The notes under the pieces: generated by a model | Told to the model about the DNA's origin: nothing | Seen by the model: only the letters and a program-made list of their open reading frames with translations | Database searches by the model: none | Assembly: GCA_964448095.1 (NCBI GenBank) | Contig: CAYUUT010000001.1 | Coordinates: 105,829 to 169,828, forward strand | Source: an uncultured Candidatus Saccharibacteria bacterium | Lineage (GTDB): Bacteria > Patescibacteriota > Saccharimonadia > Saccharimonadales > UBA10212 | DNA length: 64,000 bases | Reading direction: 5' to 3' | Shown here: positions 1 through 64,000 of the stretch, in pieces | Layout of the letters: each line of letters begins with the position of its first letter | Position numbering within the stretch: position 1 is the first letter of the stretch | Translations under genes and position numbers: made by a program

Positions 1-409
1 TTGGAAAATCGCTGACTAGCTCCATAGACGGATTCATAATCGCGAAGCGGCCGCGCCCCAGCTGGTATTCGCCGGCGATAAAGTAGTCGGTACCGGCTTT
101 GATAGCGCCGGCGCGGTATGGCTGGTTAAACCAGATAAGCCGGACGCTGCCGGACTCGTCTGAAGCAATCGCTTCGGTGATATGCAGTCCGCGGCGTACA
201 TAGCGGCCGTTTATCTGGCCGACTTTGGCTTGGATAGTCACCGGACCAGGCCGCAGCTGAGCCACCGGCATAATCTGCGAATAATCTTCATAGCGCCGCG
301 GGAAATTATCAATCAAATCACCCAGCGTATGCACGCCAAGAATCGCCAGCTTTTTAGCCAGCTCATCTCCCACTCCCTTTAACTCAGTTATCGGCGAATC
401 AAGTGTCAC
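1..409 (-). CDS. recG: ATP-dependent DNA helicase RecG, N-terminal (wedge) portion only; the gene continues past the window start
   Basis: Minus-strand translation from a GTG at about 407-409 gives MTLDSPITELKGVGDELAKKLAILGVHTLGDLIDNFPRRYEDYSQIMPVAQLRPGPVTIQAKV...VRLIWFNQPYRAG. The PRRYED motif is characteristic of the RecG N-terminus. The ORF is open to position 1. The plus-strand ORF at 182..382 was rejected. Confidence 0.65.
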   Translation of the reverse strand, partial: MTLDSPITELKGVGDELAKKLAILGVHTLGDLIDNFPRRYEDYSQIMPVAQLRPGPVTIQAKVGQINGRYVRRGLHITEAIASDESGSVRLIWFNQPYRAGAIKAGTDYFIAGEYQLGRGRFAIMNPSMELVSDFP

Positions 410-430
410 TTACTACAGTTTAGCAAGCGA

Positions 431-1216
431 TTACTTCTTTTTGAGGCGGAGCCAGATGCTGGGGCCAAAGTAGACCGGAGCTAGCAGCGGTTGCATGCCC
501 TTTTCCAGGCCCAGCAAAACATTCTTGCCCAGGACTTTTTTGAGGCGCGGCGAACGCAGGTTAGATCCGGATAAGGCAGTTTCTACCTTGAATCCGGCAT
601 CATGCAATAGTTTGATAATGACTTTGGGGTGGTGGTTAACAAAGGGTATGTCGTCTTTGTTGGCTTCGGAGCGGATATCTACGGGGGTTTTTGGCACGCG
701 CTTGCCGCGCACCCCATAGCGCACCCGGTTCAAAAAGTGGGCATCGTTGGCGAATTCCAGAATAAACGTACCACCCGGTTTGAGCACCCGAGCAATTTCC
801 TTGAGCTCAGCAGCCGGATCCGGCAAATGGTGCAACACCCGCACAACTAGCACCAAGTCAGCGGATTCATCTGGCATTTTAAGGTCAGCCGCCTGCCACA
901 GCTTACTATGGACGGTCGGTGCGTCTTTGAGATAGATTTTGGAAATATCTAGCTGCTGGCGGCTAGGTTCGGCCAAAGTGACTTTATCGGCGAATTTAGT
1001 TAAAAACAGGCTCAGCCGGCCATAGCCGCCGCCGACATCCACAGCGTTGGCAAAATGCATGCCTTTAAGCAGCCGTTTGATAGCCATTTCTTCGGCGGCA
1101 TGTTCGTACTCCCGGCCGGCCCAGTAATCCTGATAATTATACTTAGGGTCATCGTACTGGTCGGCTTTTTTTAGAGCCTTCTTAACTGGTTTTTTGGCGG
1201 TTGTTTGTTTGGGCAT
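431..1216 (-). CDS. Class I SAM-dependent methyltransferase (Methyltransf_11/25-like), substrate unknown
   Basis: Motif I VDVGGGYGRLSLFL, then an acidic post-I residue and VLKPGGTFILE. 261 aa. Lies directly upstream of recG on the same strand. Confidence 0.6.
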   Translation of the reverse strand: MPKQTTAKKPVKKALKKADQYDDPKYNYQDYWAGREYEHAAEEMAIKRLLKGMHFANAVDVGGGYGRLSLFLTKFADKVTLAEPSRQQLDISKIYLKDAPTVHSKLWQAADLKMPDESADLVLVVRVLHHLPDPAAELKEIARVLKPGGTFILEFANDAHFLNRVRYGVRGKRVPKTPVDIRSEANKDDIPFVNHHPKVIIKLLHDAGFKVETALSGSNLRSPRLKKVLGKNVLLGLEKGMQPLLAPVYFGPSIWLRLKKK

Positions 1217-1217
1217 C

Positions 1218-2414
1218 CTATTCTAATTCTACCAGAGCCGAATTCTGCAGTTTTTTACCTTTTCTGAGTAGCAGTTTGCCATCTTCGAAGTCGCCAGCTT
1301 CTAATGTCTCTTTATCATAAGGCTGGTTATTCACGTAAACACCCTTGTCTTCAAGCAGACGACGGGCTTCCGAATTAGAATCGGCTAGGCCGGTTTTGAC
1401 CAGGGCATCCACAACAGATATACCGGTAGCCAGCTTAATGTGCTCGCCGTTCGACGGATCTGCCGAGCCGGTTATACGGCTCCTATGTTCTTGGGCAATA
1501 TTTAAGCCTTCTTGTCCGTGTACTAATATCGTAACCGCGTCAGCGAGCCTGACCTGAGCCATACGTTTTGCCGGATCTTCTGACTGTAACTTCATAATCT
1601 GTTCAATCTCATCTTGGCCAAGTAAAGTAAATACCTTTAAATAGTCCTCCACATCTGCATCATCGGTATTAATCCAAAATTGGTAGAACTGTTCAGGCGT
1701 GGTTTTGGCGGGATCCAGCCAAATGGCGCCCTCTTCACTCTTGCCAAACTTAACACCGGTGGCTTTGTTAACAACCAGCGGCATAGACAGCGCTTGGACT
1801 TCCTGGCTTTCCTTTTTACGAATGAGCGAAACCCCGGAGAGCATATTGCCCCACTGGTCGGAGCCGCCAATTTGCAATACCGTACTGTGGTTCTTAAACA
1901 GTTGAAGATAATCGTATCCCTGAATTAAGGAGTAGCTGAACTCGGCATAACTAATGCCGGAGTCCATGCGTTGGTTAACAAACTCGCGCTGCATCAGCTC
2001 GCTTACGGCGAAATTTTTGCCGATGTCGCGCAGAAAATCCAGGTATTTAACGTCGGCGAACCAGTCGTAATTATCTACCAACGCAAAATCTTTGCCAGCA
2101 AATAATTTATTGATTTGCTCTTTGATAGCCGCGACGTTTTTTTGGACTTCTTCGCGCGGTTTTAATTCGCGCTCTTCGGTGTCTTTGGGGTCACCAATCA
2201 AACTGGTAGCGCCGCCGGCCAGCAGCACAGCTTTCCAGCCGGCATCGATCAAACGCCGGGCCAGCAACATCGCCGCCAAATTGCCGATGGTCATACTGTC
2301 GCTGGAGGCATCTACGCCATGATAAAAAGTCCGTGGTTCATCCAACCACTTGGTATCGTTAAAAGTCTTATCCTTGATAAGGCCGCGCCAGGCCAGGTCT
2401 TCGCTTAAACTCAT
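1218..2414 (-). CDS. tyrS: Tyrosine--tRNA ligase
   Basis: 398 aa. Class I aaRS with a KMSKS-like KFGKSEE motif and a C-terminal S4-like region. TyrS-like throughout. Confidence 0.9.
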   Translation of the reverse strand: MSLSEDLAWRGLIKDKTFNDTKWLDEPRTFYHGVDASSDSMTIGNLAAMLLARRLIDAGWKAVLLAGGATSLIGDPKDTEERELKPREEVQKNVAAIKEQINKLFAGKDFALVDNYDWFADVKYLDFLRDIGKNFAVSELMQREFVNQRMDSGISYAEFSYSLIQGYDYLQLFKNHSTVLQIGGSDQWGNMLSGVSLIRKKESQEVQALSMPLVVNKATGVKFGKSEEGAIWLDPAKTTPEQFYQFWINTDDADVEDYLKVFTLLGQDEIEQIMKLQSEDPAKRMAQVRLADAVTILVHGQEGLNIAQEHRSRITGSADPSNGEHIKLATGISVVDALVKTGLADSNSEARRLLEDKGVYVNNQPYDKETLEAGDFEDGKLLLRKGKKLQNSALVELE

Positions 2415-2520
2415 AAGGTCTTTCTCAGATGAATAATCATAATTATGGGTATTAGTATACCTCAGCGCTGCCCCTGTTGGCGAACTTAACTATCATACTT
2501 ATGCTTTCGAAGGCTTTTGC

Positions 2521-2526
2521 TATAAT
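2521..2526 (+). promoter_or_regulatory. Candidate -10 box (TATAAT) upstream of the PBP gene
   Basis: A perfect TATAAT hexamer about 35 nt upstream of the ATG at 2561. No convincing -35 box. Confidence 0.25.
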
Positions 2527-2560
2527 AGTTGCAAGAGGGAATCCAAGAATACCACAGTTT

Positions 2561-5500
2561 ATGAGTGCCAAAAGCTCCAGCAATAGACCCAAGAAACCCA
2601 GTAAATATGTAACTACACGCAGTGGTAAACAGCTGAAGATTAACCGCTCTATGGGCGAAAAATTTACAGCCCTGAAAGAGGCTAAGAGCCTGCGCAAGGT
2701 CAATCGTTTGCGTGGTTTGCCTAAATCGCGCTTTAAACGTTTTTGGTGGCGTATGCGCCCTTCGCACCTGAAAGAATACTGGTTTAGCCGTGACGGTGGC
2801 ATTATGGCGCTAAAAATTGTGGGCATCGGCATTTTGGTAATGTTTATACTCACTTTGGCGGTTTTCGCCTATTTCCGCAAAGACCTGCCTGACGTAACTG
2901 ATATTTCCGGCAGCAACCTGGGGGGCAGCATTAGTTACTACGACCGCACCGGCAAAACCCTGCTTTGGCAGGATTATAACGCCGTTAAACGAGTTCCCGT
3001 ATCCGGTGATAGCATCTCCACTTACATGAAAGAGGCGACTATAGCCACCGAGGATCGTAATTTTTATAGTGAGCGGGGTTTTGACGTAAAAAGCGTCATC
3101 CGGGCGGCCTACGTTGATGTTTTTCACCGCGGCAGCACACAGGGCGGCAGTACTATCACGGAACAGTTAGTGAAGCTTACCCAGGATTTCAACCAAAGCC
3201 GCAGCATTAGCCTCAAGGCCAAAGAATTAATCCTGGCGGTGGAACTGGAACGCACCTATACCAAGGATGAGATTCTGACCGGCTATCTGAACGCCGCGCC
3301 ATATGGCGGCGTAGATTACGGCGTTCAAGCCGCGGCTTCCGATTATTTCCACAAAAACGCTAAAGACCTGACTTTGCCGGAAGCCGCGATGCTGGCGGCT
3401 ATCCCTAAATCGCCTTCGGTGTATTCGCCGTACGCCGGCAGTTATTTTGATAAGCCGGCCTTCATAGCCCGCTATGATTACGTGCTGGATTCCATGGAGC
3501 AAACCGGCAAGATTACCAAAGCCCAGGACGCAGCCGCTAAGAAGGTTGATATTTTAGCTGAGGTGCAACCGCAATCCACGAAATATGCCGGCATTAAGGC
3601 GCCATATTTTGTGCTGGCCGCCAAAACTCAGCTAGACCAGCAGTTTGCCGGCCAGACGGCTAAGGTTGGCGGTTGGAAAGTCATCACCACTTTGGATGTA
3701 GACCTGCAAAGCAAGGCCGAACAGGTTGTGGCCTCTAACCTACCCAACGTGCAGCGCTTGACCGGCGGCGCGGCGGACGAAGAAGCTACGGTTTTAGAGA
3801 ACGTGCCAACCGGCCAGATTGAGGCCTTAGTGGGAGGCGTTGACTTCAATGATCCGGACCACGGGCAGAATAACTATGCCGCCGGTATTTTGATACCGCC
3901 CGGCTCCAGCTTTAAGCCCTACGACTACACCACGCTGATTAATAACAATAATAATGTCGGTGCCGGCTCAGTCCTCTATGACAGCCAGGGGCCGTTGCCT
4001 GGCTATCCTTGTACCAACAAAGCCTTGCCCAAAAACGGCGGTAACTGCCTGGAAGACTATGACTTTATATACCCGGGACCACTCACCTTACGTTACGCAA
4101 TGGGCGGTTCGCGCAATGTGCCAGCCGTTAAAGCCATGCTAGAATCTTCGCCCACAGATAAAAGCACCGACCGCGTACAATCTATAAATTCAGTAATTAG
4201 CACTGCCTCGGCAATGATGGACAATAGTTACGACCAATCGAAGAGCCTCAAATCTTATAACTGCTATGCGGACACGGCTTTGACCCAGACCACCCAGTGT
4301 TACGGCGCTTCGGCCATTGGCGACGGTGCTTTCTTGCACCTGGACGACCACGTCAACGGCCTCGCTACGCTCGGCCGTCTAGGCAACGCCATCCCGCACA
4401 CCTATATCATGCAAATTCAGGACGCCGCCAATAAAACGCTCTACAAGTGGACACAGCCCAAAGGTACTCAGGTTGTCAAAAAAGATGCCGCTTACATCGT
4501 TGATAGCATGGCCTCGGACCCCAATGCCAGCTACCTGCCCGGCAGCTGCAGCGCCACCACTTGTACGCCGCTCAGCCGTGGCGGTTACAAGTTCCAGCGC
4601 GACAACGGTTGGGACTTTGCCGTCAAAACCGGTACCACCAACAATGGTTTCGATGGCTTGATGACCAGCTGGTCAACCCAGTTTGCCGTAGTTTCTTGGG
4701 TCGGTAATCACAAACGCAATGTCGATCTTTCGGCCGCCCACGGTGCAGCTATGGAAACCCTGACCGAGCCTATGACTCGCGGCCTGATGGAGGCCGCCGC
4801 CGCGACCATACCTACTCCTGTTAACTGGACGCAACCATCAGACATTAAGTCAGAGCCGGCATTTGTGGTCCATAATCACATCCACTATGGCGACATCGAA
4901 CCCAGTCCCAGCAATGACCTATTCCCGTCCTGGTACGTTGGCAAAGGCTCTGGCAGCAACAACTCCAACCAGACTATCGATAAAGTTTCCGGTAAAATAG
5001 CTAATAACTGCACGCCAGCATTGGCCAAAGATACTAGCACCAACTCTAATACTTCCACCTGGAATGTGGACATATTCTCTGGCGGCAGCCCTAATGTAGG
5101 AGAGACATCGGTCAGCAATAATGCTGCGGGCGGCACTACTGACAACGTACATATTTGCGGCGACATACTTCCATCCGTGGATGTTCCTTGGTTTATCAAC
5201 GGTCTGGACGCTACTGACCCTAATAATTTACCGATAAACTGCAATGATAGCTGCACTGTTACAGCCACAGTTTCAGCCGGCACCCATCCGTTAAATGATC
5301 CGAATTACCCGCAATTCCCAGGCACTATTAACCTCTTAGTCAATGGTCAGGTGGTTCAATCAAAGCCTGTGAGCGATCCAAGCGATTCAGTTACTTTCGA
5401 CCCGATTACAGGCAGCGGATCAGAGACTATATCGGTTCAAGTTATAGACAGCGTGCTTTACAGCGCCAACAGCGCCAATGCTACAGTTAATTTCACTGCT

Positions 5501-5719
5501 GCAGGGCCTACCGGCTTTACGGCAAGCAGATCTAATACAAGTATTAGTTTTAGCTGGTCAGGTGGTACTGCGCCATATACTATCTACAGAAACGGAACGG
5601 CGATAACCTGTAATAGTACTGGTCCTACTAGTTGCACAGCGACAGTGGCTAACACTAATGCGACTTACTACGTACAAGACGCCAATGGGAACCAGTCCAC
5701 AACTAGTCCTCCGGTATAG
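2561..5719 (+). CDS. Class A penicillin-binding protein (GT51 transglycosylase + transpeptidase) with a ~330-aa S/T/N/G-rich C-terminal extension ending in an Fn3-like segment
   Basis: GT51 motifs ATIATEDRNFYSERGFD and RGSTQGGSTITEQL. A TM helix IVGIGILVMFILTLAVFAYF. A transpeptidase SxxK-like region. The track ORF begins at a TTG at 2477; the first ATG in frame is 2561 (MSAKSS...). Later ATGs are also possible starts. Confidence 0.85.
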   Translation: MSAKSSSNRPKKPSKYVTTRSGKQLKINRSMGEKFTALKEAKSLRKVNRLRGLPKSRFKRFWWRMRPSHLKEYWFSRDGGIMALKIVGIGILVMFILTLAVFAYFRKDLPDVTDISGSNLGGSISYYDRTGKTLLWQDYNAVKRVPVSGDSISTYMKEATIATEDRNFYSERGFDVKSVIRAAYVDVFHRGSTQGGSTITEQLVKLTQDFNQSRSISLKAKELILAVELERTYTKDEILTGYLNAAPYGGVDYGVQAAASDYFHKNAKDLTLPEAAMLAAIPKSPSVYSPYAGSYFDKPAFIARYDYVLDSMEQTGKITKAQDAAAKKVDILAEVQPQSTKYAGIKAPYFVLAAKTQLDQQFAGQTAKVGGWKVITTLDVDLQSKAEQVVASNLPNVQRLTGGAADEEATVLENVPTGQIEALVGGVDFNDPDHGQNNYAAGILIPPGSSFKPYDYTTLINNNNNVGAGSVLYDSQGPLPGYPCTNKALPKNGGNCLEDYDFIYPGPLTLRYAMGGSRNVPAVKAMLESSPTDKSTDRVQSINSVISTASAMMDNSYDQSKSLKSYNCYADTALTQTTQCYGASAIGDGAFLHLDDHVNGLATLGRLGNAIPHTYIMQIQDAANKTLYKWTQPKGTQVVKKDAAYIVDSMASDPNASYLPGSCSATTCTPLSRGGYKFQRDNGWDFAVKTGTTNNGFDGLMTSWSTQFAVVSWVGNHKRNVDLSAAHGAAMETLTEPMTRGLMEAAAATIPTPVNWTQPSDIKSEPAFVVHNHIHYGDIEPSPSNDLFPSWYVGKGSGSNNSNQTIDKVSGKIANNCTPALAKDTSTNSNTSTWNVDIFSGGSPNVGETSVSNNAAGGTTDNVHICGDILPSVDVPWFINGLDATDPNNLPINCNDSCTVTATVSAGTHPLNDPNYPQFPGTINLLVNGQVVQSKPVSDPSDSVTFDPITGSGSETISVQVIDSVLYSANSANATVNFTAAGPTGFTASRSNTSISFSWSGGTAPYTIYRNGTAITCNSTGPTSCTATVANTNATYYVQDANGNQSTTSPPV

Positions 5720-5725
5720 TTAAAA

Positions 5726-7105
5726 CTATCTTTCTTTGATCTCTAATTTTGGCTTAGGCTGGTCTGACTCTAGGAATGTATTCAGAGCAGTTCTGATATC
5801 TGGTACCGATAAAAGCATTGGCGGTTTTTTACCGCTGCGGACTTTTGGTCCGATGGCGGCCTTGAAACCAAGCTTTTTGGCTTCAGCAATGCGCTTCTCT
5901 ATAAACGGCACGTGGCGGACCTCGCCGGACAGGCCAACTTCGCCAAATACTACAGCATTTTGTTTTAGCTGCATGCCCTTGGCGGCCGACGCGATGGCCA
6001 TGCAGATAGCCAGGTCGGCCGCCGGCTCGGTCAGCTTAATCCCGCCAACGATATTTATATAAATGTCTTTGTCGGCCAGCTTCAGCTTGGTTCGACGCTC
6101 CAGCATTGCCACCAATAGATTCACCCGGTTCAAATCGATGCCGCTAGCGGTGCGTTTGGGATAACCATAGCTGGTTGGGTTTACCAGAGCCTGGACTTCT
6201 ACCAATAATGGCCGGCTGCCCTCCATGGTTGCGTGCACGACGGAGCCGTCGCTGATTTGGCGCTCGGCCAATAAGGCGGCAGATGGGTTGTCTACGGCTT
6301 TTAGGCCATCGTCTAGCATTTCAAAAATTCCGGCTTCGTTGGTGCTGCCGTAGCGGTTTTTAACTGCCCGCAAAATCTTGAAGCCGCCGTAACGGTCGCC
6401 TTCCAGCTGCAGCACTACGTCGACGATATGTTCTAAAACCTTCGGTCCGGCAATCGAACCTTCTTTAGTTACGTGACCAACCAACAGCAGCGCCGTATTT
6501 GTCGCCTTAGCCGCAGCCGTTAGTAGCTGGGTGCTGTTGGTTATTTGGCTGACGTTGCCGGCGGCCGAATTAATTTCGTTAACGGCGATGGCTTGGATAG
6601 AATCCACGACCACCACGTCAAAGCCGCCGCTGGCGATAGTGGCGGCAATATCATTGGCTACATTAGAAACGGCCAGCTGCAAGTCTTTATGTTGGGCGCC
6701 CAAGCGTTCAGCCCGTAAACCAATTTGCCGGGCCGACTCCTCGCCGCTGACATACAAAACTTTGTATTTTTTGGATAAGTTATAAGCCAGCTGCAACAGC
6801 AAAGTGCTTTTGCCAATGCCAGGTTGTCCGGCCAGCAAATTAACACTGCCAGCCACGATACCGCCGCCCAGCACTTCATCCACTTCCGGCATTCCCGTCG
6901 CCAGGCGCGGTGTTTGGCTGGTCACGGCTTTAGTAACAGACTCTATTAATAAGCTTTTGCCGCTGCTGCCGGCTGTAGCCGTGCTGACTTCTACCTGCGG
7001 CTGCAGAGTATTCCACTCGCCACAATTGCTGCAGCGCCCGGTCCAACTGGCAGTCATATTGCCGCAATTGGAACATACGTATTTAACCCCTAGACTCTTA
7101 GCCAT
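5726..7105 (-). CDS. radA: DNA repair protein RadA/Sms
   Basis: N-terminal C4 zinc finger CSNCGNMTASWTGRCSNCGEW, Walker A GQPGIGKST, KNRYG motif, C-terminal Lon-like domain. Confidence 0.9.
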   Translation of the reverse strand: MAKSLGVKYVCSNCGNMTASWTGRCSNCGEWNTLQPQVEVSTATAGSSGKSLLIESVTKAVTSQTPRLATGMPEVDEVLGGGIVAGSVNLLAGQPGIGKSTLLLQLAYNLSKKYKVLYVSGEESARQIGLRAERLGAQHKDLQLAVSNVANDIAATIASGGFDVVVVDSIQAIAVNEINSAAGNVSQITNSTQLLTAAAKATNTALLLVGHVTKEGSIAGPKVLEHIVDVVLQLEGDRYGGFKILRAVKNRYGSTNEAGIFEMLDDGLKAVDNPSAALLAERQISDGSVVHATMEGSRPLLVEVQALVNPTSYGYPKRTASGIDLNRVNLLVAMLERRTKLKLADKDIYINIVGGIKLTEPAADLAICMAIASAAKGMQLKQNAVVFGEVGLSGEVRHVPFIEKRIAEAKKLGFKAAIGPKVRSGKKPPMLLSVPDIRTALNTFLESDQPKPKLEIKER

Positions 7106-7133
7106 ACTCCTAGTTTAACAGACCCCTGCGACG

Positions 7134-8096
7134 CTACTTATTATGGACAATTCCCTTGAATACACTCTCTAAGCTGAGTTTCTGCCAATACGTCACAAGC
7201 CATTCCATAGACTCGGCGCGCCTCATAGCTGCGGCTTTCTTTCTAGTGAAGTCCAAAACATCCTGCTGGACGCTGGCGTCATGTCTTTTGAGTAAGAACA
7301 TCGGGTGCGCTAGTAAATCTTCTTCACACGGCGTTACTTCGATTGCACCCCCGAGTGTTACAGTGCCCAGACCGTTCAGTTTTTGCAGTACCCGGGCAAA
7401 CTCCACCTGGCTACTGCCCGGACCGTCATTAATCCAGTCTATACCTTCAGGATGGTTCCGAGCCATCAGCTCTACCATTTTGTGTATTTTCTCATCGTCC
7501 TTTGGTCGCAGGCCGCTGATAGACCGAGTCATATAATTTAGGACGTTCGCGTAAGGGCCAGTAATCGGCAGGGAGTTATCGTCATCATATCCAAGTGCCA
7601 GTCGCCAGGGTTCCAGTGTTTCCAGGTTCATTTTCGCCGCGAATGGAATTAAGGCTTTTTTTGCTTCTATAATCTGGCCATCTTCTCTCGTGGTAACATA
7701 GCGATCTGCCAGTACCGTTTTCTTGGCACTCAACCCCTTAGGGCTGCGTATTTGGCGCTCGAGGACTGCCGCCGGCCTAAGGCCGAATACTGATCTTTTC
7801 AGACGTTTTCCAATCTCTGTATCAGCGAGGTCTTTTACTTCCCGGACTATTGTTCTGTCCGTGGTGGGAACCAGTACATCTATGTCTCGTTTAGTGCCAT
7901 CAGAGCGGACAGTGTATGATTCCAAATCAAAAGGCGCAATAACCCGTCTTTCGTCGGGGAGTATAACTGTACGTTCATCAATAAGTGCGTCTGTGAGTAC
8001 ACCGCCGAAAATTTGAATCGGGGCGACTTCTTCGGCCGCTTCAACGAAGGGCCTAATTACATCTACAGTCCGGAGTCTCTCACTTGACCTAGCCAT
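7134..8096 (-). CDS. Hypothetical protein, 320 aa, no family recognised
   Basis: Long ORF with an ATG start. No motif I can place. Codon usage is atypical for the window: frequent AGA/AGG/CGA Arg, ATA Ile and CTA Leu. Confidence 0.55.
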   Translation of the reverse strand: MARSSERLRTVDVIRPFVEAAEEVAPIQIFGGVLTDALIDERTVILPDERRVIAPFDLESYTVRSDGTKRDIDVLVPTTDRTIVREVKDLADTEIGKRLKRSVFGLRPAAVLERQIRSPKGLSAKKTVLADRYVTTREDGQIIEAKKALIPFAAKMNLETLEPWRLALGYDDDNSLPITGPYANVLNYMTRSISGLRPKDDEKIHKMVELMARNHPEGIDWINDGPGSSQVEFARVLQKLNGLGTVTLGGAIEVTPCEEDLLAHPMFLLKRHDASVQQDVLDFTRKKAAAMRRAESMEWLVTYWQKLSLESVFKGIVHNK

Positions 8097-8145
8097 CTAG
8101 AAATTGTGGCGTCTAGTCTGTAGTTTTGCAAGCATAAGCAAGGTG

Positions 8146-9129
8146 TTATTGGGCGGACTGGGTGCTAAGCCGAGTATCCAGCGCCTTGTCCAGGCTGGCC
8201 AAATCCTGGGCGATAGCATTGCGCGAGTTCACTAAGTCGTTGTAGCTGGCAATATCGTTTTTAAGCTGGTCAACTCCTTGGTTATAGGCACTAACTTCAT
8301 CATTAAAGGGACCAACCGCGGCGTTATAGGCATCGGTTTGGCCGGAACTGCGCAAACTATCCAGGTGCGCCCGGTCAGAATTAATTTGAGCAGATTGTTG
8401 GCTCAAAGATTGTTCCTCGCTGTCGATTTGCTGCTTTAGCCCTGCCAGTTGAGTATCATCGGCATTAACCTGATTTTCGCGGTTGGTAAACTCCCCCTGG
8501 TAGTTTTGCTCGAAGGTCACAATGGCCTGGCGATTAGAAAAGTACTGCTGGTAATATTTTTCCAGCGGCAATGGCAAACTGGCGATTTCGGTGCCAAAAG
8601 TCGAGTGCATTTCGTCCATCACGTCATTGGGCTCAGTCTGTTGGTAGAGTTTTACTTCGTCTAGCACGCGCGGGTCGTGCAGGTCATTTTTATAATAATT
8701 CTCCAGCAATCCGTCTACATAGTTACGCTGCTTGGTGCTAAGGCGGGCATAGACCGAGTGCAGCACTTCGTGGGCCGCGGTGACTTGCTGGACTCCGGCC
8801 AGCGCTGAATCCTGGACATTATAGATATAAATACCCTGCTGGCCGGAGTGATAACAGCCTAGGACGATAGTATTCTCGTTCTCCGGACAATCCTGGCGGA
8901 AACTAGCCACCGTATTAAGCAGTTGCGGGCGATTGACGTAAAACAAATGCCGAGTGTAGGGTTTGAACGTATCCTGGTTGGCTAAGCTGACAATGCTTGC
9001 GGGTGGCGTGTAATCGCGCAGGCGATACCAATCATAAAGAGCGTTGCTCTGCCACCATGCGACCAGAGGAGCCGCCAGCACCAGCAGTATCAATAAAAAC
9101 CCAATAAACTTTTTGGAGTTTTTCAACAC
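8146..9129 (-). CDS. Membrane-anchored protein with an HExxH (zincin-like) motif and a Q/N/S-rich C-terminal coiled coil; putative metallopeptidase
   Basis: N-terminal TM helix FIGFLLILLVLAAPLVAWW. TAAHEVLHSVY (HExxH) with Glu/Asp further downstream (DEMHS). About 110 C-terminal residues of low-complexity coiled-coil-like sequence. Codon usage is native. Confidence 0.45.
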   Translation of the reverse strand: MLKNSKKFIGFLLILLVLAAPLVAWWQSNALYDWYRLRDYTPPASIVSLANQDTFKPYTRHLFYVNRPQLLNTVASFRQDCPENENTIVLGCYHSGQQGIYIYNVQDSALAGVQQVTAAHEVLHSVYARLSTKQRNYVDGLLENYYKNDLHDPRVLDEVKLYQQTEPNDVMDEMHSTFGTEIASLPLPLEKYYQQYFSNRQAIVTFEQNYQGEFTNRENQVNADDTQLAGLKQQIDSEEQSLSQQSAQINSDRAHLDSLRSSGQTDAYNAAVGPFNDEVSAYNQGVDQLKNDIASYNDLVNSRNAIAQDLASLDKALDTRLSTQSAQ

Positions 9130-9151
9130 TTTAGATTATAGCAAGCTTGGC

Positions 9152-11650
9152 TTACTCAGCCGCGGCTGAATAGGTAAGTTCCGGTTCTTTGCTCTTAGCC
9201 GACTTTTTAGCGCTGACATTAACGATGTCGCCTTTATGGTAACTATCATCTAACAGGCCGGCGGCAATGGCGTCTTCTAGAGTCTCTTGCAGCAACCGGC
9301 GCATTGGCCGGGCGCCATTGTGAGCATCATAGCCCTCTTCTAGCAGATATTCTTTGGCGGCTTTGTTTACCTGCAGGCCAATGCCCTTTTTGACTAAGCG
9401 GGAGCGTAGATCTTCCAGCTGAATGTCCAAAATCTTCAGAGCGTCTTTTTTGGTCAAAGCGCGGAAGACAATAACTTTGTCAATACGGTTGAGCAGTTCC
9501 GGCCGCAACATTTTCTTTAGGTCGTCGCGAACCTTGTTTTGATTGGACTCATGCAGCTCATCAAGATTATTCATATCCTGCATGGTGGCCGCGCCGAAGC
9601 CGAAGCTGGCCTCTTTTTGCAGCTTTTCGGCACCGATGTTACTGGTCATAATTACGATAGTATTGGTGAAGTCAATTTTGCGGCCCTTAGCGTCGGATAA
9701 AACACCGTCCTCCAAAATTTGCAGCAACATATTAAATACATCCGGGTGGGCTTTTTCAATTTCGTCAAACAGCACCACACTGTACGGTTGGCGGCGGATT
9801 TTGTCGGTCAGTTGGCCGCCATCGTCATAGCCGACATAGCCTGCCGGGGCTCCGACTAACCTGGCTACTGTGTGATGCTCGCCAAACTCGCTCATATCAA
9901 TCTTGATTAAGGCGTCGTCCGAGCCAAAAAATTCACGAGCCAGAACCCTGGCCAACTCAGTCTTGCCTACTCCGGTAGGACCGAGGAAAACAAACGAACC
10001 AATGGGCCGTTTTTCGCTGGAAATACCCGAACGGCTGCGGCGCACGGCCTTGGCGACCGTCGTCACGGCCTCCTCCTGGCCAATCACATATTTGCCCAGG
10101 TTCTTTTCCAGATTTACTAAATAGGTAGCTTCGGAGCGAATGACTTTAGTAACCGGAATGCCGGTCATACGGGCGACGGTTTCAGCCACGTCGTCAGACG
10201 TGATAGTTATTGGTTTGCCGGTTTTGTGTTTGGTCTCCAGCTCCTTGATTTTGTCGGTTATTTGGCTGGCTTGCTGCTTTTCGCGGGCGGCTTTTTCGTA
10301 GTCTTCCGTGTCTACGGCATCTTCAATCCGGGTATTGATAAGTTTGAGTTGCTTTTGCAGCTGGCGCAGCTGGGGCGGAGTTTTACCCTTGTTTACGCGC
10401 AGATAGGCCGAGGTTTCGTCCAGCAAATCAATCGCTTTGTCCGGCATATAACGGTCGTTGATGTAGCGCCGGGCAAACTGTACGGTATCGGCCAGGACTT
10501 CATCGCTGACCTTTACACCATGGAATTCCTCGTAATGTTGGCGCAGGCCCTTTAAGATTGCCAGAGTTTCGGCGACATTAGTCTCCGGCACCTGTACCGG
10601 TTGGAAACGGCGCTCCAGCGCGGCATCTTTTTCTACGTAGCGCGTGTATTCGTCGGTGGTGGTGGCGCCAATCATGCGGATTCTGCCGCGGGCCAGCGAT
10701 GGCTTTAAGATATTGCCGGCGTCCATGCTGCCTTCAGCCGAACCGGCTCCCACAATTAGATGCAGCTCGTCGATAAAGATGATGGTGTTTTTGTCCTGCT
10801 CCAGCTCGGCGATGACTTTTTTCAAGCGGTCTTCAAATTCACCGCGGTATTTAGTACCGGCAATCATGCCGGCCAGGTCCAAAGTAATAATTCGCTTATC
10901 CAGCAAGCTATCGGGCACTTCTTCGCTAATAATTCGCTGCGCAATGCCTTCCACGATAGCGGTTTTACCAACGCCCGGCTCGCCAATCAGTACCGGGTTA
11001 TTTTTGGTACGGCGATTCAGGATAGTGATGACCCGCTTTATTTGAGCTTCGCGGCCAACTACCGGATCCAGCTTACCGTTTTTAGCCATCTCGGTTAAAT
11101 CAGTGCCGAAAAACTCCAGGGCGGATTTGCTGCGCGCGCCTTTACCGCGTCCACGTGTACCATTAGCCCGGTCAGTATCTTCGCTTTGTTGGCGACTCAA
11201 GAATTGTTCCACCTCGTTGCTAAGCCCATCAATATCCACACTCATGTCGCGCAGCAAAGTGGTAGCCCGGGCGTTCTTTTGGCTCAGAATACTATATAAA
11301 ATGTGCTCGGTGCCACAGTAGTCCTGGTTAAACTCCTGGGCGATTTCCCAAGCCATTTTCAGGGTAAGTTTGGCGGTTTCGGATAAACCTTTACCGCCAA
11401 TGTTGATAACTAAGGTCTTGGGCGTGAGATTTAACGCCAGACGCGCCCGGTCCAGAGTGATACCTGCGCCCTCTAAGATTTTGGCCCCCATTGATTCGTT
11501 CTGGGCCAAAACTCCCAGCAGCAGATGCTCGGTACCAATATAAGCACTGCCACTGGCCCTCGCGATTGCATCGGCGTGCTTTAAGCTCTGCAACGCGTTG
11601 TTGGTCAGGTGATTCAAAAACTCTTGAAAATCAGGACTATTTGGAATCAT
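9152..11650 (-). CDS. clpC: ATP-dependent Clp protease ATP-binding subunit ClpC-type (double AAA+)
   Basis: Clp_N repeats. Two Walker A boxes, [13 protein letters not shown] and [14 protein letters not shown] short middle domain (ClpC-like rather than ClpB-like). The track start at 11671 is GTG; the ATG at 11650 gives [11 protein letters not shown]. Confidence 0.85.
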
Positions 11651-11709
11651 ATTACGCAACCAGTATAGCACGCGTTAGCACTCTCATGTCAAGAGTGCCA
11701 ATTTCTCTT

Positions 11710-12090
11710 TTAAAAGCTTGTGAAGCTCTGGTTGAAGTTAATTAGTAAAAGTACAAAAAGCCATGGTATTACGCTCAAACAATATGTTAAGGAATGCACG
11801 ACTATATTTGGGTTTTTAAGCCTCCGGGCTGTTGTCAATGATACGATAAGAAGAATAACGTTAACCAAAAAAAATACCCAAAAGGCAACTACGAGGAGAG
11901 ATTGTAACGTTCCATCTTTCTTGTTTAAAATACTCAATATTAGAATAAAGACTTCAACGAACAAAAAACTCAGTCCGAAGAAACGAACTATTTTAAAAAG
12001 TTTTACTTTTTCTTCGAAATATTGAGGTGGCTGATTAGCCTGGTTGTCAGGGGCCAGGGCCGGCTCATTTGGACTAACAAATGGCTCCAT
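11710..12090 (-). CDS. Small 4-TM membrane protein encoded in a markedly AT-rich segment
   Basis: Hydrophobic helices FFGLSFLFVEVFILILSIL, LLVVAFWVFFLVNVILLIVSL and VIPWLFVLLLINF. The local GC of roughly 35% contrasts with ~50% in the flanks. The track start is GTG; the ATG lies 2 codons in. Confidence 0.45.
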   Translation of the reverse strand: MEPFVSPNEPALAPDNQANQPPQYFEEKVKLFKIVRFFGLSFLFVEVFILILSILNKKDGTLQSLLVVAFWVFFLVNVILLIVSLTTARRLKNPNIVVHSLTYCLSVIPWLFVLLLINFNQSFTSF

Positions 12091-12119
12091 TAGCACATTG
12101 TAGCATGAGGATTATATTG

Positions 12120-13313
12120 CTATTGCGACTGTCCGTGTTCTTCGATAGCCTTTAGCAGTGAATCTTCCAGCTCAGATTTTTTCTTTAACTTTTGCACAAC
12201 GGGCTTTGATTCAACTTCAACTTTAGAGGCTGGTTCATCGACAGCTGTTGTGTCGGCTTTTTCCTTTGGAGCCGCGTTGTCGGCATCAACGTCCAGCTCG
12301 TAGCCGGCAAGTTTGCCTGCCAGACGGACGTTTTGGCCGGATTTACCGATAGCAATACTCAGCTGGTCTTCGGCAACCACAACTTTGGCCTTGCCGCTAT
12401 CTTTGTTAATTTCCACGCGCTCGACGTTGGCCGGCTTCATGGCGTTAGCAATGAAAGTTTGCGGGTCTTCATCCCAAACTACGATGTCAATCATCTCTTG
12501 GCTGCCAATCTCATCACGGACAGCGTTAATTCGGGTACCGTGACCGCCCACAAAGGTGCCGACCGGATCTACGCCTTGCACATTGCTCTTAACGGCAATC
12601 TTGCTGCGCACGCCGGCTTCTCGGGCGATAGCCTTGATTTCTACGGCGTCGTTATCCATCTCCGGTACTTCCGAACGGAACAATTGTTCTACAAATTCTT
12701 TGGCGCCACGGCTGACAATCAGCTGCGGCCCGCGGAAGTTTTTCTCGACGTCTTTTAGGAAAAATTTCAGCCGTTGCCCCGGGTAGTAACGTTCGTTTTG
12801 GATTTGCTCGCTGGCGGGCATTAAACCTTGCCCCCGACCGAGCTCTACGCGCACCACCCGGCCTTCCACGCGGCTAACTACGCCGTTAACGACAGTGCCG
12901 ATTTTATCTTCGAACTCGGCCATAACAATCTCGCGTTCGGCTTCACGCAAACGCTGCAAAATAACCTGCTTAGCGGTTTGGGCGGCAACGCGGCCAAAAT
13001 CTTCGACTTTTTGCTCGATTTCAACGGTCTCGCCAACTTTGGCGTTTTTGCGCATTACTTTGGCGGCGGCTAGGCTGATTTGCGCCCGGTCGTCCTCAAC
13101 TTCTTCAACGATTTCTTTGGTGACAAAAGCTGTTACTTCACCGGTGTTCAGGTTCATAGTCACGCGCACTTCTTGCTCGCGGTCGCCGTAATCACGGCGC
13201 CAAGCGGCAGCCAGGGCCTGCTGGACAATGTCCTGAACTTGCTCTTCGGGCAGGTTTTTCTCTTCGGCAATCACCCTGATGGCGCCTGCCAGTTGTTTAA
13301 AATCCATTTCCAT
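12120..13313 (-). CDS. nusA: Transcription termination/antitermination factor NusA with an acidic C-terminal tail
   Basis: N-terminal NusA domain, S1 and two KH domains. A good Shine-Dalgarno site (GAAGGAG) upstream of the ATG. No rimP upstream. Confidence 0.9.
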   Translation of the reverse strand: MEMDFKQLAGAIRVIAEEKNLPEEQVQDIVQQALAAAWRRDYGDREQEVRVTMNLNTGEVTAFVTKEIVEEVEDDRAQISLAAAKVMRKNAKVGETVEIEQKVEDFGRVAAQTAKQVILQRLREAEREIVMAEFEDKIGTVVNGVVSRVEGRVVRVELGRGQGLMPASEQIQNERYYPGQRLKFFLKDVEKNFRGPQLIVSRGAKEFVEQLFRSEVPEMDNDAVEIKAIAREAGVRSKIAVKSNVQGVDPVGTFVGGHGTRINAVRDEIGSQEMIDIVVWDEDPQTFIANAMKPANVERVEINKDSGKAKVVVAEDQLSIAIGKSGQNVRLAGKLAGYELDVDADNAAPKEKADTTAVDEPASKVEVESKPVVQKLKKKSELEDSLLKAIEEHGQSQ

Positions 13314-13462
13314 ACTTTTCTCCTTCTCTAAATTGTGGTCTTTCTATGAAAAAATCCGACCTTTCGCGGCCGGACAACTGATAATCATTATAGCAACTTA
13401 TCAAAGAAATTAAAAGTTCTTTATGGAATTATAATAAAATTTTAACTATACTATTGCAAATA

Positions 13463-14158
13463 ATGACAGGTGCAGATAGAAGATTTGGTGAGCACGAAGG
13501 TCCGGCGGCGAGGTTTGTCTACGAAAAAAGCCATCGTTTTTTTAATAAGCTTGGCTCATTTGCGTTTGGCCTTTCCGCTGGAGGAGTGGAGAATATTCCC
13601 GAAGAAGGCGGCGCGATTTTAGCCCTGAATCATCTGCACTTTAGCGATGTCCTATGGGTCCCCGCGGTCGTACCAGACAGAGCAGTTGTCGTAATTGGGA
13701 GACGCGAAAAGGTATACATGCCCGTAATTGGAGCATATCTACGCTGGATGGGGGCCAAGGCTATAGACCGCCCTAAAGAAGGCGAACGGGCTTCACGGGA
13801 CGTAATACCAACGATGGTTGAGCCACTTGAGGCCGGCAGGCTTGAAGTCATTTATGGCTCGCCGAACACCCGCACACCAGGTATCAAACCCGGTTTTCCC
13901 ACCAGAGGTATTTTTGAGGCCGCCGAGCGTGCCCAGGTTCCCATTGTCCCCGGGGTGGTGGTCGGCTCGGACCGATTAGGTTCATTCCGAGGCGCTGAGG
14001 TCACGGTCAAGTTCGCCCCGGCAATGCCCTATCCGCAGCACCGACGGGAGCATCGAGAGATGCAATACCATCTGTGGGGAACGCAAACGGAATTATTTGA
14101 AAGTGTTCCATCAGTTGATGGCCATTATGCGGATGCGCCCAACCCTGAATCTCGCTAA
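13463..14158 (+). CDS. plsC: 1-acyl-sn-glycerol-3-phosphate acyltransferase-like (PlsC family)
   Basis: Acyltransferase HX4D motif (NHLHFSD). The track start is TTG at 13454; the ATG at 13463 gives MTGADRR. Confidence 0.7.
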   Translation: MTGADRRFGEHEGPAARFVYEKSHRFFNKLGSFAFGLSAGGVENIPEEGGAILALNHLHFSDVLWVPAVVPDRAVVVIGRREKVYMPVIGAYLRWMGAKAIDRPKEGERASRDVIPTMVEPLEAGRLEVIYGSPNTRTPGIKPGFPTRGIFEAAERAQVPIVPGVVVGSDRLGSFRGAEVTVKFAPAMPYPQHRREHREMQYHLWGTQTELFESVPSVDGHYADAPNPESR

Positions 14159-14182
14159 GCTCGTTCATCGCTTCCCGAATGT

Positions 14183-14527
14183 TTATAGCTCGATAATTTC
14201 TTCGATAATGTAGTTCAGGCCGTCAGTGGTTACGCTGGCGGCTAATAGGCTGTAGTCGCCATCCCAATTATTATGCTGAGTCCAGATTCTGGCTGCAAAG
14301 TGCAGTTTATTCAGTTTTTGCGGCGTGATATAGGCCAGGCCGTCGCCTTGGCCGGCTTGGGCGCGATATTTTACCTCCACAAAATAAATTACCTTATCTT
14401 TCCGGGCGATGACGTCAATTTCGCAGACTTTGGTCTTCCAGTTTTGGGCGAGGATGTCGTAGCCGTCGCGGAGCAACTGCTCCGCGACGGCGCTCTCCGC
14501 CTGTTTTCCTCTAATAGTCGTCTTCAT
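14183..14527 (-). CDS. yraN: YraN/UPF0102 family endonuclease-like protein
   Basis: 114 aa. AEQLLRDGYDILAQNW...EIDVIARKDKVIYFVEVKYR matches YraN. Overlaps rnhB by 4 nt (ATGA). Confidence 0.8.
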   Translation of the reverse strand: MKTTIRGKQAESAVAEQLLRDGYDILAQNWKTKVCEIDVIARKDKVIYFVEVKYRAQAGQGDGLAYITPQKLNKLHFAARIWTQHNNWDGDYSLLAASVTTDGLNYIIEEIIEL

Positions 14528-15081
14528 GATAATAATTGGATTGGCTTGAAACTGAGGCGGTGGATGCCTTCCAAAACACCGTTTTGCTCAATAGCCAGTT
14601 TGTGCGCTGCAGTGCCATAGCCCACATGCTTATCAAAACCGTAGGCCGGATGGGTATCTTTGAGCTTACTCATATAGGCGTCCCGCCGCACTTTAGCACA
14701 AATACTGGCAGCAGACACAAGCGGAACCATGGCGTCGGCATCTATTAAACATTTAGCATTAGTGAAGTGCTTTGGTAAGTAGTTGGCGTTGCCATCCAAG
14801 ACAATTTCTTCGTCGTCCCGGGCCTCCAACTCGGTTAGAGCTTTTTCTACGCCCAACCTCATGGCGCCTGCCAAACCCAGTTCGTCAATTTCTGTGGCGC
14901 TGACCCAGCCCTCACCGAACTCGCAAGAATTACTTAACTTGTTAAGTAATTTTTCACGCTGGGTCTTGCTTAATAACTTGGAGTCTTTGAGCCCGTCTGG
15001 CAATTTATCTTTCTCTCTGGCCGCGACTACCAGCAGCGGGCCAGCCCAGCATCCCCTCCCCACTTCATCTATACCAACCAT
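14524..15081 (-). CDS. rnhB: Ribonuclease HII
   Basis: MVGIDEVGRGCWAGPLLVVAA (DEVGRG motif) and a catalytic DxD...HK pattern. Confidence 0.9.
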   Translation of the reverse strand: MVGIDEVGRGCWAGPLLVVAAREKDKLPDGLKDSKLLSKTQREKLLNKLSNSCEFGEGWVSATEIDELGLAGAMRLGVEKALTELEARDDEEIVLDGNANYLPKHFTNAKCLIDADAMVPLVSAASICAKVRRDAYMSKLKDTHPAYGFDKHVGYGTAAHKLAIEQNGVLEGIHRLSFKPIQLLS

Positions 15082-15118
15082 ATGCTATAGATTATAGCTC
15101 AGGTCTAAATTTTAATAA

Positions 15119-15709
15119 TTACTCGGGTTTGCTTTGCGGTTCGGCTGCACCCTTGGCTTCGGCGCGCTCAACGGGTTGTTCTTCTAGCTTTTCGGCATCG
15201 GACTTGAGGGCTTCGGCATTGGCAGCTTCAGCTTCAGCCTTTTCTTCGGCTTTTTCGGCCTTAGCGGCCTCTGGGTCATAATTAGCCTCGGCATCGGCAT
15301 GTATTTTTGCCTCCTCGGCTTCAGCCTTTTCATCACGAACAGCGTTCACGGCTTCTTTATCAAACTCAACGCCAGTTAGACGGGTACTCTTGCCGGTTAG
15401 TTCGCGCATGTAAGTTAGGTAGTTGCGGCGGACATTTGTACGCTTGGTAACTTCCACTTTAAGAATGCCGGGTGAATGCAAAAGGAAGGTTTTTTCTACG
15501 CCCACGCCGCTGGCTACACGCCGGACAGCTATAGTGCTGGAAAGGCTACCGGTGCGGGAAACCCGGATAACCAGGCCTTCAAAAACCTGTACGCGCTCTT
15601 TACCGCCTTCGCGGATTTTTTGGTGTACGCGAACAGTATCACCGCTGCGCACGTCAACAATCTGCGATTTTTTATACTTGGCTTCAATTTTCCGGGCTGT
15701 ACTCTCCAT
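15119..15709 (-). CDS. rplS: 50S ribosomal protein L19 with an ~80-aa Ala/Glu/Lys-rich C-terminal extension
   Basis: The N-terminal 115 aa match L19 (GDTVRVHQKIREGGKERVQVFEGLVI). The C-terminal AEAEEAKIHADAEANYDPEAAKAEKAEEKAEAEAANAEALK is a low-complexity tail. Confidence 0.9.
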   Translation of the reverse strand: MESTARKIEAKYKKSQIVDVRSGDTVRVHQKIREGGKERVQVFEGLVIRVSRTGSLSSTIAVRRVASGVGVEKTFLLHSPGILKVEVTKRTNVRRNYLTYMRELTGKSTRLTGVEFDKEAVNAVRDEKAEAEEAKIHADAEANYDPEAAKAEKAEEKAEAEAANAEALKSDAEKLEEQPVERAEAKGAAEPQSKPE

Positions 15710-15754
15710 AAGACCTGTCTATATTACTCTATAACCCCTTAAAATACAACCCCT

Positions 15755-17359
15755 TTAGCCCACGACTCGATAAACTTCTTCCAGCGTAGTTTGGCCAGCA
15801 ATTACTTTCAGAATACCGTCCTGCAACATGGTGCGCATACCTTCTTGGGTGGCTTTGGCTTCGAGTTCTTCGGTAGTGATTTGATTGGGTGGTTTACGCA
15901 ATATTTCTTGTACGCCGGGGGTCATGACCAACTGCTCGCGCAGGGCGATTTGACCGGTATAGCCAAAGGGATTAGCTGAAGACGGAGTAGCCTTATATAA
16001 AGTCAGGCTATCTAGGTCTGGCCTTTGCAGGTGCGGCGGAAAAGTCTCGATAATTTCGCGCAACTGATTCTTGAGATTCTCGTCCGGTTGGTAGGACTGC
16101 TTGCTGCTCTCATCCAGCCGGCGCACTAGCCGTTGAGCCATAATCAGGTGCATGGCGCTAGCAAAAAGCGGGTTGATGCCGACCATGTCCAGCATGCGAG
16201 TCAGGGCGGCAGCGGCGCTGCTGGCGTGAAACGTACTGAGCACCAGGTGGCCGGTTAGCGCTCCCTGCAGCGCCGTTTTAGCAGTATCTTGGTCGCGGAT
16301 TTCGCCGACCATCACTACGTCCGGATCCAGGCGCAGCACGGCCCGCAGCTTGTCGGCGAAATCGTGGCCCTCCAGCTGGCCGGTTACCGGTATCTGCACA
16401 ACCCCAGGCATGTTGTACTCTACCGGATCTTCCAAGGTAATAATTTTTCGCTCCGGAGTATTTAGAGTATTAATAATCGAATAAAGCGTGGTGGTCTTAC
16501 CGGAGCCGGTCGGTCCGACGACTAAGACCAGGCCAGTCGGATGCTTGATGACATCCTGGACGACATCGGCTTCCTGTTGGCTCAAACCCAAGTTTTCTAA
16601 CTTGAAAAGCTCCAGCTTTAAATTAAACAGACGCATCACTACGTCCATGCCATAAACCGTCGGTACGGTTTCCACGCGTAAGTTAATCGCGATATCTTCG
16701 CCGGTAGCCAGTTTGTAATTGTGGCTGATGTGGCCGGTTTGGGCTTCTGTCGCATCAGTAGATACATCCGCCGAACTGGCTAGAGCAGCAATCAAATGCC
16801 GGTAACGGTCTTTGTCCATGGTGGCCACCGGGTGCAGTACGCCGTCTACCCTAAACCTTACGCGAACATTTTCACGCTGGTTTTCCAGGTGAATGTCGCT
16901 GGCTTTTAGCTCGTAGGCCTGCTGCACTAAATATGCCAGCATGTCATCGGGGCGTACTTGTTCGAGAGTAGCACTAACGTCGGTAACCATTTTTTCGGCG
17001 TCGGCTCCCTTGCCGGCAAACGATATGTCCTTATACTCAACCTGCTTGGGCGGATCATAAAGCTTCATGTATTCGTTGTAGCCGGTTTCGGAAATAACCG
17101 AAAAAGCCACCCGTTGATCAGTAAAGCGCTCCCGTAATTTAGTAATTGTCTGCTGGGGAGTAGTCGTAGTAATACCGAAATGGATATTATGGGCATCGGC
17201 GACCAAAGGTATAACATGCAGGCTATAGAGTTCGGCCACCGGCAGGACATCTTTAAATAGCTGCTTTTGCAGCTGGCTGCTATCCATGTAGTCCATGCCC
17301 AGAACACCTGCTCGGTGTTGGGTAATTGACTCCTCTTGTTGGCGGGCCTCTTGGGGCAT
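15755..17359 (-). CDS. pilB: Type IV pilus assembly / type II secretion ATPase (PilB/GspE family)
   Basis: Walker A VVGPTGSGKTTTLYS. GspE signature regions. An N-terminal GspII_E-like domain. Confidence 0.85.
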   Translation of the reverse strand: MPQEARQQEESITQHRAGVLGMDYMDSSQLQKQLFKDVLPVAELYSLHVIPLVADAHNIHFGITTTTPQQTITKLRERFTDQRVAFSVISETGYNEYMKLYDPPKQVEYKDISFAGKGADAEKMVTDVSATLEQVRPDDMLAYLVQQAYELKASDIHLENQRENVRVRFRVDGVLHPVATMDKDRYRHLIAALASSADVSTDATEAQTGHISHNYKLATGEDIAINLRVETVPTVYGMDVVMRLFNLKLELFKLENLGLSQQEADVVQDVIKHPTGLVLVVGPTGSGKTTTLYSIINTLNTPERKIITLEDPVEYNMPGVVQIPVTGQLEGHDFADKLRAVLRLDPDVVMVGEIRDQDTAKTALQGALTGHLVLSTFHASSAAAALTRMLDMVGINPLFASAMHLIMAQRLVRRLDESSKQSYQPDENLKNQLREIIETFPPHLQRPDLDSLTLYKATPSSANPFGYTGQIALREQLVMTPGVQEILRKPPNQITTEELEAKATQEGMRTMLQDGILKVIAGQTTLEEVYRVVG

Positions 17360-17425
17360 AACTTCTTAATATTATAGAGCATAAGCACTTACGGCGCGAG
17401 CGCTTAATCAGTTATAGTAGCCTTA

Positions 17426-17929
17426 GTGAATAAGTCTAAAATCGTTCTTGTCGTTCATAACATCCGCTCGGCGCTAAACGTTGGCAGCCTCCTGAGAACT
17501 GCCGACGGCTTGGGGGTTGAGATGGTTTATCTGACTGGTTATAGCCCCTACCCGGAAGCCCGCGGCGATGTCCGTTTGCCACACGTCCGGCTGCGAGCCA
17601 CCAAACAAATCCGCAAAACCGCGCTGGGCGCTGAAGAGACCGTAAAATGGGCACATTACCCTGGTGTTTCGGACTTAATCGACAGGCTTAAGGAAAACAA
17701 TTTTACTGTTGTCGCCTTGGAGCAAACTAAAAGTTCGCAAAAATTGCCGGACTTCAAACTTAAAGGGAACAGCGCTCTAATTGTCGGCAACGAAGTTGAT
17801 GGTCTGGACGAGGAAACCTTGAGTTTGGTAGATAGCCAGGTTGAGATCCCAATGCTCGGCCAAAAAGAGTCGTTTAACGTCGCCGTAGCCGCGGCAATAG
17901 CCCTTTATCATTTGCGATTCACAACCTAG
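17426..17929 (+). CDS. SpoU/TrmH-family RNA 2'-O-methyltransferase
   Basis: VVHNIRSALNVGSLLRTADGLGV and a C-terminal SpoU motif LIVGNEVDGL...SFNVAVAAAIALY. GTG start. Confidence 0.75.
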   Translation: MNKSKIVLVVHNIRSALNVGSLLRTADGLGVEMVYLTGYSPYPEARGDVRLPHVRLRATKQIRKTALGAEETVKWAHYPGVSDLIDRLKENNFTVVALEQTKSSQKLPDFKLKGNSALIVGNEVDGLDEETLSLVDSQVEIPMLGQKESFNVAVAAAIALYHLRFTT

Positions 17930-17977
17930 CTTGAATCTGGACAAAATGCTTATGTGAGTTTACAATAGGCGCTGTAA

Positions 17978-18964
17978 ATGACCGCTAAAATAAAAAGTGT
18001 CGGGTCGCATGGCCGAGAACGATTCAAACATAAACCCCGAGGGCTCAGTGATCGGGCCTTTGCTAAAGTTTACTGGCCGTATATTCCGGTAGTATTAATT
18101 GCCGGGGCTATCCTGACTTTTAGCGCCCAGGCTGGCGCGCTGCAGGCTGCCATGAGCAAACACCATGGCCGAGTCCTGGATTACGCCACCAGCATGAGCA
18201 TCAATAATCTGCTGGCCGACACTAACTCCGCCCGAGCCGCCAACGGCGTTGGGTCATTGAGTATTAATAATCAGTTGGACGCCGCGGCTCAGGCTCAAGC
18301 CAACGATATGGCAGCCCGTAACTACTGGAGCCACTATACGCCCCAGGGTCAACCGCCATGGATCTGGGTCGATGCTCAAAATTATTCTTACCAGGCGCTG
18401 GGTCAAAACCTGGCCGCCGGCTTTAATAACGAACAGGCCACGGTTGACGGCTGGCTAGCCAGCCCCGAGCACCGCACCAACATGCTAAACCCTGTCTATA
18501 CCGATGTTGGTTTCGCCTCAGCCAGCAATCCCAACTACACATCCGCGGGCGGCGGTCCAATGACCATAGTGGTAGCCTTTTACGGCGAACCAACGCCTTC
18601 GTACGCAGCATCGCAATCTATCCCTATTACGCCGGCAGCATCGACCCCAGCCTCAACCACTCCTTCCACCAGTTCAACTCCTACATCTAGCCCGAGTGAT
18701 TCCGGTATAACTTTGGCTTACCGCACTAGCCGAGCCCAATTGGCCTTTGCCCACCTGCCGGAAGCCACTTTTGCTACCAGTTTAGTAATAATCGCCGGGA
18801 TTGTTGCCATAGGTCTATGGGTTAGTCGGCATGTATTTGCCTTTAGGCGAGCGTGGGTTCACGGCGAAGAATTCGTGGTTCGTCACCCGTTAATCGACGT
18901 TGGGCTGCTGACTATAGCGGCGGCCTCATTCCTGCTGAGCCAAACTGCCGGCTTTATCCAGTAG
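17978..18964 (+). CDS. CAP/SCP/PR-1 domain protein with an N-terminal TM, an S/T/P-rich linker and two C-terminal TM helices
   Basis: CAP domain motifs (NDMAARNYWSHYTP, GQNLAAG, WLASPEHRTNMLNPVYTDVG). A PST-rich stretch. C-terminal hydrophobic helices. Confidence 0.65.
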   Translation: MTAKIKSVGSHGRERFKHKPRGLSDRAFAKVYWPYIPVVLIAGAILTFSAQAGALQAAMSKHHGRVLDYATSMSINNLLADTNSARAANGVGSLSINNQLDAAAQAQANDMAARNYWSHYTPQGQPPWIWVDAQNYSYQALGQNLAAGFNNEQATVDGWLASPEHRTNMLNPVYTDVGFASASNPNYTSAGGGPMTIVVAFYGEPTPSYAASQSIPITPAASTPASTTPSTSSTPTSSPSDSGITLAYRTSRAQLAFAHLPEATFATSLVIIAGIVAIGLWVSRHVFAFRRAWVHGEEFVVRHPLIDVGLLTIAAASFLLSQTAGFIQ

Positions 18965-21900
18965 CTATCTGACTACAACGTTGGTAGCACCAAAAACGGA
19001 GGCTAAATCGCGCAGGCTTTCTTCGTTGACATCGATTGTTTGCGGCAATTTGATGGCTTGCTTATCATCAGCGGCGCCGGTGACTAATACCACTTCGGTG
19101 CTGCCGCGGTAACCATCAAGTTTTTCTTTAAGGCTTATAAGCATTGGTTGGTTTTGACTGTCCTCCAACCTGATATAAAGACGCTTGGCGGCCGCGACCG
19201 AGATAGCCGGCGCCGGGGCGGAAGCCTGAACCGGCGCCGGCTGCTGGGGGCTGTTTTCCGATAAAATTCTGGCCTCATCGACCAGTATTTTAATTTCCGA
19301 ATCATCGCCGCCGGTTCGGCCGCGCCCACGGCCAATTTTTCCAATAGCAATAACTACCTGGTCGCGCTGCCACAGATTAGCCGTCGCCTGATATGTTTTT
19401 GGGAAGACTACGGCTTCAATTTCGCCGGTCAAATCAGCAATTTGGACGAAAGCCATCTTGGCGCCGTTTTTAGTGGTTATCTCGCGCATAGCAGTTATCG
19501 AGCCGCCGATTGTAACTGAACGGCCGTCAGTCAGACCACTACCCAAACTGTTGATTGGCGCCGCTTGTCTAGCTAGGATCTGTTCATAGGCTTTTAACGG
19601 GTGTTGGCTTAGATAAAGTCCGATTAGTTCTCTCTCCCATGATAGTAATTGGCCCGATGGGACCTCCGGTAGGCTTTCATCCAATACTAACCTGGGCGCC
19701 ATTTGCGCGGTTTGCGATCCATCGCCGAATAAGTCTACCTGGCCGGAACTGGCGTTTTTCTGCAGACGGTTAGACAGCGCTAGCAGATTATCCACATTAT
19801 TGACTATCAGACTACGGCTGCCAAAACTGTCTAGGGCGCCGCTTTTAGCTAGGCTTTCCAGGGACTTACGATTGACCACGCTGACGTTTACGCTGCGGCA
19901 AAAATCCTCCAGTGAGTTAAAACGTCCGCCCAGCTCCTCGCGGGCCCGCAGAATTTCCTCGGCGGCGCCATGTCCAACATTCTTGATGGCATCAAGGCCA
20001 AAGCGAATCTGACCGGACTCCTTAACCACGCCGAACTCGTGGAAAGATTCATTGACGTCCGGCGGCAGAACTTCGATACCCATGTGCTTACATTCGGTAA
20101 TTTCAATTGCCAGACGGTCAGTGTTGTCGTAGTCACTGGTCATAAGCGCAGCCATAAAAGCCTGAGGATAATGGGCTTTAAGATAGGCGGTTTGATAAGC
20201 AATTAGGCCGTAGCAAGCCGAGTGTACTTTGTTGAAGCAGTAGGCCGCGAAATCTTCCAGCTGCACCCAGAAGCGCTCCATGCTGCGACGGTCAGCGCCA
20301 GAGTGTTGGACGGCGCCGTCGATAAATTCTTTTTTCATTTTAGCCAGGACGGAGGGGATTTTTTTGGCCACGCCTTTGCGCAGCGTGTCTGCCTGGCCAC
20401 CGCTAAAACCGCACAGATCTTTACTAATTTGCATCACTTGCTCTTGGTAGACAATTACGCCGTAGGTATTTTCTAGGGCGTTTTTCATCACCGGATGAAT
20501 ATATTCAATCTGGCGCTGGCCATTCTTTCGCGCGATAAAGTCGTCAATCCACTGCATCGGGCCCGGGCGATATAGAGCCACCATAGCGATGATGTCTTCG
20601 AATTCCGTAGGTTTTAGCTGTTTAAGATAGCGGCGCATGCCGGCCGATTCCAACTGAAAAACTCCGGTGGTTTCGGCTTTTTGCAGAAGCTCGAAAGTCT
20701 TTTTGTCGTCCATTGGAATCTGGGCGATATCAATAGTTTGGCCGTAAACTTTTTTAACGATACGCAGGGCATTTTTGATGGTTGTTAAGTTAGAGAGGCC
20801 CAAAAAGTCCATTTTAAGCAGCCCCAGTTCTTCGACCGGATTCATCGAATATTGAGTCGCGACTCCGCCTTTTTGCGGCAGCTCCAGCGGCGCGTACTTG
20901 ACGATGTCATCAGGGGCGATGACCACACCGGCAGCGTGCACGCCGTGGCTGCGGATTGTACCTTCTAGTTTCATAGCCAGTTCAAAAACACGGTGTGATT
21001 GCGGGCTATTGGCATTTTCGGCCTTAAGCTCTGGCACTTGTTTTAAATGGGTTGATAACGGTGTGTGTCGGCCTTGGACTGGCGGCGGAATCATTTTAGC
21101 CAGGCGGTCGGCATCGGCATAAGGCACCTGCAGTACCCGGGCAACATCACGTACCGAATTGCGCGCTGCCATCGATCCGAACGTGACAATATTTGCCACC
21201 CGGTCGCGGCCGTATTTTTCCACACAATAATTAATGACTTCATCCCGCCGGGTGTCTTGGATGTCGATATCCATATCCGGCATGCTAATGCGGTCGGGGT
21301 TCAAGAAGCGCTCAAATAGTAAATCGTATTGCAGCGGGTCAATCTCGGTAATTCGCATGGCATAGGCCAGTATTGAACCGGCGGCACTGCCTCGGCCCGG
21401 TCCAAAAACGATGTCGTTGTCTTTGCCCCAGTTAATAAAGTCGGCGACAATCAAGAAATAACCGTTAAAGCCCATGCTATCGACTATTCCGAGCTCATAG
21501 GTGGCTCGTTCAATGGCCTGCTTGGTCAAGGTTTTTTTGGCTTCAGACATACTAAGTTTCTGGGCATGGGGCCGCGATTTTTTGCCGTAACGCCAAGCCA
21601 TACCCTGCCATACCTGTTTTTCCAGCAGACTTTTTTCGGTCTCACCCTTTGGTGTTGGGAATTTTGGAATCAGTATTTTGCCCAGCTCAATCTCTAGATT
21701 ACAGCGCTCAGCAATCTTTTTACTATTGGTTATTAACTCCGGATGCTCATGGCCCCAGCGTTTAATAATATCTTTGGGGTCGGCAACGTGCAGTTCAAAA
21801 TCCTTAAGTGTGAAACGGTTTTCGTCGGCAAGGAATGCGCCAGTCTGCACGCACAATAGAATCTCGTGGGCTTCCTGGTCCTCATGGTTTAGATAGTGTG

Positions 21901-22564
21901 CATCGCAAGTTACGACAGCGGGAATATCCAGTTCCTTTGCTAGTTTTAACAGCAACTCGTTGACTTGCTTTTGCTCTTGCCAAGCGGTTGGATGCGCCGG
22001 ATGACCGTGATCCATTAACTCAATGTAGTAACGGTCGCCGAAAAGTTCTTGGTACCATAGCGCGGTTTTTTTGGCTTGTTCGTATTGGCCTTGGCGCAAG
22101 GCATCGCTGACTTCGCCGCCCATGCAACCACTCAGAATGATCAGACCCTCGTTATATTTTTCCAACAGTTCGCGGTCAATACGCGGCCGATAGTAGAATC
22201 CGTCCAGATTGGCAATAGTCGATAGACGCATCAGGTTCTGATAACCCTTGGCGTTCATGGCCAACATTGTTAGGTGATAGTATTGGCGATCCTTGGCTGG
22301 ATCCCTGTCTTGATGCCCGCGCGCAGCAATATAAGCTTCCATCCCGATGATGGGCTTGATGCCGGAATCCTTAGCGGCGTTATAAAATTCAATCGCACCA
22401 CTCATAGTCCCGTGGTCGGTAACGGCTACAGAGCCCATGCCCATTTCTTTTATGCGATCAACCAATGCCGGAATCTTGGTTAAACCATCCAGCAAACTAT
22501 ATTGGGTGTGATTATGCAGATGCACATAATCAGACGACTTTAACTTTTCCCCCAGTTTGGCCAT
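18965..22564 (-). CDS. dnaE: DNA polymerase III alpha subunit
   Basis: 1199 aa. An N-terminal PHP domain (HLHNHTQYSLLDG), polymerase core and a C-terminal OB fold. Confidence 0.95.
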   Translation of the reverse strand: MAKLGEKLKSSDYVHLHNHTQYSLLDGLTKIPALVDRIKEMGMGSVAVTDHGTMSGAIEFYNAAKDSGIKPIIGMEAYIAARGHQDRDPAKDRQYYHLTMLAMNAKGYQNLMRLSTIANLDGFYYRPRIDRELLEKYNEGLIILSGCMGGEVSDALRQGQYEQAKKTALWYQELFGDRYYIELMDHGHPAHPTAWQEQKQVNELLLKLAKELDIPAVVTCDAHYLNHEDQEAHEILLCVQTGAFLADENRFTLKDFELHVADPKDIIKRWGHEHPELITNSKKIAERCNLEIELGKILIPKFPTPKGETEKSLLEKQVWQGMAWRYGKKSRPHAQKLSMSEAKKTLTKQAIERATYELGIVDSMGFNGYFLIVADFINWGKDNDIVFGPGRGSAAGSILAYAMRITEIDPLQYDLLFERFLNPDRISMPDMDIDIQDTRRDEVINYCVEKYGRDRVANIVTFGSMAARNSVRDVARVLQVPYADADRLAKMIPPPVQGRHTPLSTHLKQVPELKAENANSPQSHRVFELAMKLEGTIRSHGVHAAGVVIAPDDIVKYAPLELPQKGGVATQYSMNPVEELGLLKMDFLGLSNLTTIKNALRIVKKVYGQTIDIAQIPMDDKKTFELLQKAETTGVFQLESAGMRRYLKQLKPTEFEDIIAMVALYRPGPMQWIDDFIARKNGQRQIEYIHPVMKNALENTYGVIVYQEQVMQISKDLCGFSGGQADTLRKGVAKKIPSVLAKMKKEFIDGAVQHSGADRRSMERFWVQLEDFAAYCFNKVHSACYGLIAYQTAYLKAHYPQAFMAALMTSDYDNTDRLAIEITECKHMGIEVLPPDVNESFHEFGVVKESGQIRFGLDAIKNVGHGAAEEILRAREELGGRFNSLEDFCRSVNVSVVNRKSLESLAKSGALDSFGSRSLIVNNVDNLLALSNRLQKNASSGQVDLFGDGSQTAQMAPRLVLDESLPEVPSGQLLSWERELIGLYLSQHPLKAYEQILARQAAPINSLGSGLTDGRSVTIGGSITAMREITTKNGAKMAFVQIADLTGEIEAVVFPKTYQATANLWQRDQVVIAIGKIGRGRGRTGGDDSEIKILVDEARILSENSPQQPAPVQASAPAPAISVAAAKRLYIRLEDSQNQPMLISLKEKLDGYRGSTEVVLVTGAADDKQAIKLPQTIDVNEESLRDLASVFGATNVVVR

Positions 22565-22613
22565 TACTACTATTATAGCCCAATTATAATCGGCCTATTT
22601 GTAGTAAAAATGA

Positions 22614-23024
22614 TTAGCTTTTCAGAAACTTGCCAAGATTTTTCTTGGCTTGCTTGGCTTGCTTAATAGCCTTGTTGAGTTCTGGGTCGTCAGCCTCGCC
22701 AGCTTTGACGGCTTTCAGCACATAAGTTGCTTTGTTTTGGGCGTCTTTAGCCTTAACCACCGCTTCGTTATAGTCCTCGCGGGCTTGGGCGCTGAGCGCC
22801 ACGGTTTTAGATTTGGTTCTAGCCAATAGGTCACTCAAATCGCCTTCTAGGTCTTGAAGCTGATCCACAGTACTATCTTTAACATCAACCGCTTTGTCAG
22901 CGATGTCATCGCGTGTTTCTTTACCGCTTTTAGGCGCTGTCAGTAATCCAGCCAGATAACCAGTTACTCCGGCCACCGCCGCCCCAAGAGCTACGTTCCT
23001 CCCAGTATGCTTATTCCTTGCCAT
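22614..23024 (-). CDS. YtxH-like protein (DUF948-associated general stress family)
   Basis: N-terminal GAAVAGVTGYLAGLLTAPKSGKETRDD signature followed by a coiled coil. Confidence 0.55.
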   Translation of the reverse strand: MARNKHTGRNVALGAAVAGVTGYLAGLLTAPKSGKETRDDIADKAVDVKDSTVDQLQDLEGDLSDLLARTKSKTVALSAQAREDYNEAVVKAKDAQNKATYVLKAVKAGEADDPELNKAIKQAKQAKKNLGKFLKS

Positions 23025-23026
23025 GT

Positions 23027-23287
23027 CTATCCTTTCCTTTTACGAGAACGTGTCGCGTTCTCAACAATACCGCCCACTATTTTTAAAAACGCCAGCGGCG
23101 TAGCAGTCCTTTTGAATGTATTAGCCGCCGATTCCATAGATTCTGCAACATTCTCGGCGTGTCCGGTTATGTGTTTAACTTGCTTGCCTATTTTGATGAC
23201 ATAAACCATGGCGATAATTGCCACTACCAAAAAAACTGCCAGCACGGCACTGACGATAATAACTAAAATTTCTGCAGCTGTATCCAT
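23027..23287 (-). CDS. Small membrane protein (DUF948/YtxG-like), the partner of the YtxH-like gene
   Basis: 86 aa, with an N-terminal TM ILVIIVSAVLAVFLVVAIIAMV followed by an amphipathic helix. This is the pairing seen for ytxG/ytxH. Confidence 0.45.
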   Translation of the reverse strand: MDTAAEILVIIVSAVLAVFLVVAIIAMVYVIKIGKQVKHITGHAENVAESMESAANTFKRTATPLAFLKIVGGIVENATRSRKRKG

Positions 23288-23295
23288 GGCTTGAA

Positions 23296-24696
23296 TTATA
23301 CACCAAGTTGTTTTTTGATGAGTTGTTGAGCCACGCTGGGGTTGGCTTTGCCCTTGGATTTTGCCATCACCTGTCCGACCAAAAAGCTAATGGCTTTCAC
23401 CTCGCCGTTTTTGACGTCTTCGGCGGCTTGAGCATTTTCGCTCAAGACTTCAGCCACAATTTTGTCGATTTCAGCCTCATCCGAGACTTGTTTCTTACCT
23501 TCTGATAACTCCTCGACGCTTTTAGCCGGGTTTTTGGCTTTGGTCAGCAAGATTTCTTTGGCGGTATTGGAGCTGATTTCTTTGGCATTCAGCATCTCGA
23601 CTACTTTGATGTGCTCAGCCAAATCGACTTTAAGAGTGTCCGGCTCCTCCAGCGAGTCAAAGGCTAGACGCCGGATGGTTTCCGGCGCAGCGCGCGTGTC
23701 GGCGGCCTGCAAAACCTTTTTGCAGGCCGCCTGGTCGTCCAAAATATCCTCAATGACGTCCGCGGAAATACTTAACTTATTAAGTATTCTTCTGATGTCG
23801 CCGGGCAGTTGCGGCATTTTGGCTCGTTGCTCTTTGATAAACTCATCATCCAGCTCCAGCGGCGGAACATCCGGTTCGGGCATGTAGCGGTAGTCGTGGG
23901 CTTCTTCTTTACCACGCTGACTGACGGTTTCTTGTTTAGCTTCGTCCCAGCCACGGGTTTCTTGAACGACTTTTTCGCCTTTTTCCAATAGTTCAGTTTG
24001 GCGCTTGATTTCGTACTCCACTGCTGCCTCTACACTGCGGAAGCTGTTTAGATTTTTGATCTCACTGCGCGTGCCAAGCTTTCCAGACTCACTGCTTAGG
24101 CTGGTGTTCACGTCGAAGCGCACGTGGCCGTGATATAAATCCCCCTCGGTCACGCCGGCATATTTCATGGTTAGCCACAGCTCTCGGGCGTAGGCTTTAG
24201 CCTCGGCAGCGCTATGCAGTTCGGGCTTGCTAACGATTTCCAGCAACGGCGTGCCAGCCCGGTTAAAATCTACTAGACTGTAGTCCGCGCCCGCCGGATG
24301 AGTGTTCTTGCCAGCATCGGCTTCTAGATTGGCGCGTTCGACACCAATTTTCTTAGTCGCGCCGGCCTGATTAATCTCCACGTAGCCGCCAACAATAATG
24401 GACGATTGATACTGGGTTATTTGATAGCCCATGGGCAAATCCGGATAAAAGTAGTGCTTGCGCTCGAAATAGCTGTGCTTTTGCGGAACAGTATTTAGGG
24501 CGAAGGCCGCCCGGGCCGAAAGTTCTATAGCAGCTTTGTTCAGCACCGGCAACGCGCCGGGCAGACCAATGTCTATATGGCTGATCAGTGTGTTCGGCTT
24601 GGCCTCGCGAGCATCATTGTCTACGGCCGAAAATAGCTTGGTCTTGGTTCTAAGTTGCACGTGACACTCAATTCCAATAGTAGGTGTGTACTTCAT
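23296..24696 (-). CDS. gatB: Aspartyl/glutamyl-tRNA(Asn/Gln) amidotransferase subunit B
   Basis: MKYTPTIGIECHVQL... A GatB N-terminal domain and a C-terminal YqeY-like domain. Confidence 0.9.
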   Translation of the reverse strand: MKYTPTIGIECHVQLRTKTKLFSAVDNDAREAKPNTLISHIDIGLPGALPVLNKAAIELSARAAFALNTVPQKHSYFERKHYFYPDLPMGYQITQYQSSIIVGGYVEINQAGATKKIGVERANLEADAGKNTHPAGADYSLVDFNRAGTPLLEIVSKPELHSAAEAKAYARELWLTMKYAGVTEGDLYHGHVRFDVNTSLSSESGKLGTRSEIKNLNSFRSVEAAVEYEIKRQTELLEKGEKVVQETRGWDEAKQETVSQRGKEEAHDYRYMPEPDVPPLELDDEFIKEQRAKMPQLPGDIRRILNKLSISADVIEDILDDQAACKKVLQAADTRAAPETIRRLAFDSLEEPDTLKVDLAEHIKVVEMLNAKEISSNTAKEILLTKAKNPAKSVEELSEGKKQVSDEAEIDKIVAEVLSENAQAAEDVKNGEVKAISFLVGQVMAKSKGKANPSVAQQLIKKQLGV

Positions 24697-25097
24697 AACG
24701 CTCCCAGGTCGTGCAAGCCCTTTTTGAAACCAGCTAGGGCGTTTTGGGCTTCGTTCTTTTTGAGCTTTACGTCAGGCTCGTGTACCAGGCGGTTGCGCAA
24801 TTTGTGGGCGTACCAAACAGCGTCGTTATCCTTCATCGAGCGTTGGGCGGCCACCAGCCGCTCGCCCATAGTTTTGCCGGAAAAGCCGCGCTTTTTAAGC
24901 GCTTCATCCAGAAGCTTATCGGCATCAATTACCGCTAAAATCATGCCGTCGGGCGTTTTGACGCGGGCTAAAAGCTCCAGCCATTTATTCTGGAAATGTT
25001 CTTGGTTTAAGCCGCGGCGTACAACTCCGCCAAAGCGGTTGATGAGCGCCAGAACAATTACGCCCAGAATTATTATGCCAATCAGGAACTCAAACAT
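24693..25097 (-). CDS. Membrane-anchored hypothetical protein inserted between gatA and gatB
   Basis: 134 aa. TM FLIGIIILGVIVLALI. The start overlaps the gatA stop and the stop overlaps the gatB start. Confidence 0.5.
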   Translation of the reverse strand: MFEFLIGIIILGVIVLALINRFGGVVRRGLNQEHFQNKWLELLARVKTPDGMILAVIDADKLLDEALKKRGFSGKTMGERLVAAQRSMKDNDAVWYAHKLRNRLVHEPDVKLKKNEAQNALAGFKKGLHDLGAL

Positions 25098-26503
25098 CAG
25101 GCCAGCTCCTCAAAAGCCCGGGCGGCTGCCAACAGCCGGCGGTCGGCGCTCATTGGCGCAATAATTTGCAAACCTACAGGCAAGTTATCTGCCATACCTG
25201 CCGGCACGCTAATCGCCGGATTACCGGAAATGTTGGCGGCCACCGTCATGATGTCAGTTAGATACATTTGCAGCGGATCGCCGGTCTTTTCGCCGATTTT
25301 GAATGCCGTCGTGGGCGAAGTTGGTCCCACTAGCAAGTCAAATTTTTCAAAAGCTGCTGCAAATTCGTTAATAATTTTGGTGCGAACCATTTGGGCCTTC
25401 TTATAATAAGCATCGTAGTAGCCGCTGGATAAAACATAAGTACCAATCATAATGCGGCGCTTGGCCTCGGCGCCAAAGCCTTGTTCGCGGCTGAGCTCAT
25501 AGCTCTCTTCTAAGTCATTGGCTTCTTTGGCACTGAAGCCGTAGCGCTGGCCATCGTAACGCGCCAGATTGCTGCTGACCTCGGCCGGACAAACAATATA
25601 ATAAACAGCCAGCGCCAGCGGTAAGCTAGGCAAACTAACCTCTAAGACTTCGGCGCCGGCGGCTTTGAATTTTTCGATGGCCGCATCTACAACTTTTTTA
25701 ACTTCACTGTTCAGGCCTTCATCGAAATACTCCTTAATAACACCGACTTTTTTACCCTGCAAATTGCCGTCCAGATCGCCATACGATTTTCCATCGCGCT
25801 CGATAGTCGTGCCGTCCAGCTCGTCGCGCCCGGACATAACGTCCAGTACCAGCGCGGCGTCCTCGACGTTAGTCGCTAGCGGCCCAATAACATCGGTACT
25901 GGAGGCCATAGCGATTACTCCACTACGACTAACCAGTCCATAGGTCGGCTTAAGCCCCACAGCGCCACAAAAGCTGGCTGGTAATCGGATGGAGCCGCCG
26001 GTATCTGTACCCAGGGCAAAGGGCGCCAAGCCTAAAACTACGGACGCCGCCGAACCGCCGCTGCTGCCACCGGGCACACGTTCTTTATCGTGCGGATTTT
26101 TAGTCACAAAAAAGTCGCTGTTCTCGGTGCTGCTGCCATGGGCAAAGGCGTCAAGATTGGCCTTAGCCACACAAATAGCGCCCTCGGCTTCCAGTCTTTC
26201 GATAGCTGTCGCCTGATAAAACGCTTCATAAGGTTTGAGGATATTACTGGCGGCCGTAGTTTTGCCTCCCAGAGTAAGGAAATTATCCTTGGCGATAAAC
26301 GGCACGCCGGCCAAGCGGCCTTTGGGATTTTTGTCGATTTCGACCGCGCGCTGCCGCGCGCGGTCGGCCAAAGTTGAAATAATCGCATCAAATTCTTTAT
26401 TGTCATCGATAGCTTTCAGTGCCTGCTCGACTAAATCAGCGGCTTTTAGCTTCCCAGCTTGAACGTCACGAGCAATATCGGCAACCGCCGGCCATTGGCT
26501 CAT
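25097..26503 (-). CDS. gatA: Glutamyl-tRNA(Gln) amidotransferase subunit A (amidase signature family)
   Basis: Amidase signature GGSSGGSAA and the catalytic Ser-cisSer-Lys context. Confidence 0.9.
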   Translation of the reverse strand: MSQWPAVADIARDVQAGKLKAADLVEQALKAIDDNKEFDAIISTLADRARQRAVEIDKNPKGRLAGVPFIAKDNFLTLGGKTTAASNILKPYEAFYQATAIERLEAEGAICVAKANLDAFAHGSSTENSDFFVTKNPHDKERVPGGSSGGSAASVVLGLAPFALGTDTGGSIRLPASFCGAVGLKPTYGLVSRSGVIAMASSTDVIGPLATNVEDAALVLDVMSGRDELDGTTIERDGKSYGDLDGNLQGKKVGVIKEYFDEGLNSEVKKVVDAAIEKFKAAGAEVLEVSLPSLPLALAVYYIVCPAEVSSNLARYDGQRYGFSAKEANDLEESYELSREQGFGAEAKRRIMIGTYVLSSGYYDAYYKKAQMVRTKIINEFAAAFEKFDLLVGPTSPTTAFKIGEKTGDPLQMYLTDIMTVAANISGNPAISVPAGMADNLPVGLQIIAPMSADRRLLAAARAFEELA

Positions 26504-26506
26504 GAT

Positions 26507-26800
26507 TTAGCCCAATACCCTTTTTACTTTGAACTGGCCAGCCTGCTTATCCGGCGCGCCCTTCAGTAAGTCTTCGGTTTTATAGCCATAATCACGTGTG
26601 GAGTCAGTTCGCATCACATTTTTGAGGCCGGTGACTTGATAAGTCGGTTCTAAGCCGGCGGTGTCGGCCTTATCTAAAACCTCTACATATTCCAGGATGG
26701 ATGACAGCTCGGTTCTGAAGCGCTCGACTTCCTCGTCGCTTAAGCGTAAACGGCTAAGTTTAGCCAACTTTAAAACATCGTCCCGGCTCAATTTACTCAT
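26507..26800 (-). CDS. gatC: Glu-tRNA(Gln) amidotransferase subunit C
   Basis: 97 aa. LSRDDVLKLAKLSRLRLSDEEVERF is typical of GatC. Confidence 0.85.
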   Translation of the reverse strand: MSKLSRDDVLKLAKLSRLRLSDEEVERFRTELSSILEYVEVLDKADTAGLEPTYQVTGLKNVMRTDSTRDYGYKTEDLLKGAPDKQAGQFKVKRVLG

Positions 26801-26843
26801 AGTTATTAGCTAAGTATAGCAAATCCTCAACCCCGTGAACTCG

Positions 26844-26872
26844 TTGACAAAGTGCTTTTGTTATTATAGTAT
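26844..26872 (+). promoter_or_regulatory. Sigma70-like promoter: a perfect TTGACA -35 box, with a -10 box either TATAGT (15-nt spacer) or TAGTAT (17-nt spacer)
   Basis: TTGACA at about 26844-26849. The candidate -10 hexamers lie 15-17 nt downstream. It points toward the GC-rich ORF at 26959. Confidence 0.35.
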
Positions 26873-26958
26873 GCAATTAACCAATAATACTCTGTCTGAA
26901 GAGCAGTTGTTTATTTGGCGTTCTTTAAGCAGAGTTAAAAACCCGAACGGAGGCACAG

Positions 26959-27429
26959 ATGTCAGACGGCACGCTGGTTGTGTGTGAAGTGGAGACCCCA
27001 GGCTTCGGCCGCTGCCGAACGCTGCAGTTGTCCGACAGGGCTCGCGGATTCGAGACCGAGAGGCCTCTGTCCGATCTGACGGACGTTCGCGTCGTCAAGC
27101 GCGGTCCCGACCTGGTGGCTCTGCTGATCCACCAGCATCACTGCCGTGTTCCCCTCGAAGAGCTCGGGAGCACCGGGCTCGGCCTCGCGGAGAGGATCCA
27201 CGCCCACGGCCACGTCCAGGGCATCCTTTTCGAGGAGCGCAATCTGATCGTCGTCACGGCGACGATTTCGTTCTACTGGGAGACACTGCTCGACCACGTC
27301 CTGGGGTGCCTCGGCTCCCAAGCCCACCAGCGGCGCGTCGCCCTGCACGAGGAGGCAAGGCGCCGCAGGACAGAAGCGGTACTGCCGCTCGGCCTATACC
27401 CAGGCGGCTCCAAGCCGCTCCCGGCGTAG
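26959..27429 (+). CDS. Hypothetical 156-aa protein in a ~65% GC islet, with codon usage typical of high-GC organisms
   Basis: A GGAGG Shine-Dalgarno site 5 nt upstream of the ATG. GC3 about 85%, against first-position GC far lower. The antisense ORF at 26962..27348 shares the same codon register but has a low-GC third position, so the plus frame is the coding one. No family recognised. Confidence 0.45.
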   Translation: MSDGTLVVCEVETPGFGRCRTLQLSDRARGFETERPLSDLTDVRVVKRGPDLVALLIHQHHCRVPLEELGSTGLGLAERIHAHGHVQGILFEERNLIVVTATISFYWETLLDHVLGCLGSQAHQRRVALHEEARRRRTEAVLPLGLYPGGSKPLPA

Positions 27430-27451
27430 TCGACACGCCACGCTTCCTCCT

Positions 27452-27487
27452 GGAGAGGCCGGCCAGCACTATAGGGCCGGCCTCTCC
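27452..27487. terminator. Perfect 13-bp GC-rich hairpin (GGAGAGGCCGGCC-10 nt loop-GGCCGGCCTCTCC) with no U-tract; candidate I-shaped/bidirectional terminator
   Basis: Sits 23 nt after the stop of the GC-rich ORF and about 115 nt beyond the convergent uvrB stop. Confidence 0.45.
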
Positions 27488-27600
27488 CACACGCATGAAA
27501 TCGTCAAGGATTACTTCTTGGCCTACTAAGTTTCATGCCCTTCGAGCATTAACTCTGCTCTTTCCCGGACTGCTCAAGTTTTGAGCGTTGCGGAAAAGAT

Positions 27601-29559
27601 TTACAATTTAGCTTTAACCTCTTCTATAAGATCACGGAGCTCGGCGGCTTTTTCGAATTCCAGGTTGGCCGCCGCCAAATCCATTTGTGAAGTTAAATCA
27701 CGTATAAGATAACTATATTCTTCTCTGGGAATCTTTTTGAGATCCAATTTGGGCTTATCTGACTTTTCTGAGCGCGGCAGCATCTGGTCTACGGCACGGC
27801 TAATGCTGCGCGGTTTAATTTTATGGTCTTTGTTGTACTTCTCCTGGATTTGGCGACGGCGGTTAGTCTCGTCAATTGTCCGCTGCATGCTGCCGGTGAC
27901 GCGGTCAGCATACATTATTACGTGGCCCTCCAGATGGCGGGCCGCCCGCCCAACCGTTTGAATCAGTGCCTGCTGACTGCGCAAAAAGCCTTCTTTATCG
28001 GCGTCCAGAATCGCCACTAGGCTAACTTCCGGCAAGTCCAAGCCTTCGCGCAACAGGTTAATTCCGACTAGCACGTCATAAACCCCCAGGCGCAAATCGC
28101 GCAGAATATCTGTTCGCTCCAGTGTGTCGACTTCACTATGCAGATAAGCCACCTTCAACTTGAGCTCCTGCAGGTACTCCGCCAGGTCTTCGCTCATGCG
28201 TTTAGTCAGGGTTGTCACCAGAACCCGCTGGCCCTTACTGACGGTGTCACGGATTTCGGCAATCAGGTCATCGATTTGGCCCTCAATCGGCCGGACTTCA
28301 ATCGGCGGATCCAGCAGGCCGGTGGGACGAATAACCTGCTGCACCGGCTCCGGACTATGTGTTAGTTCATATTCGGCCGGGGTGGCGCTGACGTAGATTG
28401 TCTGGTTCATGTGCCTTTCAAATTCCGTAAATGTCAGCGGTCGGTTATCGAGAGCGCTGGGCAGCCTAAAGCCGTGCTCGACTAATACTTCTTTACGCGA
28501 GCGGTCGCCGTGATACATACCCCTCACTTGGGGAATACTCATATGCGACTCGTCGATTATTAATAGGTAGTCGTCCGGAAAGTAATCCATGAGCGTGGCC
28601 GGCTGCTCGCCCTCTTCGCGGTTGGTCAGGTAACGGCTGTAGTTTTCAATGCCTTTAACAAAGCCGGTTTGCTCTAACATTTCCAGGTCGAACTTGACGC
28701 GCTGCTCGAGGCGCTGCGCTTCTAGCAATTTACCTTGATCCTTAAACCACTTTCCGCGTTCCTCAGCCTCATCGCGAATTTTGCCAAGCGCGGCTTTGAG
28801 CTTTTCCTCCGGCGTCACGTAGTGGCTCCCTGGAAAAATACTTAACACGTCAAGTAATTTTTCAACTTCGCCGGTAAGCGGATTAATTTGTTGCATGCGC
28901 TCAATTTCGTCGCCAAAAAACTCAATGCGGTAAGCGGTCTCTTCGCCAGCCGGAAAAACATCTACTACGTCTCCTCTGACCCGGAAATTGCCGCGCTCAA
29001 AGGCCATATCATTGCGGCGGTACTGGATGTCGGTCAACTGGCGCAGCAGTTTGTCCCGAACCCGCCGTTCGCCTTTTTTGAGCCGCACCGCCATATTGTC
29101 GTAATCCTCCACCGAACCAATGCCGTAGATACAGGACACGCTGGCAACAATAATTACGTCCTTGCGCGAAAGCAGCGCCGCTGTGGCAGCGTGGCGCAGC
29201 CGGTCAATCTCCTCATTAATATCACTGTCTTTCTCTATATAGGTATCGCTGCGCGGCACGTAGGCTTCGGGCTGATAGTAATCAAAATAGCTGACAAAAT
29301 AATGCACGGCGTTATCCGGAAAGAATAGCCTGAACTCGTTATAAAGTTGGGCGGCTAGGGTTTTGTTGTGGCTTAGGACCAGCGTGGTCTTTTGGGTGTT
29401 TTGAATTAAATTGGCCATGGTAAAAGTTTTGCCAGAGCCAGTCACGCCCAAAAGCGTTTGGTTTTTGGCGCCCTTCTGTAAACCCTCCGTCAATGCGGCA
29501 ATTGCCCGTGGCTGGTCGCCAGTGGGCTGATAATCACTCTTTAGATGGAATTTAGCCAT
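27601..29559 (-). CDS. uvrB: Excinuclease ABC subunit B
   Basis: Walker [11 protein letters not shown], helicase motifs and a C-terminal UVR domain ([19 protein letters not shown]). Confidence 0.95.
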
Positions 29560-29596
29560 CCTTTAATTGTAAGGTCTAGAGGCTAATTTGGTCTAT

Positions 29597-30274
29597 CTAT
29601 TCAATGTTGTAAACAACTAACTGCCCCTTGTCGTTGCCACAAAGAGGAGCGGTCGTATTGGTGTCGGTATTGGCCGTAAGAATTTCTGAAGGCACACGAT
29701 ACTGCTGGAGATTTAAGCAACTTGCCAAGTCCCACACGACACTGCCATTCTTAGCGCCCACAGAACTTGTACTAATGGATACCCAGCCGCCGTTAGACTT
29801 TGCTAAAAGTAGCCCGCCAGCGCCCTCTCCGCCGCATGTGTAAATAAGGTTAAAGTATTGGGCATCTTTAGTCATGTTAATTTCCGTCAAATTGTCTGAA
29901 CTAAAGCTAGCACCTGGAGCGCAATTAGCGCTCCAGGCCATCCGTACTGCTTCCTGCAAATCAGCAGGCAGATCCTGCCAATCAGTTTTAACGGTGTTGT
30001 TTTCTATTATGGGGAGTTTTTGATAACTACCCGAAAGCGTTACACAATAATAGTCGCTGCCAACTAATTTAGTACTTGAACATACCGTACCGTTTTTGGC
30101 AACAACAGAGCTAACTATAGGAGTACTTTGGCTAGCTTGAGAAGAGTTTGAGGTCGCCTTAGCTTTGTGTTGGTTGTGCCAAACAGCGTAGCCGGCCAAG
30201 CCTACCACCGCCAGGATTAGAATTACTAGAAGTGTTTCAACGAGTCCAAAACCTTTTTGTTTTTGGTTTTTCAT
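29597..30274 (-). CDS. Type IV pilin-like protein (prepilin N-terminal methylation domain)
   Basis: KGFGLVETLLVILILAVVGLAGYAV, a class III signal motif (G/F-x-L-V-E). Cysteines in the C-terminal half. Confidence 0.7.
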   Translation of the reverse strand: MKNQKQKGFGLVETLLVILILAVVGLAGYAVWHNQHKAKATSNSSQASQSTPIVSSVVAKNGTVCSSTKLVGSDYYCVTLSGSYQKLPIIENNTVKTDWQDLPADLQEAVRMAWSANCAPGASFSSDNLTEINMTKDAQYFNLIYTCGGEGAGGLLLAKSNGGWVSISTSSVGAKNGSVVWDLASCLNLQQYRVPSEILTANTDTNTTAPLCGNDKGQLVVYNIE

Positions 30275-30295
30275 AAGTTGATAATACGCTTAGGC

Positions 30296-30871
30296 TTAGT
30301 TGTTGTAAATCTCGCGGTACGGGGCGTGGATTTTGTCTAGAATTTTGGTGAGCTTTTCTATCAATACGTCCGGGTCCTTTTCAAAGATAATTAAATCCGG
30401 GTCGGTGTTGGGTAGCATCTCCATTAGTTTCTCTATCTGTTCACTAATACCGCCGGCGCCTTCTAGGATGCCGATGGGCGTGTGCGTTTCCATAGCTACG
30501 GTGAATTCGTGCAATGTACCGAGCCGGCCGCCGATGCTGACCACAGCATCGGCGGAGTTAACCAGCAGCGCGTCGCGGCCGCTGTAGTGCAGCCCAGTAA
30601 AAAGAATGACGTCATAATCTCTGGTTGGCAGCCGGTATTTTAGGACGTGCTCAACCTTAGTTGAGGCTGGGCTAATGCCCAGGCTCATTTTGCCGCCGGC
30701 TTTTTTATAACCCTCAGCAGCCGTGTTAGGTAGTCCGGTAGTCGCTCCGGTCATTAGACTGTGACCAGCCTTGGCCAGCGCCGCACCCACTTGCAGCGCT
30801 AGTTCCCGTCCTTGCTCTACAGATTCACCTCTGGCGGCGCCGGAAACACAAATCTGATACTTAGAACTCAT
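30296..30871 (-). CDS. LOG-family / TIGR00725-like Rossmann-fold protein (putative nucleotide 5'-monophosphate phosphoribohydrolase)
   Basis: ICVSGAARGE...GHSLMTGATTG...SGRDALLVNSADAVVSIGGRLGTLHEF matches the LOG/SLOG signature. The track start at 30889 would overlap the upstream gene by 29 nt; the ATG at 30871 (MSSKYQICVSG) is likelier. Confidence 0.6.
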   Translation of the reverse strand: MSSKYQICVSGAARGESVEQGRELALQVGAALAKAGHSLMTGATTGLPNTAAEGYKKAGGKMSLGISPASTKVEHVLKYRLPTRDYDVILFTGLHYSGRDALLVNSADAVVSIGGRLGTLHEFTVAMETHTPIGILEGAGGISEQIEKLMEMLPNTDPDLIIFEKDPDVLIEKLTKILDKIHAPYREIYNN

Positions 30872-31916
30872 TGGCAATGGCCTCGGCATACTCTACAGCA
30901 AGATTCTTGGGCATCGACTGCCTGACGGTGGTCGCGGCCACATTTTCAGCACTGGCTAGCGACTCTTCAAGCTGCTCGGTTTGTTTTTGGTAACGGCCTG
31001 ATAATTCCCCCCACAGAGAAGTCTGAGCGGCGTTAGCTGTTCGTTCTTTAAAAGCCGACTGCTTCAGATGATCAATGGAAATGTCTTTATAATTTAACGA
31101 CACCGCTTCGCCGGCGCAGTTGGCCACCAGTGTTTTGGCTTGTTCCCACCACGATAAAGCCGGGTTGATATTGGCAATCGTACCGGCAGCTTGGGAGTGG
31201 GTCAAACTCTCTAGTCCGTCTAAAAACATCAGGCATAGAGTCAAGACCGGGGCATTTTGCCGGGCGGACTCCGGGCTTATGGCTACAGCGCCAATCAAGC
31301 TATTCGAGATAGGATACTGAATTTTAGTTGCTGGCAAGAATTTGTTCTGGATAATCACCACCTCTGGAGCACGCATTTCATAGTTAGTGCTTGGCAGCTG
31401 TGAGACGCTTTTCCCAAAGGCTCGAAGCCAACTCGCCGATTCGAAAAATGGCAGCGCTAAATAAATTTCGGCGATATTCTCACGCTTTACAAGTGAGTCT
31501 ACCGAACGATAATGAAGCTGTTTCATCAGTTTCTTGGGGATTTGTTCGTGCATAATCTTCTTAGCGACGTTGGTTTTTAGAACCCAGATGTCATCGGTTT
31601 GGACAAGCGCCGCGACCAGTTTAACCGCTTGGGATAGTCGTTTATCGGCCGACGCACTTGGGTCAATGCCCAGCGCCTTGTCTAAAAGCAACCCATCCTT
31701 AGTAAATTTTGCCAAGAGCGCCTGATAAAGTTCTTCACCGGTGGTATCATCGGGATCCAATCCTAAATCTGACAGCTTGCGGCGTACCGCTTGGCCGGTT
31801 TCCGCCAGCAAGCGTACGTCTTCGCTAGGGCTGCCGTTTAGCTTTTCTAGCTTGGTAACTGCCCTTGTTACCAGCCGCTCCGGCTGGTTTAAGAGTTTTG
31901 CCAGGCTCTGGGACAT
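30861..31916 (-). CDS. Hypothetical protein, 351 aa, no family recognised; translationally coupled to pfkB upstream and the LOG gene downstream
   Basis: Long ORF with an ATG start. Its stop overlaps the LOG gene start, and its start abuts the pfkB stop. Confidence 0.5.
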   Translation of the reverse strand: MSQSLAKLLNQPERLVTRAVTKLEKLNGSPSEDVRLLAETGQAVRRKLSDLGLDPDDTTGEELYQALLAKFTKDGLLLDKALGIDPSASADKRLSQAVKLVAALVQTDDIWVLKTNVAKKIMHEQIPKKLMKQLHYRSVDSLVKRENIAEIYLALPFFESASWLRAFGKSVSQLPSTNYEMRAPEVVIIQNKFLPATKIQYPISNSLIGAVAISPESARQNAPVLTLCLMFLDGLESLTHSQAAGTIANINPALSWWEQAKTLVANCAGEAVSLNYKDISIDHLKQSAFKERTANAAQTSLWGELSGRYQKQTEQLEESLASAENVAATTVRQSMPKNLAVEYAEAIANEF

Positions 31917-32924
31917 CTAGCGCAACCTTTCGGGGTGATAAGACGCTGGCGCTTCCCGCAGGAACTTATTTATTCCTCGGGGAGTGAGCAGGCCGGCTTG
32001 GGCGCCGACTTCCTGTACCACGCTCATAGAATTAATCGGCGCCCACAACAGCGCGCTCTGAATATCGGCGCCGTGCATAATAGCCGCCACGAACGTGGAA
32101 GTAAAAGCGTCGCCGGCGCCGGTGCGCTCGTACGGCGGCTTAGGGTCGGGATAAATCGGCATCCGATAACGACTCTGACCGTCACTGGCATAAGCGCCGG
32201 CGTGGCCGTCGCTAATTACCACAATCCGCGGACCTAAACCATGCAAGCGGTCTAGTAAATCGTGGATATCCCCGTGATCGCCACCGGAGATCGTGGTGGC
32301 CTCTTCGCGATTGACGGCTAGAATTTCACTCCTTTTATATATACTGGCCAACCGGTGCACGCCAGCTTCAATCTGAAATGTCCCGGGCTGAAAAGCCAGT
32401 TTTACCGGCGGGTGGGCTTCCAGCCACGCCGCCAACTCATCGTGATATTCCATAGCGTGCTTACTGATAGAACTGAAGTAAACCCATTTGGGGATATCAA
32501 CTACTCTGAATCGTGGCCAGTGGTAATCATACTCTTCGTGCTTAATCAAAATTGTGCGCTCAGCTTTGTACCACAGAACGTAGTGGTAATTGCTGATTTT
32601 GCCGGTGTTGATGTGCACAAAACGGTTATCTACACCCGATTTTTCCAGTGTACTAATAATTTCCCGGCCGTAGTAATCACTGCCCACGTTTGCTACTAGA
32701 CCCGAGTTGAAGCCCAGTTTCGCGAATGCCACGGAGGCATTGGCGGCATTACCAACACCCGGAATTACCTGAGCAAAATCAAACGGCAGCTTAGTGCCAA
32801 AAGGCAGCGCCAGCCAGTTCCCGTCTGGCCGTTTTTCTACGCGCTCACTTTCATCGAACAGCTTAATAAAAGCATCTGTAACAACATCGCCCACGCTTAG
32901 TACATCTAGCTGTTTTTGTGCCAT
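31917..32924 (-). CDS. PfkB-family carbohydrate/nucleoside kinase (ribokinase-like fold)
   Basis: N-terminal GDVVTDAF and the C-terminal PfkB signature GAGDAFTSTFVAAIMHG. Confidence 0.8.
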   Translation of the reverse strand: MAQKQLDVLSVGDVVTDAFIKLFDESERVEKRPDGNWLALPFGTKLPFDFAQVIPGVGNAANASVAFAKLGFNSGLVANVGSDYYGREIISTLEKSGVDNRFVHINTGKISNYHYVLWYKAERTILIKHEEYDYHWPRFRVVDIPKWVYFSSISKHAMEYHDELAAWLEAHPPVKLAFQPGTFQIEAGVHRLASIYKRSEILAVNREEATTISGGDHGDIHDLLDRLHGLGPRIVVISDGHAGAYASDGQSRYRMPIYPDPKPPYERTGAGDAFTSTFVAAIMHGADIQSALLWAPINSMSVVQEVGAQAGLLTPRGINKFLREAPASYHPERLR

Positions 32925-32959
32925 AGCTCTTACGCTAATTTTAGCATAAATACCAGGGA

Positions 32960-33871
32960 TTAAGGCTGAGCTTTTCCAGAAGAATTAAAGTTATCAAGTT
33001 TGGACTCTACGACTTTTTGTACCGCGTCGATGACTGTACCCATCAGCTTGACTACGGCGTACTCTTCTTTATTCTCAGCCAGCACCTTCTCTAGAGTGTC
33101 ACGGTAAGCCATACGCATATCGCTGTTAATGTTTATCTTGGTCACACCGATTTTGACGGCCTCAATGAAGTAGTGGCCGGGAGTATCGCTGCCGCCGTGC
33201 AGCGATATATTGCAATCAATGGCCTGACGGATGCGTTGCAGCAATTCCAAGTCCAGGACTTTTGGCACCGGGTAGTGGCCATGGAGGTTGCCTACGGCCG
33301 CGGCGAAAGTATCGATGCCGGTGGCATCGACAAAGGCTTTGGCGCCTTCCGGCGTGGAGAAGGTTTTTTTAATTTCATCGTAATTTATATCTTCGGTGTG
33401 CACGTTACTGCTACCGCCAAAGTAATGTGGTTCGGCTTCCACCAACGCGCCGGTGAATTTAGCCGCCTGGACTACTTCTTTAGTTTTGGCGATAATTTCT
33501 TCGTCTGTGGCATCGTGGTTGGCCTGAGAGATATCGATGTGGATACATTCAAAACCGGCTTCAATACCGGCAATCGCATCCTCTACCGTCGGGCTGTGGT
33601 CCAGGTTGATGTACATCTCCAGGCCGTACTGATACTTGTAGTTGTCTACCAAATCGCGAATATTATCCAGGCCCAGAGCGTCTACCTCGCCTTTGCTGAC
33701 TTCCACCAGCACCGGAGCTTTTTTGGCGGCCGCGGCTTTAGCTACAGCAACCAGGGTCTCCTGGTTATCCAGATTAAAGGCGCCAAGGGCGAAATGTTCG
33801 GCCCGGGCCCGGGCAAAAGCGCCTCTGGCCAACTGGCAATTTTTTCTGATTTGGTTGAGGGTAACTGGCAT
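32960..33871 (-). CDS. fba: Class II fructose-bisphosphate (or tagatose-bisphosphate) aldolase
   Basis: GAFN..N.E metal-binding region, INLDHS and HGGS motifs. Confidence 0.85.
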   Translation of the reverse strand: MPVTLNQIRKNCQLARGAFARARAEHFALGAFNLDNQETLVAVAKAAAAKKAPVLVEVSKGEVDALGLDNIRDLVDNYKYQYGLEMYINLDHSPTVEDAIAGIEAGFECIHIDISQANHDATDEEIIAKTKEVVQAAKFTGALVEAEPHYFGGSSNVHTEDINYDEIKKTFSTPEGAKAFVDATGIDTFAAAVGNLHGHYPVPKVLDLELLQRIRQAIDCNISLHGGSDTPGHYFIEAVKIGVTKININSDMRMAYRDTLEKVLAENKEEYAVVKLMGTVIDAVQKVVESKLDNFNSSGKAQP

Positions 33872-33879
33872 AGTTTTCC

Positions 33880-34860
33880 TTAATGCTTATGTTTTGAGTG
33901 GTCAGATAAAAGGTGGTTGGCGGCCATGGCGATGTGATTGCCGTCTAGGCCAAAGTGCTTTATCAGTTCGGCTGGTTGGCCGGACTCGCCAAAGCGGTCA
34001 CGCATGCCAATGCGTAGCATTGGCGTCGGTAGGTTTTCTGCTAACAGCTCGGCTATGGCTCCGCCCAAGCCACCGTTTATCTGGCCTTCTTCGGCAGTAA
34101 TAACATGCCTGGTTCGGGCGGCGCTAGCCAAAATTGTCTCGCCATCCAGCGGTTTGATAGTCGGCACATGTACGACTTCGGTATAAATACCGGACTTTAC
34201 TAGCTGCCTGGCAGCCATCATCGCCTGATAAGTCATGGTGCCGGTGGCGGCTATAGTCACATCCGCACCGCGCCTAAAAATATAAGCCTTGCCGATCTCG
34301 AATGGAGTTTGTTCGGTAGTGATAACGGGGGTATCGGCACGCGATAAACGCATATAATTAGGCCGGCTATCCGCAACCATGGCGGCAGTTGCTTTAGCGG
34401 CCTCGATACTGTCGCACGGCGAAATAACTACCATATTCGGCAGCGCCCGCATCAACGTGATATCTTCCAACATCTGATGGGTAGCGCCATCCGGACCAAC
34501 GCTTACGCCGGCATGTGAGCCAATGATCTTAACCGGACGGTCATTCAAACAAATAGTGGTGCGGATTTGTTCCCAATTACGTCCGGGGCTGAAAGCGGCA
34601 TAGCTGCTGACAAACGGGATTTTACCCATGGCGGCCAGGCCAGCGCCAACCGTAACCAGGTTTTGCTCGGCCACGCCAATCTCTACAAAACGCTCCGGGA
34701 AGGCCTCAGCGAACAAATACATTTGCGTTGATTCGGTCAAGTCGGCACAAACCGCTACCACATTTTCCCAACGTTTACCGGCCTCCAGCAGCCCGCGGCC
34801 AAAGCCTTTGCGCATCGATTCCTGAGTTAGCGCCGTACTCACCAAACTTATCTCACTCAT
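33880..34860 (-). CDS. tktB: Transketolase, C-terminal subunit (pyrimidine-binding + C-terminal domains)
   Basis: Tkt Pyr-domain motifs (RKGFGRGLLEAG, DLTEST, GVAEQNLV). The track start at 34908 overlaps the upstream subunit by 56 nt. The ATG at 34860 (MSEISLV) gives the classic ATGAGTGA coupling overlap. Confidence 0.85.
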   Translation of the reverse strand: MSEISLVSTALTQESMRKGFGRGLLEAGKRWENVVAVCADLTESTQMYLFAEAFPERFVEIGVAEQNLVTVGAGLAAMGKIPFVSSYAAFSPGRNWEQIRTTICLNDRPVKIIGSHAGVSVGPDGATHQMLEDITLMRALPNMVVISPCDSIEAAKATAAMVADSRPNYMRLSRADTPVITTEQTPFEIGKAYIFRRGADVTIAATGTMTYQAMMAARQLVKSGIYTEVVHVPTIKPLDGETILASAARTRHVITAEEGQINGGLGGAIAELLAENLPTPMLRIGMRDRFGESGQPAELIKHFGLDGNHIAMAANHLLSDHSKHKH

Positions 34861-35746
34861 GTTCGCTCCGGATTTTACCGCCCAGAGTCCTGAGTTCGCG
34901 GAGCGCATCTTTCGGAACGTCTTTTATATCGGGACCGCCCGGATTCTGCACAAAGTAGCCATGCCAGTGAAAATCGTATTCCATAAAGTCCACGCCTTTA
35001 CCCGGCACAGTATGGGCAATAATCATCACCGGTTTTTCCACGATGGCTTTGGCCATGGCGCAGGCGTCGATTACAGCGTCGATGTCATTGCCGTCAATCT
35101 CCAGTACGTGCCACCCAAAGGCTTCCCATTTATCGCGCAGATTCTCCAGCGGCATGATAGTTTCGGTCGGACCGTCAATCTGGATGTTATTCCTATCTGT
35201 TATAGCGATGATGTTATTGAGCTTGTATTTGCCGGCCAACATCGCCGCCTCCCAGACATTGCCCTCGTCTTGCTCACCATCACCCACGGTTACATATACC
35301 CAGCGGGTGTGCACCTTATCCATGCGCATGGCCAAGGCAATGCCACAGGCCTGACTGAGGCCACTACCCAGCGGGCCGCTGGTCGTTTCCAACCCGGGCA
35401 ATCGCAGACGTTCCGGATGACCTTGCAACCGGCTGCCGAATTGGCGCAGCGTCATCAATTCTTTTTTAGGAAAATAGCCGGCCTCGGCCATAGCGGCATA
35501 GCGCACCGGCACGCAGTGGCCGTTGGACTGAATCAGAATGTCCCGTTCAGGCCAATCGGGGTTTTTGGGATCGTGCTTTAAGACCTGAAAATATAACGCT
35601 GTAAAAATATCTGCCTGTCCCAGTGGCCCAGCCGAATGTCCGCTGCCAGCCTGTTCCAGCATTTTAATAATATCCTCACGGATGTCGTTGGCCTTAATTT
35701 CCAGCTGTTTGAGCGAGTATTTTTTAGGGTCGGATTTTTTAACCAT
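34853..35746 (-). CDS. tktA: Transketolase, N-terminal subunit (thiamine diphosphate-binding)
   Basis: GHSAGPLGQADIF and the TPP-binding GDGEQDEGNVWEA motif. Split (archaeal-type) transketolase. Confidence 0.85.
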   Translation of the reverse strand: MVKKSDPKKYSLKQLEIKANDIREDIIKMLEQAGSGHSAGPLGQADIFTALYFQVLKHDPKNPDWPERDILIQSNGHCVPVRYAAMAEAGYFPKKELMTLRQFGSRLQGHPERLRLPGLETTSGPLGSGLSQACGIALAMRMDKVHTRWVYVTVGDGEQDEGNVWEAAMLAGKYKLNNIIAITDRNNIQIDGPTETIMPLENLRDKWEAFGWHVLEIDGNDIDAVIDACAMAKAIVEKPVMIIAHTVPGKGVDFMEYDFHWHGYFVQNPGGPDIKDVPKDALRELRTLGGKIRSEHE

Positions 35747-35764
35747 TACGCTTAAGATTATAAC

Positions 35765-36412
35765 CTAAGTAGTACCGGTTTCGTCGGCGATACGCTGCAG
35801 GCCATGAAAAGCTCGTGCCGGATCGTCGGCATTTTGGATATAGCCGCCGACATTCAAGACATCCACGCCGCCGTTAACCAGTTCGGCGACATTTTGGTCG
35901 TTGACACCTCCGTCCCAGCCAATTTCCAGCTGCGGCTGGTGCTGCTTCAAGAGTTTAACTTTTTCCAGCAAGCTAAAGTCGACATGGCTGCCGCCTTGGT
36001 ATCCCAGGTTACCGCTAAAGATTAGTACGTGCTCAACCAGTTCTAAGCCCGGCAATATTCTCTCCGCCGGAGTATCCTGGAGCAAAGCTAAACCCACCCG
36101 TACCTGGTGCTGGTGGCAAAGGTCGGCAATGGACTTAATGCTGCCCTCCGACTCGGCATGGACAATTATTAAGTTGGGTTGGTGTGGCAGAATGATCTTA
36201 ATCGCAGCTTCCGGATTTTTGTACATTAAATGAAAGTCGGCTCTGAAACCCACTGGCCACCAAGCCTGTTCCGGCAGGACAGTTTTTTCTTTGGTAAAAA
36301 TCCCGTCCGTTAGGTCAATCTGTAGCCGTTGAGCCAGATGAACTATCTTATCAATCTGGCTTTTATAGTCTTCCTCGCTATAAGCCGTAATCGTTGGACA
36401 GATGGTTGGCAT
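35765..36412 (-). CDS. rpe: Ribulose-phosphate 3-epimerase-like (divergent)
   Basis: ICPTITA, DLTDGIFT, FHLMY and IGWDGGVN align with the Rpe motifs IAPSILSAD, DVMDGHFVPN, DVHLMV and IEVDGGV. Lies between rpiB and tkt. Confidence 0.65.
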   Translation of the reverse strand: MPTICPTITAYSEEDYKSQIDKIVHLAQRLQIDLTDGIFTKEKTVLPEQAWWPVGFRADFHLMYKNPEAAIKIILPHQPNLIIVHAESEGSIKSIADLCHQHQVRVGLALLQDTPAERILPGLELVEHVLIFSGNLGYQGGSHVDFSLLEKVKLLKQHQPQLEIGWDGGVNDQNVAELVNGGVDVLNVGGYIQNADDPARAFHGLQRIADETGTT

Positions 36413-36906
36413 TAGGCCTCCTCGTCGAGTTTTTGGTCGCGGCGGCGGTGGCGCTCTTCATTAGAAAATGGTGTTTCCAGCCAAAGCTTTACAGCAAATT
36501 TCATATCTTCCAAAGATACAAAGCGCGCTGCCAGGCTGAGCATGTTGGCATCGTTATGCTGGCGGCTTAGTTTGATTATTTCGTAAGGGTTGTTGCTGGT
36601 GTGACCTTCGACGTCGATCACTTTGCGGGTGGATGCCGGTCCATAAAAAACCGCGCAGCGAGCGCCTTTAACGCGGTTGGCGGCCATAGCTTCGCCTTGG
36701 CCGCTGCCGCCCATGATCACACCCATTTCGCACTCACCGCCGGCCACGGCTTTAGCCGCTGGAATTATAAAGTCCGGATAGTCATCACTGGGTTGCAGGT
36801 TGCTGGGTCCGTAATTCCGGCACTCGTGACCGAGGTCTTCAAGATACTCCTGCAATTGTTTCAATTGCTCAAATCCGGCGTGGTCGGTGGCCAGGGCAAT
36901 TTTCAT
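36412..36906 (-). CDS. rpiB: Ribose-5-phosphate isomerase B
   Basis: MKIALATDHAGFE...IMGGSGQGEAMAANRV is the RpiB/LacAB signature. Confidence 0.85.
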   Translation of the reverse strand: MKIALATDHAGFEQLKQLQEYLEDLGHECRNYGPSNLQPSDDYPDFIIPAAKAVAGGECEMGVIMGGSGQGEAMAANRVKGARCAVFYGPASTRKVIDVEGHTSNNPYEIIKLSRQHNDANMLSLAARFVSLEDMKFAVKLWLETPFSNEERHRRRDQKLDEEA

Positions 36907-36921
36907 AGACTATTTCCAGAC

Positions 36922-38157
36922 TTAGGAACTGTGAGCGTCTTCGTTTAGCTTAGCTTCAGCATCCGGGTCGTCAGCTTTATAGTCAGAAAAGAAAGTTGCC
37001 GGCGCCGAAGCATCTTGATTCTCGCCCTCGGGTGCTGGCAGCAACTCTTCCTTTGCCGATTCCGGCGCCGGCAGCATTGGCTCGTCATCGGTCTCTGGCT
37101 GCGGGCCTGGGGCGTCCTGGTCACTAGGCTTTACTGGTGCTTCACCGCCTTCCAGCAAACGGGCGACATCAGCTGTTACCTCAACCAAGCGGTTGCTATA
37201 ACCCCATTCGTTATCGTACCAGGCGACCACTTTTAATAGATTGCCGCCAACTACGGCAGTTAGGGCCAAATCCACGATGGCCGAATGGCTGTTACCAATA
37301 TAGTCGCTGCTGACTAACGGCTCGTTGCTGACCGCCAAAATTCCCTGGAAGTAAGGATCAGCGGCAGCCTTTTTGAAGACTTCGTTTACTTCTTCGACTG
37401 TAACGTCTTTTTTGGTGACCACCGCGAAGTCGCTCAAAGAAACCACTGGGGTTGGTACGCGTACGCTCATACCGCCAAATATGCCTTTAAGGGCCGGTAG
37501 TGCTTGGGCGGCGGCAATGCTGGCACCGGTTGTTGTTGGCACAATGTTCTCGGCAGCGTTCCGGGCTTCACGTAAATCTTTGGCCGGCGCGTCCTGCAGG
37601 GCCTGGCTGGCTGTGTAGCTGTGAACCGTGGTCATCATGGCCTTCTCGATGCCAAAGTTATCTTCGATAATTGCCATCACCGGCGTAATGCAGTTAGTGG
37701 TACAGGAAGCATTACTGATAATCTCACCGGCGTCTTTGAGGCTGTCCTCATTTACGCCAATCACGATAGTGTTGGCCCCTTCGCCCTTTGCCGGCGCGCT
37801 GATAACAACCTTCTTGGCGCCGCCGGTTATGTGGGCCTTGGCTTTTTCCGGGTCAACAAAATGGCCGGTCGATTCAATGACTACCTGCACTCCCAGGTCT
37901 TTCCATGGCAGCGCCGCCGGATCCTTCTCGGCCAGGACTCTGATTTTTTGGTCGTCGACTATAATATTTTGCTCATCAAAATCCACTTTGTGACTGTAAG
38001 CGCCATAGTTTGTATCGTGCTTAAGCAGATGCGCCAGAGTTTTGGTATCGGTTAAATCATTAACGGCTACGACTTCTAGATCCGGTCGCTCAAAAGCAAT
38101 TTTAAAAGCATTGCGGCCGATTCGTCCGAAACCATTTATAGCAATCTTGGTTTTCAT
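36922..38157 (-). CDS. gap: Type I glyceraldehyde-3-phosphate dehydrogenase with a ~75-aa acidic/Pro-rich C-terminal tail
   Basis: NGFGRIGR NAD-binding motif and the catalytic SNASCTTNC. The tail PSDQDAPGPQPETDDEPMLPAPESAKEELLPAPEGENQD... lies beyond the normal C-terminus. Confidence 0.9.
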   Translation of the reverse strand: MKTKIAINGFGRIGRNAFKIAFERPDLEVVAVNDLTDTKTLAHLLKHDTNYGAYSHKVDFDEQNIIVDDQKIRVLAEKDPAALPWKDLGVQVVIESTGHFVDPEKAKAHITGGAKKVVISAPAKGEGANTIVIGVNEDSLKDAGEIISNASCTTNCITPVMAIIEDNFGIEKAMMTTVHSYTASQALQDAPAKDLREARNAAENIVPTTTGASIAAAQALPALKGIFGGMSVRVPTPVVSLSDFAVVTKKDVTVEEVNEVFKKAAADPYFQGILAVSNEPLVSSDYIGNSHSAIVDLALTAVVGGNLLKVVAWYDNEWGYSNRLVEVTADVARLLEGGEAPVKPSDQDAPGPQPETDDEPMLPAPESAKEELLPAPEGENQDASAPATFFSDYKADDPDAEAKLNEDAHSS

Positions 38158-38205
38158 TTACCCACCTTTATGATTAGCATTTAACTATATTGTAAGGTTT
38201 TACGC

Positions 38206-38757
38206 TTAAGCTTTCAACCGCAACAGGGGATTTAAGCGTCGGATCACCTCTTGAATATTGTTATCGGTAACCTTATCCACAGCGACCCACTTAACTTCTT
38301 TTATCACCTTGTCTTCGATTTTTATATCTTCTGACTCGGCCACGAAGCCGTACCAAAAGGCGTGGTGATAATGCACCGGTTCATTTTTGGGTGGTTTGCT
38401 AGGCACCAGGTGAGATTCCAGCAGCACCGGAATTCTTTTATCTTTTTTGAATAGTTGGCGGCTGAACTTAACACCAGTTTCCTCGGCTGACTCCCGTGCG
38501 GCGGTTATCCAGGGACCGGCTTCGTCCGGTTCCAAATGGCCGCCGGGTTGCATCCAACGTTTAAAAGTCGGGTGATAGATTAAAATAATCTTCTTTAAAT
38601 CCGGCGAGAATATAGCGCCGCTGCCGGCAATATGGCCACGGTAATTATTCCTGTCAGCCAGATTTTCGCTGTCCTCGAGCTGCTGAAGCAAAAGTTTCAA
38701 CCCTTTCCTCTCTGCCGGATAGAGGCTCAGGTACTTATTGACAACTTCGGCAAGCAT
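38206..38757 (-). CDS. NUDIX hydrolase
   Basis: Nudix box GGHLEPDEAGPWITAARESAEETGV. Confidence 0.8.
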   Translation of the reverse strand: MLAEVVNKYLSLYPAERKGLKLLLQQLEDSENLADRNNYRGHIAGSGAIFSPDLKKIILIYHPTFKRWMQPGGHLEPDEAGPWITAARESAEETGVKFSRQLFKKDKRIPVLLESHLVPSKPPKNEPVHYHHAFWYGFVAESEDIKIEDKVIKEVKWVAVDKVTDNNIQEVIRRLNPLLRLKA

Positions 38758-39311
38758 TACTTCTTAGCGCGGGTGATGGATTCGGCGATGACTTTTTTAG
38801 CATCCTCGGCGTTGCCCCAGCCCTTATATTCTACGGGTGTACCTTGCCAGTCATTCTTCCAAGCTTTGTAGTTCTTGTAAAAATGCTCGACGCGTTTTTT
38901 GAAGTTGGGGTCATAGTCTTCAACCTCTTTGATGCGGTCTTTGCTGATGTCTTTAGCTGGTACGCAGATAAGCTTCTCGTCGCCCTCGCCATCATCAATC
39001 ATGTAAAGCACGCCGATTGGCCGGGCCGGCACGACTGCGCCGTGTACCACAGGTTCGTCAATGATTAATAGCGCGTCCAGGGGGTCGCCATCATCGCAGA
39101 GGGTTCCAGGAATGTAACCATAGTCTGCCGGGTAAGTAGCGGTAGTGCCGTTGACCCGGTCAAGCGTTAAATAGCCGGTCTTTTTGTCCATTTCGTATTT
39201 ATTCTGGCCACCGCCTTTTTGAATCTCAACAATTACATTGACTATTTCAGGGGCTTCATCGCCAGCTGCGACAGGTTCGTACTGCATAGATTGAATCTCC
39301 GTTCGTTTCAT
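38757..39311 (-). CDS. ppa: Inorganic pyrophosphatase (family I)
   Basis: DGDPLDALLI and DYGYIPGT motifs. 184 aa. Confidence 0.9.
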   Translation of the reverse strand: MKRTEIQSMQYEPVAAGDEAPEIVNVIVEIQKGGGQNKYEMDKKTGYLTLDRVNGTTATYPADYGYIPGTLCDDGDPLDALLIIDEPVVHGAVVPARPIGVLYMIDDGEGDEKLICVPAKDISKDRIKEVEDYDPNFKKRVEHFYKNYKAWKNDWQGTPVEYKGWGNAEDAKKVIAESITRAKK

Positions 39312-39398
39312 CTATTATTGTACACCAATGCCAGATGTAGGATTCTACATTCTTGGCAACCTTTGGTTTATTGAGTTTTTACTGTAAACTCATGGTTA

Positions 39399-40079
39399 GT
39401 GAAAATCATCGGCCACCGCGGTGCGCGCGGCCTAGAAATAGAAAATACTTTAGAGTCAATCCAGCGAGCAATCGACTTAGGGGTTGACGGTGTTGAAATC
39501 GATGTCTGGACATCTAAGGACCAGGTGCCGATAGTCATCCACGACAGTAGTTTGGTCAAGACCACAGGATACAAGGGCCAAATATTTAATATGACCCACC
39601 AGGAGATCCTTCAGCTGCCCACTTTTAGCGGCCAAACCATTCCCACCGCCCGAGAGGCACTCTCAACCGCCAAAAATACCATGGTTTTTTTGGATATTAA
39701 GGATTTCTATTTGAGCGATGGCATCCGCGGCCTGCTGCACGATTTTAAGAGTTCGGATATTCTGGTCACTTCGGCAAATCATTCTGTGCTGCTAGATCTG
39801 CATAAGTTCCGCCCCGACATACCGCTATCACCGAGCACGCTCTGGCACCCGCTGGAGACTATAGAGTTTATAAAAAAGAACGGTTTTTACGGACTGAGCC
39901 TCTATTACCAGTCGTTCAATCCAATTGTTTATTGGTTAGCCCGCAAGAATGGCATAAATATCCGATTATATACCGTGAATAACACCAGCTACGCCAACCT
40001 GCTGCGACGGCTTAACTTCGAGGTTGATCTGACCACCGACCACCCGCACCGGCTGCTGCCGCTGTTATCTAGAGTCTAG
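39399..40079 (+). CDS. Glycerophosphodiester phosphodiesterase (GDPD family)
   Basis: IIGHRGARGLEIENTLESIQRAIDLGVDGVEIDVWTSKDQVPIVIHD is the GDPD catalytic N-terminus. GTG start. Confidence 0.8.
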   Translation: MKIIGHRGARGLEIENTLESIQRAIDLGVDGVEIDVWTSKDQVPIVIHDSSLVKTTGYKGQIFNMTHQEILQLPTFSGQTIPTAREALSTAKNTMVFLDIKDFYLSDGIRGLLHDFKSSDILVTSANHSVLLDLHKFRPDIPLSPSTLWHPLETIEFIKKNGFYGLSLYYQSFNPIVYWLARKNGINIRLYTVNNTSYANLLRRLNFEVDLTTDHPHRLLPLLSRV

Positions 40080-41059
40080 TTACCGTAAAGCGTTGCAACC
40101 GCGGTAGCACTGATTTTTTCATGATTTTCAAGATGTTCACGGATCATTAGGGCTGCTGTGGCGCCCTCACCACTGGCGCTGGCAATCTGTAGGGTTGATC
40201 CGGAACGCACATCACCGGCTACAAAGACTCCTGGCACATTGGTCATTAACTTGGCATCGGACATTACAAAATGTCGTTCGTCCAGCTCAACGCCACTGCC
40301 CTCCAGGAATTTAGTATTGGGGTCGAGGCCGACAAAAACAAATACGCCATCAGTTTCAACTTCAACTTTTTTGCCGGTAGTCTTATCGGTACCCATAACT
40401 TTACTGACCTTGTTGTCCTGGCCAACAATCTCGTCAGTCGAGGTATTAAAATGGATCGTGATTTTGTCTTTGTGCTTTTCCAGCTCTTTTTGCAGAACGT
40501 CACTAGCCCGCAACTTATCGCCGCGGACTAACATGTCAATGTGGCTGGCAAATTTAGTCAAAAACATGCCTTCCTGGACCGCCGAATTGCCGCCACCCAC
40601 TACTACCAGTCTTTTATCACGGTAAAACGCGCCATCGCAAGTAGCGCAGTAATGCACGCCGCGGGCGTAATATTCCATTTCGCCCGGGACGCCAATCTTG
40701 CGGTATTCGCTGCCGGTGGCAATCAGCACGGCTTTGGTTTTAAGCTCGCCGCTGGTGGTTTCTAATTTAATAAGTTTGTCTTCCTTGGTGAGCTTTTGGA
40801 CCTCGCCCAATTCTATTTTGGCACCGAAGCGCTCGGCTTGCTTGCGCATGGCCTCTGATAAGTCCAGCCCGGCAACGCCGTCGGCAAAACCTGGGTAATT
40901 ATCTACCCAGTCAGTGACTGCCGCCAGGCCGCCAATAGCGCCTTTTTCAAATAATAAAGTGTCTATGTCTTCGCGGCAGGTGTATATAGCCGCGCTCAAA
41001 GCCGCCGGACCGGCTCCCACAATTACCAGATCATGAACCGCTTTAGTGTCTAGCTCCAT
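40076..41059 (-). CDS. trxB: Thioredoxin-disulfide reductase
   Basis: FAD motif LVIVGAGPAALSAAIY, redox-active CATCDG and an NADPH motif. Confidence 0.9.
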   Translation of the reverse strand: MELDTKAVHDLVIVGAGPAALSAAIYTCREDIDTLLFEKGAIGGLAAVTDWVDNYPGFADGVAGLDLSEAMRKQAERFGAKIELGEVQKLTKEDKLIKLETTSGELKTKAVLIATGSEYRKIGVPGEMEYYARGVHYCATCDGAFYRDKRLVVVGGGNSAVQEGMFLTKFASHIDMLVRGDKLRASDVLQKELEKHKDKITIHFNTSTDEIVGQDNKVSKVMGTDKTTGKKVEVETDGVFVFVGLDPNTKFLEGSGVELDERHFVMSDAKLMTNVPGVFVAGDVRSGSTLQIASASGEGATAALMIREHLENHEKISATAVATLYGN

Positions 41060-41064
41060 TTGTT

Positions 41065-41316
41065 TTAGGCGATAGCTGGGGCGAGGCGGGCCAGGTTGTA
41101 ACCCACGACTACTTCTTTAGTATCGTCTTGCTTAGTAATGACAGTGATTGGCACGGTCAAAGCGCCGCCGCTGACATCCAGGGCTTCCTGGTTGCGTTCC
41201 GGGTGTTCGTCTAAATTGACCACGTCGTAGTGCTGACCTTTCATGTCCAGAAACCGCTTGACCATGACGCAGTAGCTGCAGGTGTTAGTCGTGAAGATAG
41301 TAATATCCTTAGCCAT
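41065..41316 (-). CDS. Glutaredoxin-like / NrdH-like small redoxin
   Basis: 83 aa, CSYC active site, thioredoxin fold. Directly upstream of trxB. Confidence 0.7.
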   Translation of the reverse strand: MAKDITIFTTNTCSYCVMVKRFLDMKGQHYDVVNLDEHPERNQEALDVSGGALTVPITVITKQDDTKEVVVGYNLARLAPAIA

Positions 41317-41434
41317 TGTTCCCTCCTTTTTGGTGTTTTTGTTTGGCTACTTATGTACTGGCACTTAGTGTAGCCTAGTGTTACAGCCTAAGTCAATACC
41401 ACTAGATGTAGTGTTTTTAGCAGCGTTTTTAGCC

Positions 41435-42013
41435 CTATTGGACAGCTAAAACGGTTACGTCAAAGACCAGGTCGGCGTTGGCCGGGATGCCGGAGTTGGC
41501 CGGCGGATTAGCGCCATAAGCCAGTGCCGCCGGAACGTAAAGACGCCGCTCGCCGCCGGCCTTCATACCCAGTAGGCCCTGCTGCCAACCGGGGATCACA
41601 CCACTAAGAGCGGTTGTAAACGGTTGGCCGTTGTTATCCAGGGAGCTTTGGAATATCACGCCGGTGGCAGCCACCGCGCCGGTATAGTTGGCAGTTATGC
41701 TGCTACTGGACTTAACGGCCTGGCCAATAGTGCCAACTTTTACGTCGGTACATTCCACAGCCGCCATTTTAGCTACCAGTGTGTAGTCTGATAACTTGAC
41801 GCCGGCCAGTTTAGCGCTGCCGGTCGAGGAGTTGAATTGGATAGACGGGTCGTTAGCGCATTTAATCGCCTGCGTCGTTGAGGTTTGAGAATTTTGGCTA
41901 TTCTTGGCCGGATGCGTTGCTTGCCAGAAGGCCAACAGTCCTACTCCCAAACCGGTGACTACGAATAATCCTGCTAAAAGCGCCCAGCCGGCGCGTCTAA
42001 GAAAGTCTCTCAA
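41435..42013 (-). CDS. Membrane-anchored FKBP-type peptidyl-prolyl cis-trans isomerase
   Basis: FKBP domain NYTGAVAATGVIFQSSLDN...GVIPGWQQGLLGMKAGGERRLYVPAALAYG...IPANADLVFDVTVLAV. N-terminal TM. TTG start in the track. Confidence 0.75.
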   Translation of the reverse strand: MRDFLRRAGWALLAGLFVVTGLGVGLLAFWQATHPAKNSQNSQTSTTQAIKCANDPSIQFNSSTGSAKLAGVKLSDYTLVAKMAAVECTDVKVGTIGQAVKSSSSITANYTGAVAATGVIFQSSLDNNGQPFTTALSGVIPGWQQGLLGMKAGGERRLYVPAALAYGANPPANSGIPANADLVFDVTVLAVQ

Positions 42014-42015
42014 TT

Positions 42016-44505
42016 TTATACCCTCTCTGCGTTTAGTTTATCTTTGGCGCGTTTTGCTAACTCATCCAGCAGACTATTAGTCTCCTGGGTAGTCAGCGTA
42101 CGCTCCGGATGAGATAAGATTATACGCCATGTCGTTTGCTTGCGCGCTTTGTCTGCCGGTTTCTGGAAAATATCCAGCGGACTTATCTCGTAAAGGTAGC
42201 CGTGAGGCTTGACTAGCTCTTTTAGGTTAGCGGAGATGAACTCCGTGAGTTGCTCATAGCTGTGCCCGGCTGCCGAGCGCAAACAAAAGTCCTGCTCAAG
42301 TTCCGGGAAGCGATTTAACGGCTGATAGGTGTCGTGCGGTGGCATGACAGTTAGCAATTGCTCAATGCCGATCTCAAAGCCAGCGCTGTAAGGGGGTAGC
42401 TTGAGGTTAGAGATAACTGACTGTTTGTACTCACCAACACAGCCCAGCGGCACTTTGCCGCTGCTATCCCAGACCTGAGCAGAACGCGTCTGGTCGAAGG
42501 GCTGCATTACGGGATAATTTTCCTCGGCCTTGAACGGCCGATATTCCAGAACGACGCCCAGCTCGCTGGCCAGGTAATCCAGAAGTGTCCGGGCTTGGTA
42601 AAGCGGCGAGCCATGGGGTTTGGCTGATTTCTCGGTAGAGGTAACAACCAGTGACAGCATTTGGAATTCTTTGGGCAGATTTTTGTCGGTTTGGTCTTTC
42701 ATTTTTTGGTTATGGCCTTTGCCGATTTCAAAGAGCGCAAATTTGTCAAAGCCGGCGCGAATATTCGGATATATCTTTTCCAGCAGGCTCGGGGTAATGC
42801 TCAGGCGATAATATTGTAAATCCGGGCTGAGGGCGTTGGCGAGTTGGTAGGCGTTTCTAGGGTCTTGGCCGACTTTTTCCATCAACGAGCTGTGGACGAA
42901 ACTGTAGGTCAGGACTTCGTTGGCGCCGGCCGTACGCAGGAGGTCGCGCAAGCGGGCTTTGAAATCTAGCATCTGGTTGCGCGCGGCTGGCGCCAAATCC
43001 CGCGCCGGCAGTTTCAGCGGCAATCCGTCATAGCCATACAGCCGGCCAACCTCTTCCACGATGTCTTCCGAAATTTCAATGTCAGTACGCCAGAAAGGCA
43101 CGCTAATTTTTAGAATCCCGCCGCTAAGTTCGACTTTAAACTCCACATTTTCCAGCAGTTTCTTCATCTCTTTAGCTGCCAGCTCCAGCCCCAAACGCCG
43201 GTTAACGAATTCGGCGTTGAGCTTTAGCTCGGGCTGCCTTCTTAGCGGCTGATGGATATCAATTGCCTCGCTAGCTTGGCGGCCACCGGCAAACTGTTTG
43301 ATAAGGCCTGCCGCCCGTGCAACCGCGGTCATGTTTTGCAGCGGCGACTGGCCTTTGGTGAACCGGGTCGCCGCGTCCGTAAATAGGCCGTAAGCCATGG
43401 CCGTGCGACGGGTGGCATTCATGTCAAAGGTAGCGGCTTCTAAAATAATATTCTTGGTGTGCTTGTCGACTTCAGTATCCGCGCCGCCCATTACACCGCC
43501 CAGACCGACGGGCTTGCTACCGTTAGTTATGACTATTGCTTCGTGCTCCAGTTTGATGGTTTTGCCGCCGATGATTTTCAGCTCCTCATTTTTTTTGCTT
43601 AGACGAACACCGAGGATACCGGTTTTGAGCTTGTCATAATCATAGGCGTGCAACGGCTGGCCAGTTTCCAACATCACTAAGTTGGTGATATCCACAATGT
43701 TATTGATTGGCCGCACTCCCACGCGCGCCAGGAAACTTTGCAGCCACGCCGGGCTGGGTCCAACTTTGACGTCCTTAAAGGCTACGACGCAAAAACGCGG
43801 GACCAGTTCTGGCAGCTCATTTTTAACCGCTAACTTTAGCACGTTTTTGCGCCCGTCAGTCGGCAGGCCGGCATTAGCCCGGTACCAATCCGGGCTCTTG
43901 AAAACTTGATGGTTGATGCCGGCAATTTCCCGAGCCACGCCCAGCTGGCCAAAGCAATCCGGTCGATGCGTAAACATTTTATTTTCAATATCAATGACGT
44001 AATCGTCCAGCCACAATGTCTTAACAAAGCTATCACCAGGTTTGCCGCTGTCCAAGAGCAAAATGCCATCATGATTATCGCCTAGGTCCAATTCTTTGGA
44101 GCTAGCTAACATCCCATGGCTGGTTTTACCCCTTATATCACGCGCTTCGATAACAAACGGTTCTTTATCAAAAGTACTCGGTACAGTATTCCCTGGCGGA
44201 ACCCAGACCGCCAGTTGGCCAGCCTTAACGTTGGGCGCGCCGCAGACTACTTCAACCAAGCCATCGGCATTGCGCTTAACTTTCTTATTCTTGCCGCCGT
44301 CATCTACCAGACAAAAGCTTAGGTGGTCAGAGTTTTCCATTTTTTGGCTCTCAACAACTTTGACTACCAAAATGCCTTCGTACTTCTTGCCGAGGTCTAC
44401 TATTTCTTCCACCGCACCCAGCTGGCTGCCAATTTTCTCCACCAGCTCATTAATTGGCAGCGTAATCTGGCCAAACTCCCGCATCCAATTCAAACTGACT
44501 CTCAT
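42016..44505 (-). CDS. pheT: Phenylalanine--tRNA ligase beta subunit
   Basis: 829 aa with B3/B4, B5, tRNA-binding and FDX-ACB-like regions. Lies downstream of pheS. Confidence 0.9.
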   Translation of the reverse strand: MRVSLNWMREFGQITLPINELVEKIGSQLGAVEEIVDLGKKYEGILVVKVVESQKMENSDHLSFCLVDDGGKNKKVKRNADGLVEVVCGAPNVKAGQLAVWVPPGNTVPSTFDKEPFVIEARDIRGKTSHGMLASSKELDLGDNHDGILLLDSGKPGDSFVKTLWLDDYVIDIENKMFTHRPDCFGQLGVAREIAGINHQVFKSPDWYRANAGLPTDGRKNVLKLAVKNELPELVPRFCVVAFKDVKVGPSPAWLQSFLARVGVRPINNIVDITNLVMLETGQPLHAYDYDKLKTGILGVRLSKKNEELKIIGGKTIKLEHEAIVITNGSKPVGLGGVMGGADTEVDKHTKNIILEAATFDMNATRRTAMAYGLFTDAATRFTKGQSPLQNMTAVARAAGLIKQFAGGRQASEAIDIHQPLRRQPELKLNAEFVNRRLGLELAAKEMKKLLENVEFKVELSGGILKISVPFWRTDIEISEDIVEEVGRLYGYDGLPLKLPARDLAPAARNQMLDFKARLRDLLRTAGANEVLTYSFVHSSLMEKVGQDPRNAYQLANALSPDLQYYRLSITPSLLEKIYPNIRAGFDKFALFEIGKGHNQKMKDQTDKNLPKEFQMLSLVVTSTEKSAKPHGSPLYQARTLLDYLASELGVVLEYRPFKAEENYPVMQPFDQTRSAQVWDSSGKVPLGCVGEYKQSVISNLKLPPYSAGFEIGIEQLLTVMPPHDTYQPLNRFPELEQDFCLRSAAGHSYEQLTEFISANLKELVKPHGYLYEISPLDIFQKPADKARKQTTWRIILSHPERTLTTQETNSLLDELAKRAKDKLNAERV

Positions 44506-44939
44506 CTTACATGCTCCACGAATTCGTCTACGGTCGGGAAGATTCCGTCAAATATGAAATAGAGGGTCTCGGCTTTTTCGGGGATGCCGATGCCGTAGCA
44601 TTTCTTGCCCATGCCATAAGCCGCACCCAGTTCTGTATGCGCGGAGAAGCCAAGAGGGAAAACCGCAACTATCGCGTCCGAATCGCGCAATGCCTGCATA
44701 TCGGTTTCGAAGATTTTGCGGAAAGTTGGATTATTTTGCCAGTCCTTGATACTCTCGTTATCTTTCATCTGGCTTTCAACGTCCTTTGGCTCCAGCTCGT
44801 TTTTAACACCGTGACCATCGTATTCGTTTTCTATGAAACAATAAGCAGTCTTGCCGGTAGCTCGGATTTTAGCCGCAACCGGCCGGATATTTTTAAAGTT
44901 TCGCCATCTTCCGGCAACAAAATAATCGTATTGGCTCAC
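44502..44939 (-). CDS. Nucleoside 2-deoxyribosyltransferase-like protein (PF05014-like)
   Basis: DYFVAGRW near the N-terminus and the conserved Glu context SAHTELGAAYGMGKKCYGI. GTG start overlapping the pheS stop (GTGA). Inserted between pheS and pheT. Confidence 0.5.
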   Translation of the reverse strand: MSQYDYFVAGRWRNFKNIRPVAAKIRATGKTAYCFIENEYDGHGVKNELEPKDVESQMKDNESIKDWQNNPTFRKIFETDMQALRDSDAIVAVFPLGFSAHTELGAAYGMGKKCYGIGIPEKAETLYFIFDGIFPTVDEFVEHVR

Positions 44940-45961
44940 GAAAATTGCCTCAGGAATTTTAGGTTGCCGCTATGGAAATAGCGGACGTCTTCAATGCCGT
45001 ACTTAATCATCACCAGTCGCTCAATGCCGCCGCCCCAGGCGAAACCGGTGTATTCTTTGGCGTCGATACCGCCTTCTTTTAGAACGTTGGGGTGAATCAT
45101 ACCGCAGCCGAGTAGTTCTATCCAACCGGTATAGCTGCAGATATTGCAGCCCTTTTCGTCACAGAACGGGCAAGATGCCGCAAATTCAAAACTCGGTTCC
45201 GTAAATGGAAAGTAAAAGGGCTGAGTCTTGACCTTAACGTCCTTCTGGAAGTACTCGCTGAAGAAGGTTTTGAGCGTAGCTATGAGATTGCCGGCGTTAA
45301 TATCTTTATCTATATATACGCCTTCCAGTTGGTAGAAGGTGTGTTCGTGGCGGGCATCCAGGTCTTCATTGCGAAAAACCCGCCCGGGGATTACCGCTCG
45401 GATGGGCGGTTTTTGGCTCTTCATCACCCGGTTTTGCATAATGGAAGTGTGTGCCGGCGCAATCAAACCCTCGGTCGTCATGAAGGTGTCGTATTCATCG
45501 CGCGCTGGGTGGCCCGGCGGAAAGTTCAGGCTGGTGAACATGTGGTAATCGTCGTCGATTTCGCGCGATTCCACAGCTATGAAGCCCATACGGCCAAAAA
45601 TGTCTAAGATAATGCTTAGTTCGGTGTTGATGGGGTGGATGCTGCCATTTTTGGCCGGCAGCAGCTGCGGACGGTCTTCCGGCGCGACGTTGACATCAAA
45701 AGGCGCGGTGACATCGATGGGCTTGAGTTTGGCGGCTTTTGGCTGCGAAGCTGCTTTGACCATTTTTTCAAGTTCATTCTTTAAGGCATTTACTTCCTTG
45801 CCAAAAGCCGCCCGCTTTGTGCCCGCCGGCAGGGTTTTTAGCCTTTCATACAAGGCTCCCATTTCCGGCGCGCGCATAATCGACCGTTTGTCATCCAGTG
45901 ATTCAAACTTCTCTCTCAGCTGCTTAGCAGCCTTGGCAATTTCGGGATTTTCAAACTCCAT
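44936..45961 (-). CDS. pheS: Phenylalanine--tRNA ligase alpha subunit
   Basis: Class II aaRS motifs (FRNEDLDARHEHTFYQLEG, GWIELLGCGMIHPNV). Confidence 0.9.
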   Translation of the reverse strand: MEFENPEIAKAAKQLREKFESLDDKRSIMRAPEMGALYERLKTLPAGTKRAAFGKEVNALKNELEKMVKAASQPKAAKLKPIDVTAPFDVNVAPEDRPQLLPAKNGSIHPINTELSIILDIFGRMGFIAVESREIDDDYHMFTSLNFPPGHPARDEYDTFMTTEGLIAPAHTSIMQNRVMKSQKPPIRAVIPGRVFRNEDLDARHEHTFYQLEGVYIDKDINAGNLIATLKTFFSEYFQKDVKVKTQPFYFPFTEPSFEFAASCPFCDEKGCNICSYTGWIELLGCGMIHPNVLKEGGIDAKEYTGFAWGGGIERLVMIKYGIEDVRYFHSGNLKFLRQFS

Positions 45962-45996
45962 AATTCGTTAATAAGTATACCAGTTTCCCGCCCCTG

Positions 45997-47349
45997 ATGG
46001 GCAATCAGTTATACTTAAGAAGTATGGCTGAAGAGAACATTGACCAGTTGCTGAAGGAAGCCGCTCGAGTCCTAAAACATAATGACCGCGGCCAGTGGAT
46101 TGTGCCGGCCGCCGATTTGTACCCGCATCAGTGGCTGTGGGACAGCTGCTTTATCGCCATTGGTCTGCGCCATCTTGATGTAGGGCGCGCCCAAGTAGAA
46201 CTCAAGAGTCTACTCCGAGGCCAGTGGAGCAACGGCATGCTACCCAACATCATTTTTGTGCCCGATAAAAAGTACCGCCGCGACCGCGAAATTTGGCGCA
46301 GCTATGTCAGCCCGTATGCGCCGGATGATGTAGCCACCACCGGCTTAACCCAGCCGCCGATGCTGGCCGAGGCCGTCGTGCAGGTGGGCAAGAAGCTTAA
46401 AATGCCCGAGCGCCGGAGCTGGTATCAACAGATGTACCCGGCATTGGTCGGCTATCATGAGTGGCTGTACCGTGACCGCGATCCGCACAAAGAGGGTCTA
46501 ATTATTTTGATTCACCCATATGAGTCAGGCCTAGACAGCTCGCCGCCCTGGCTCAGCGAACTGCGCAAACATAACATGCCGCTTTGGATAAAAGCGGTTG
46601 AAAAAGCCCATCTGGACTGGATTGCCAGCGTGGTGCGGCGCGACACGCAACATGTTACGCCCGGCCAACGCATGGGCAACATTGACGCCATGGCTTATTG
46701 GGCCGCTTTGCATCGAATTCGCCGTAAAGCTTACAACTCGGAGGCGATTTTGAGCCGCTCGTTGTTTGCCGTCGAGGATTTGGCGTTCAATTCCATCCTG
46801 ATTCGAGCTAACACCTTGCTGCGCGATATCGCCAAAAATATTAAGCGGGAACTGCCGCCGGAACTGGTCGCCGATATGACCCGGACCGAAAAGGCGCTAG
46901 CTGGATTATGGGATGAAACCACCGGCCAGTATTATTACCGCAGTTTTGTCGGCCATCACTTGATAGAAGAATCAACCGTGGCCACCCTGCTGCCGCTTTA
47001 CGCCGGGACAATCAGCAAAGAGCGCGCCGAACGCCTGGTGGAATTGATGAAAAAATCCAAATGGTTCGGCGCCAGTTGGCCGGTGCCCAGCGTGCCCCTT
47101 AATTCACCCTATTTTGACCCCTTTAAGTACTGGCAGGGACCGACCTGGGTAAATATAAACTGGCTGATAATTGATGGCCTGCGGCGTAACGGTTTTGAGA
47201 TTGAAGCCCGGCAGCTGCGAGAGCGGACACTGCAAATGGTGACTAAAGGCGGGTTCGCCGAATATTTCAACCCACTCACTGGCGAACCCGCCGGCGCCGA
47301 GAACTTCTCCTGGACCGCCGCCCTGACCATCGACCTGCTTAAAACTTAG
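45997..47349 (+). CDS. (alpha/alpha)6-barrel glycoside hydrolase, GH63-like (mannosyl-/glucosylglycerate hydrolase or debranching-enzyme-like)
   Basis: YPHQWLWDSCFIAIGL and a C-terminal GPTWVNINWLIIDGL...AEYFNPLTGE are reminiscent of GH63/MGH-type enzymes. The family assignment is tentative. Confidence 0.5.
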   Translation: MGNQLYLRSMAEENIDQLLKEAARVLKHNDRGQWIVPAADLYPHQWLWDSCFIAIGLRHLDVGRAQVELKSLLRGQWSNGMLPNIIFVPDKKYRRDREIWRSYVSPYAPDDVATTGLTQPPMLAEAVVQVGKKLKMPERRSWYQQMYPALVGYHEWLYRDRDPHKEGLIILIHPYESGLDSSPPWLSELRKHNMPLWIKAVEKAHLDWIASVVRRDTQHVTPGQRMGNIDAMAYWAALHRIRRKAYNSEAILSRSLFAVEDLAFNSILIRANTLLRDIAKNIKRELPPELVADMTRTEKALAGLWDETTGQYYYRSFVGHHLIEESTVATLLPLYAGTISKERAERLVELMKKSKWFGASWPVPSVPLNSPYFDPFKYWQGPTWVNINWLIIDGLRRNGFEIEARQLRERTLQMVTKGGFAEYFNPLTGEPAGAENFSWTAALTIDLLKT

Positions 47350-48416
47350 TCGTCTAGGGTTGGGCGTTCGAGCAAGATTGGTTCAACAGTCGGTTCGGTG
47401 TCGGCGATTTTGACGACGTCCTTATCGATTTTACCGAGTTCTTTGTAGGTAGTGTTGAAGTGGCCAACCGTCGTCCCAAGTGAGTTACCGAGTTTTTGCA
47501 TGTAGCCATTGTGCGCTAGCAAATGCTTGCTAAGCTGCTCGATATTCTTGCGGATTTTTTCGGTGTCTTTATGGATTTCTACGCTGCGCAGCCCCTGCAC
47601 GATAACCTGCAACATGGCGCTCAAGGTGCTGGGCCCGACAATCGTCACCTTTTTATCTTTGGCGGCGTACTGCATTAAGTTGCGGCCGCTGACGCCGGCG
47701 GCGCCAACTTTGTTGGCCAGCAAATCATAATAAATCGCCTCGGACGGGATGAACATTAGCGCCTGGTCCAGCGTGCCATGGTTGGTGTTGATATATTTGG
47801 CAGTCTCGTCGATCCGGCGCTTTAAGTCTTCTTTGAACGCCCGTTCCAGCGCCGGACGTTCGGCTTCCTTGGCGTCGATTAAACGGTTGTAGTTTTCCAG
47901 GCTGAACTTGCTGTCGATGGGCAGCAACTTATCGTCCAGCTTAATTACAGCGTCAACAGTCATTGCCGGCCCCATTTTGTACTGCAGCTCATAGGTGCCG
48001 GGCGGTAGGAGGTTCTTAAGAATTTGGTCCAGATAATATTCACCCAGCACACCACGCTGTTTGGGATTTTGCAGGACGTTTTGCAATGTTTTGAGCTCGG
48101 CTGCCACGTCGCCGACGCTTTTGTTGGTTCTATCCAGTTCGGTCAGTTTTTGGGTTACATCGGCGATAATTTTGGCACTAGCCGTAAACTGAGCCTGCAT
48201 TTGTTTGTTACTGGTGCCCAATTGCTCGGTCAATTGCTTTTGCAGTCCTTGCTGCAAGCTGCCCATGGCCTTAGTTAGCTCGGTCATGTCAGCTTTGAGC
48301 AGCATCGTGGCGTCGGAATCGGTGGAGTCCTTTTTCTTAGGCTGCACTAGAGTCCAAAAAACAAACCCCGCCAGGGCAACAACCAAAACTGCTAAAACAA
48401 TAACCGCCACAATCAT
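47346..48416 (-). CDS. rmuC: DNA recombination protein RmuC
   Basis: N-terminal TM, a long coiled coil and a C-terminal RmuC nuclease-like domain (MFIPSEAIYYDLL). Confidence 0.8.
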   Translation of the reverse strand: MIVAVIVLAVLVVALAGFVFWTLVQPKKKDSTDSDATMLLKADMTELTKAMGSLQQGLQKQLTEQLGTSNKQMQAQFTASAKIIADVTQKLTELDRTNKSVGDVAAELKTLQNVLQNPKQRGVLGEYYLDQILKNLLPPGTYELQYKMGPAMTVDAVIKLDDKLLPIDSKFSLENYNRLIDAKEAERPALERAFKEDLKRRIDETAKYINTNHGTLDQALMFIPSEAIYYDLLANKVGAAGVSGRNLMQYAAKDKKVTIVGPSTLSAMLQVIVQGLRSVEIHKDTEKIRKNIEQLSKHLLAHNGYMQKLGNSLGTTVGHFNTTYKELGKIDKDVVKIADTEPTVEPILLERPTLDD

Positions 48417-48733
48417 ACTTACTAACTACCTTGAGATTTTAATTTATAAAAACATGGGCAAAGAAGCGGTGATCGGCCGCTTCTTTGCGTTGGAGGGTTC
48501 GTGCGTTTCGATAGCTTTCGGCGAGAGTACGCTCTCTTATAACAATTATATGTACCTAGGCGACTTCTAATTTGCCACGAGTTTTCCAAGAACCCAGACC
48601 TCAGATCGTCATATAGTATTGACGGCCAGTGACCTCATGAAATGCAGTTTAACCGTTAGTCGTACCTATCCTATTCCACTTATTGGTCCAGCTTAAATTA
48701 TAACTCGCACTACTTTAACTGAGTGTTGTGATT

Positions 48734-49354
48734 TTAGCTCACTATGTTGACTGTAGTGCCAACGGAGGCCCAGTCGTAGAGCCATTTCATGGCGGCTAAC
48801 GGCATTTCCACGCAGCCGTGGCTGGCGTGCTTGGCAGCGGTGTATGGCGCGTTGATATCAATATTGCCAAAGTCGCTATCGGCCCGGCCGTTGGCACCAT
48901 TGGCGGCCTGAGTCAGGTCGTGAAAACCGTAAGAGCCATATTGGTTATATAAGAATGGCATCCAATAGTTCACGAAGTCGTTCCAGTGGCCGGTACTGTC
49001 CGAGCCGGCCAAAGTCTGGTCAGTCAGTTTGCCGGTGATTTTATAAGTACCCGTTGGGGTCAGGTCTGCCGGATATAATTCCATGCCGGTTATCACCGGG
49101 TTGTTGTAAGCAACTGTTGAGCCATCACAGGCCCACAGATGCTGGGCACTAATACTGACTATAATTTCCTGGTCAGTCGCCCCGGCGCAGTGGCTAGCCA
49201 GTTCAGCCGCGGCTTTTTTAGTTGCGTCAGCTTTAGCAGTGACCGCAGCTTTTTGGGCATCTTGCGTTATTGTCGTCTGATGGTGGCGGTTATAAACAAA
49301 ATAGCCAACCAGTACGACGGCCAAAATGCCAATGAGTAATTTTATTTTGAGCAT
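48734..49354 (-). CDS. L,D-transpeptidase (YkuD family), membrane-anchored
   Basis: Catalytic HGCVEM motif. N-terminal TM. Confidence 0.75.
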   Translation of the reverse strand: MLKIKLLIGILAVVLVGYFVYNRHHQTTITQDAQKAAVTAKADATKKAAAELASHCAGATDQEIIVSISAQHLWACDGSTVAYNNPVITGMELYPADLTPTGTYKITGKLTDQTLAGSDSTGHWNDFVNYWMPFLYNQYGSYGFHDLTQAANGANGRADSDFGNIDINAPYTAAKHASHGCVEMPLAAMKWLYDWASVGTTVNIVS

Positions 49355-49374
49355 GTCCAGCCATTATATCGGAC

Positions 49375-50112
49375 TTATACAAAACGAGTCACTAGGAATA
49401 TGAAGGCTACGCCTAGCAGTGTTAGGCCGAAGGAGTTGCGTGAACTGTTTTTGGAGTGGGCTTGCGGTAATAGGTTGCTGGCCGCCACATATAGAATAAG
49501 CCCGGCAAAAAACGCTAGATAAATTCCCAGAACCTTCTCGCTTAAATTAAACGCCAGGCTTAGCAGGCCACCCACTATCGGCATTAGAACCACTAGCCAC
49601 AGCCAGCCTTTGATCTGGCGTAGTTTGTTTTTATGGAAGACCATAAAAGTGGTGGTATCAAAGCCGTCTGCAAAACGGTGTCCAACTACCGCCAGGGCTA
49701 CAGCCAACCCCACCGATGAGCTGGCTTGAAAAGCTACGCCAATGCTTAGCCCGTCCATAAAACTATGCCCGGTAAGCGCGACTGCCCGTACTGTACCCAG
49801 GCGCGGATGGCGGTGCGGGCCATAGGCTTCTTCGCTCGCTTCGTGCACCGGCACCCAGCGTTCAAACGTGTGGAACAGCAAAAATCCCGTAGTCATAGCT
49901 ATCATCGGATAAACTGAATCTAGGTTGTCGTTTTTAACGATATCGAAAATTTCGGGTAGTAGATCGAACATTACCAAACCCAACACCAGTCCGGCAGTTA
50001 AGGCCAATGCACGGTTTAGCCACTTGCGGCTACGCAGAGCCGTTATACCGCCGGCCAGAGCCGCAATAGACGCGGCAACCGTAAATAAGAAAACTTCCAT
50101 GCGTCCAATCAT
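49375..50112 (-). CDS. zupT: ZIP-family divalent metal (zinc) transporter
   Basis: HSFMDGLSIGVAFQ and HRFADGF motifs. About 8 TM helices. Confidence 0.8.
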   Translation of the reverse strand: MIGRMEVFLFTVAASIAALAGGITALRSRKWLNRALALTAGLVLGLVMFDLLPEIFDIVKNDNLDSVYPMIAMTTGFLLFHTFERWVPVHEASEEAYGPHRHPRLGTVRAVALTGHSFMDGLSIGVAFQASSSVGLAVALAVVGHRFADGFDTTTFMVFHKNKLRQIKGWLWLVVLMPIVGGLLSLAFNLSEKVLGIYLAFFAGLILYVAASNLLPQAHSKNSSRNSFGLTLLGVAFIFLVTRFV

Positions 50113-50128
50113 AATTAAGCTTTATTAT

Positions 50129-50138
50129 ATTTGCAAAT
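50129..50138. promoter_or_regulatory. 10-bp perfect palindrome ATTTGCAAAT in the AT-rich divergent promoter region between the ZIP transporter and the Fur-family regulator; candidate Fur/Zur operator half-sites
   Basis: Palindrome in the 54-bp intergenic region ttatatttgcaaatttgtcgcaatt. Confidence 0.3.
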
Positions 50139-50166
50139 TTGTCGCAATTAACTGTATTATTGATAC

Positions 50167-50583
50167 ATGCATCACGATAACCTTAAGGCAATTTTAAAGA
50201 AAAACGGCTCTAGCCTAACTAAAACCCGGCGGATGGTTTTTGACCTGCTTATAGGTGAGGATCCGCAAAGCATGCAGGTACTTATCAAACGAGCCGGCGA
50301 TAAATTGGATCGGGCGACAATCTACCGCACAATAGATTTATTTGAACAATTGGGTATAGTGCACCGGCTTAACGTCGGTTGGAAATATAAAATCGAACTT
50401 AGTGACTTATTTGTTAGTCACCACCACCACTTTTATTGCACCAACTGCGGAGCGACTTTTAACCTATCGCCCGGGACTATGCTGGAGAAAATGATAGATT
50501 CAACCGCCGCTAAAGAAGGCTTGTCAACCCGTTCGCACCAGCTAGAGATTTACGGCCTGTGCAGCCAGTGCTCTAAACCCTAA
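50167..50583 (+). CDS. zur: Fur-family metalloregulator (likely Zur)
   Basis: Winged-helix N-terminus. C-terminal HHHHFYCTNCG...CSQC metal sites. Divergent from the ZIP transporter. Confidence 0.75.
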   Translation: MHHDNLKAILKKNGSSLTKTRRMVFDLLIGEDPQSMQVLIKRAGDKLDRATIYRTIDLFEQLGIVHRLNVGWKYKIELSDLFVSHHHHFYCTNCGATFNLSPGTMLEKMIDSTAAKEGLSTRSHQLEIYGLCSQCSKP

Positions 50584-52034
50584 ACACCGGCAGTAATATC
50601 GGGTTTAACTTTTTCGTTTTTGACAACCAGCAGCGCAACAACTGCCGCCACCGCGGCCAGGCCGCAGCCTACAAGCAAACCGTCATGGAAGCCACTAACT
50701 TGGGCATGGGCGTACGAAACGCCGGTGGCAATTTGGCTCTTGAATGTCGAGGCGTAAACCGCTGATAGAATTGCCAGGCCAATGGCGCCGCCAATTTGTT
50801 GGCTGGTGTTTAGAATACCCGAAGCAATCCCGGAAAAGTGTTTGGGTACGCCCGAGGTAGCGGCCAAGGTCATCGATATGAATGATAGCCCCATGCCGAA
50901 CGCGCAAAGCGCCAAACCGGGGAAGACGTTGTGCCAATAGTTGCCGCCGACTTCCATGGTGGTGCTGATGGTATAGAGGCCTAGGCTAAGGACTATCGGG
51001 CCGGCAACCAAAAATGGTTTGTAGCCGATTTTATTGACCAGATTTGAAACTACGCCCGAAGTAATTGCGATAATTATGGTTACCGGCAAGAAAGACACGC
51101 CGGCCTTAGCTGGGCCATAACCCAGTACGGTCTGAACGTAAAGGGTCATGAAGAAAAACATAGAAAACAAAGTACAGGCAATGGCCAAAGCCGTGGCGTT
51201 GCCTCCGGCCACGTTTCTGATCCTAAATAACTTGAGCGGTAACAATGGCTGGTCGGTGCGGGATTCGTTGATAACAAACGCTATCAACAGTATGGCGCTG
51301 GCTGCCAAAAAACTTATCACCCTGGAGGAACCCCAACCGTGCTTTGGTGCCTCAGACAAACCGTAGACCAAGGCCATCAAACCGGTTGTGGCCAGTACTG
51401 CTCCCGGTAAATCGAGCTTGAGCTTCTTATTTTCCTCACCGATTTGGTGCGCCAGCAGACGCATCGACGCCAAAACTACGAAAATGCCAACCGGCACATT
51501 CACAAAGAAGTTCCAGCGCCAGCTCAGATACTGAGTTAGAATACCGCCCAAAAGCACGCCAACGGCCGCACCGCCGGCGGCCACGGCTGCCCAAACTCCC
51601 AGTGCGGTATTGCGTTCTTTGCCTTCCCTGAACTCAGATAGCACAATCGATAGGGCCGCCGGCGACATGAAAGCCGCCGCCAAACCCTGAAATGCCCGGG
51701 CGATAATTACTTGGGTATCGGTGGCAGCCATCCCGCACAAAAAGGACATTAGAACAAAGAAGGATACGGCGGCAATAAAGATTTTACGGCGCCCGTAAAG
51801 GTCGGCGGCTCGGCCGCCAAGCAGTAAAAAGCCGCCGAAGGTCAGAGTATAAGCAGTCACCACCCACTGCAATGAACTGGGCGCAAAGTGCAGGTCGCGG
51901 GCCATAGAAGGCAGCGCCACGTTAACAATCGATACGTCCAGTACAACCATGAACTGGGCCAGTGCCAGCAACGCCAAAATCACCCATTTATTTTCCGAAT
52001 GCTTAGATAGTTCTTTTTTGACTTTAGCGACCAT
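50580..52034 (-). CDS. MFS transporter, 14-TMS DHA2 (EmrB/QacA-like) drug:H+ antiporter family
   Basis: MFS motif A GRAADLYGRRK. About 14 predicted helices. The ATG lies one codon inside the track TTG start. Confidence 0.8.
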   Translation of the reverse strand: MVAKVKKELSKHSENKWVILALLALAQFMVVLDVSIVNVALPSMARDLHFAPSSLQWVVTAYTLTFGGFLLLGGRAADLYGRRKIFIAAVSFFVLMSFLCGMAATDTQVIIARAFQGLAAAFMSPAALSIVLSEFREGKERNTALGVWAAVAAGGAAVGVLLGGILTQYLSWRWNFFVNVPVGIFVVLASMRLLAHQIGEENKKLKLDLPGAVLATTGLMALVYGLSEAPKHGWGSSRVISFLAASAILLIAFVINESRTDQPLLPLKLFRIRNVAGGNATALAIACTLFSMFFFMTLYVQTVLGYGPAKAGVSFLPVTIIIAITSGVVSNLVNKIGYKPFLVAGPIVLSLGLYTISTTMEVGGNYWHNVFPGLALCAFGMGLSFISMTLAATSGVPKHFSGIASGILNTSQQIGGAIGLAILSAVYASTFKSQIATGVSYAHAQVSGFHDGLLVGCGLAAVAAVVALLVVKNEKVKPDITAGV

Positions 52035-52136
52035 CAAACCTCCCTAATTTAGACTTACAACTATCATAACTAAGTTAGAGTCAGCCACCAAATCAAAACT
52101 TACTTTAGACTGAAAAATCGGCTAAACTAAAGCGTG

Positions 52137-53318
52137 ATGGACGATCCTAAGAAAAAAGTATTAATTCTAGGTGGTGGCTTTGCCGGCATTAAAGCCGCGC
52201 TAGAGCTATCCAGAGACCTCGATTTTGAAGTCACACTGCTGTCTGACCAGTCCAGTTTCCGCTACTATCCTACGCTGTTTCACGCCGCTACCGGCGGCAA
52301 AATGTCTGCTTCGTCGATAGCGTTGGATGAAATCTTTGAAGGCAAGCCGGTAAAAATAGTTAAGGGTAGCGCTAAGTCTTTGGACGGCTCAGCTAAAAAA
52401 GTCAGCTCTGCTGGCGGCAAGGTTTACGATTACGACATTTTGATTGTCGCTCTGGGCGTGATTACTAATTATTTTGGTATCAAAGGTCTGGAAAAATACG
52501 CCTACGGTATTAAGACTCAGGACGAGGCCAGCAGACTGCGTGACCATATTCACAGGCAAATAGTCGACGACAAAAAACCGGACGTTAACTATGTGGTGAT
52601 TGGTGGTGGTCCGACCGGCGTGGAGTTGGCCGGAGCCCTGCCAACTTATATAAAGCATGTGATGCAGCGCCACAATTTGCCAGACACCCGTTTGCACATA
52701 GATTTGGTCGAAGCCGCTCCGCGGCTGATGGCCCGTATGCCCGGCAGCTATTCTTATGCCGCGCAAAAGCATCTGCGCAAACTGGGTATTAAACTCTACC
52801 TGGGCCAAACCGTAGAGGCCGAGACAGTGGACGGGCTGACGGTCAGCGGCCATTCAATCGATAGCCATACGGTCATTTGGACTGCCGGCGTCACCAACCA
52901 CCCCTTTTTGAAAGACAACAATTTTGTGCTGGATAACCATGGTAAAGCGGTGGTGGATGAATTTTTGCAAAGTGAGCATGATATTTACGTGATTGGCGAT
53001 AATGCCTCGACCCAGTATTCAGGTATGGCCCAGACCGCGCTGTATGACGCCAGTTTTGTAGCCGCGAATATCAAACGCCTGGCGGCGGGCAAAAATCCAA
53101 AAGCTTACAAGCCCAAACGACCGGTCTACGTAACGCCGGCCGGACCGCGCTGGGCAGCTGTACAGTGGGGCGGCCTGCACCTTTACGGCTGGATTGGCTG
53201 GGCGCTGCGCAGCGCCGCCGATTTAATGGGCTTTCACGATTACGAGCCCTGGTGGAAGGCCTCACAGCTATGGCTGGACGAAAACGAAGAAGAAAAGATC
53301 TGCACTATTTGCTCTTAG
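52137..53318 (+). CDS. ndh: Type II NADH:quinone oxidoreductase (NDH-2)
   Basis: Two dinucleotide folds: VLILGGGFAGIKAA and VVIGGGPTGVELAGAL. Confidence 0.75.
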   Translation: MDDPKKKVLILGGGFAGIKAALELSRDLDFEVTLLSDQSSFRYYPTLFHAATGGKMSASSIALDEIFEGKPVKIVKGSAKSLDGSAKKVSSAGGKVYDYDILIVALGVITNYFGIKGLEKYAYGIKTQDEASRLRDHIHRQIVDDKKPDVNYVVIGGGPTGVELAGALPTYIKHVMQRHNLPDTRLHIDLVEAAPRLMARMPGSYSYAAQKHLRKLGIKLYLGQTVEAETVDGLTVSGHSIDSHTVIWTAGVTNHPFLKDNNFVLDNHGKAVVDEFLQSEHDIYVIGDNASTQYSGMAQTALYDASFVAANIKRLAAGKNPKAYKPKRPVYVTPAGPRWAAVQWGGLHLYGWIGWALRSAADLMGFHDYEPWWKASQLWLDENEEEKICTICS

Positions 53319-53359
53319 CCGGTTCTCAGCTTGGCGTGCTGATATGATTTAGGTAAGTT

Positions 53360-54856
53360 ATGAATACTTTAGCGAAATTCTACCAGCGGCCAATGGATAT
53401 GATTGATGGGCTGCTCGATGGCCTGACGTCTTACAGACTGCTGCTGTATTTTCTTATAACGCTCCTGGGCTGGGCGACGCTAATTAGTTTTGACCATAAA
53501 TTACCCTATAACTGGCATGCGATTCTGTTGTCGGCGCTATTACTCGTAGTTGTTTGCCGGGCTTTTGGCGAGTTATTCGCCCGGGTTTTAAATATCCCCC
53601 GAAACTTTGAGTCAGATTACATCACGGCTTTGATTTTAGCTCTGATTTTGTCACCGACTACTGGCCGTGTCGGCTTCGCGGTGTTAGCTGGCGCCGGTTT
53701 TGCGGCTATCGCTTCAAAATATCTGTTGATAATCCATCGGCAGCACATTTTTAATCCGGCAGCTTTTGGCGCAGCAGTAGCCGGTATTTTATTCCATCAG
53801 TATGCCAGTTGGTGGGTTGGCACGGCCTCGCTTGCCCCGCTGGTGTTAGTTGGCGGCCTTCTAATAATGCGTAAAATGAAGCGTTTTTGGATGATAACTA
53901 TTTTTACGTTGGTCTATGGTGTGTTTTTACACCAACAATTTGACGGCGCTCCGCCGCTGCACACTATCTGGCTGGCAGCCTCCGCTACCGGTGTGATGTT
54001 CTTCGCGTTTGTTATGTTAACCGAACCACTGACTTCGCCCGACGCGTTTAGCAAATATCTGCCCTACAGTATTCTGGTCGGAGTATTGTACAGCGTAACT
54101 AAATTGCGTCTCAGCCCCGAAGAGGCTTTGCTGATTGGCAATGCCTTCGCCTACGCGCTAGTGCGCGGCAAACGCTTGCAACTTTATGCTAGCAACGCAG
54201 TCAAAGAGGCTGAAGGCATTTACAGCTTTAGCTTCGAATATCATGGCCTGTTCGATTTCAATCCTGGACAATATATGGAATGGACCCTGCCGCTGCGTCA
54301 CAGCGACAGCCGCGGCAACCGCCGCTATTTCACATTGTCATCTTCACCTACCGAGCACCAGCTGGCGTTCACTGTCCGGATACCCAAAGACTCCAGCCAC
54401 TTCAAACAGGCCCTAAAGAGCTTCCAGCCGAATGACAAAATGTTGGCCTCACATCTTGGCGGTTCATTCTTGCTGCCTAAAAACCAGCAACAAAAGTTGG
54501 CGTTTGTTGCTGGCGGCATCGGCGTCACGCCATTCCGCTCAATGATTAAATACCTAATAGATAAACGCCAGGAACGCGACGTTAGTCTGATTTACGCGGC
54601 CAATAAAGAAAGTGAGTTCGCCTTTACGGAGATTTTTGCCCAGGCAAAAAATATTGGCCTCAAGACTAACTACTTGTTGACTGCTCGGCAGCCGCTGCGG
54701 GCACCGGACATCACCGCCGCCATTCCGGATTATCATGAAAGGCTGTTTTATTTGTCCGGGCCTTACGGCTTTGTAAAATCTGCCAGAGAGTCGTTGCTAG
54801 GGGTCGGCGTTAGCGTGAAAAATATCAAATCAGACTACTTCCCGGGCTACAATTAG
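53360..54856 (+). CDS. Fusion protein: N-terminal NqrB/RnfD-like polytopic membrane domain + C-terminal NqrF/FNR-like FAD/NAD(P)H oxidoreductase domain
   Basis: YITALILALILSPTTG and HIFNPAAFGAAVAGILF match the RnfD/NqrB signatures (SALLTGLLLA...PP, NPFNPAM). MLTEPLTSP resembles the RnfD flavinylation motif (LTDPVTAST). The C-terminus carries RRYFTLSSSP (the RxYS FAD site) and GGIGVTPF (the NAD site). Confidence 0.6.
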   Translation: MNTLAKFYQRPMDMIDGLLDGLTSYRLLLYFLITLLGWATLISFDHKLPYNWHAILLSALLLVVVCRAFGELFARVLNIPRNFESDYITALILALILSPTTGRVGFAVLAGAGFAAIASKYLLIIHRQHIFNPAAFGAAVAGILFHQYASWWVGTASLAPLVLVGGLLIMRKMKRFWMITIFTLVYGVFLHQQFDGAPPLHTIWLAASATGVMFFAFVMLTEPLTSPDAFSKYLPYSILVGVLYSVTKLRLSPEEALLIGNAFAYALVRGKRLQLYASNAVKEAEGIYSFSFEYHGLFDFNPGQYMEWTLPLRHSDSRGNRRYFTLSSSPTEHQLAFTVRIPKDSSHFKQALKSFQPNDKMLASHLGGSFLLPKNQQQKLAFVAGGIGVTPFRSMIKYLIDKRQERDVSLIYAANKESEFAFTEIFAQAKNIGLKTNYLLTARQPLRAPDITAAIPDYHERLFYLSGPYGFVKSARESLLGVGVSVKNIKSDYFPGYN

Positions 54857-55513
54857 CGCCCGATAATCCTTCTGCTTTTTCATGAAATTCTCGGCCCTCA
54901 AACCCATGGCAAAACAAGCCGTGGCCAGCGCATCAGCCGTGATAATATCCGGGCCAACGACTGTCACACTTAATAGTTCATCAGCCGGCCGGCCGGTCTT
55001 TGGATTGATGATGTGCTGGCCACGTTCGTAGTTGCCGCTGGTAGCAACCGCTCCGGAAAAAATACTTAACTTGTTAAGTATTTTTTTACTATCGGTTGGA
55101 TCCTGAATGCCTATCTTCCACTCTTTGTTGCCGTCGCTTCTGGCCAGAATATCGCCGCCAATACTCATGCAAAATGTCTTAATTCCTTTTTTGTCCAGAA
55201 GCTTCCCTGCCTCAGCGATGGCCCAACCTTTGACATAGCCGGTTGGATCAAATTTGCCGGAAAAATAAGCCGAGAAATATCCATCCGTCAGTCTTTCGAA
55301 CTTGGTGCAGGCTTTTTTAATGGTTGCCATTTCCTCGCTCAAACCAACTTCTCCCCGCTGATACCTCGCCAGCTCGCTATTTTTTTTGTAAGAGCTAAAG
55401 CGTTCGTCAATTTTTCTTAATAATTTAAAGACTTCTTCGAATATGGCTTCATCCTTAGCCGCGGGGACGTCCAGGCTCACTCCTGTCCCCATAATAACTC
55501 GGTTGCGACGCAT
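54830..55513 (-). CDS. apbE: FAD:protein FMN transferase (ApbE family), short form lacking a signal peptide
   Basis: IMGTGVSL N-terminal motif, FDPTGYVKGWA, SIGGDI and AVATSGNYERGQHIINPKTG. Convergent with, and overlapping the 3' end of, the NqrB-FNR fusion gene. Confidence 0.75.
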   Translation of the reverse strand: MRRNRVIMGTGVSLDVPAAKDEAIFEEVFKLLRKIDERFSSYKKNSELARYQRGEVGLSEEMATIKKACTKFERLTDGYFSAYFSGKFDPTGYVKGWAIAEAGKLLDKKGIKTFCMSIGGDILARSDGNKEWKIGIQDPTDSKKILNKLSIFSGAVATSGNYERGQHIINPKTGRPADELLSVTVVGPDIITADALATACFAMGLRAENFMKKQKDYRALIVAREVV

Positions 55514-55518
55514 AAGTT

Positions 55519-56007
55519 TTACGAGCTAGCGGCTTTATCTAACGCTGCTTGAAGAGACTGCTCAAAGCCATAGCTGTCGCTGGTAGCTCCAGAGACAAAA
55601 TCGATATGCGCACTTTGTTTTTGCAGGGCTGTTTGCTTTAGGAGTGGCTCGGCCGCGGCTGCGATGGCACGCGAATTTCCCAAATCATTGGGCATCTGCA
55701 AGAAATTGATATCGGTTATTTTGCCACCGCTGATTACGGCCGCAACTTGGACGGTACCATAGGGCGTTTGAGCGGCAGAGCCTATATAGTTGCCGTCCTT
55801 GTAGCCTTGGCCTGAGGCAGCGTTACTTGAATTACTGGACGCCACGGTTGAGACTGCGCTGCCACCCTGATTAGTGGCTATGACTGCCGGCGTATTAGTT
55901 TTGGGACTACTTATTAGCAAAGCGCTGGTATTCCCGCTCTTATTAACGTAAAGCCCAAGGCCGCCTAAAATGGCTATAGTCATAACTACTAGGAGTGATC
56001 TTTTCAT
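55519..56007 (-). CDS. Secreted/membrane-anchored FMN-binding domain protein (FMN_bind, an ApbE substrate type)
   Basis: Signal anchor LLVVMTIAILGGLGL. YKDGNYIGSAAQTPYGTVQVAAVISGGKITDINF and a C-terminal DFVSGATSDS flavinylation motif. Confidence 0.7.
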   Translation of the reverse strand: MKRSLLVVMTIAILGGLGLYVNKSGNTSALLISSPKTNTPAVIATNQGGSAVSTVASSNSSNAASGQGYKDGNYIGSAAQTPYGTVQVAAVISGGKITDINFLQMPNDLGNSRAIAAAAEPLLKQTALQKQSAHIDFVSGATSDSYGFEQSLQAALDKAASS

Positions 56008-56114
56008 CTACCTAATTCTAGCAAGTTCTTGCTGAGATTTAACTTAGGCTAATGTAAGTTCAGTCTGCCGGAAAAAGCGTCGTCTAAGCTTCAGCCCGTT
56101 ATAATAAAGCTAGC

Positions 56115-57095
56115 ATGAGATTTATATTACTTTTGCTAGAAATTATTTTCCTGTTGAGCCTGTCGGCTATCTGCTCCGGTCTGAATGTATCCTTCACTTC
56201 GTTGGATATGGCCGATTTGGAGCGCAAGAGCAAATTGGGCAACAAGGGCGCTCAGAGGATTCTGGCTTTGCGGCGGAACAGCCACCTAACGCTGGCCAGT
56301 ATTCTAATGACCAATGTGGCAGTTATTTCGACGACTTCGCTGGTTCTGCATAGCTGGGTCAACAGCATCGCCGCCGGAATTATCAGCACGCTTCTGATTG
56401 TCGTCTTTGGCGAAGTTATACCTCAGGCCTTCTTCACTCGCTACGCCCTGGGCTTCACAGCCTTCTTCGCGCCATTCCTAAGGCTAATTACCGTCATCAC
56501 CTACCCTGTATCCAAGCCTCTGCAGCTGGTACTGGATAGACTCATCGGCCAGGAAAAGATGCAGCTTCAAAGCCGGGCCGAGTTAGGCTTGCTCATAACC
56601 CAGCACAGCGGACGGCACGGCAGCGAATTGGATGAGGACGAAATTGAAATTATCCGCGGCGCCCTGAGACTGAGCCAGCGGCGCGTCAAGGACATCATGA
56701 CGCCCATTGAGAAGGTTTATTGGCTGACACCTGACACCGTCATTGACGGCGTTAAAATCGACCAACTGAAGCTTAAGGGTCATAGCCGGATACCAATTTT
56801 CAATGGAGCCAAAACTAGAGCCTTCGGCGTCTTGATGATGAAGGACTTAGTGGATATAGATTTCGACGACGAAAAACATACGGCTAGTGATTTACCGCAA
56901 CGGCCGACTACGATGGTCGGCAGTCTGACGGCTCTGGATACCATGTTTCGTAAGTTCATCAGCGCCCACAGTCACTTGATGGCAGTTGAGCGCGATGATA
57001 AGATCGTCGGCATCATAACGATTGAGGACTTGCTGGAAGAGATTATCGGCCACGAGATTGAGGATGAGTCCGACCGCAGTCGCAGACTTAGCTAA
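56115..57095 (+). CDS. CNNM/CorC (HlyC/CorC) family protein: DUF21 membrane domain + CBS pair
   Basis: N-terminal 4-TM DUF21. CBS domains (IMTPIEKVYWL..., ...VGIITIEDLLEEIIG). Confidence 0.8.
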   Translation: MRFILLLLEIIFLLSLSAICSGLNVSFTSLDMADLERKSKLGNKGAQRILALRRNSHLTLASILMTNVAVISTTSLVLHSWVNSIAAGIISTLLIVVFGEVIPQAFFTRYALGFTAFFAPFLRLITVITYPVSKPLQLVLDRLIGQEKMQLQSRAELGLLITQHSGRHGSELDEDEIEIIRGALRLSQRRVKDIMTPIEKVYWLTPDTVIDGVKIDQLKLKGHSRIPIFNGAKTRAFGVLMMKDLVDIDFDDEKHTASDLPQRPTTMVGSLTALDTMFRKFISAHSHLMAVERDDKIVGIITIEDLLEEIIGHEIEDESDRSRRLS

Positions 57096-57141
57096 AGAAA
57101 CTTATTTCGTTCAGCTCAGGTGGTAAGAAGCCGTTCTCGTG

Positions 57142-57312
57142 CTAGAAATTGGCTTGCCATTTATAGCCTTTGTTGTAGCCCAGGTCTTTCATCAACTTGG
57201 TTGGGGCGTTGCGCAACGGATTGTAGCTCTTCGGCAGAAAATGCAGATAAACCAGGAAGGCCGTACTAATGCCGATAAAGAGCAGTATAAAAGCTCCTAG
57301 CAAAGGGTCCAT
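57142..57312 (-). pseudogene. 56-codon ORF: an N-terminal hydrophobic helix fused to a diverged copy of the RarA C-terminus ([20 protein letters not shown]); likely a displaced 3' remnant of rarA
   Basis: The translation [56 protein letters not shown] matches RarA residues encoded at about 60690-60830 ([20 protein letters not shown]) at 18 of 20 positions. Nucleotide identity is only ~73%. Same orientation as rarA. Confidence 0.4.
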
Positions 57313-57478
57313 GCTCAATGTACTACTCCAATCCTAGCCGCCCGCTTGTTTCATATCGCATACTTGTAATCTAGACGAGAAAGTTTAAAATGTTGTTTAT
57401 GATTCGTTTATTCTCCGCCAAAAACTATTACGAGGCTTCCTTAATCTGACGAGAAGCCAGCTTTTAATTTGCATGATG

Positions 57479-57510
57479 AAATCTGCCTTCTCGGGCAGAT
57501 TTTTTAATTT
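57479..57510 (+). terminator. Rho-independent terminator (9-bp stem AAATCTGCC/GGCAGATTT, 6-nt loop, then a T-tract)
   Basis: Canonical hairpin followed by a U-tract, about 390 nt downstream of the CNNM stop. May end a long 3' UTR or a short plus-strand transcript. Confidence 0.5.
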
Positions 57511-57554
57511 GTTCGAGAGCACCTAACCCTACTACGGAAAGTGAGGCACTGCGC

Positions 57555-57935
57555 GTGACCACTTTTAAGGCTCTCATCAAGAGGGCTAGAAAGTTCGCCT
57601 GGTACTACAACCGGGCGGTGGTACTGGGAACTCTCCAGCGTGACATGACGCCGCACATCGTCTTCGCGGATTTGCGTGAAGGCGATGTCATCGGCTTCGA
57701 GCTGCCGGGAACACTGGTAAGTGTGAGAGTGGTGGACACAGCCCTGCAGCTAGTGGTGCCGTGTAGGTGGCACTACAAGTCAGGCAAGATGCAGTTCCGC
57801 GGCCATGCCATTGCCGCTGGACGCCACACCACCTTTGGCAGCTCCCGCTGGGCTGGCAACTACATCACGCTAGCGCCGGCCCGGAGAATCCTACTCAATG
57901 GGAAGCCCATCCCTGAAGGCAGGTTGCTACGGTAG
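57555..57935 (+). CDS. Hypothetical basic 126-aa protein, GTG start, elevated GC (~58%, GC3 ~75%)
   Basis: A GTGAGG Shine-Dalgarno-like element upstream. No family recognised. Confidence 0.4.
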   Translation: MTTFKALIKRARKFAWYYNRAVVLGTLQRDMTPHIVFADLREGDVIGFELPGTLVSVRVVDTALQLVVPCRWHYKSGKMQFRGHAIAAGRHTTFGSSRWAGNYITLAPARRILLNGKPIPEGRLLR

Positions 57936-57943
57936 GGCAAATA

Positions 57944-57973
57944 GGGGCTGCGGTGGCACACCACCGCAGCCCC
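57944..57973. terminator. Perfect 13-bp GC hairpin (GGGGCTGCGGTGG-CACA-CCACCGCAGCCCC) with no U-tract; candidate bidirectional/I-shaped terminator
   Basis: Sits between the convergent 126-aa ORF and the methyltransferase gene. Confidence 0.45.
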
Positions 57974-58020
57974 TACTCAAACTGACCGCCCGCTTGGTTT
58001 TTCTCGGGTTTATAAGAGCC

Positions 58021-58698
58021 CTACTTGGGCAGGTTGGCGCGAGGAATCACGATAGTATCCATTTTATCGGGCCGGTCAGGGTCAAAATGCCTCGTTAGGG
58101 GCGGAAAGTAGCTATGGAACTCAATGTCATTATCAAAACAAACTGTTCTGGCGGCTTCCATGGTTTGAGGATCAGAGGTTACCAGAAACTTACCATTTTC
58201 ATCTAGGGCCGGCCCGACCTCGTGCAACAATCGTCCTATTCTGCTACCAAAATAGTCCGGGCCAAACATAAAGGCAGCCACTAAATCGAACCTTTTGCCT
58301 TTGCGATTCAATTGCCTTAAAGTCCATGCACCGTCGCCTATGTGGATATTCTCGGGCGGTAGGATGCCGCTTATAGCGATCTCTGCAGCGTGCTCCGGCT
58401 CTAATTCGGCCGCTTCTACACTACCGCCGTTCAGTGTCGCCAAGCGCCCCAATGCATAGGTGGCTCCGCCCGTGCCGGCGCCATATTCAAATATTCTTTT
58501 AGATGCCCGTAAATCAAGTTGCCCCTGTATCGCCATAACGTTGAGCGAATGTTGAGCTCTTACTGCGGCCAGCTGCTGCCAGGGGTGCAGTTCTGTGAAA
58601 TCAAGGTAAGCTTCTACGCATAAGCGCAAATCCCCGACTTCATGCGATGTTTTAGAAGTGCTCGCCATAATATATAAGTTTAATTGATAATTATACAA
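58021..58698 (-). CDS. Class I SAM-dependent methyltransferase (not an obvious DNA MTase; no DPPY/NPPY motif)
   Basis: Motif I IFEYGAGTGGATYAL. Motif II/III-like DLVAAFMFGPD. Confidence 0.6.
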   Translation of the reverse strand: MYNYQLNLYIMASTSKTSHEVGDLRLCVEAYLDFTELHPWQQLAAVRAQHSLNVMAIQGQLDLRASKRIFEYGAGTGGATYALGRLATLNGGSVEAAELEPEHAAEIAISGILPPENIHIGDGAWTLRQLNRKGKRFDLVAAFMFGPDYFGSRIGRLLHEVGPALDENGKFLVTSDPQTMEAARTVCFDNDIEFHSYFPPLTRHFDPDRPDKMDTIVIPRANLPK

Positions 58699-58789
58699 TA
58701 GTTTTTGATTTATGCAACGGAAACCGCCCGCCCCATACCATAAAGCTACGAGGTAAACTTATTTTGAGCGTTAGATATAAAATAAGGGT

Positions 58790-60031
58790 ATGGGGACCGA
58801 TTATCGGCGCAACCACTATGTTCCTGAGTGGTATCAAAAAAACTTTATCCCGCCCGATGGTTCGGGGAAGCTATTTTATTTAAGACTAAAGCCGAAGGAG
58901 TTCAGAGACTCAAAGGGAGGGATTCATCTTGAACCCGCCCTGCGCGAGTCTAGTCCAGGACAGTGCTTCTACCAAAAGGATCTTTATACCACGAGGTTTG
59001 GCGCAAATGTATCCCGAGATATTGAGAGGTACTTCTTCGGCCTGATGGATACAAATGGTCAAAAAGCAGCCAATCACTTCGCTAACTACGTTTTCCCTAA
59101 CTGGGATGGTAAGCCGGTTCAAGACCTCATAACTTACCTGAGTACCCAGAAACTAAGAACCCCCAAAGGATTAGACTGGTTAGCAAACACGCTGGGTACT
59201 ACAGACGGAAACCGGACCTTAATCGAGATGCAAAGATTCCAGGATGTTTTTTGTGCCACATGGGTAGAGTGTGTGTGGCAAATAGCAGACGCTGAAAGTT
59301 CCGATACTAAGTTCATTATTTCTGACCACCCCGTGACTATATACAATCGCGAATGCGGCCCACGGAATAAGAAGTGGTGTCGAGGCTCCAATGACCCTGA
59401 CATTCGCCTTCAAGGCTCGCATACTGTTTTTCCTCTCAGTCTGAATAAAGTCTTGATATTGACGAATATGTCTTGGGTGCGCAACCCATATCAATCAGCA
59501 GTTGGCGAACGTCCCAACCCGACTCTCTACCACAGTACCGTATTTGACTTCCACCGGTTACAAATTAATAGACGCCTGTCGGAGCAAGAAGTCAGAGAAA
59601 TTAATTTCGTTATTAAAAGTCGGGCTTATGACTACATAGCCGCTGGTAAAGAAGAGTGGCTGTACCCTGAGAAATTCATCACGAAATCAAATTGGAATGT
59701 TTACGGCGATGGTTTGCTATTTATGCCCGATCCTCGCTCATTCAATTATGGCGGTGAGGTATATGGAGGTAATAATAGTGGCCCGACCTTTGCAGTGGAT
59801 TCATATGGGCGAAAGCCTGGGGACCCAAATTTCGGAAAGGAAGATATCCCCCCGAACCAAAGCACTCTGCCACTTTATCGATTCCAGGGGGATTTTGCTC
59901 GCAAATTTGGCACACACCGACGAGGAGTAGCTATGGAGTTTGGGGAGCTTGAGGACGAGGTAGACACTGAAACCTACCACGAGTATCACCTTGGCTTGGG
60001 GAAGCAAAAGAAATCAAAAAACATAATTTAA
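58790..60031 (+). CDS. DUF4238-like protein (413 aa)
   Basis: The N-terminal RNHYVPEWYQKNF resembles the DUF4238 signature (HY[VI]PQFYL[KR]NF) as I recall it. Atypical codon usage (AGA, AGG, CTA, TTA). Confidence 0.5.
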   Translation: MGTDYRRNHYVPEWYQKNFIPPDGSGKLFYLRLKPKEFRDSKGGIHLEPALRESSPGQCFYQKDLYTTRFGANVSRDIERYFFGLMDTNGQKAANHFANYVFPNWDGKPVQDLITYLSTQKLRTPKGLDWLANTLGTTDGNRTLIEMQRFQDVFCATWVECVWQIADAESSDTKFIISDHPVTIYNRECGPRNKKWCRGSNDPDIRLQGSHTVFPLSLNKVLILTNMSWVRNPYQSAVGERPNPTLYHSTVFDFHRLQINRRLSEQEVREINFVIKSRAYDYIAAGKEEWLYPEKFITKSNWNVYGDGLLFMPDPRSFNYGGEVYGGNNSGPTFAVDSYGRKPGDPNFGKEDIPPNQSTLPLYRFQGDFARKFGTHRRGVAMEFGELEDEVDTETYHEYHLGLGKQKKSKNII

Positions 60032-60237
60032 TATTGGGTCCGGGCATCGGCTCAAACAGAAGACTGAGTGCAGCCAAAAAGATGTCGGCCAAACGTATGT
60101 TTGAGCGAAGCGAGGCCGGCTTGGCCCACTTTTTGGCAAGCGAAGTCGCTCTGCTTTGAACGCAGCCCGGCGGTTTGCCACACTTTGCCGTTCAAAGTGT
60201 GAAAATTTTAGGACTTTTGAAAAAAAGACCAGTAGCC

Positions 60238-60678
60238 TTATCGCCTGTTTGCAAAATTATCGAGTTTCTTGCCAATCACATACCCCAAAGCTGCTAGTGT
60301 GACTATAGGCCCGACAAGAATAGAAATCTCTGCTAGCTCCGCATGAGTGCTGAAATCAGCATTCTGGACTTCTCTCTGCGTAGGGACATATCCAACATAT
60401 TGTCGATCTATTCCGTAGTGGCCGTATCTATCAACCCCCATGACTCCAAGAATGATGCCGCCAATCATGCCACCGACACTGAGGACAAGGTCAGCTCCTT
60501 CAATCGGTTCTTCGTCGTCATTGCCCCATCTCCTGCCGCCTTCGCCGCCTCTGTCATTGCCATTATTGCCGCCGTTCCCACCGCCACCACCAAACTGTCT
60601 CTCAAACTCTGTCAAGTCTGTTAGTCTAATCTCTCCACCAGCGGGTCGCTCTAATGTAGCCGTCATCTTATCGAACAT
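60238..60678 (-). CDS. Glycine-rich membrane protein (146 aa)
   Basis: GGGGGNGGNNGNDRGGEGG low-complexity segment followed by 2-3 hydrophobic helices. Immediately downstream of rarA on the same strand. Confidence 0.45.
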   Translation of the reverse strand: MFDKMTATLERPAGGEIRLTDLTEFERQFGGGGGNGGNNGNDRGGEGGRRWGNDDEEPIEGADLVLSVGGMIGGIILGVMGVDRYGHYGIDRQYVGYVPTQREVQNADFSTHAELAEISILVGPIVTLAALGYVIGKKLDNFANRR

Positions 60679-60684
60679 TATTCA

Positions 60685-61881
60685 CTATTTCGCAAAAAAG
60701 TCTAGGTTCTGCAGTTCATCTGGCAAAAATCCTTTGGGGTGCTTAAACCCGGCCTCCCACTTTGTGCCTTTGCCGTAGCCTAAATCTTTCATAAGTTTGG
60801 TTGGCGCGTTACGCAGGTGAATCGGCACAGGCAAATCCGGGTATTGCCGAGCTGTGGTTTGCGCGGCACTCATGGCGCTAGCAACCTCGCGTGACTTAGG
60901 CGCTTTGGCCATCACAGTTGCGCAGTGAAACAGATTATATTGGCATTCTGGCATGCCAATGCGCTCCACCGCCAGGAACGTCGAAACAGCCAGGTTTAGC
61001 GCGGCCGGGGCGGCCATGCCAATATCTTCACTGGCAAAAACTACCATCCGCCGTGCAATAAACTTGGGGTCTTCGCCGGCCTGCAGCATCCGTGCCATAT
61101 AATAAAGCGCCGCCGTGGCGTCGCTGCCGCGCATCGATTTTATAAAGGCGCTGATGATGTTGTAGTGGTTTTCGCCGGCTTTGTCGTAACCCGGCACCCG
61201 TTTTTGGGCGGCGCTCTGCACAACTTCCGGCGTAATGGCGCCCCGCGTCAGCTGCAGCGCTAGCTCTAAATTGCTTAGCGCAATGCGGCCGTCGCCGCCG
61301 GAAACTTCTGCCAGCATGTCAACGCCGGCGGCTGGCAAGCGCTTAGCACTGAGCTTTTCGGCCTTGGCGGCGCGTTTAATAATCTTTACGATGTCAGCTT
61401 TGGTCAGTGGCTCCAGCACAACTACCCGGCTGCGCGACAAAAGAGGAGTGATTACTTCAAAGCTGGGATTCTCGGTTGTCGCGCCAATCAATGTAATGAG
61501 CCCGGACTCGACGTGCGGCAAAAAAGCGTCCTGCTGGGCTTTATTGAAACGGTGGATTTCATCAACAAACAGGACGGTTTGAGTCGGAGCCTTGGTGGTA
61601 TTACCCTGCTGGTTGGCCCGGGCGCGCTCAACAACTTTAGTAACATCGGCTTTACCAGCGGTTACGGCAGAAATTTCTACAAAGTCGGCCTCTAGCTCAT
61701 TAGCGATAATCCGCGCCAATGTGGTTTTGCCACTGCCCGGCGGCCCCCAAAAAATCAAAGAAAACGGCTGACCGGCTTTAACCAGCTGGCTAATCATTTT
61801 ACCTTCGCCCAAGATGTGTTCTTGGCCAACCACCTCCGACAATTTACGCGGGCGCATGCGCTCCGCTAACGGCTGCTCCAT
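60685..61881 (-). CDS. rarA: Replication-associated recombination protein A (RarA/MgsA AAA+ ATPase)
   Basis: Walker [10 protein letters not shown], Walker [11 protein letters not shown] and the C-terminal [17 protein letters not shown]. The track start at 62016 would overlap gnd by 116 nt; the ATG at 61881 ([11 protein letters not shown]) is the likely start. Confidence 0.85.
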
Positions 61882-61900
61882 AGGCCTTATTATATATCTA

Positions 61901-62818
61901 TCACTTCGCCGGTTGGTCGGGGTTAATCTCGTGGCCGCCAAACTTGTTACGCATAGCGGATAATAGTTTGGTGGCGAAGTTGATCTCGCCATTTTGGCTA
62001 GCAATACGAATGTCAAAGGCCGTTTGGATGGCTGGCATCGGAATATTCATTTCCTTGGCGACTTCCAGCGTCCAACGAGCTTCGCCGGATTCAGCTACAA
62101 CGCCGTCGATGCCTGCCAGCTGGGGATTTTCGGCCAGAGCTTTTTGTGACAACTCATTCAACCAGGAAGTCACCACGCTGCCGTGCTGCCAAACTTCGCC
62201 AGCCGCCGCTAAATCCAACTCTTTATATGGACCTTCTTTTAGGATACGGTAGCCTTCTGCCAAGCTCTCCATCATGCCGTACTCAATGGCGTTGTGGACC
62301 ATCTTTACAAAATGACCGCTGCCGCTGGGTCCAAAATACTGATAGGCGCCGCTAGGCTTGGCCAGAGTTTTGAGCACCGGCTCGACCACTTTAAAAGCTG
62401 TGTTGTCGCCACCAGCCATCATCGAAAAGCCATTTTTGTAGCCCCAGACACCGCCGCTGGTACCAACATCCAGAAGTGTTGAACGGGCAGCCGCAACCTT
62501 ATCAGAGCGTTTTTGGGTTAGCCGAAAATCAGAATTACCGCCGTCAATTATCAAGCTGCCCTCCGGCGCTAAAGCTAGCCAAGCGCCTAGCTCCTCGTCT
62601 ACCACGTTCGCTGGTATCATCAGCCACAGCATTAACTGCTCGCCCACAAAGGCTTTAATTACATCTTCTTTTTTATAGGCGGCTTTGGCGCCATAAGTAA
62701 CGGCCTCGTCAACCTTCTCCGGGCTGCGGTTTTGGGCGTAGACCTCGTGTCCGTCTTCGGCTAGTTTGCGGGCGATTTGCATGCCCATCCGGCCCAAGCC
62801 GGCAATTGCGATTTTCAT
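61901..62818 (-). CDS. gnd: 6-phosphogluconate dehydrogenase, decarboxylating, short (~300 aa) form
   Basis: MKIAIAGLGRMGMQIARKL NAD(P) fold and the 6PGD C-terminal domain. The track start at 62836 is TTG; the ATG is at 62818. Confidence 0.8.
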   Translation of the reverse strand: MKIAIAGLGRMGMQIARKLAEDGHEVYAQNRSPEKVDEAVTYGAKAAYKKEDVIKAFVGEQLMLWLMIPANVVDEELGAWLALAPEGSLIIDGGNSDFRLTQKRSDKVAAARSTLLDVGTSGGVWGYKNGFSMMAGGDNTAFKVVEPVLKTLAKPSGAYQYFGPSGSGHFVKMVHNAIEYGMMESLAEGYRILKEGPYKELDLAAAGEVWQHGSVVTSWLNELSQKALAENPQLAGIDGVVAESGEARWTLEVAKEMNIPMPAIQTAFDIRIASQNGEINFATKLLSAMRNKFGGHEINPDQPAK

Positions 62819-63477
62819 AGTGCTTCTCCTATCCAATTATTAAATACTATAAACCTTGGCAGCTTTTTTAGCAGCTGGGCCGGCATTTTTTCAATCGTTA
62901 TATCCTGCTGCAGCTGCGCTACTATGGGTTTTTTCTTGTCGTCGCTCAGGCTAACGACAGCCTCGTCCAATAACTCCAAGGCCTTAGGGGTAGTAGTTAT
63001 ACGCTGATAATCTGGACCTTGGTAGTGAGTAACTAAGCCTTTTGCGCTTAGCGCCGGGCTGTCTGGCAAAATGCCCGAAGTGTGACCATCCGGGCCAATA
63101 CCTGCTAGGGCGATTTTGAAATCAGCCTGTTTGAGTTGCTTTGACAGCTCGTCCTGAAATTTAGCGGTTGTTTCTTCTAGTCCAAGTCCGCGCAAAACCG
63201 GTACGGTGTTCAGGCCGGAAAAGTCAAAGCCGGAGTCGAGTAATTGTTGCCAGTTGGAATCGGCGTGGCCATCAGGACCGTAACGTTCGTCAATCAGAGT
63301 TACAGTAAGATTGCTCAGGTTCTTGCCCTCCAGCCGCTTACGGGTCGCTACCGCCAGGCCAATGGAGCTGCCGCCGGACAACAACCACAAAACCTTTTCA
63401 TCTAATAAAAGGTGCTCGTTTATAACCTGGGCTAAGTACTCCGCCGCCTGACCGGGCGTTTGTTTGATAAAAGTCAC
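62815..63477 (-). CDS. pgl: 6-phosphogluconolactonase
   Basis: VLWLLSGGSSIG...IALAGIGPDGHTSGILP is the Pgl/DevB signature. Confidence 0.8.
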   Translation of the reverse strand: MTFIKQTPGQAAEYLAQVINEHLLLDEKVLWLLSGGSSIGLAVATRKRLEGKNLSNLTVTLIDERYGPDGHADSNWQQLLDSGFDFSGLNTVPVLRGLGLEETTAKFQDELSKQLKQADFKIALAGIGPDGHTSGILPDSPALSAKGLVTHYQGPDYQRITTTPKALELLDEAVVSLSDDKKKPIVAQLQQDITIEKMPAQLLKKLPRFIVFNNWIGEAL

Positions 63478-64000
63478 GGCTGCTCTTCCCCTATAACTTC
63501 TGCAACTGTGCTACCAGGCTTATAAAAACGTAAGTCCGCCGAGGTCTTAGACCAGGTATCCAGCAGCGGCTGCAGCACCCGCCAGCTTTCAATAATCTCC
63601 GGACTGCTAGCAAACAAGCTGTGGCTGCCGCGCATGGCATCCACCAGCACTTGCTCGTAAGCATTCGGCAGCCGGGCAAAGTCTTTTTCGTAATCAAAAC
63701 TCAGGGGTTTTTCCTCCAGATTAGGCTCGTAGCCTGGTTTCTTAATCCACAGCTCCAGCTCAATGCCTTCATTGGGCTGAATGCGCAGCTTCAGGGTATT
63801 AGCCTCCGAAGCTTCGGTTTTCTTAAAATGCACGGTGATTTCGCTCAGACGTTCGTTAAGATTCTTGCCGGTGACCAAATGTATGGGCACACCCTGCCAG
63901 CGGGGATTTTTAGAGCTCAGTTCGATAGCCACGAAGGTTTCGATTTCCGAGCCAGGATTTTTTACTTCTTCGCAGTAGCCGTCGTACTGGGCGCGCAAGG
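63474..64000 (-). CDS. zwf: Glucose-6-phosphate dehydrogenase, C-terminal domain only; the gene's 5' end lies beyond the window
   Basis: RAQYDGYCEE, ETFVAIEL and RWQGVPIHLVTGK... match the G6PD C-terminal domain. The ORF is open at the window end. Confidence 0.8.
   Translation of the reverse strand, partial: LRAQYDGYCEEVKNPGSEIETFVAIELSSKNPRWQGVPIHLVTGKNLNERLSEITVHFKKTEASEANTLKLRIQPNEGIELELWIKKPGYEPNLEEKPLSFDYEKDFARLPNAYEQVLVDAMRGSHSLFASSPEIIESWRVLQPLLDTWSKTSADLRFYKPGSTVAEVIGEEQP

Follow-up and report, generated by a model that had tools for sequence, protein, structure and literature searches.

The window analysed here is a 64,000-nucleotide stretch from an uncultured Candidatus Saccharibacteria bacterium. 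Its clearest accessory locus, correctly singled out in an earlier sequence-only reading, lies between rarA and an FMN_bind gene and has the following features.

55519–56007, minus strand: core FMN_bind gene next to the hotspot (synteny with L001, L002, L166, and L169)
56008–56042, minus strand: conserved leader of the FMN_bind gene (sequences and alignment)
56115–57095, plus strand: CNNM/CBS transporter gene (Pfam CNNM, 2.8e-34, and CBS)
57088–57216, minus strand: detached rarA tail, of foreign type; 42 codons plus stop, promoterless, with an in-frame TAG
57142–57318, minus strand: chimeric small ORF of 56–58 aa (57142–57312 or 57142–57318; ORF list)
57478–57503, plus strand: strong terminator-like hairpin (11-bp stem and T run) in the space separating orf126 from the detached tail
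57555–57935, plus strand: orf126, a GC-rich small gene, function unassigned (GC 0.59, GC3 0.72)
58021–58665, minus strand: methyltransferase-like gene (weak matches to PADLOC mad2, 1.3e-6, partial profile, and PDB TrmI, 7e-3)
58721–58774, plus strand: conserved non-coding element of ~50 nt, just upstream of the DUF4238 gene
58790–60031, plus strand: DUF4238 gene, 413 aa (Pfam PF14022, 3.6e-14, profile positions 1–279 of 281)
60238–60678, minus strand: Gly-rich protein, 146 aa, with hydrophobic stretches (ORF list)
60685–61881, minus strand: intact rarA/mgsA, 398 aa, ATG start (Pfam MgsA_C, 6e-50, AAA_assoc_2, and AAA)
60688–60816, minus strand: working rarA tail, repeat partner of the detached one, from LRNAPT to the last codon; clade-native type, judged by its residues
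61486, no strand: homologous-recombination breakpoint within rarA (comparison of co-occurring strains)

The backbone follows the order ATP synthase, ABC transporter, G6PD, PGL, 6PGDH, rarA, the variable interval, FMN_bind, ApbE, and NQR-like genes (Pfam families for the FMN_bind region are those given on the gene list of L083). Intact rarA forms one border of the interval and the FMN_bind leader the other, and the accessory segment that fills it (~56043–60684) includes CNNM, reaching beyond the island of 57096–60684 that had been delimited at first. Contents of the interval differ among the window, L001, L166, and L169, and different genes again directly follow rarA in L171 and L180, whose contigs stop before any FMN_bind gene. 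In L002 the interval is empty; the FMN_bind leader begins 3 nt past the rarA stop and there is a gap of only 36 nt. These comparisons show that the rarA–FMN_bind interval is hypervariable as a whole, and what had been taken for a discrete element inserted in rarA is part of it. CNNM itself is absent from the interval of L001, L002, L166, and L169. The relatives behind this argument are fairly distant (PGL is only 46–49% identical), and what looks "hot" may be slow turnover.

Composition sets the segment apart from its flanks. All five genes of the hotspot, CNNM included, are of foreign composition: AGA and AGG make up 36 of their 89 Arg codons versus 132 of 910 in the backbone (Fisher p = 2e-8), with shares of 0.32 in CNNM (0.145 in the backbone) and 0.73 in the Gly-rich gene. 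Codon usage of the DUF4238 gene is atypical, and together with the GC3 of orf126 these values bear out the compositional mosaic described from the sequence. The accessory genes each have their own scattered distribution. The nearest non-self homologue of CNNM is 67% identical, and none is higher, though the database includes clade genomes. A search space of 1.8 billion representative proteins yielded just two credible homologues of orf126, and the closer of them (78%) lies in an unrelated context (L179); a perfect 15-bp hairpin (57942–57975; inverted repeat I12) is located directly 3' of the gene. Homologues of the DUF4238 protein at 52–67% are spread over several phyla and others at 38–40% reside on proteobacterial plasmids; the gene stands alone in other contexts, and its family has a validated single-gene anti-phage member (PMC9122126). 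The methyltransferase-like gene has no Pfam match, and a 64% homologue is present in the L169 hotspot in reverse orientation; its Gly-rich stretch EYGAGTGGAT is a candidate SAM-binding motif picked out by eye. The Gly-rich protein, encoded by a gene starting 6 nt past the rarA stop, has no family match. Thus, of the four genes first named between the tails, the GC-rich ORF, DUF4238, and the Gly-rich protein stand as described and the methyltransferase identity is tentative. The ~50-nt element also precedes unrelated genes in the L169 and L171 hotspots and is 90–96% conserved across the three, a pattern that would also allow for exchange by a more specific mechanism.

The small ORF next to CNNM had been reported to end in about 20 amino acids of a RarA C-terminus, in the orientation of rarA. 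This second rarA 3' end is real and is longer than claimed. Homology extends on the minus strand from 57216 to a TAA at 57090–57088 (42 codons plus stop), in one frame and without indel or frameshift, and the sole defect is a TAG at 57144–57142 in place of the AAG (Lys) of the real gene. In blastx against 227 rarA proteins, every one of 186 matches begins at 57216 (the L of LRNAPT; best E-value 1e-16), and no further rarA-like sequence occurs upstream of this position in any frame. The read-through peptide matches Pfam MgsA_C (E = 1e-4) with 22.7 bits, compared with 17.3 bits for the real tail alone, and the resemblance to RarA is not a matter of chance. The ORF joins 34 unrelated hydrophobic codons to the first 24 codons of the tail; only the tail portion matches anything among the rarA proteins, the 56-aa gene-caller product has no Pfam match, and the ORF is probably not a real gene. 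The 129-nt detached tail has neither start codon nor promoter and is a dead copy of a gene end, with a stop that overlaps the stop of CNNM within the palindrome TTAGCTAA (57088–57095). Its cut coincides exactly with the codon that opens the tail's most conserved block, the one beginning LRNAPT; such a position could point to a preferred site instead of an illegitimate join made at random.

It is scarcely credible that two strains were joined into a chimera during assembly or binning. Assemblies ERZ27245399 and SRR8465028 do break near the junction of rarA and the Gly-rich gene and within the segment, but L083, L085, and L086 span the junction of CNNM, tail, and orf126, and L082 and L084 span that of the Gly-rich gene and rarA. 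These contigs derive from three independent datasets, at 98.3–100% identity, so the junctions are not an assembly artefact. The detached tail is identical in sequence in strains L083 and L086, and the exact intact RarA protein is present on contigs of three datasets.

The two tails constitute the largest repeat of the region (57112–57215 versus 60712–60815; 104 nt, 70% identity), in the same orientation and 3600 nt (~3.6 kb) apart. In codon register, 82 of 123 nt (67%) and 29 of 41 residues are identical, confirming the homology proposed by eye, and the longest exact run common to both is 8 nt. Their proximity and shared orientation would fit a duplication of the tail within this genome and decay of the unused copy. 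But the differences fall 14, 6, and 21 by codon position (chi-square p = 0.016) and are mostly synonymous (a proportion of 0.77, which is saturated, versus 0.22 non-synonymous), unlike neutral decay to 67% identity. Moreover, 14 of the 29 identical residues are encoded by different codons, the 129 nt contain no indels and one stop only, and the substituted residues occur as valid states in other lineages. Unless due to chance at that p value, the codon-position pattern refutes a local duplication, which we regard as very improbable. The excess of synonymous differences instead implies that the copies diverged as working genes in separate lineages. Variant residues of the detached tail are states found in other Saccharibacteria rarA tails; its best agreement with any of 120 relatives is 18 of 26 variable positions, and the nearest tails (L116, L155, L160, L137, and L131) are 78% identical in protein and 76–77% in DNA. 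Judged by its residues and codons, the detached tail is shown to be a xenologue of foreign type.

On the same kind of comparison, the working tail is shown to be of the clade-native type. Intact rarA has relatives of up to 92% identity, and in the 12 closest proteins (bodies 89–98% similar) 21–27 of 27 variable positions are of the working-tail type. One of the relatives, P0012, is identical to the working tail at 41 of 41 aligned residues, and the tail does not differ from the gene body in its nucleotide identity to relatives. Therefore, the detached tail is not the clade's original, displaced by an element-borne mimic, as had been proposed. In that proposal, a site-specific integrative element hit the 3' end of rarA with a replacement tail, displaced the resident tail, and later lost its integrase. 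The topology does resemble that of prophages, ICEs, and genomic islands in the 3' ends of tRNA, tmRNA, or protein genes: same-orientation direct repeats of a gene end, with a sharp boundary, bracket accessory genes of atypical composition, the target is kept intact, and a Campbell-type single crossover would likewise make the resident tail the remnant. However, no integrase, recombinase, excisionase, relaxase, or tRNA gene occurs in the segment or in the 10 kb flanking it on each side, no transfer gene in the segment, and no tRNA gene in the window; the lack of integrase, recombinase, and tRNA had been noted correctly. There is no identical att core at the repeat, in which the copies are 67–70% identical throughout. 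The segment has no phage, plasmid, or viral-contig match, its four genes are never found travelling together elsewhere, and the interval of relatives holds other genes without any repeat. Nor is there a second detached tail or other reuse of the site among 125 loci with a rarA tail (~120 other genomes). We consider such an element quite unlikely; the underlying observation holds and the integrative interpretation does so only in part.

Recombination within rarA itself is evident among co-occurring strains. L084 differs from the window at 2 positions in 58056–61485 (3.4 kb) and then at 70 in 61486–62108 (~620 nt), showing a homologous-recombination breakpoint inside the gene, and mismatches in L081 are clustered in patches (61366–61450 and 62033–62096). 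Across rarA proteins, tail type is independent of body identity in P0021, P0022, P0024, and P0032, and an alternative block is present at residues ~315–350 in P0012, P0014, P0018-20, and P0023. The 3' region of rarA is therefore a mosaic.

We think it fairly probable that the locus is a core-flanked hotspot turned over by homology-anchored recombination and that the stray tail is the scar of one imprecise event. The interval from the rarA stop to the FMN_bind leader would be a gene-turnover hotspot of this Saccharibacteria clade, into which general recombination, with the flanking core genes as anchors, would bring DNA from other Saccharibacteria and beyond, presumably through natural transformation and then RecA (for natural competence in Saccharibacteria, see PMC10633639 and PMC10187176). 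Most exchanges would be clean double crossovers that leave no trace. In one imprecise event, one end would have been homologous and the other illegitimate (homology-facilitated illegitimate recombination), leaving 129 nt of a foreign-lineage rarA tail still abutting CNNM, its putative evolutionary neighbor. The stray tail would since have gained one stop codon and come to lie four unrelated accessory genes away from working rarA. We infer this mechanism, and likewise the joint arrival of CNNM and the tail, which is built on their overlapping stops and a weak correlation (rho 0.39, p = 0.03, data non-independent). The stray tail may once have belonged to the rarA of this genome and later been displaced by incoming DNA that comprised rarA, its present tail, and the four genes. 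Alternatively, it may be a later arrival, either the edge at which an imported fragment of tail plus CNNM was cut or the rest of a full foreign copy truncated later. Neither intermediate arrangement turned up in any genome, which makes the event a reconstruction and not an observation.

A complete foreign rarA copy could also have arrived with CNNM by ordinary horizontal transfer and been deleted to its last 129 nt, with no homology-anchored illegitimate join. This would produce the same end state, a foreign-type tail tightly packed against CNNM. Small reduced genomes readily delete redundant DNA, and tandem full rarA paralogues exist elsewhere (L066). But an extra step is needed, the landing beside rarA is left unexplained, the deletion endpoint is the start of the conserved block, and no clade genome has two full rarA copies (125 loci), making this course of events unlikely.

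The imprecise event that we favor has a precedent in Rhs, CDI, and T6SS effector loci, where homology-facilitated illegitimate recombination is invoked to explain C-terminal displacement and orphan 3' fragments (Kirchberger et al. 2017, PMC5361080, with references to Jackson 2009, de Vries and Wackernagel 2002, and Prudhomme 2002). Common to those loci and rarA are a conserved 5' gene body that serves as homologous anchor, a new 3' end with downstream genes, an older or foreign 3' fragment that lacks a promoter and lies downstream, pointing the same way, and no integrase; clean homologous replacement is thought the commoner outcome. Unlike them, rarA encodes a housekeeping AAA+ ATPase, its tail is no variable functional module, and it has one orphan only, with a stop codon and a putative status as former resident.

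Core-gene-flanked hotspots of horizontal transfer are a concept reportedly put forward by Oliveira et al. in 2017. As in such hotspots, defence islands, and P2/P4 hotspots (for the last, Rousset et al. 2022, PMC9122126), two core genes here flank genome-specific accessory genes, one site is empty, composition is atypical, the flanking gene has recombination tracts, and the cargo includes a gene of a defence family (DUF4238). Unlike them, the rarA hotspot lies in an ultra-small Saccharibacteria genome, has no phage or satellite carrier, and has cargo mostly without assigned function, such that a defence role of the whole hotspot is putative. As genome scars go, the locus is fairly ordinary and in all likelihood was not made by an integrating mobile element; the new tail and genes possibly arrived by general recombination, which would have pushed the previous, itself foreign-type, tail downstream.

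Genes on both sides of the interval between rarA and the FMN_bind gene are conserved in relatives. The backbone comprises ATP synthase, ABC transporter, G6PD, PGL, 6PGDH, and rarA on the rarA side and FMN_bind, ApbE, an NQR-like gene, FUR, and Zip on the other. Both flanks (G6PD/PGL/6PGDH/rarA and FMN_bind/ApbE/NQR-like) are common to the window and L166 (L numbers denote fetched loci of relatives and strains). The contig of L169 shows the rarA side and only the start of FMN_bind, and in L001 and L002 the common flank is limited to rarA and the FMN_bind-ApbE side. Between the flanks, we found seven distinct contents, and no two of the genomes compared were alike.

Contents of the rarA-to-FMN_bind interval
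L002: empty interval; 36-nt gap, with the FMN_bind leader beginning 3 nt past the rarA stop
L001: 4.3 kb; RNA-binding protein, glyoxalase-like, SIMPL-like, and topoisomerase-IB-like genes (translations read by eye)
L166-168: 3.7 kb; DUF5677, HAD hydrolase, and small ORFs
L169/170: 3.8 kb; 303-aa and 167-aa proteins, a methyltransferase-like homologue (64%, opposite orientation), and an acetyltransferase
L171, L180: interval with still other small genes
Window: about 56043-60684; variable interval, CNNM included

Features of the interval and of rarA in the window
56115-57095 (+): CNNM gene
57088-57216 (-): detached rarA tail
57555-57935 (+): orf126
58021-58665 (-): methyltransferase-like gene
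58721-58774 (+): ~50-nt non-coding element, ...CCATACCATAAAGCTACGRGG..CTTATTTTGAGCGT, just upstream of DUF4238; single copy in the window
58790-60031 (+): DUF4238 gene
60238-60678 (-): Gly-rich gene
60685-61881 (-): intact rarA; 398 aa, ATG start, full MgsA architecture; working tail at 60688-60816

CNNM is missing from the interval in the compared relatives. Across the five hotspot genes including CNNM, AGA and AGG account for 36 of 89 Arg codons (0.40) versus 132 of 910 (0.145) in the backbone (Fisher p=2e-8), and orf126, DUF4238, and the Gly-rich gene are the codon-usage outliers among the cargo. The best-supported reading of the locus is an HGT hotspot flanked by core genes, not an element. 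Searches of the relatives' hotspot cargo against Pfam and PADLOC returned only DUF5677, a weak MazG-like match, and a mad2-like methyltransferase, which leaves the label of a defence island unjustified.

Variation also occurs outside the interval. In the closest rarA relative (92%; L180 4287-4664, minus strand, also L181 and L183), an extra 125-aa gene lies between 6PGDH and rarA, so the upstream side of rarA is not invariant either. In strains otherwise 99.4-99.8% identical to the window, ~860 additional nt separate ApbE from the NQR-like gene (L083 5204-6113 and L086 4638-5547; window site 54849-54903), with a 243-aa gene lacking a Pfam match and an altered ApbE C-terminus. This difference is a second strain-level insertion/deletion, adjoining the hotspot. 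Elsewhere in the window, an isolated GC-rich ORF at 26959-27429 (+; 156 aa, GC 0.665 versus ~0.51 for the backbone, GC3 0.82, no Pfam match) has the strongest codon-usage deviation and could be either spurious or one more foreign gene. A low-GC ORF at 11710-12096 (-; 128 aa, GC 0.367) is likewise a compositional outlier, and its sole match is a weak one to DUF3784.

The detached tail is a piece of the 3' end of rarA, the anchor gene; it has no promoter, lies downstream in the same orientation, and diverged earlier as a functional gene. From 57216 to 57088 (-), rarA homology continues in one frame, without indels, up to a natural stop; the sole defect is a TAG at 57144-57142 that replaces a Lys codon. 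The sequence-only reading had claimed a second rarA 3' end here, and the copy is real. A blastx search against 227 rarA proteins yielded 186 matches (best E=1e-16), every one starting exactly at 57216, and no rarA-like sequence in any frame upstream of that position. The read-through peptide matches Pfam MgsA_C (E=1e-4, 22.7 bits) better than the real tail does (E=4.5e-3); its score is below the 27-bit whole-protein cut-off, a shortfall expected because the fragment is a 42-residue piece. In a repeat search, the two tails are the top-ranked pair of the region (104 nt, 70% identity, spacing 3600). The earlier reading was right about the part of the copy before the TAG and stopped short of the homology that goes on in frame to the natural stop. 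The arrangement could also have been created during assembly, but three independent datasets contradict this: contigs of ENA ERZ27245399, Logan SRR8465028, and JGI 3300028800 run across both junctions (identity 98.3-100%), their stray tail sequence is identical, and the window's RarA protein is present on contigs of three datasets as well. A candidate third rarA vestige at 56044-56114, from the CNNM start to the FMN_bind leader, was rejected (best local alignment score 21 versus 18.5 on average for shuffled sequences, p about 0.15).

Patterns of substitution bear on the origin of the two tails. Residues are identical at 29 of 41 aligned codons, and at 14 of these 29 the codons differ. Differences by codon position number 14, 6, and 21 (p=0.016), and synonymous sites are saturated (proportion of differences 0.77, versus 0.22 at non-synonymous sites). 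The variant residues of the stray tail are states that occur in other Saccharibacteria rarA tails. A duplication of the rarA tail in situ is contradicted by this pattern, because unselected decay of a local duplicate would give another one. The tails are therefore xenologues, with nearly all of their divergence accrued inside working genes of different lineages.

Comparisons to relatives show which of the two tails is native. All of the closest public rarA loci come from Candidatus Saccharibacteria/Saccharimonadales MAGs, and a protein search yielded rarA relatives with identities of up to 92%. The 12 relatives with the most similar rarA bodies (89-98%) have tails of the working type, matching 21-27 of 27 variable positions, and in one, P0012, the tail equals the working tail over all 41 aligned residues. 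The stray tail matches sampled rarA tails at 18 of 26 variable positions at best, and those nearest to it (L116, L155, L160, L137, and L131; 78% protein and 76-77% DNA identity) are from more distant lineages. Sliding-window nucleotide comparisons of the window's rarA to those of relatives showed no jump in identity at the tail boundary. Given the tail matches and the unchanged identity across this boundary, the working gene has a tail that belongs to the clade itself, and the detached copy is of foreign type. In P0021, P0022, P0024, and P0032, tail type does not follow body identity, and a second alternative block is present just upstream of the tail in P0012, P0014, P0018-20, and P0023. By both observations, the 3' part of rarA is a recombination mosaic in this group.

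The sequence-only reading had proposed that an integrative element inserted at the rarA 3' end, supplied its own replacement tail, and displaced the native one. The topology fits such an event, but four defining features of a site-specific element were tested and each result went against it. First, the segment and the 10 kb to each side of it contain no integrase, recombinase, relaxase, or tRNA (gene lists with Pfam), which upholds and extends the absence of integrase and tRNA stated earlier, and the island proteins have no integrase or recombinase match in Pfam, NCBIfam, PHROGs, or PADLOC. Second, there is no identical att core; the longest exact run is 8 nt and the repeats are 67-70% identical. 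Third, the polarity of the tails is reversed, as the working tail is of the clade type and the detached tail is foreign, opposite to the prediction. Fourth, the site is not reused: among 125 fetched loci containing the rarA tail, a detached tail is present in this strain only. A second tail match in L066 (9941-12626, Candidatus Methanomethylophilus sp. UBA78) is due to two tandem full-length rarA paralogues, with reading frames overlapping by ~110 nt, and is not a remnant. The genes of the island are also unlinked in other genomes, and the segment has no match to phage or plasmid DNA. We consider an integrative element improbable.

Cargo genes each have their own scattered distribution. Homologues of DUF4238 occur at 52-67% identity in Verrucomicrobia, Chloroflexota, Planctomycetes, and several Patescibacteria and at 38-40% on proteobacterial plasmids; those in L175-L178 are lone genes amid unrelated neighbours. 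The domain is covered at profile positions 1-279 of 281 (Pfam, 53.3 bits versus a gathering cut-off of 27). Structure prediction gives a confident model of the protein, and the predicted fold has no match among solved structures. Anti-phage activity of DUF4238 has been described only for an E. coli P2-hotspot member (PMC9122126). The window's protein had no PADLOC match and no tblastn match in the phage collection, and DUF4238 was not found in viral contigs. It is divergently oriented to the methyltransferase-like gene, and the two are unlinked elsewhere. The methyltransferase-like protein has no match in Pfam or NCBIfam, a partial-profile match to PADLOC mad2 (1.3e-6), and a PDB match to TrmI (7e-3); a glycine-rich stretch read by eye, EYGAGTGGAT, is a possible SAM-binding motif. 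Its single-sequence AlphaFold model is unusable (pLDDT 35). For orf126, there is one close homologue, in an unrelated context.

The stop codons of CNNM and the detached tail overlap within a perfect palindrome, TTAGCTAA (57088-57095), and both frames end in Ser-stop. This tight packing suggests a history as convergent neighbours and a joint arrival for CNNM and the stray tail. Among 5.8 billion proteins, the closest non-self CNNM is 67% identical, and its locus is without rarA; a metagenome scan and protein search for a donor or empty-site relative via CNNM returned the same strain at 100% and otherwise ≤67%. Across 30 loci, similarity of CNNM was correlated with that of the stray tail; this result was set aside as weak (rho 0.39, p=0.03) and drawn from non-independent loci. 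As a separate observation, CNNM is upstream of rarA on the same strand, at distances of 20 bp to ~5 kb, in at least 33 of 79 other Saccharibacteria loci (L087-L165). The window's clade has 6PGDH in that place, and the window's CNNM again adjoins rarA sequence, here a fragment in convergent orientation.

Strain variants place a recombination breakpoint within rarA. Relative to the window, L084 (JGI 3300028800) has two mismatches over 58056-61485, a stretch that takes in the greater part of the four-gene block along with the 3' two-thirds of rarA, and 70 in the next 620 nt. The latter are almost all synonymous, as the proteins are 99% identical. The breakpoint at 61486 thus shows that rarA is a start or end point of tracts of homologous recombination between diverged co-occurring lineages. 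In L081, mismatches to the window are in short clustered patches. Two contigs of ERZ27245399, L081 and L083, both end at the rarA stop, where they overlap by exactly 141 nt, the assembly k-mer (60580-60720). The island-side contig ends at 60720, 36 nt within the rarA tail, so a variant path may exist there, a hint of a further strain variant in ERZ27245399 that diverges within the tail.

The best-supported explanation is a core-gene-flanked hotspot that is turned over by homology-anchored recombination, with the stray tail as the scar of one event. One end of this event would have been a homologous join and the other an illegitimate one. In one order, the foreign tail and CNNM would have come first, spliced onto rarA, and the foreign tail would then have been displaced by an incoming clade-type rarA 3' part with the four genes. 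In the other, the four genes would have been resident, with the tail and CNNM arriving afterwards as the truncated margin of a piece of imported DNA. Both orders fit equally well. As a variant, a full foreign copy of rarA could have arrived and then been mostly deleted. The metagenome scan and protein searches found no parental or intermediate sequence for the event.

Among the features of the locus, only the ~50-nt non-coding element leaves scope for a more specific mechanism of exchange. In addition to the window copy, it is present in three relatives.

Copies of the ~50-nt element in relatives
L169: 5431-5485 (-) and 6918-7003 (-)
L170: 2117-2171 (-)
L171: 8710-8764 (-)

Identity is 96% in L169 and 90% in L171, whereas the rarA DNA of those genomes is only ~78% identical. 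The gene immediately downstream differs from copy to copy and is each time an unrelated hotspot gene that points toward the rarA stop. In L169 and L171, the element is followed by TATAAT, with a start codon 6-9 nt further, and exactly one gene, unrelated in each, separates it from the rarA stop; L169 also has a split copy upstream of the methyltransferase homologue. The element is absent from the other fetched relatives (L166, L180, L001, and L002) and from viral contigs, has no match in Rfam, and folds into no stable or shared RNA structure (z-scores -0.85 to +0.67). It may be a promoter or a landing pad. It is very improbable that the rarA tail and this element are the two borders of a dedicated gene-swap slot. 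If they were, and if the slot were serviced by a hitherto unrecognised site-directed exchange system, integron-like or Xer-like, in the candidate phyla radiation, one by-product of that system would be the stranded tail, whose cut falls exactly at the conserved LRNAPT block.

For the hotspot turned over by homology-anchored recombination, the closest likeness in mechanism is C-terminal displacement at polymorphic-toxin loci, and in organisation the locus resembles HGT hotspots of many bacteria. It does not belong with integrase-driven islands that target the 3' ends of genes. This kind of locus is already known; its occurrence in a housekeeping gene of Saccharibacteria is new and unsurprising, and no new kind of mobile element is revealed. 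The ~50-nt element and the DUF4238 protein may outweigh the scar itself in value. The interval is a site that tolerates foreign DNA and could serve genetics as a neutral insertion site. The signs of recombination at this locus fit the recent finding of natural competence in cultivated Saccharibacteria (PMC10633639). The breakpoint in rarA and the stranded foreign tail are physical evidence of recombination with diverged relatives. The locus shows how accessory genes turn over in the genome of an ultra-small, host-dependent Saccharibacteria lineage, in which one core-flanked interval is rewritten in every lineage.

What the first reader, a model, noticed from the sequence alone, without database searches (positions are those of the whole stretch)
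58790..60031. DUF4238-like gene in the island: a homolog of a family I recall as a single-gene anti-phage system (Rst_DUF4238)
Seen: the N-terminus RNHYVPEWYQKNFIPPDG matches what I recall of the DUF4238 (PF14022) signature. Established knowledge, from memory: a DUF4238 protein from P2/P4 prophage hotspots was shown to confer phage resistance as a single gene, and defense-system catalogues list it as Rst_DUF4238. Inference: this may be a phage-defense gene in a reduced-genome, possibly episymbiotic bacterium. At 413 aa it is also longer than typical DUF4238 proteins, with a C-terminal extension (YGGNNSGPTFAVDSYGRK...) of unknown function. It is flanked by a methyltransferase and a small basic GC-rich ORF that could be functionally linked.
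Basis: partly seen in the sequence, partly recalled or inferred. Interest (0 to 1): 0.6.

Follow-up and report, generated by a model that had tools for sequence, protein, structure and literature searches.

The report
Mobile DUF4238 gene, probable phage defence
A Saccharibacteria genome carries, inside a 3.5-kb piece of foreign DNA inserted into the end of its rarA gene, a solitary gene from the DUF4238 family; one distant member of that family is known to block phage T7, so this gene is a reasonable but unproven anti-phage candidate whose biochemistry is unknown.

Summary
ORF 58790-60031(+) encodes 413 aa and matches Pfam PF14022/DUF4238 over the whole model (E=3.6e-14, 53 bits, cutoff 27). 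The relationship is remote, however: 27% identity over 60 aa, hhalign E=5e-5. PADLOC's DUF4238 model scores the validated protein at 718 bits and misses this one. The "C-terminal extension" is not peculiar. It is conserved in a ~410-aa subfamily (52-67% identity across Patescibacteria, Verrucomicrobia, Planctomycetes and Chloroflexota). The gene lies in a ~3.5-kb insertion that duplicated the last 42 codons of rarA. The closest relative has an empty site and the next has unrelated cargo. The neighbouring methyltransferase-fold gene and the basic ORF are near-orphans, absent from 28 other DUF4238 loci, so they are not partners. Homologs sit alone among integrases, recombinases, conjugation genes, DISARM, Old and Hachiman-like genes. 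The fold has no match among solved PDB structures; the only viral fold match is a DUF4238 protein of P2-family phage Smp131. Verdict: horizontally acquired, single-gene, probable defence or MGE-conflict enzyme; a new variant of a known kind; moderate interest.

The parts
58790..60031 (+). DUF4238-family gene, 413 aa (long, ~410-aa subfamily)
   Evidence: ORF; PF14022 E=3.6e-14; 1701 homologs; AF2 model with pLDDT 72 and pTM 0.78
58808..59650 (+). DUF4238 core domain (aa 7-287), carrying the family-wide invariant residues H9, R123-T124, D179-x-P181 and N272, with E79, D87 and K126 nearly invariant
   Evidence: Pfam envelope; alignment A6 across three architectures, including the validated E. 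coli protein; hhalign
59651..60028 (+). C-terminal module (aa 288-413) with motifs WLYP, KS.W, MPDPR, D.YGR.P, F.G.FA..FG..RRG and H.YHL. Residues up to ~350 are shared with the ~345-aa and ~800-aa clades. The last ~60 aa are specific to the ~410-aa subfamily.
   Evidence: Invariant columns in A1; phmmer against 1.84 billion representatives finds 98 clusters, at positions 286-405 in all full-length hits; no Pfam hit on its own; extent of the viral and plasmid matches
57217..60684 (.). Inserted ~3.5-kb island between the complete rarA and the displaced remnant of its 3' end. It holds orf126, the MTase-like gene, the DUF4238 gene and orf146, and has no integrase or transposase.
   Evidence: Direct repeat D1; alignment A2; empty site in L015 and different cargo in L014; both junctions present in independent assemblies L001, L002 and L003
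57088..57216 (-). Remnant of the last 42 codons of rarA. It is in frame with one internal TAG, and its stop overlaps the convergent CNNM stop codon.
   Evidence: MgsA_C hit on ORF 57142..57318; alignment and translation
60685..60815 (-). 3' end of the intact rarA/mgsA gene (whole gene 60685..61881), the second copy of the repeat, 65% identical to the remnant over 127 nt
58021..58698 (-). Class I SAM-methyltransferase-fold protein (probable start at 58668, 215 aa), divergent from the DUF4238 gene; a near-orphan and not a conserved partner
   Evidence: No Pfam, NCBIfam or PHROG hit; weak PADLOC mad2 hit at 1.3e-6; 3 homologs only; AF2 pLDDT 74; 609 PDB fold hits, best RsmG, TrmM, fibrillarin, Trm14 and BioC
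57555..57935 (+). orf126: small, basic (pI 11.1), GC-rich (59%) ORF of unknown function, found only in the same species
   Evidence: no family hit
60238..60678 (-). orf146: Gly-rich N-terminus plus two hydrophobic segments; starts 6 nt after the rarA stop; found only in the same species
   Evidence: no family hit
57142..57318 (-). 58-aa ORF created at the island's edge: one hydrophobic helix fused in frame to 24 aa of the RarA remnant. Whether it is expressed is unknown.
57942..57975 (.). Perfect 15-nt inverted repeat (4-nt loop) between the convergent orf126 and MTase-like genes; likely a bidirectional terminator
   Evidence: the repeat finder pair I5

Best explanation
The gene encodes an intact member of a conserved ~410-aa subfamily of the DUF4238 family. 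The Saccharimonadales host acquired it horizontally as cargo of a ~3.5-kb insertion into the 3' end of rarA. It works alone, with no conserved partner gene. Its most likely role is a single-protein anti-phage or anti-mobile-element immunity factor, analogous to the validated E. coli Rst_DUF4238. The inferred mechanism is enzymatic. The N-terminal DUF4238 core carries a polar constellation conserved family-wide (His9, Glu79, Arg123-Thr124, Asp179-His180, Asn272) that looks like an active site. The C-terminal module, which differs between family architectures (absent in the 310-aa Rst type, ~125 aa here, SEC-C plus ~420 aa in plasmid forms), would be the regulatory or target-sensing part. Shown: family membership, subfamily conservation, solitary organisation, insertion in a variable site, and recurrent MGE or defence-island neighbourhoods of homologs. 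Inferred: the defence role, the catalytic nature of the core, and the sensor role of the C-terminus. The substrate and the trigger are unknown.
For: Family: PF14022 over the full model. hhalign to the validated protein gives E=4.9e-5 with shared motifs H-x-[VL]..Y-x-K-x-F, R-T-P, S-D-[HN]-P-V and F-P-x-S. The only significant viral fold match is the DUF4238 protein gp44 of the Peduoviridae (P2-family) phage Smp131, located next to its integrase. Precedent: one DUF4238 protein alone gives strong T7 resistance (PMC9122126). Intactness: every subfamily-invariant column is present, and the protein is 100% identical in three independent assemblies. Acquired or variable: duplicated rarA 3' end; the closest relative L015 has ~40 bp at this site and L014 has 4.3 kb of unrelated genes; no DUF4238 lies within 10 kb of rarA in 26 Saccharibacteria loci; the gene is AT-shifted (z=-1.7) with the 5th most atypical codon usage of 52 genes. 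Solitary: neighbours in 12 contexts are mutually unrelated. Neighbourhoods: integrases, serine recombinases, an IS3 transposase, a terminase or TrwB/TraG in 7 of 12 contexts. A DISARM trio (DrmA 7e-226, DrmB 1e-79, DrmMII 3e-110) and a PIN TA pair flank the 60%-identical homolog. An Old nuclease and a caspase plus HamB-like helicase lie near another homolog. PADLOC models hit at E<=1e-8: 174 for 138 DUF4238 neighbours against 9 for 130 rarA neighbours. About 39%-identical relatives sit on 13 large plasmids, 7 of them conjugative.
Against: There is no experimental evidence for this subfamily. It is very distant from the one validated protein and is not detected by PADLOC's DUF4238 model. The 174-versus-9 contrast counts redundant models (many MTase_II and Drm profiles) from a few loci, so the difference per protein is much smaller. 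The sample is 12 loci and the control is not taxon-matched. Some homologs sit among housekeeping genes with no MGE or defence marker nearby (after ftsZ; between def and PNPOx). 52-67% identity across phyla with ~100 invariant columns is unusually conservative for a defence gene. No fold or sequence match to any characterised enzyme supports a specific chemistry. The island in the window contains no recognisable defence gene or recombinase.
Confidence: 0.5

Rival explanations
1. It is cargo that serves the mobile element and not host immunity. Examples are exclusion of competing elements, anti-defence, or element maintenance or addiction, and its presence here is a leftover of a decayed element.
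For: Homologs lie inside or next to integrative, conjugative or prophage DNA: integrases, serine recombinases, TrwB/TraG, a terminase and ParB-MTases. Relatives sit on conjugative plasmids between tra and bet/exo genes and next to the integrase of phage Smp131. The window island has no recombinase left.
Against: The one tested family member protects the cell against an unrelated lytic phage (PMC9122126). In practice inter-MGE exclusion and host defence overlap, so this is partly the same hypothesis. The gene is intact and identical across three samples, which suggests it is maintained in the host.
Confidence: 0.22
2. It is the restriction-like half of a two-gene modification/restriction module with the divergently transcribed methyltransferase-fold gene 58021..58698(-).
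For: The two genes are divergent and share a 91-bp intergenic region. The MTase-like protein has a weak PADLOC mad2 hit (1.3e-6). DNA methyltransferases are near homologs in 3 other contexts (L104 directly upstream and divergent; L109; L008).
Against: The MTase-like protein has only 3 relatives in 5.8 billion proteins and is absent from all 28 other DUF4238 loci. Its best fold matches are rRNA, tRNA and small-molecule MTases, and I see no (D/N/S)PP(Y/F) motif in its sequence. The nearby MTases in other loci belong to unrelated classes (ParB-N6/N4, C5/DrmMII), and 8 of 12 contexts have none. The validated Rst_DUF4238 works without any MTase.
Confidence: 0.06
3. It is an ordinary housekeeping or metabolic enzyme of unknown function that happens to lie near a rearranged region.
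For: Sequence conservation across phyla is very high. Some homologs are embedded among core genes: ftsZ, def, glycolysis and purine genes.
Against: It is absent at this site from the closest relatives and lies inside an insertion scar. The genomic context differs in each of the 12 loci. It occurs on plasmids and viral contigs. Its phyletic spread is patchy, with identities that do not track phylogeny (52-67% between Patescibacteria, Verrucomicrobia and Planctomycetes).
Confidence: 0.07
4. It is itself the mobility enzyme of a minimal selfish element (a novel transposase or homing-type gene), which would explain solitary insertions without an integrase.
For: There are solitary single-gene occurrences between core genes. 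The window island lacks a recombinase. A 22-nt inverted repeat (77% complementary) brackets the gene at 58690-58711 and 60011-60032.
Against: The inverted repeat is AT-rich, imperfect and of chance quality. In L004 the downstream gene abuts the stop codon, leaving no room for a terminal repeat. The window insertion is 3.5 kb with three other genes and is bounded by a rarA duplication, not by repeats flanking the gene. Many homologs sit next to conventional recombinases. There is no similarity to any transposase or nuclease fold.
Confidence: 0.04

Closest known systems
Rst_DUF4238 (PADLOC 'DUF4238-Pers'): 310-aa protein from the P2-prophage hotspot of E. coli TA007, plasmid pFR101 (Rousset et al. 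2022, PMC9122126)
   Same: Same Pfam family over the whole domain. Shared motifs: N-terminal His motif, R-T-P, S-D-[HN]-P-V and F-P-x-S. Single-gene organisation. Carried in small variable insertions or MGEs.
   Different: Only ~21-27% identity. Not detected by the PADLOC model. About 100 aa longer, with a conserved C-terminal module the E. coli protein lacks. The host is a Saccharibacteria chromosome and not an enterobacterial P2 prophage. No experimental test has been done.
Stenotrophomonas phage Smp131 gp44 (YP_009008399.1 / V9IQH5), a DUF4238 protein of a Peduoviridae (P2-family) temperate phage
   Same: The only significant structural match in BFVD (Foldseek E=5.1e-5, probability 1.0, TM 0.51 on the target). 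A solitary cargo gene next to the integrase.
   Different: 298 aa and 12% identity. It lacks the C-terminal module. Function untested.
~800-aa DUF4238-SEC-C proteins of large proteobacterial plasmids (e.g. Klebsiella WP_045326765.1, Aeromonas pAsa4b WP_172686283.1) and ~345-aa relatives on IMG/VR viral contigs
   Same: 37-42% identity over residues ~6-354, which covers the DUF4238 core plus the first half of the C-terminal module. MGE-borne.
   Different: After residue ~350 they continue into a SEC-C zinc motif and ~420 aa of unknown sequence, or they stop. They lack the F.G.FA..FG..RRG / H.YHL tail of the ~410-aa subfamily. Uncharacterised.

Membership tests
Pfam PF14022 (DUF4238) | Score above the curated gathering threshold of the family HMM | tested here: met
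   53.3 bits against a cutoff of 27, E=3.6e-14
Pfam PF14022 (DUF4238) | Match covers the whole domain and not a fragment | tested here: met
   Residues 7-287 cover profile positions 1-279 of 281. The validated E. coli protein matches the same span, 2-279.
Pfam PF14022 (DUF4238) | Family-wide conserved motifs (N-terminal H-[YF]-[VL], R-T-P, S-D-[HN]-P-V, F-P-x-S) | tested here: met
   H9, R123-T124, D179-x-P181 and P215 are aligned and conserved in A6 across three architectures and in the hhalign alignment.
Pfam PF14022 (DUF4238) | Shared three-dimensional fold with other family members | tested here: met
   The AF2 model matches the predicted structure of Smp131 DUF4238 gp44 (Foldseek E=5.1e-5, probability 1.0). 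Both are predicted models and the query has pLDDT 72.
Rst_DUF4238 anti-phage system (defence catalogues) | Hit to the catalogue's own protein model (PADLOC PDLC03000 DUF4238-Pers) | tested here: not met
   No hit at E<=1. In the positive control the validated protein scores 718 bits, E=2.5e-217. The model is evidently narrow.
Rst_DUF4238 anti-phage system (defence catalogues) | Hit to the DefenseFinder Rst_DUF4238 model | not testable with these tools
   DefenseFinder models are not among the libraries offered. From its name, the PADLOC model appears to derive from the same custom profile, so a miss is expected; that is an inference.
Rst_DUF4238 anti-phage system (defence catalogues) | Single-gene system with no obligatory partner | tested here: met
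   No neighbour is shared among 12 subfamily contexts or 28 DUF4238 loci.
Rst_DUF4238 anti-phage system (defence catalogues) | Located in a variable hotspot, MGE or defence island | tested here: met
   Insertion with a duplicated rarA 3' end; empty or different site in the closest relatives. Homologs lie beside DISARM, Old, integrases and conjugation genes.
Rst_DUF4238 anti-phage system (defence catalogues) | Confers resistance to phage infection when expressed | not testable with these tools
   This needs an experiment. It has been shown only for the E. coli TA007 protein against T7 (PMC9122126).
Rst_DUF4238 anti-phage system (defence catalogues) | ~300-aa single-domain architecture of the validated protein | tested here: not met
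   413 aa with a conserved additional C-terminal module, aa 288-413.
Restriction-modification-like two-gene module with the adjacent methyltransferase | Conserved co-occurrence of the methyltransferase with the putative effector, and DNA-methyltransferase character | tested here: not met
   The MTase-like gene is absent from 28 other DUF4238 loci and has 3 homologs in all. Its nearest folds are RNA and small-molecule MTases.
Integrative element inserted at the 3' end of a gene | Duplicated target-gene 3' end flanking the insert | tested here: met
   127-nt repeat covering the last 42 codons of rarA on both sides.
Integrative element inserted at the 3' end of a gene | Element-encoded integrase or recombinase and an exact att core repeat | tested here: not met
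   No recombinase-like ORF or Pfam hit in 57217-60684. The repeats are 65% identical, and by my reading of the alignment they share no long exact core.

The most novel reading that the evidence does not exclude
The ~410-aa 'long' DUF4238 proteins are a distinct single-protein immune effector that current defence catalogues do not detect and whose fold is absent from the PDB. They are spread by horizontal transfer across Patescibacteria and several other phyla. In that case this gene would be one of very few defence genes identifiable in Saccharibacteria, and its invariant His/Arg/Asp core would define a new catalytic mechanism shared with Rst_DUF4238.
Probability: 0.35. Interest if true: 0.6.

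Novelty: new variant of a known kind. Interest (0 to 1): 0.35.

Why it matters
Rst_DUF4238 is one of the few validated anti-phage systems that still cannot be assigned to any known domain family or mechanism (bioRxiv 10.1101/2024.10.26.620412). The long subfamily described here is highly conserved and has more than 1,700 detectable homologs. Comparing it with the 310-aa and ~800-aa forms reduces the family to a handful of invariant polar residues (H9, R123-T124, D179, N272), which are direct targets for mutagenesis in the tractable E. coli protein. It also shows that the narrow catalogue model misses most of the family, so DUF4238-type genes are probably under-counted, notably in Patescibacteria. 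Very few defence systems have been identified in that group, yet patescibacterial defence genes have been shown to function in E. coli (PMC12366544). As a side result, the locus documents a variable insertion site downstream of rarA in Saccharimonadales.

Tried and rejected
2. NCBIfam and PHROGs gave no usable hit for any island protein.
3. Conserved partner. The ~230-260-aa ORFs directly upstream in L105, L108, L109 and L010 looked like a recurrent partner, but they are unrelated to one another and to the window's MTase-like gene.
4. IS or homing-element idea. I rejected the 22-nt, 77% inverted repeat around the gene as a chance match; L004 leaves no room for terminal repeats.
5. Which rarA 3' copy is ancestral. 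Both copies are ~70% identical to relatives whose rarA is itself only 74% identical, so this is unresolved.
6. Small RNA or tRNA att site in the island. There are no Rfam hits at E<=1 in 57000-60800 and no tRNA in the whole window.
7. Domain fusions as a functional clue. P0136 (DNA_pol_A fragment plus DUF4238) is probably a gene-call artefact. The plasmid proteins' PADLOC hits to E2 and PDC-S12 come only from the SEC-C zinc motif.
8. tblastn against GenBank phages found no hit.
9. Whether TdgA, LdgA or DdgA of PMC12366544 belong to this family could not be checked, because no sequences or supplements are held.
10. I ran no further search on orf126 or orf146, because the answer would not change the verdict.
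Full report
OBSERVATION. The ORF is at 58790..60031 on the + strand and encodes 413 aa. It begins MGTDYRRNHYVPEWYQKNFIPPDG and contains the quoted C-terminal string. It matches Pfam PF14022 (DUF4238) at E=3.6e-14 and 53.3 bits (gathering cutoff 27). Residues 7-287 cover profile positions 1-279 of 281. A search of 5.8 billion proteins found 1701 homologs at E<=1e-3, so this is a real gene.

RELATION TO THE KNOWN DEFENCE GENE. Rousset et al. [quoted passage not shown] I took that 310-aa sequence from their Table S2 and compared it directly. BLASTP finds 27% identity over 60 aa around the SDHP/SDNP motif (E=0.001). Profile-sequence hhalign gives 68% probability and E=4.9e-5 over 193 columns. Both proteins match PF14022 end to end. 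PADLOC does hold a model for this system (PDLC03000, DUF4238-Pers). It scores the validated protein at 718 bits but gives nothing for the window protein at E<=1. The two are therefore homologous at the Pfam-family level, but the window protein is not a member of the narrowly defined catalogue system.

A CONSERVED LONG SUBFAMILY. The best 120 homologs are all 404-443 aa long, cover 97-100% of the query and are 52-67% identical. Source names include Woesebacteria, Minisyncoccales, Patescibacteria, Verrucomicrobiae, Planctomycetes and Limnocylindria. In a 31-sequence alignment about 100 columns are invariant, and these run through the C-terminal third: WLYP, KS.W, MPDPR, D.YGR.P, F.G.FA..FG..RRG and H.YHL. 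A phmmer search with residues 288-413 alone against 1.84 billion cluster representatives found 98 clusters. In all full-length hits the match lies at ~286-405, and most shorter hits look like fragments. The 'extension' is thus a fixed part of this subfamily and not a fusion peculiar to this genome.

More distant relatives (34-42% identity, residues ~6-350) occur on 10 IMG/VR viral contigs and on 13 large plasmids of Klebsiella, Aeromonas, Vibrio, Sinorhizobium and others. The plasmid genes encode ~800-aa proteins that continue into a SEC-C zinc motif and ~420 aa of unknown sequence. The family therefore has at least three architectures built on one core. An alignment across all three leaves H9, F19, R123, T124, D179, P181, P203 and N272 invariant, with E79, D87, K126 and H180 nearly so.

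THE LOCUS IS AN INSERTION. The small ORF 57142..57318(-) matches the C-terminus of MgsA/RarA. A 104-nt direct repeat links 57112-57215 with 60712-60815, inside the 3' end of the complete rarA at 60685..61881(-). The alignment shows that 57088-57216(-) is a copy of the last 42 rarA codons. It is still in frame, with one TAG, and its stop codon overlaps the stop of the convergent CNNM gene. About 3.5 kb (57217-60684) therefore separates a complete rarA from a displaced copy of its own end.

Mapping the window's genes onto relatives' rarA loci gave three different states. In L015 (RarA 82% identical) the FMN_bind gene starts ~40 bp after rarA. In L014 (81%) the same interval holds 4.3 kb of unrelated genes: an RRM protein, and VOC-like, DUF541-like and topoisomerase-IB-like proteins. 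None of 26 Saccharibacteria loci has a DUF4238 gene within 10 kb of rarA.

Both junctions appear in independent assemblies from three samples, with a 100% identical protein, so the arrangement is not a misassembly. The island is compositionally mixed: the DUF4238 gene has GC 46.3% (z=-1.7) and the 5th most atypical codon usage of 52 genes, while orf126 has GC 59% (z=+2.6). No integrase or transposase lies in the island, and the repeats are only 65% identical. The mode of insertion is therefore unresolved: either a decayed integrative element or homology-facilitated illegitimate recombination. Relatives are too diverged to tell which copy is ancestral.

NEIGHBOURS ARE NOT PARTNERS. The divergent 215/225-aa gene has no Pfam, NCBIfam or PHROG hit, a weak PADLOC mad2 hit and only three relatives in the large database. 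Its AF2 model (pLDDT 74) has 609 PDB matches, all class I SAM methyltransferases. The best are RsmG/GidB, TrmM, fibrillarin, Trm14 and BioC, not R-M DNA methyltransferases. orf126 (pI 11.1) and orf146 (Gly-rich, two hydrophobic segments) have no family hits. None of the three occurs in any of the 28 other DUF4238-bearing loci fetched, only in same-species contigs.

CONTEXTS OF HOMOLOGS. Eleven further contexts of subfamily members were examined. The gene always stands alone, and its immediate neighbours are mutually unrelated. Seven of the twelve contexts have MGE hallmark genes within 7 kb: tyrosine integrases, large serine recombinases, an IS3 transposase, a terminase and TrwB/TraG. The 60%-identical P0012 lies between a PIN toxin-antitoxin pair and a DISARM-like trio (DrmMII 3e-110, DrmB 1e-79, DrmA 7e-226). 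P0067 lies between a caspase plus HamB-like helicase fusion and an Old nuclease (1.4e-49). P0101 lies among OLD-like, PDDEXK, Ymh, TraG and recombinase genes. L104 and L109 have ParB-N6/N4 methyltransferases.

Bundled PADLOC scans at E<=1e-8 hit 174 models for 138 DUF4238 neighbours, against 9 mostly generic ATPase or regulator models for 130 rarA neighbours. This contrast overstates the case, because many of the 174 are redundant MTase_II and Drm models from a few loci, and the control is not taxon-matched. Two homologs sit among core genes with nothing suggestive nearby.

MECHANISM. No biochemical activity is known for any DUF4238 protein. [quoted passage not shown] My best-supported reading is a stand-alone immunity enzyme. 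The conserved core, with its invariant His, Arg-Thr, Asp-(His/Asn) and Asn plus a near-invariant Glu, Asp and Lys, would be the catalytic part. The variable C-terminal portion would be the regulatory or sensing part. Only the conservation pattern and the architecture are shown. Catalysis, substrate, trigger and outcome (direct interference or abortive infection) are inference. I put about 0.5 on an anti-phage or anti-MGE role and much less on any specific chemistry.

RIVALS. The main rival is an MGE-serving function such as exclusion, maintenance or anti-defence, which overlaps with the main reading (0.22). The others are less likely: an R-M-like pair with the methyltransferase (0.06), a housekeeping enzyme (0.07) and a self-mobile element (0.04).

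NOVELTY AND VERDICT. Databases already label the protein 'DUF4238 domain-containing', so the family assignment is not new. What this work adds is fourfold. The gene belongs to a distinct, strongly conserved long subfamily that the defence-catalogue model misses. It is a solitary gene that recurs in MGE and defence-island settings. Here it lies in a demonstrable insertion in a Saccharibacteria chromosome. Cross-architecture comparison pins down candidate catalytic residues. I class it as a new variant of a known kind, of moderate interest (0.35). The interest would rise if the subfamily is shown to defend, because few defence genes are known in Patescibacteria and some patescibacterial defence genes work in E. 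coli (PMC12366544).

Noticed in passing
window 56007-60815; L014:11197-15515; L015:4408-4449: The interval between rarA and the FMN_bind/ApbE/NQR-like cluster is a variable spot in Saccharimonadales. It is ~40 bp in L015. In L014 it is 4.3 kb with RRM, VOC-like, DUF541-like and topoisomerase-IB-like ORFs. In the window it holds CNNM plus the 3.5-kb island. CNNM lies on the other side of rarA in L017 and L041.
   Followed up: partly
window 57142-57318 (-): A 58-aa ORF at the island edge fuses a hydrophobic helix (MSMDPLLGAFILLFIGISTAFLVYL) in frame to 24 residues of the RarA remnant. A gene caller also calls it in an independent assembly (L001). Expression and function are unknown.
   Followed up: no
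window 57319-57554, hairpin 57478-57503: A 236-nt non-coding stretch contains a promoter-like site (57364-57391) about 100 nt upstream of a strong 11-bp hairpin followed by a T run. It could be a small transcript or simply a terminator. There is no Rfam match at E<=1.
   Followed up: partly
window 57942-57975: A perfect 15-nt inverted repeat with a 4-nt loop lies between the convergent orf126 and methyltransferase-like genes. It is probably a bidirectional terminator.
   Followed up: no
window 60238-60678 (-): orf146 starts 6 nt after the rarA stop, so it is probably co-transcribed. It has a Gly/Asn-rich acidic N-terminus and two hydrophobic segments, and no homolog outside this species among the loci fetched.
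   Followed up: partly
L110:7989-10370; L111:7944-10367: Large plasmids of Klebsiella pneumoniae and Aeromonas salmonicida (pAsa4b) encode ~800-aa proteins made of DUF4238, a SEC-C zinc motif and ~420 aa of unknown sequence. These are uncharacterised relatives in cultivable hosts, which makes them attractive for experiments.
   Followed up: partly
L008:5107-13233: A DISARM-like trio (DrmMII, DrmB, DrmA) and a DUF6364/PIN toxin-antitoxin pair flank the 60%-identical homolog P0012, on a contig named Verrucomicrobiae by its source.
   Followed up: partly
L105:2564-5653: A 1030-aa protein fuses a Peptidase_C14 (caspase) domain to a Hachiman HamB-like DEAD helicase. It sits next to the homolog P0067 and an Old-family nuclease on a contig that also carries a TrwB coupling-protein gene.
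   Followed up: no
L013:1062-5720 (-): A 1552-aa protein with no Pfam or PADLOC hit lies directly upstream of the homolog P0095 and next to a tyrosine integrase. It may be an uncharacterised MGE or defence gene.
   Followed up: no
protein P0136 (660 aa): A DNA_pol_A fragment joined to a DUF4238 protein. It is most likely a gene-calling or assembly artefact and not a true fusion.
   Followed up: partly
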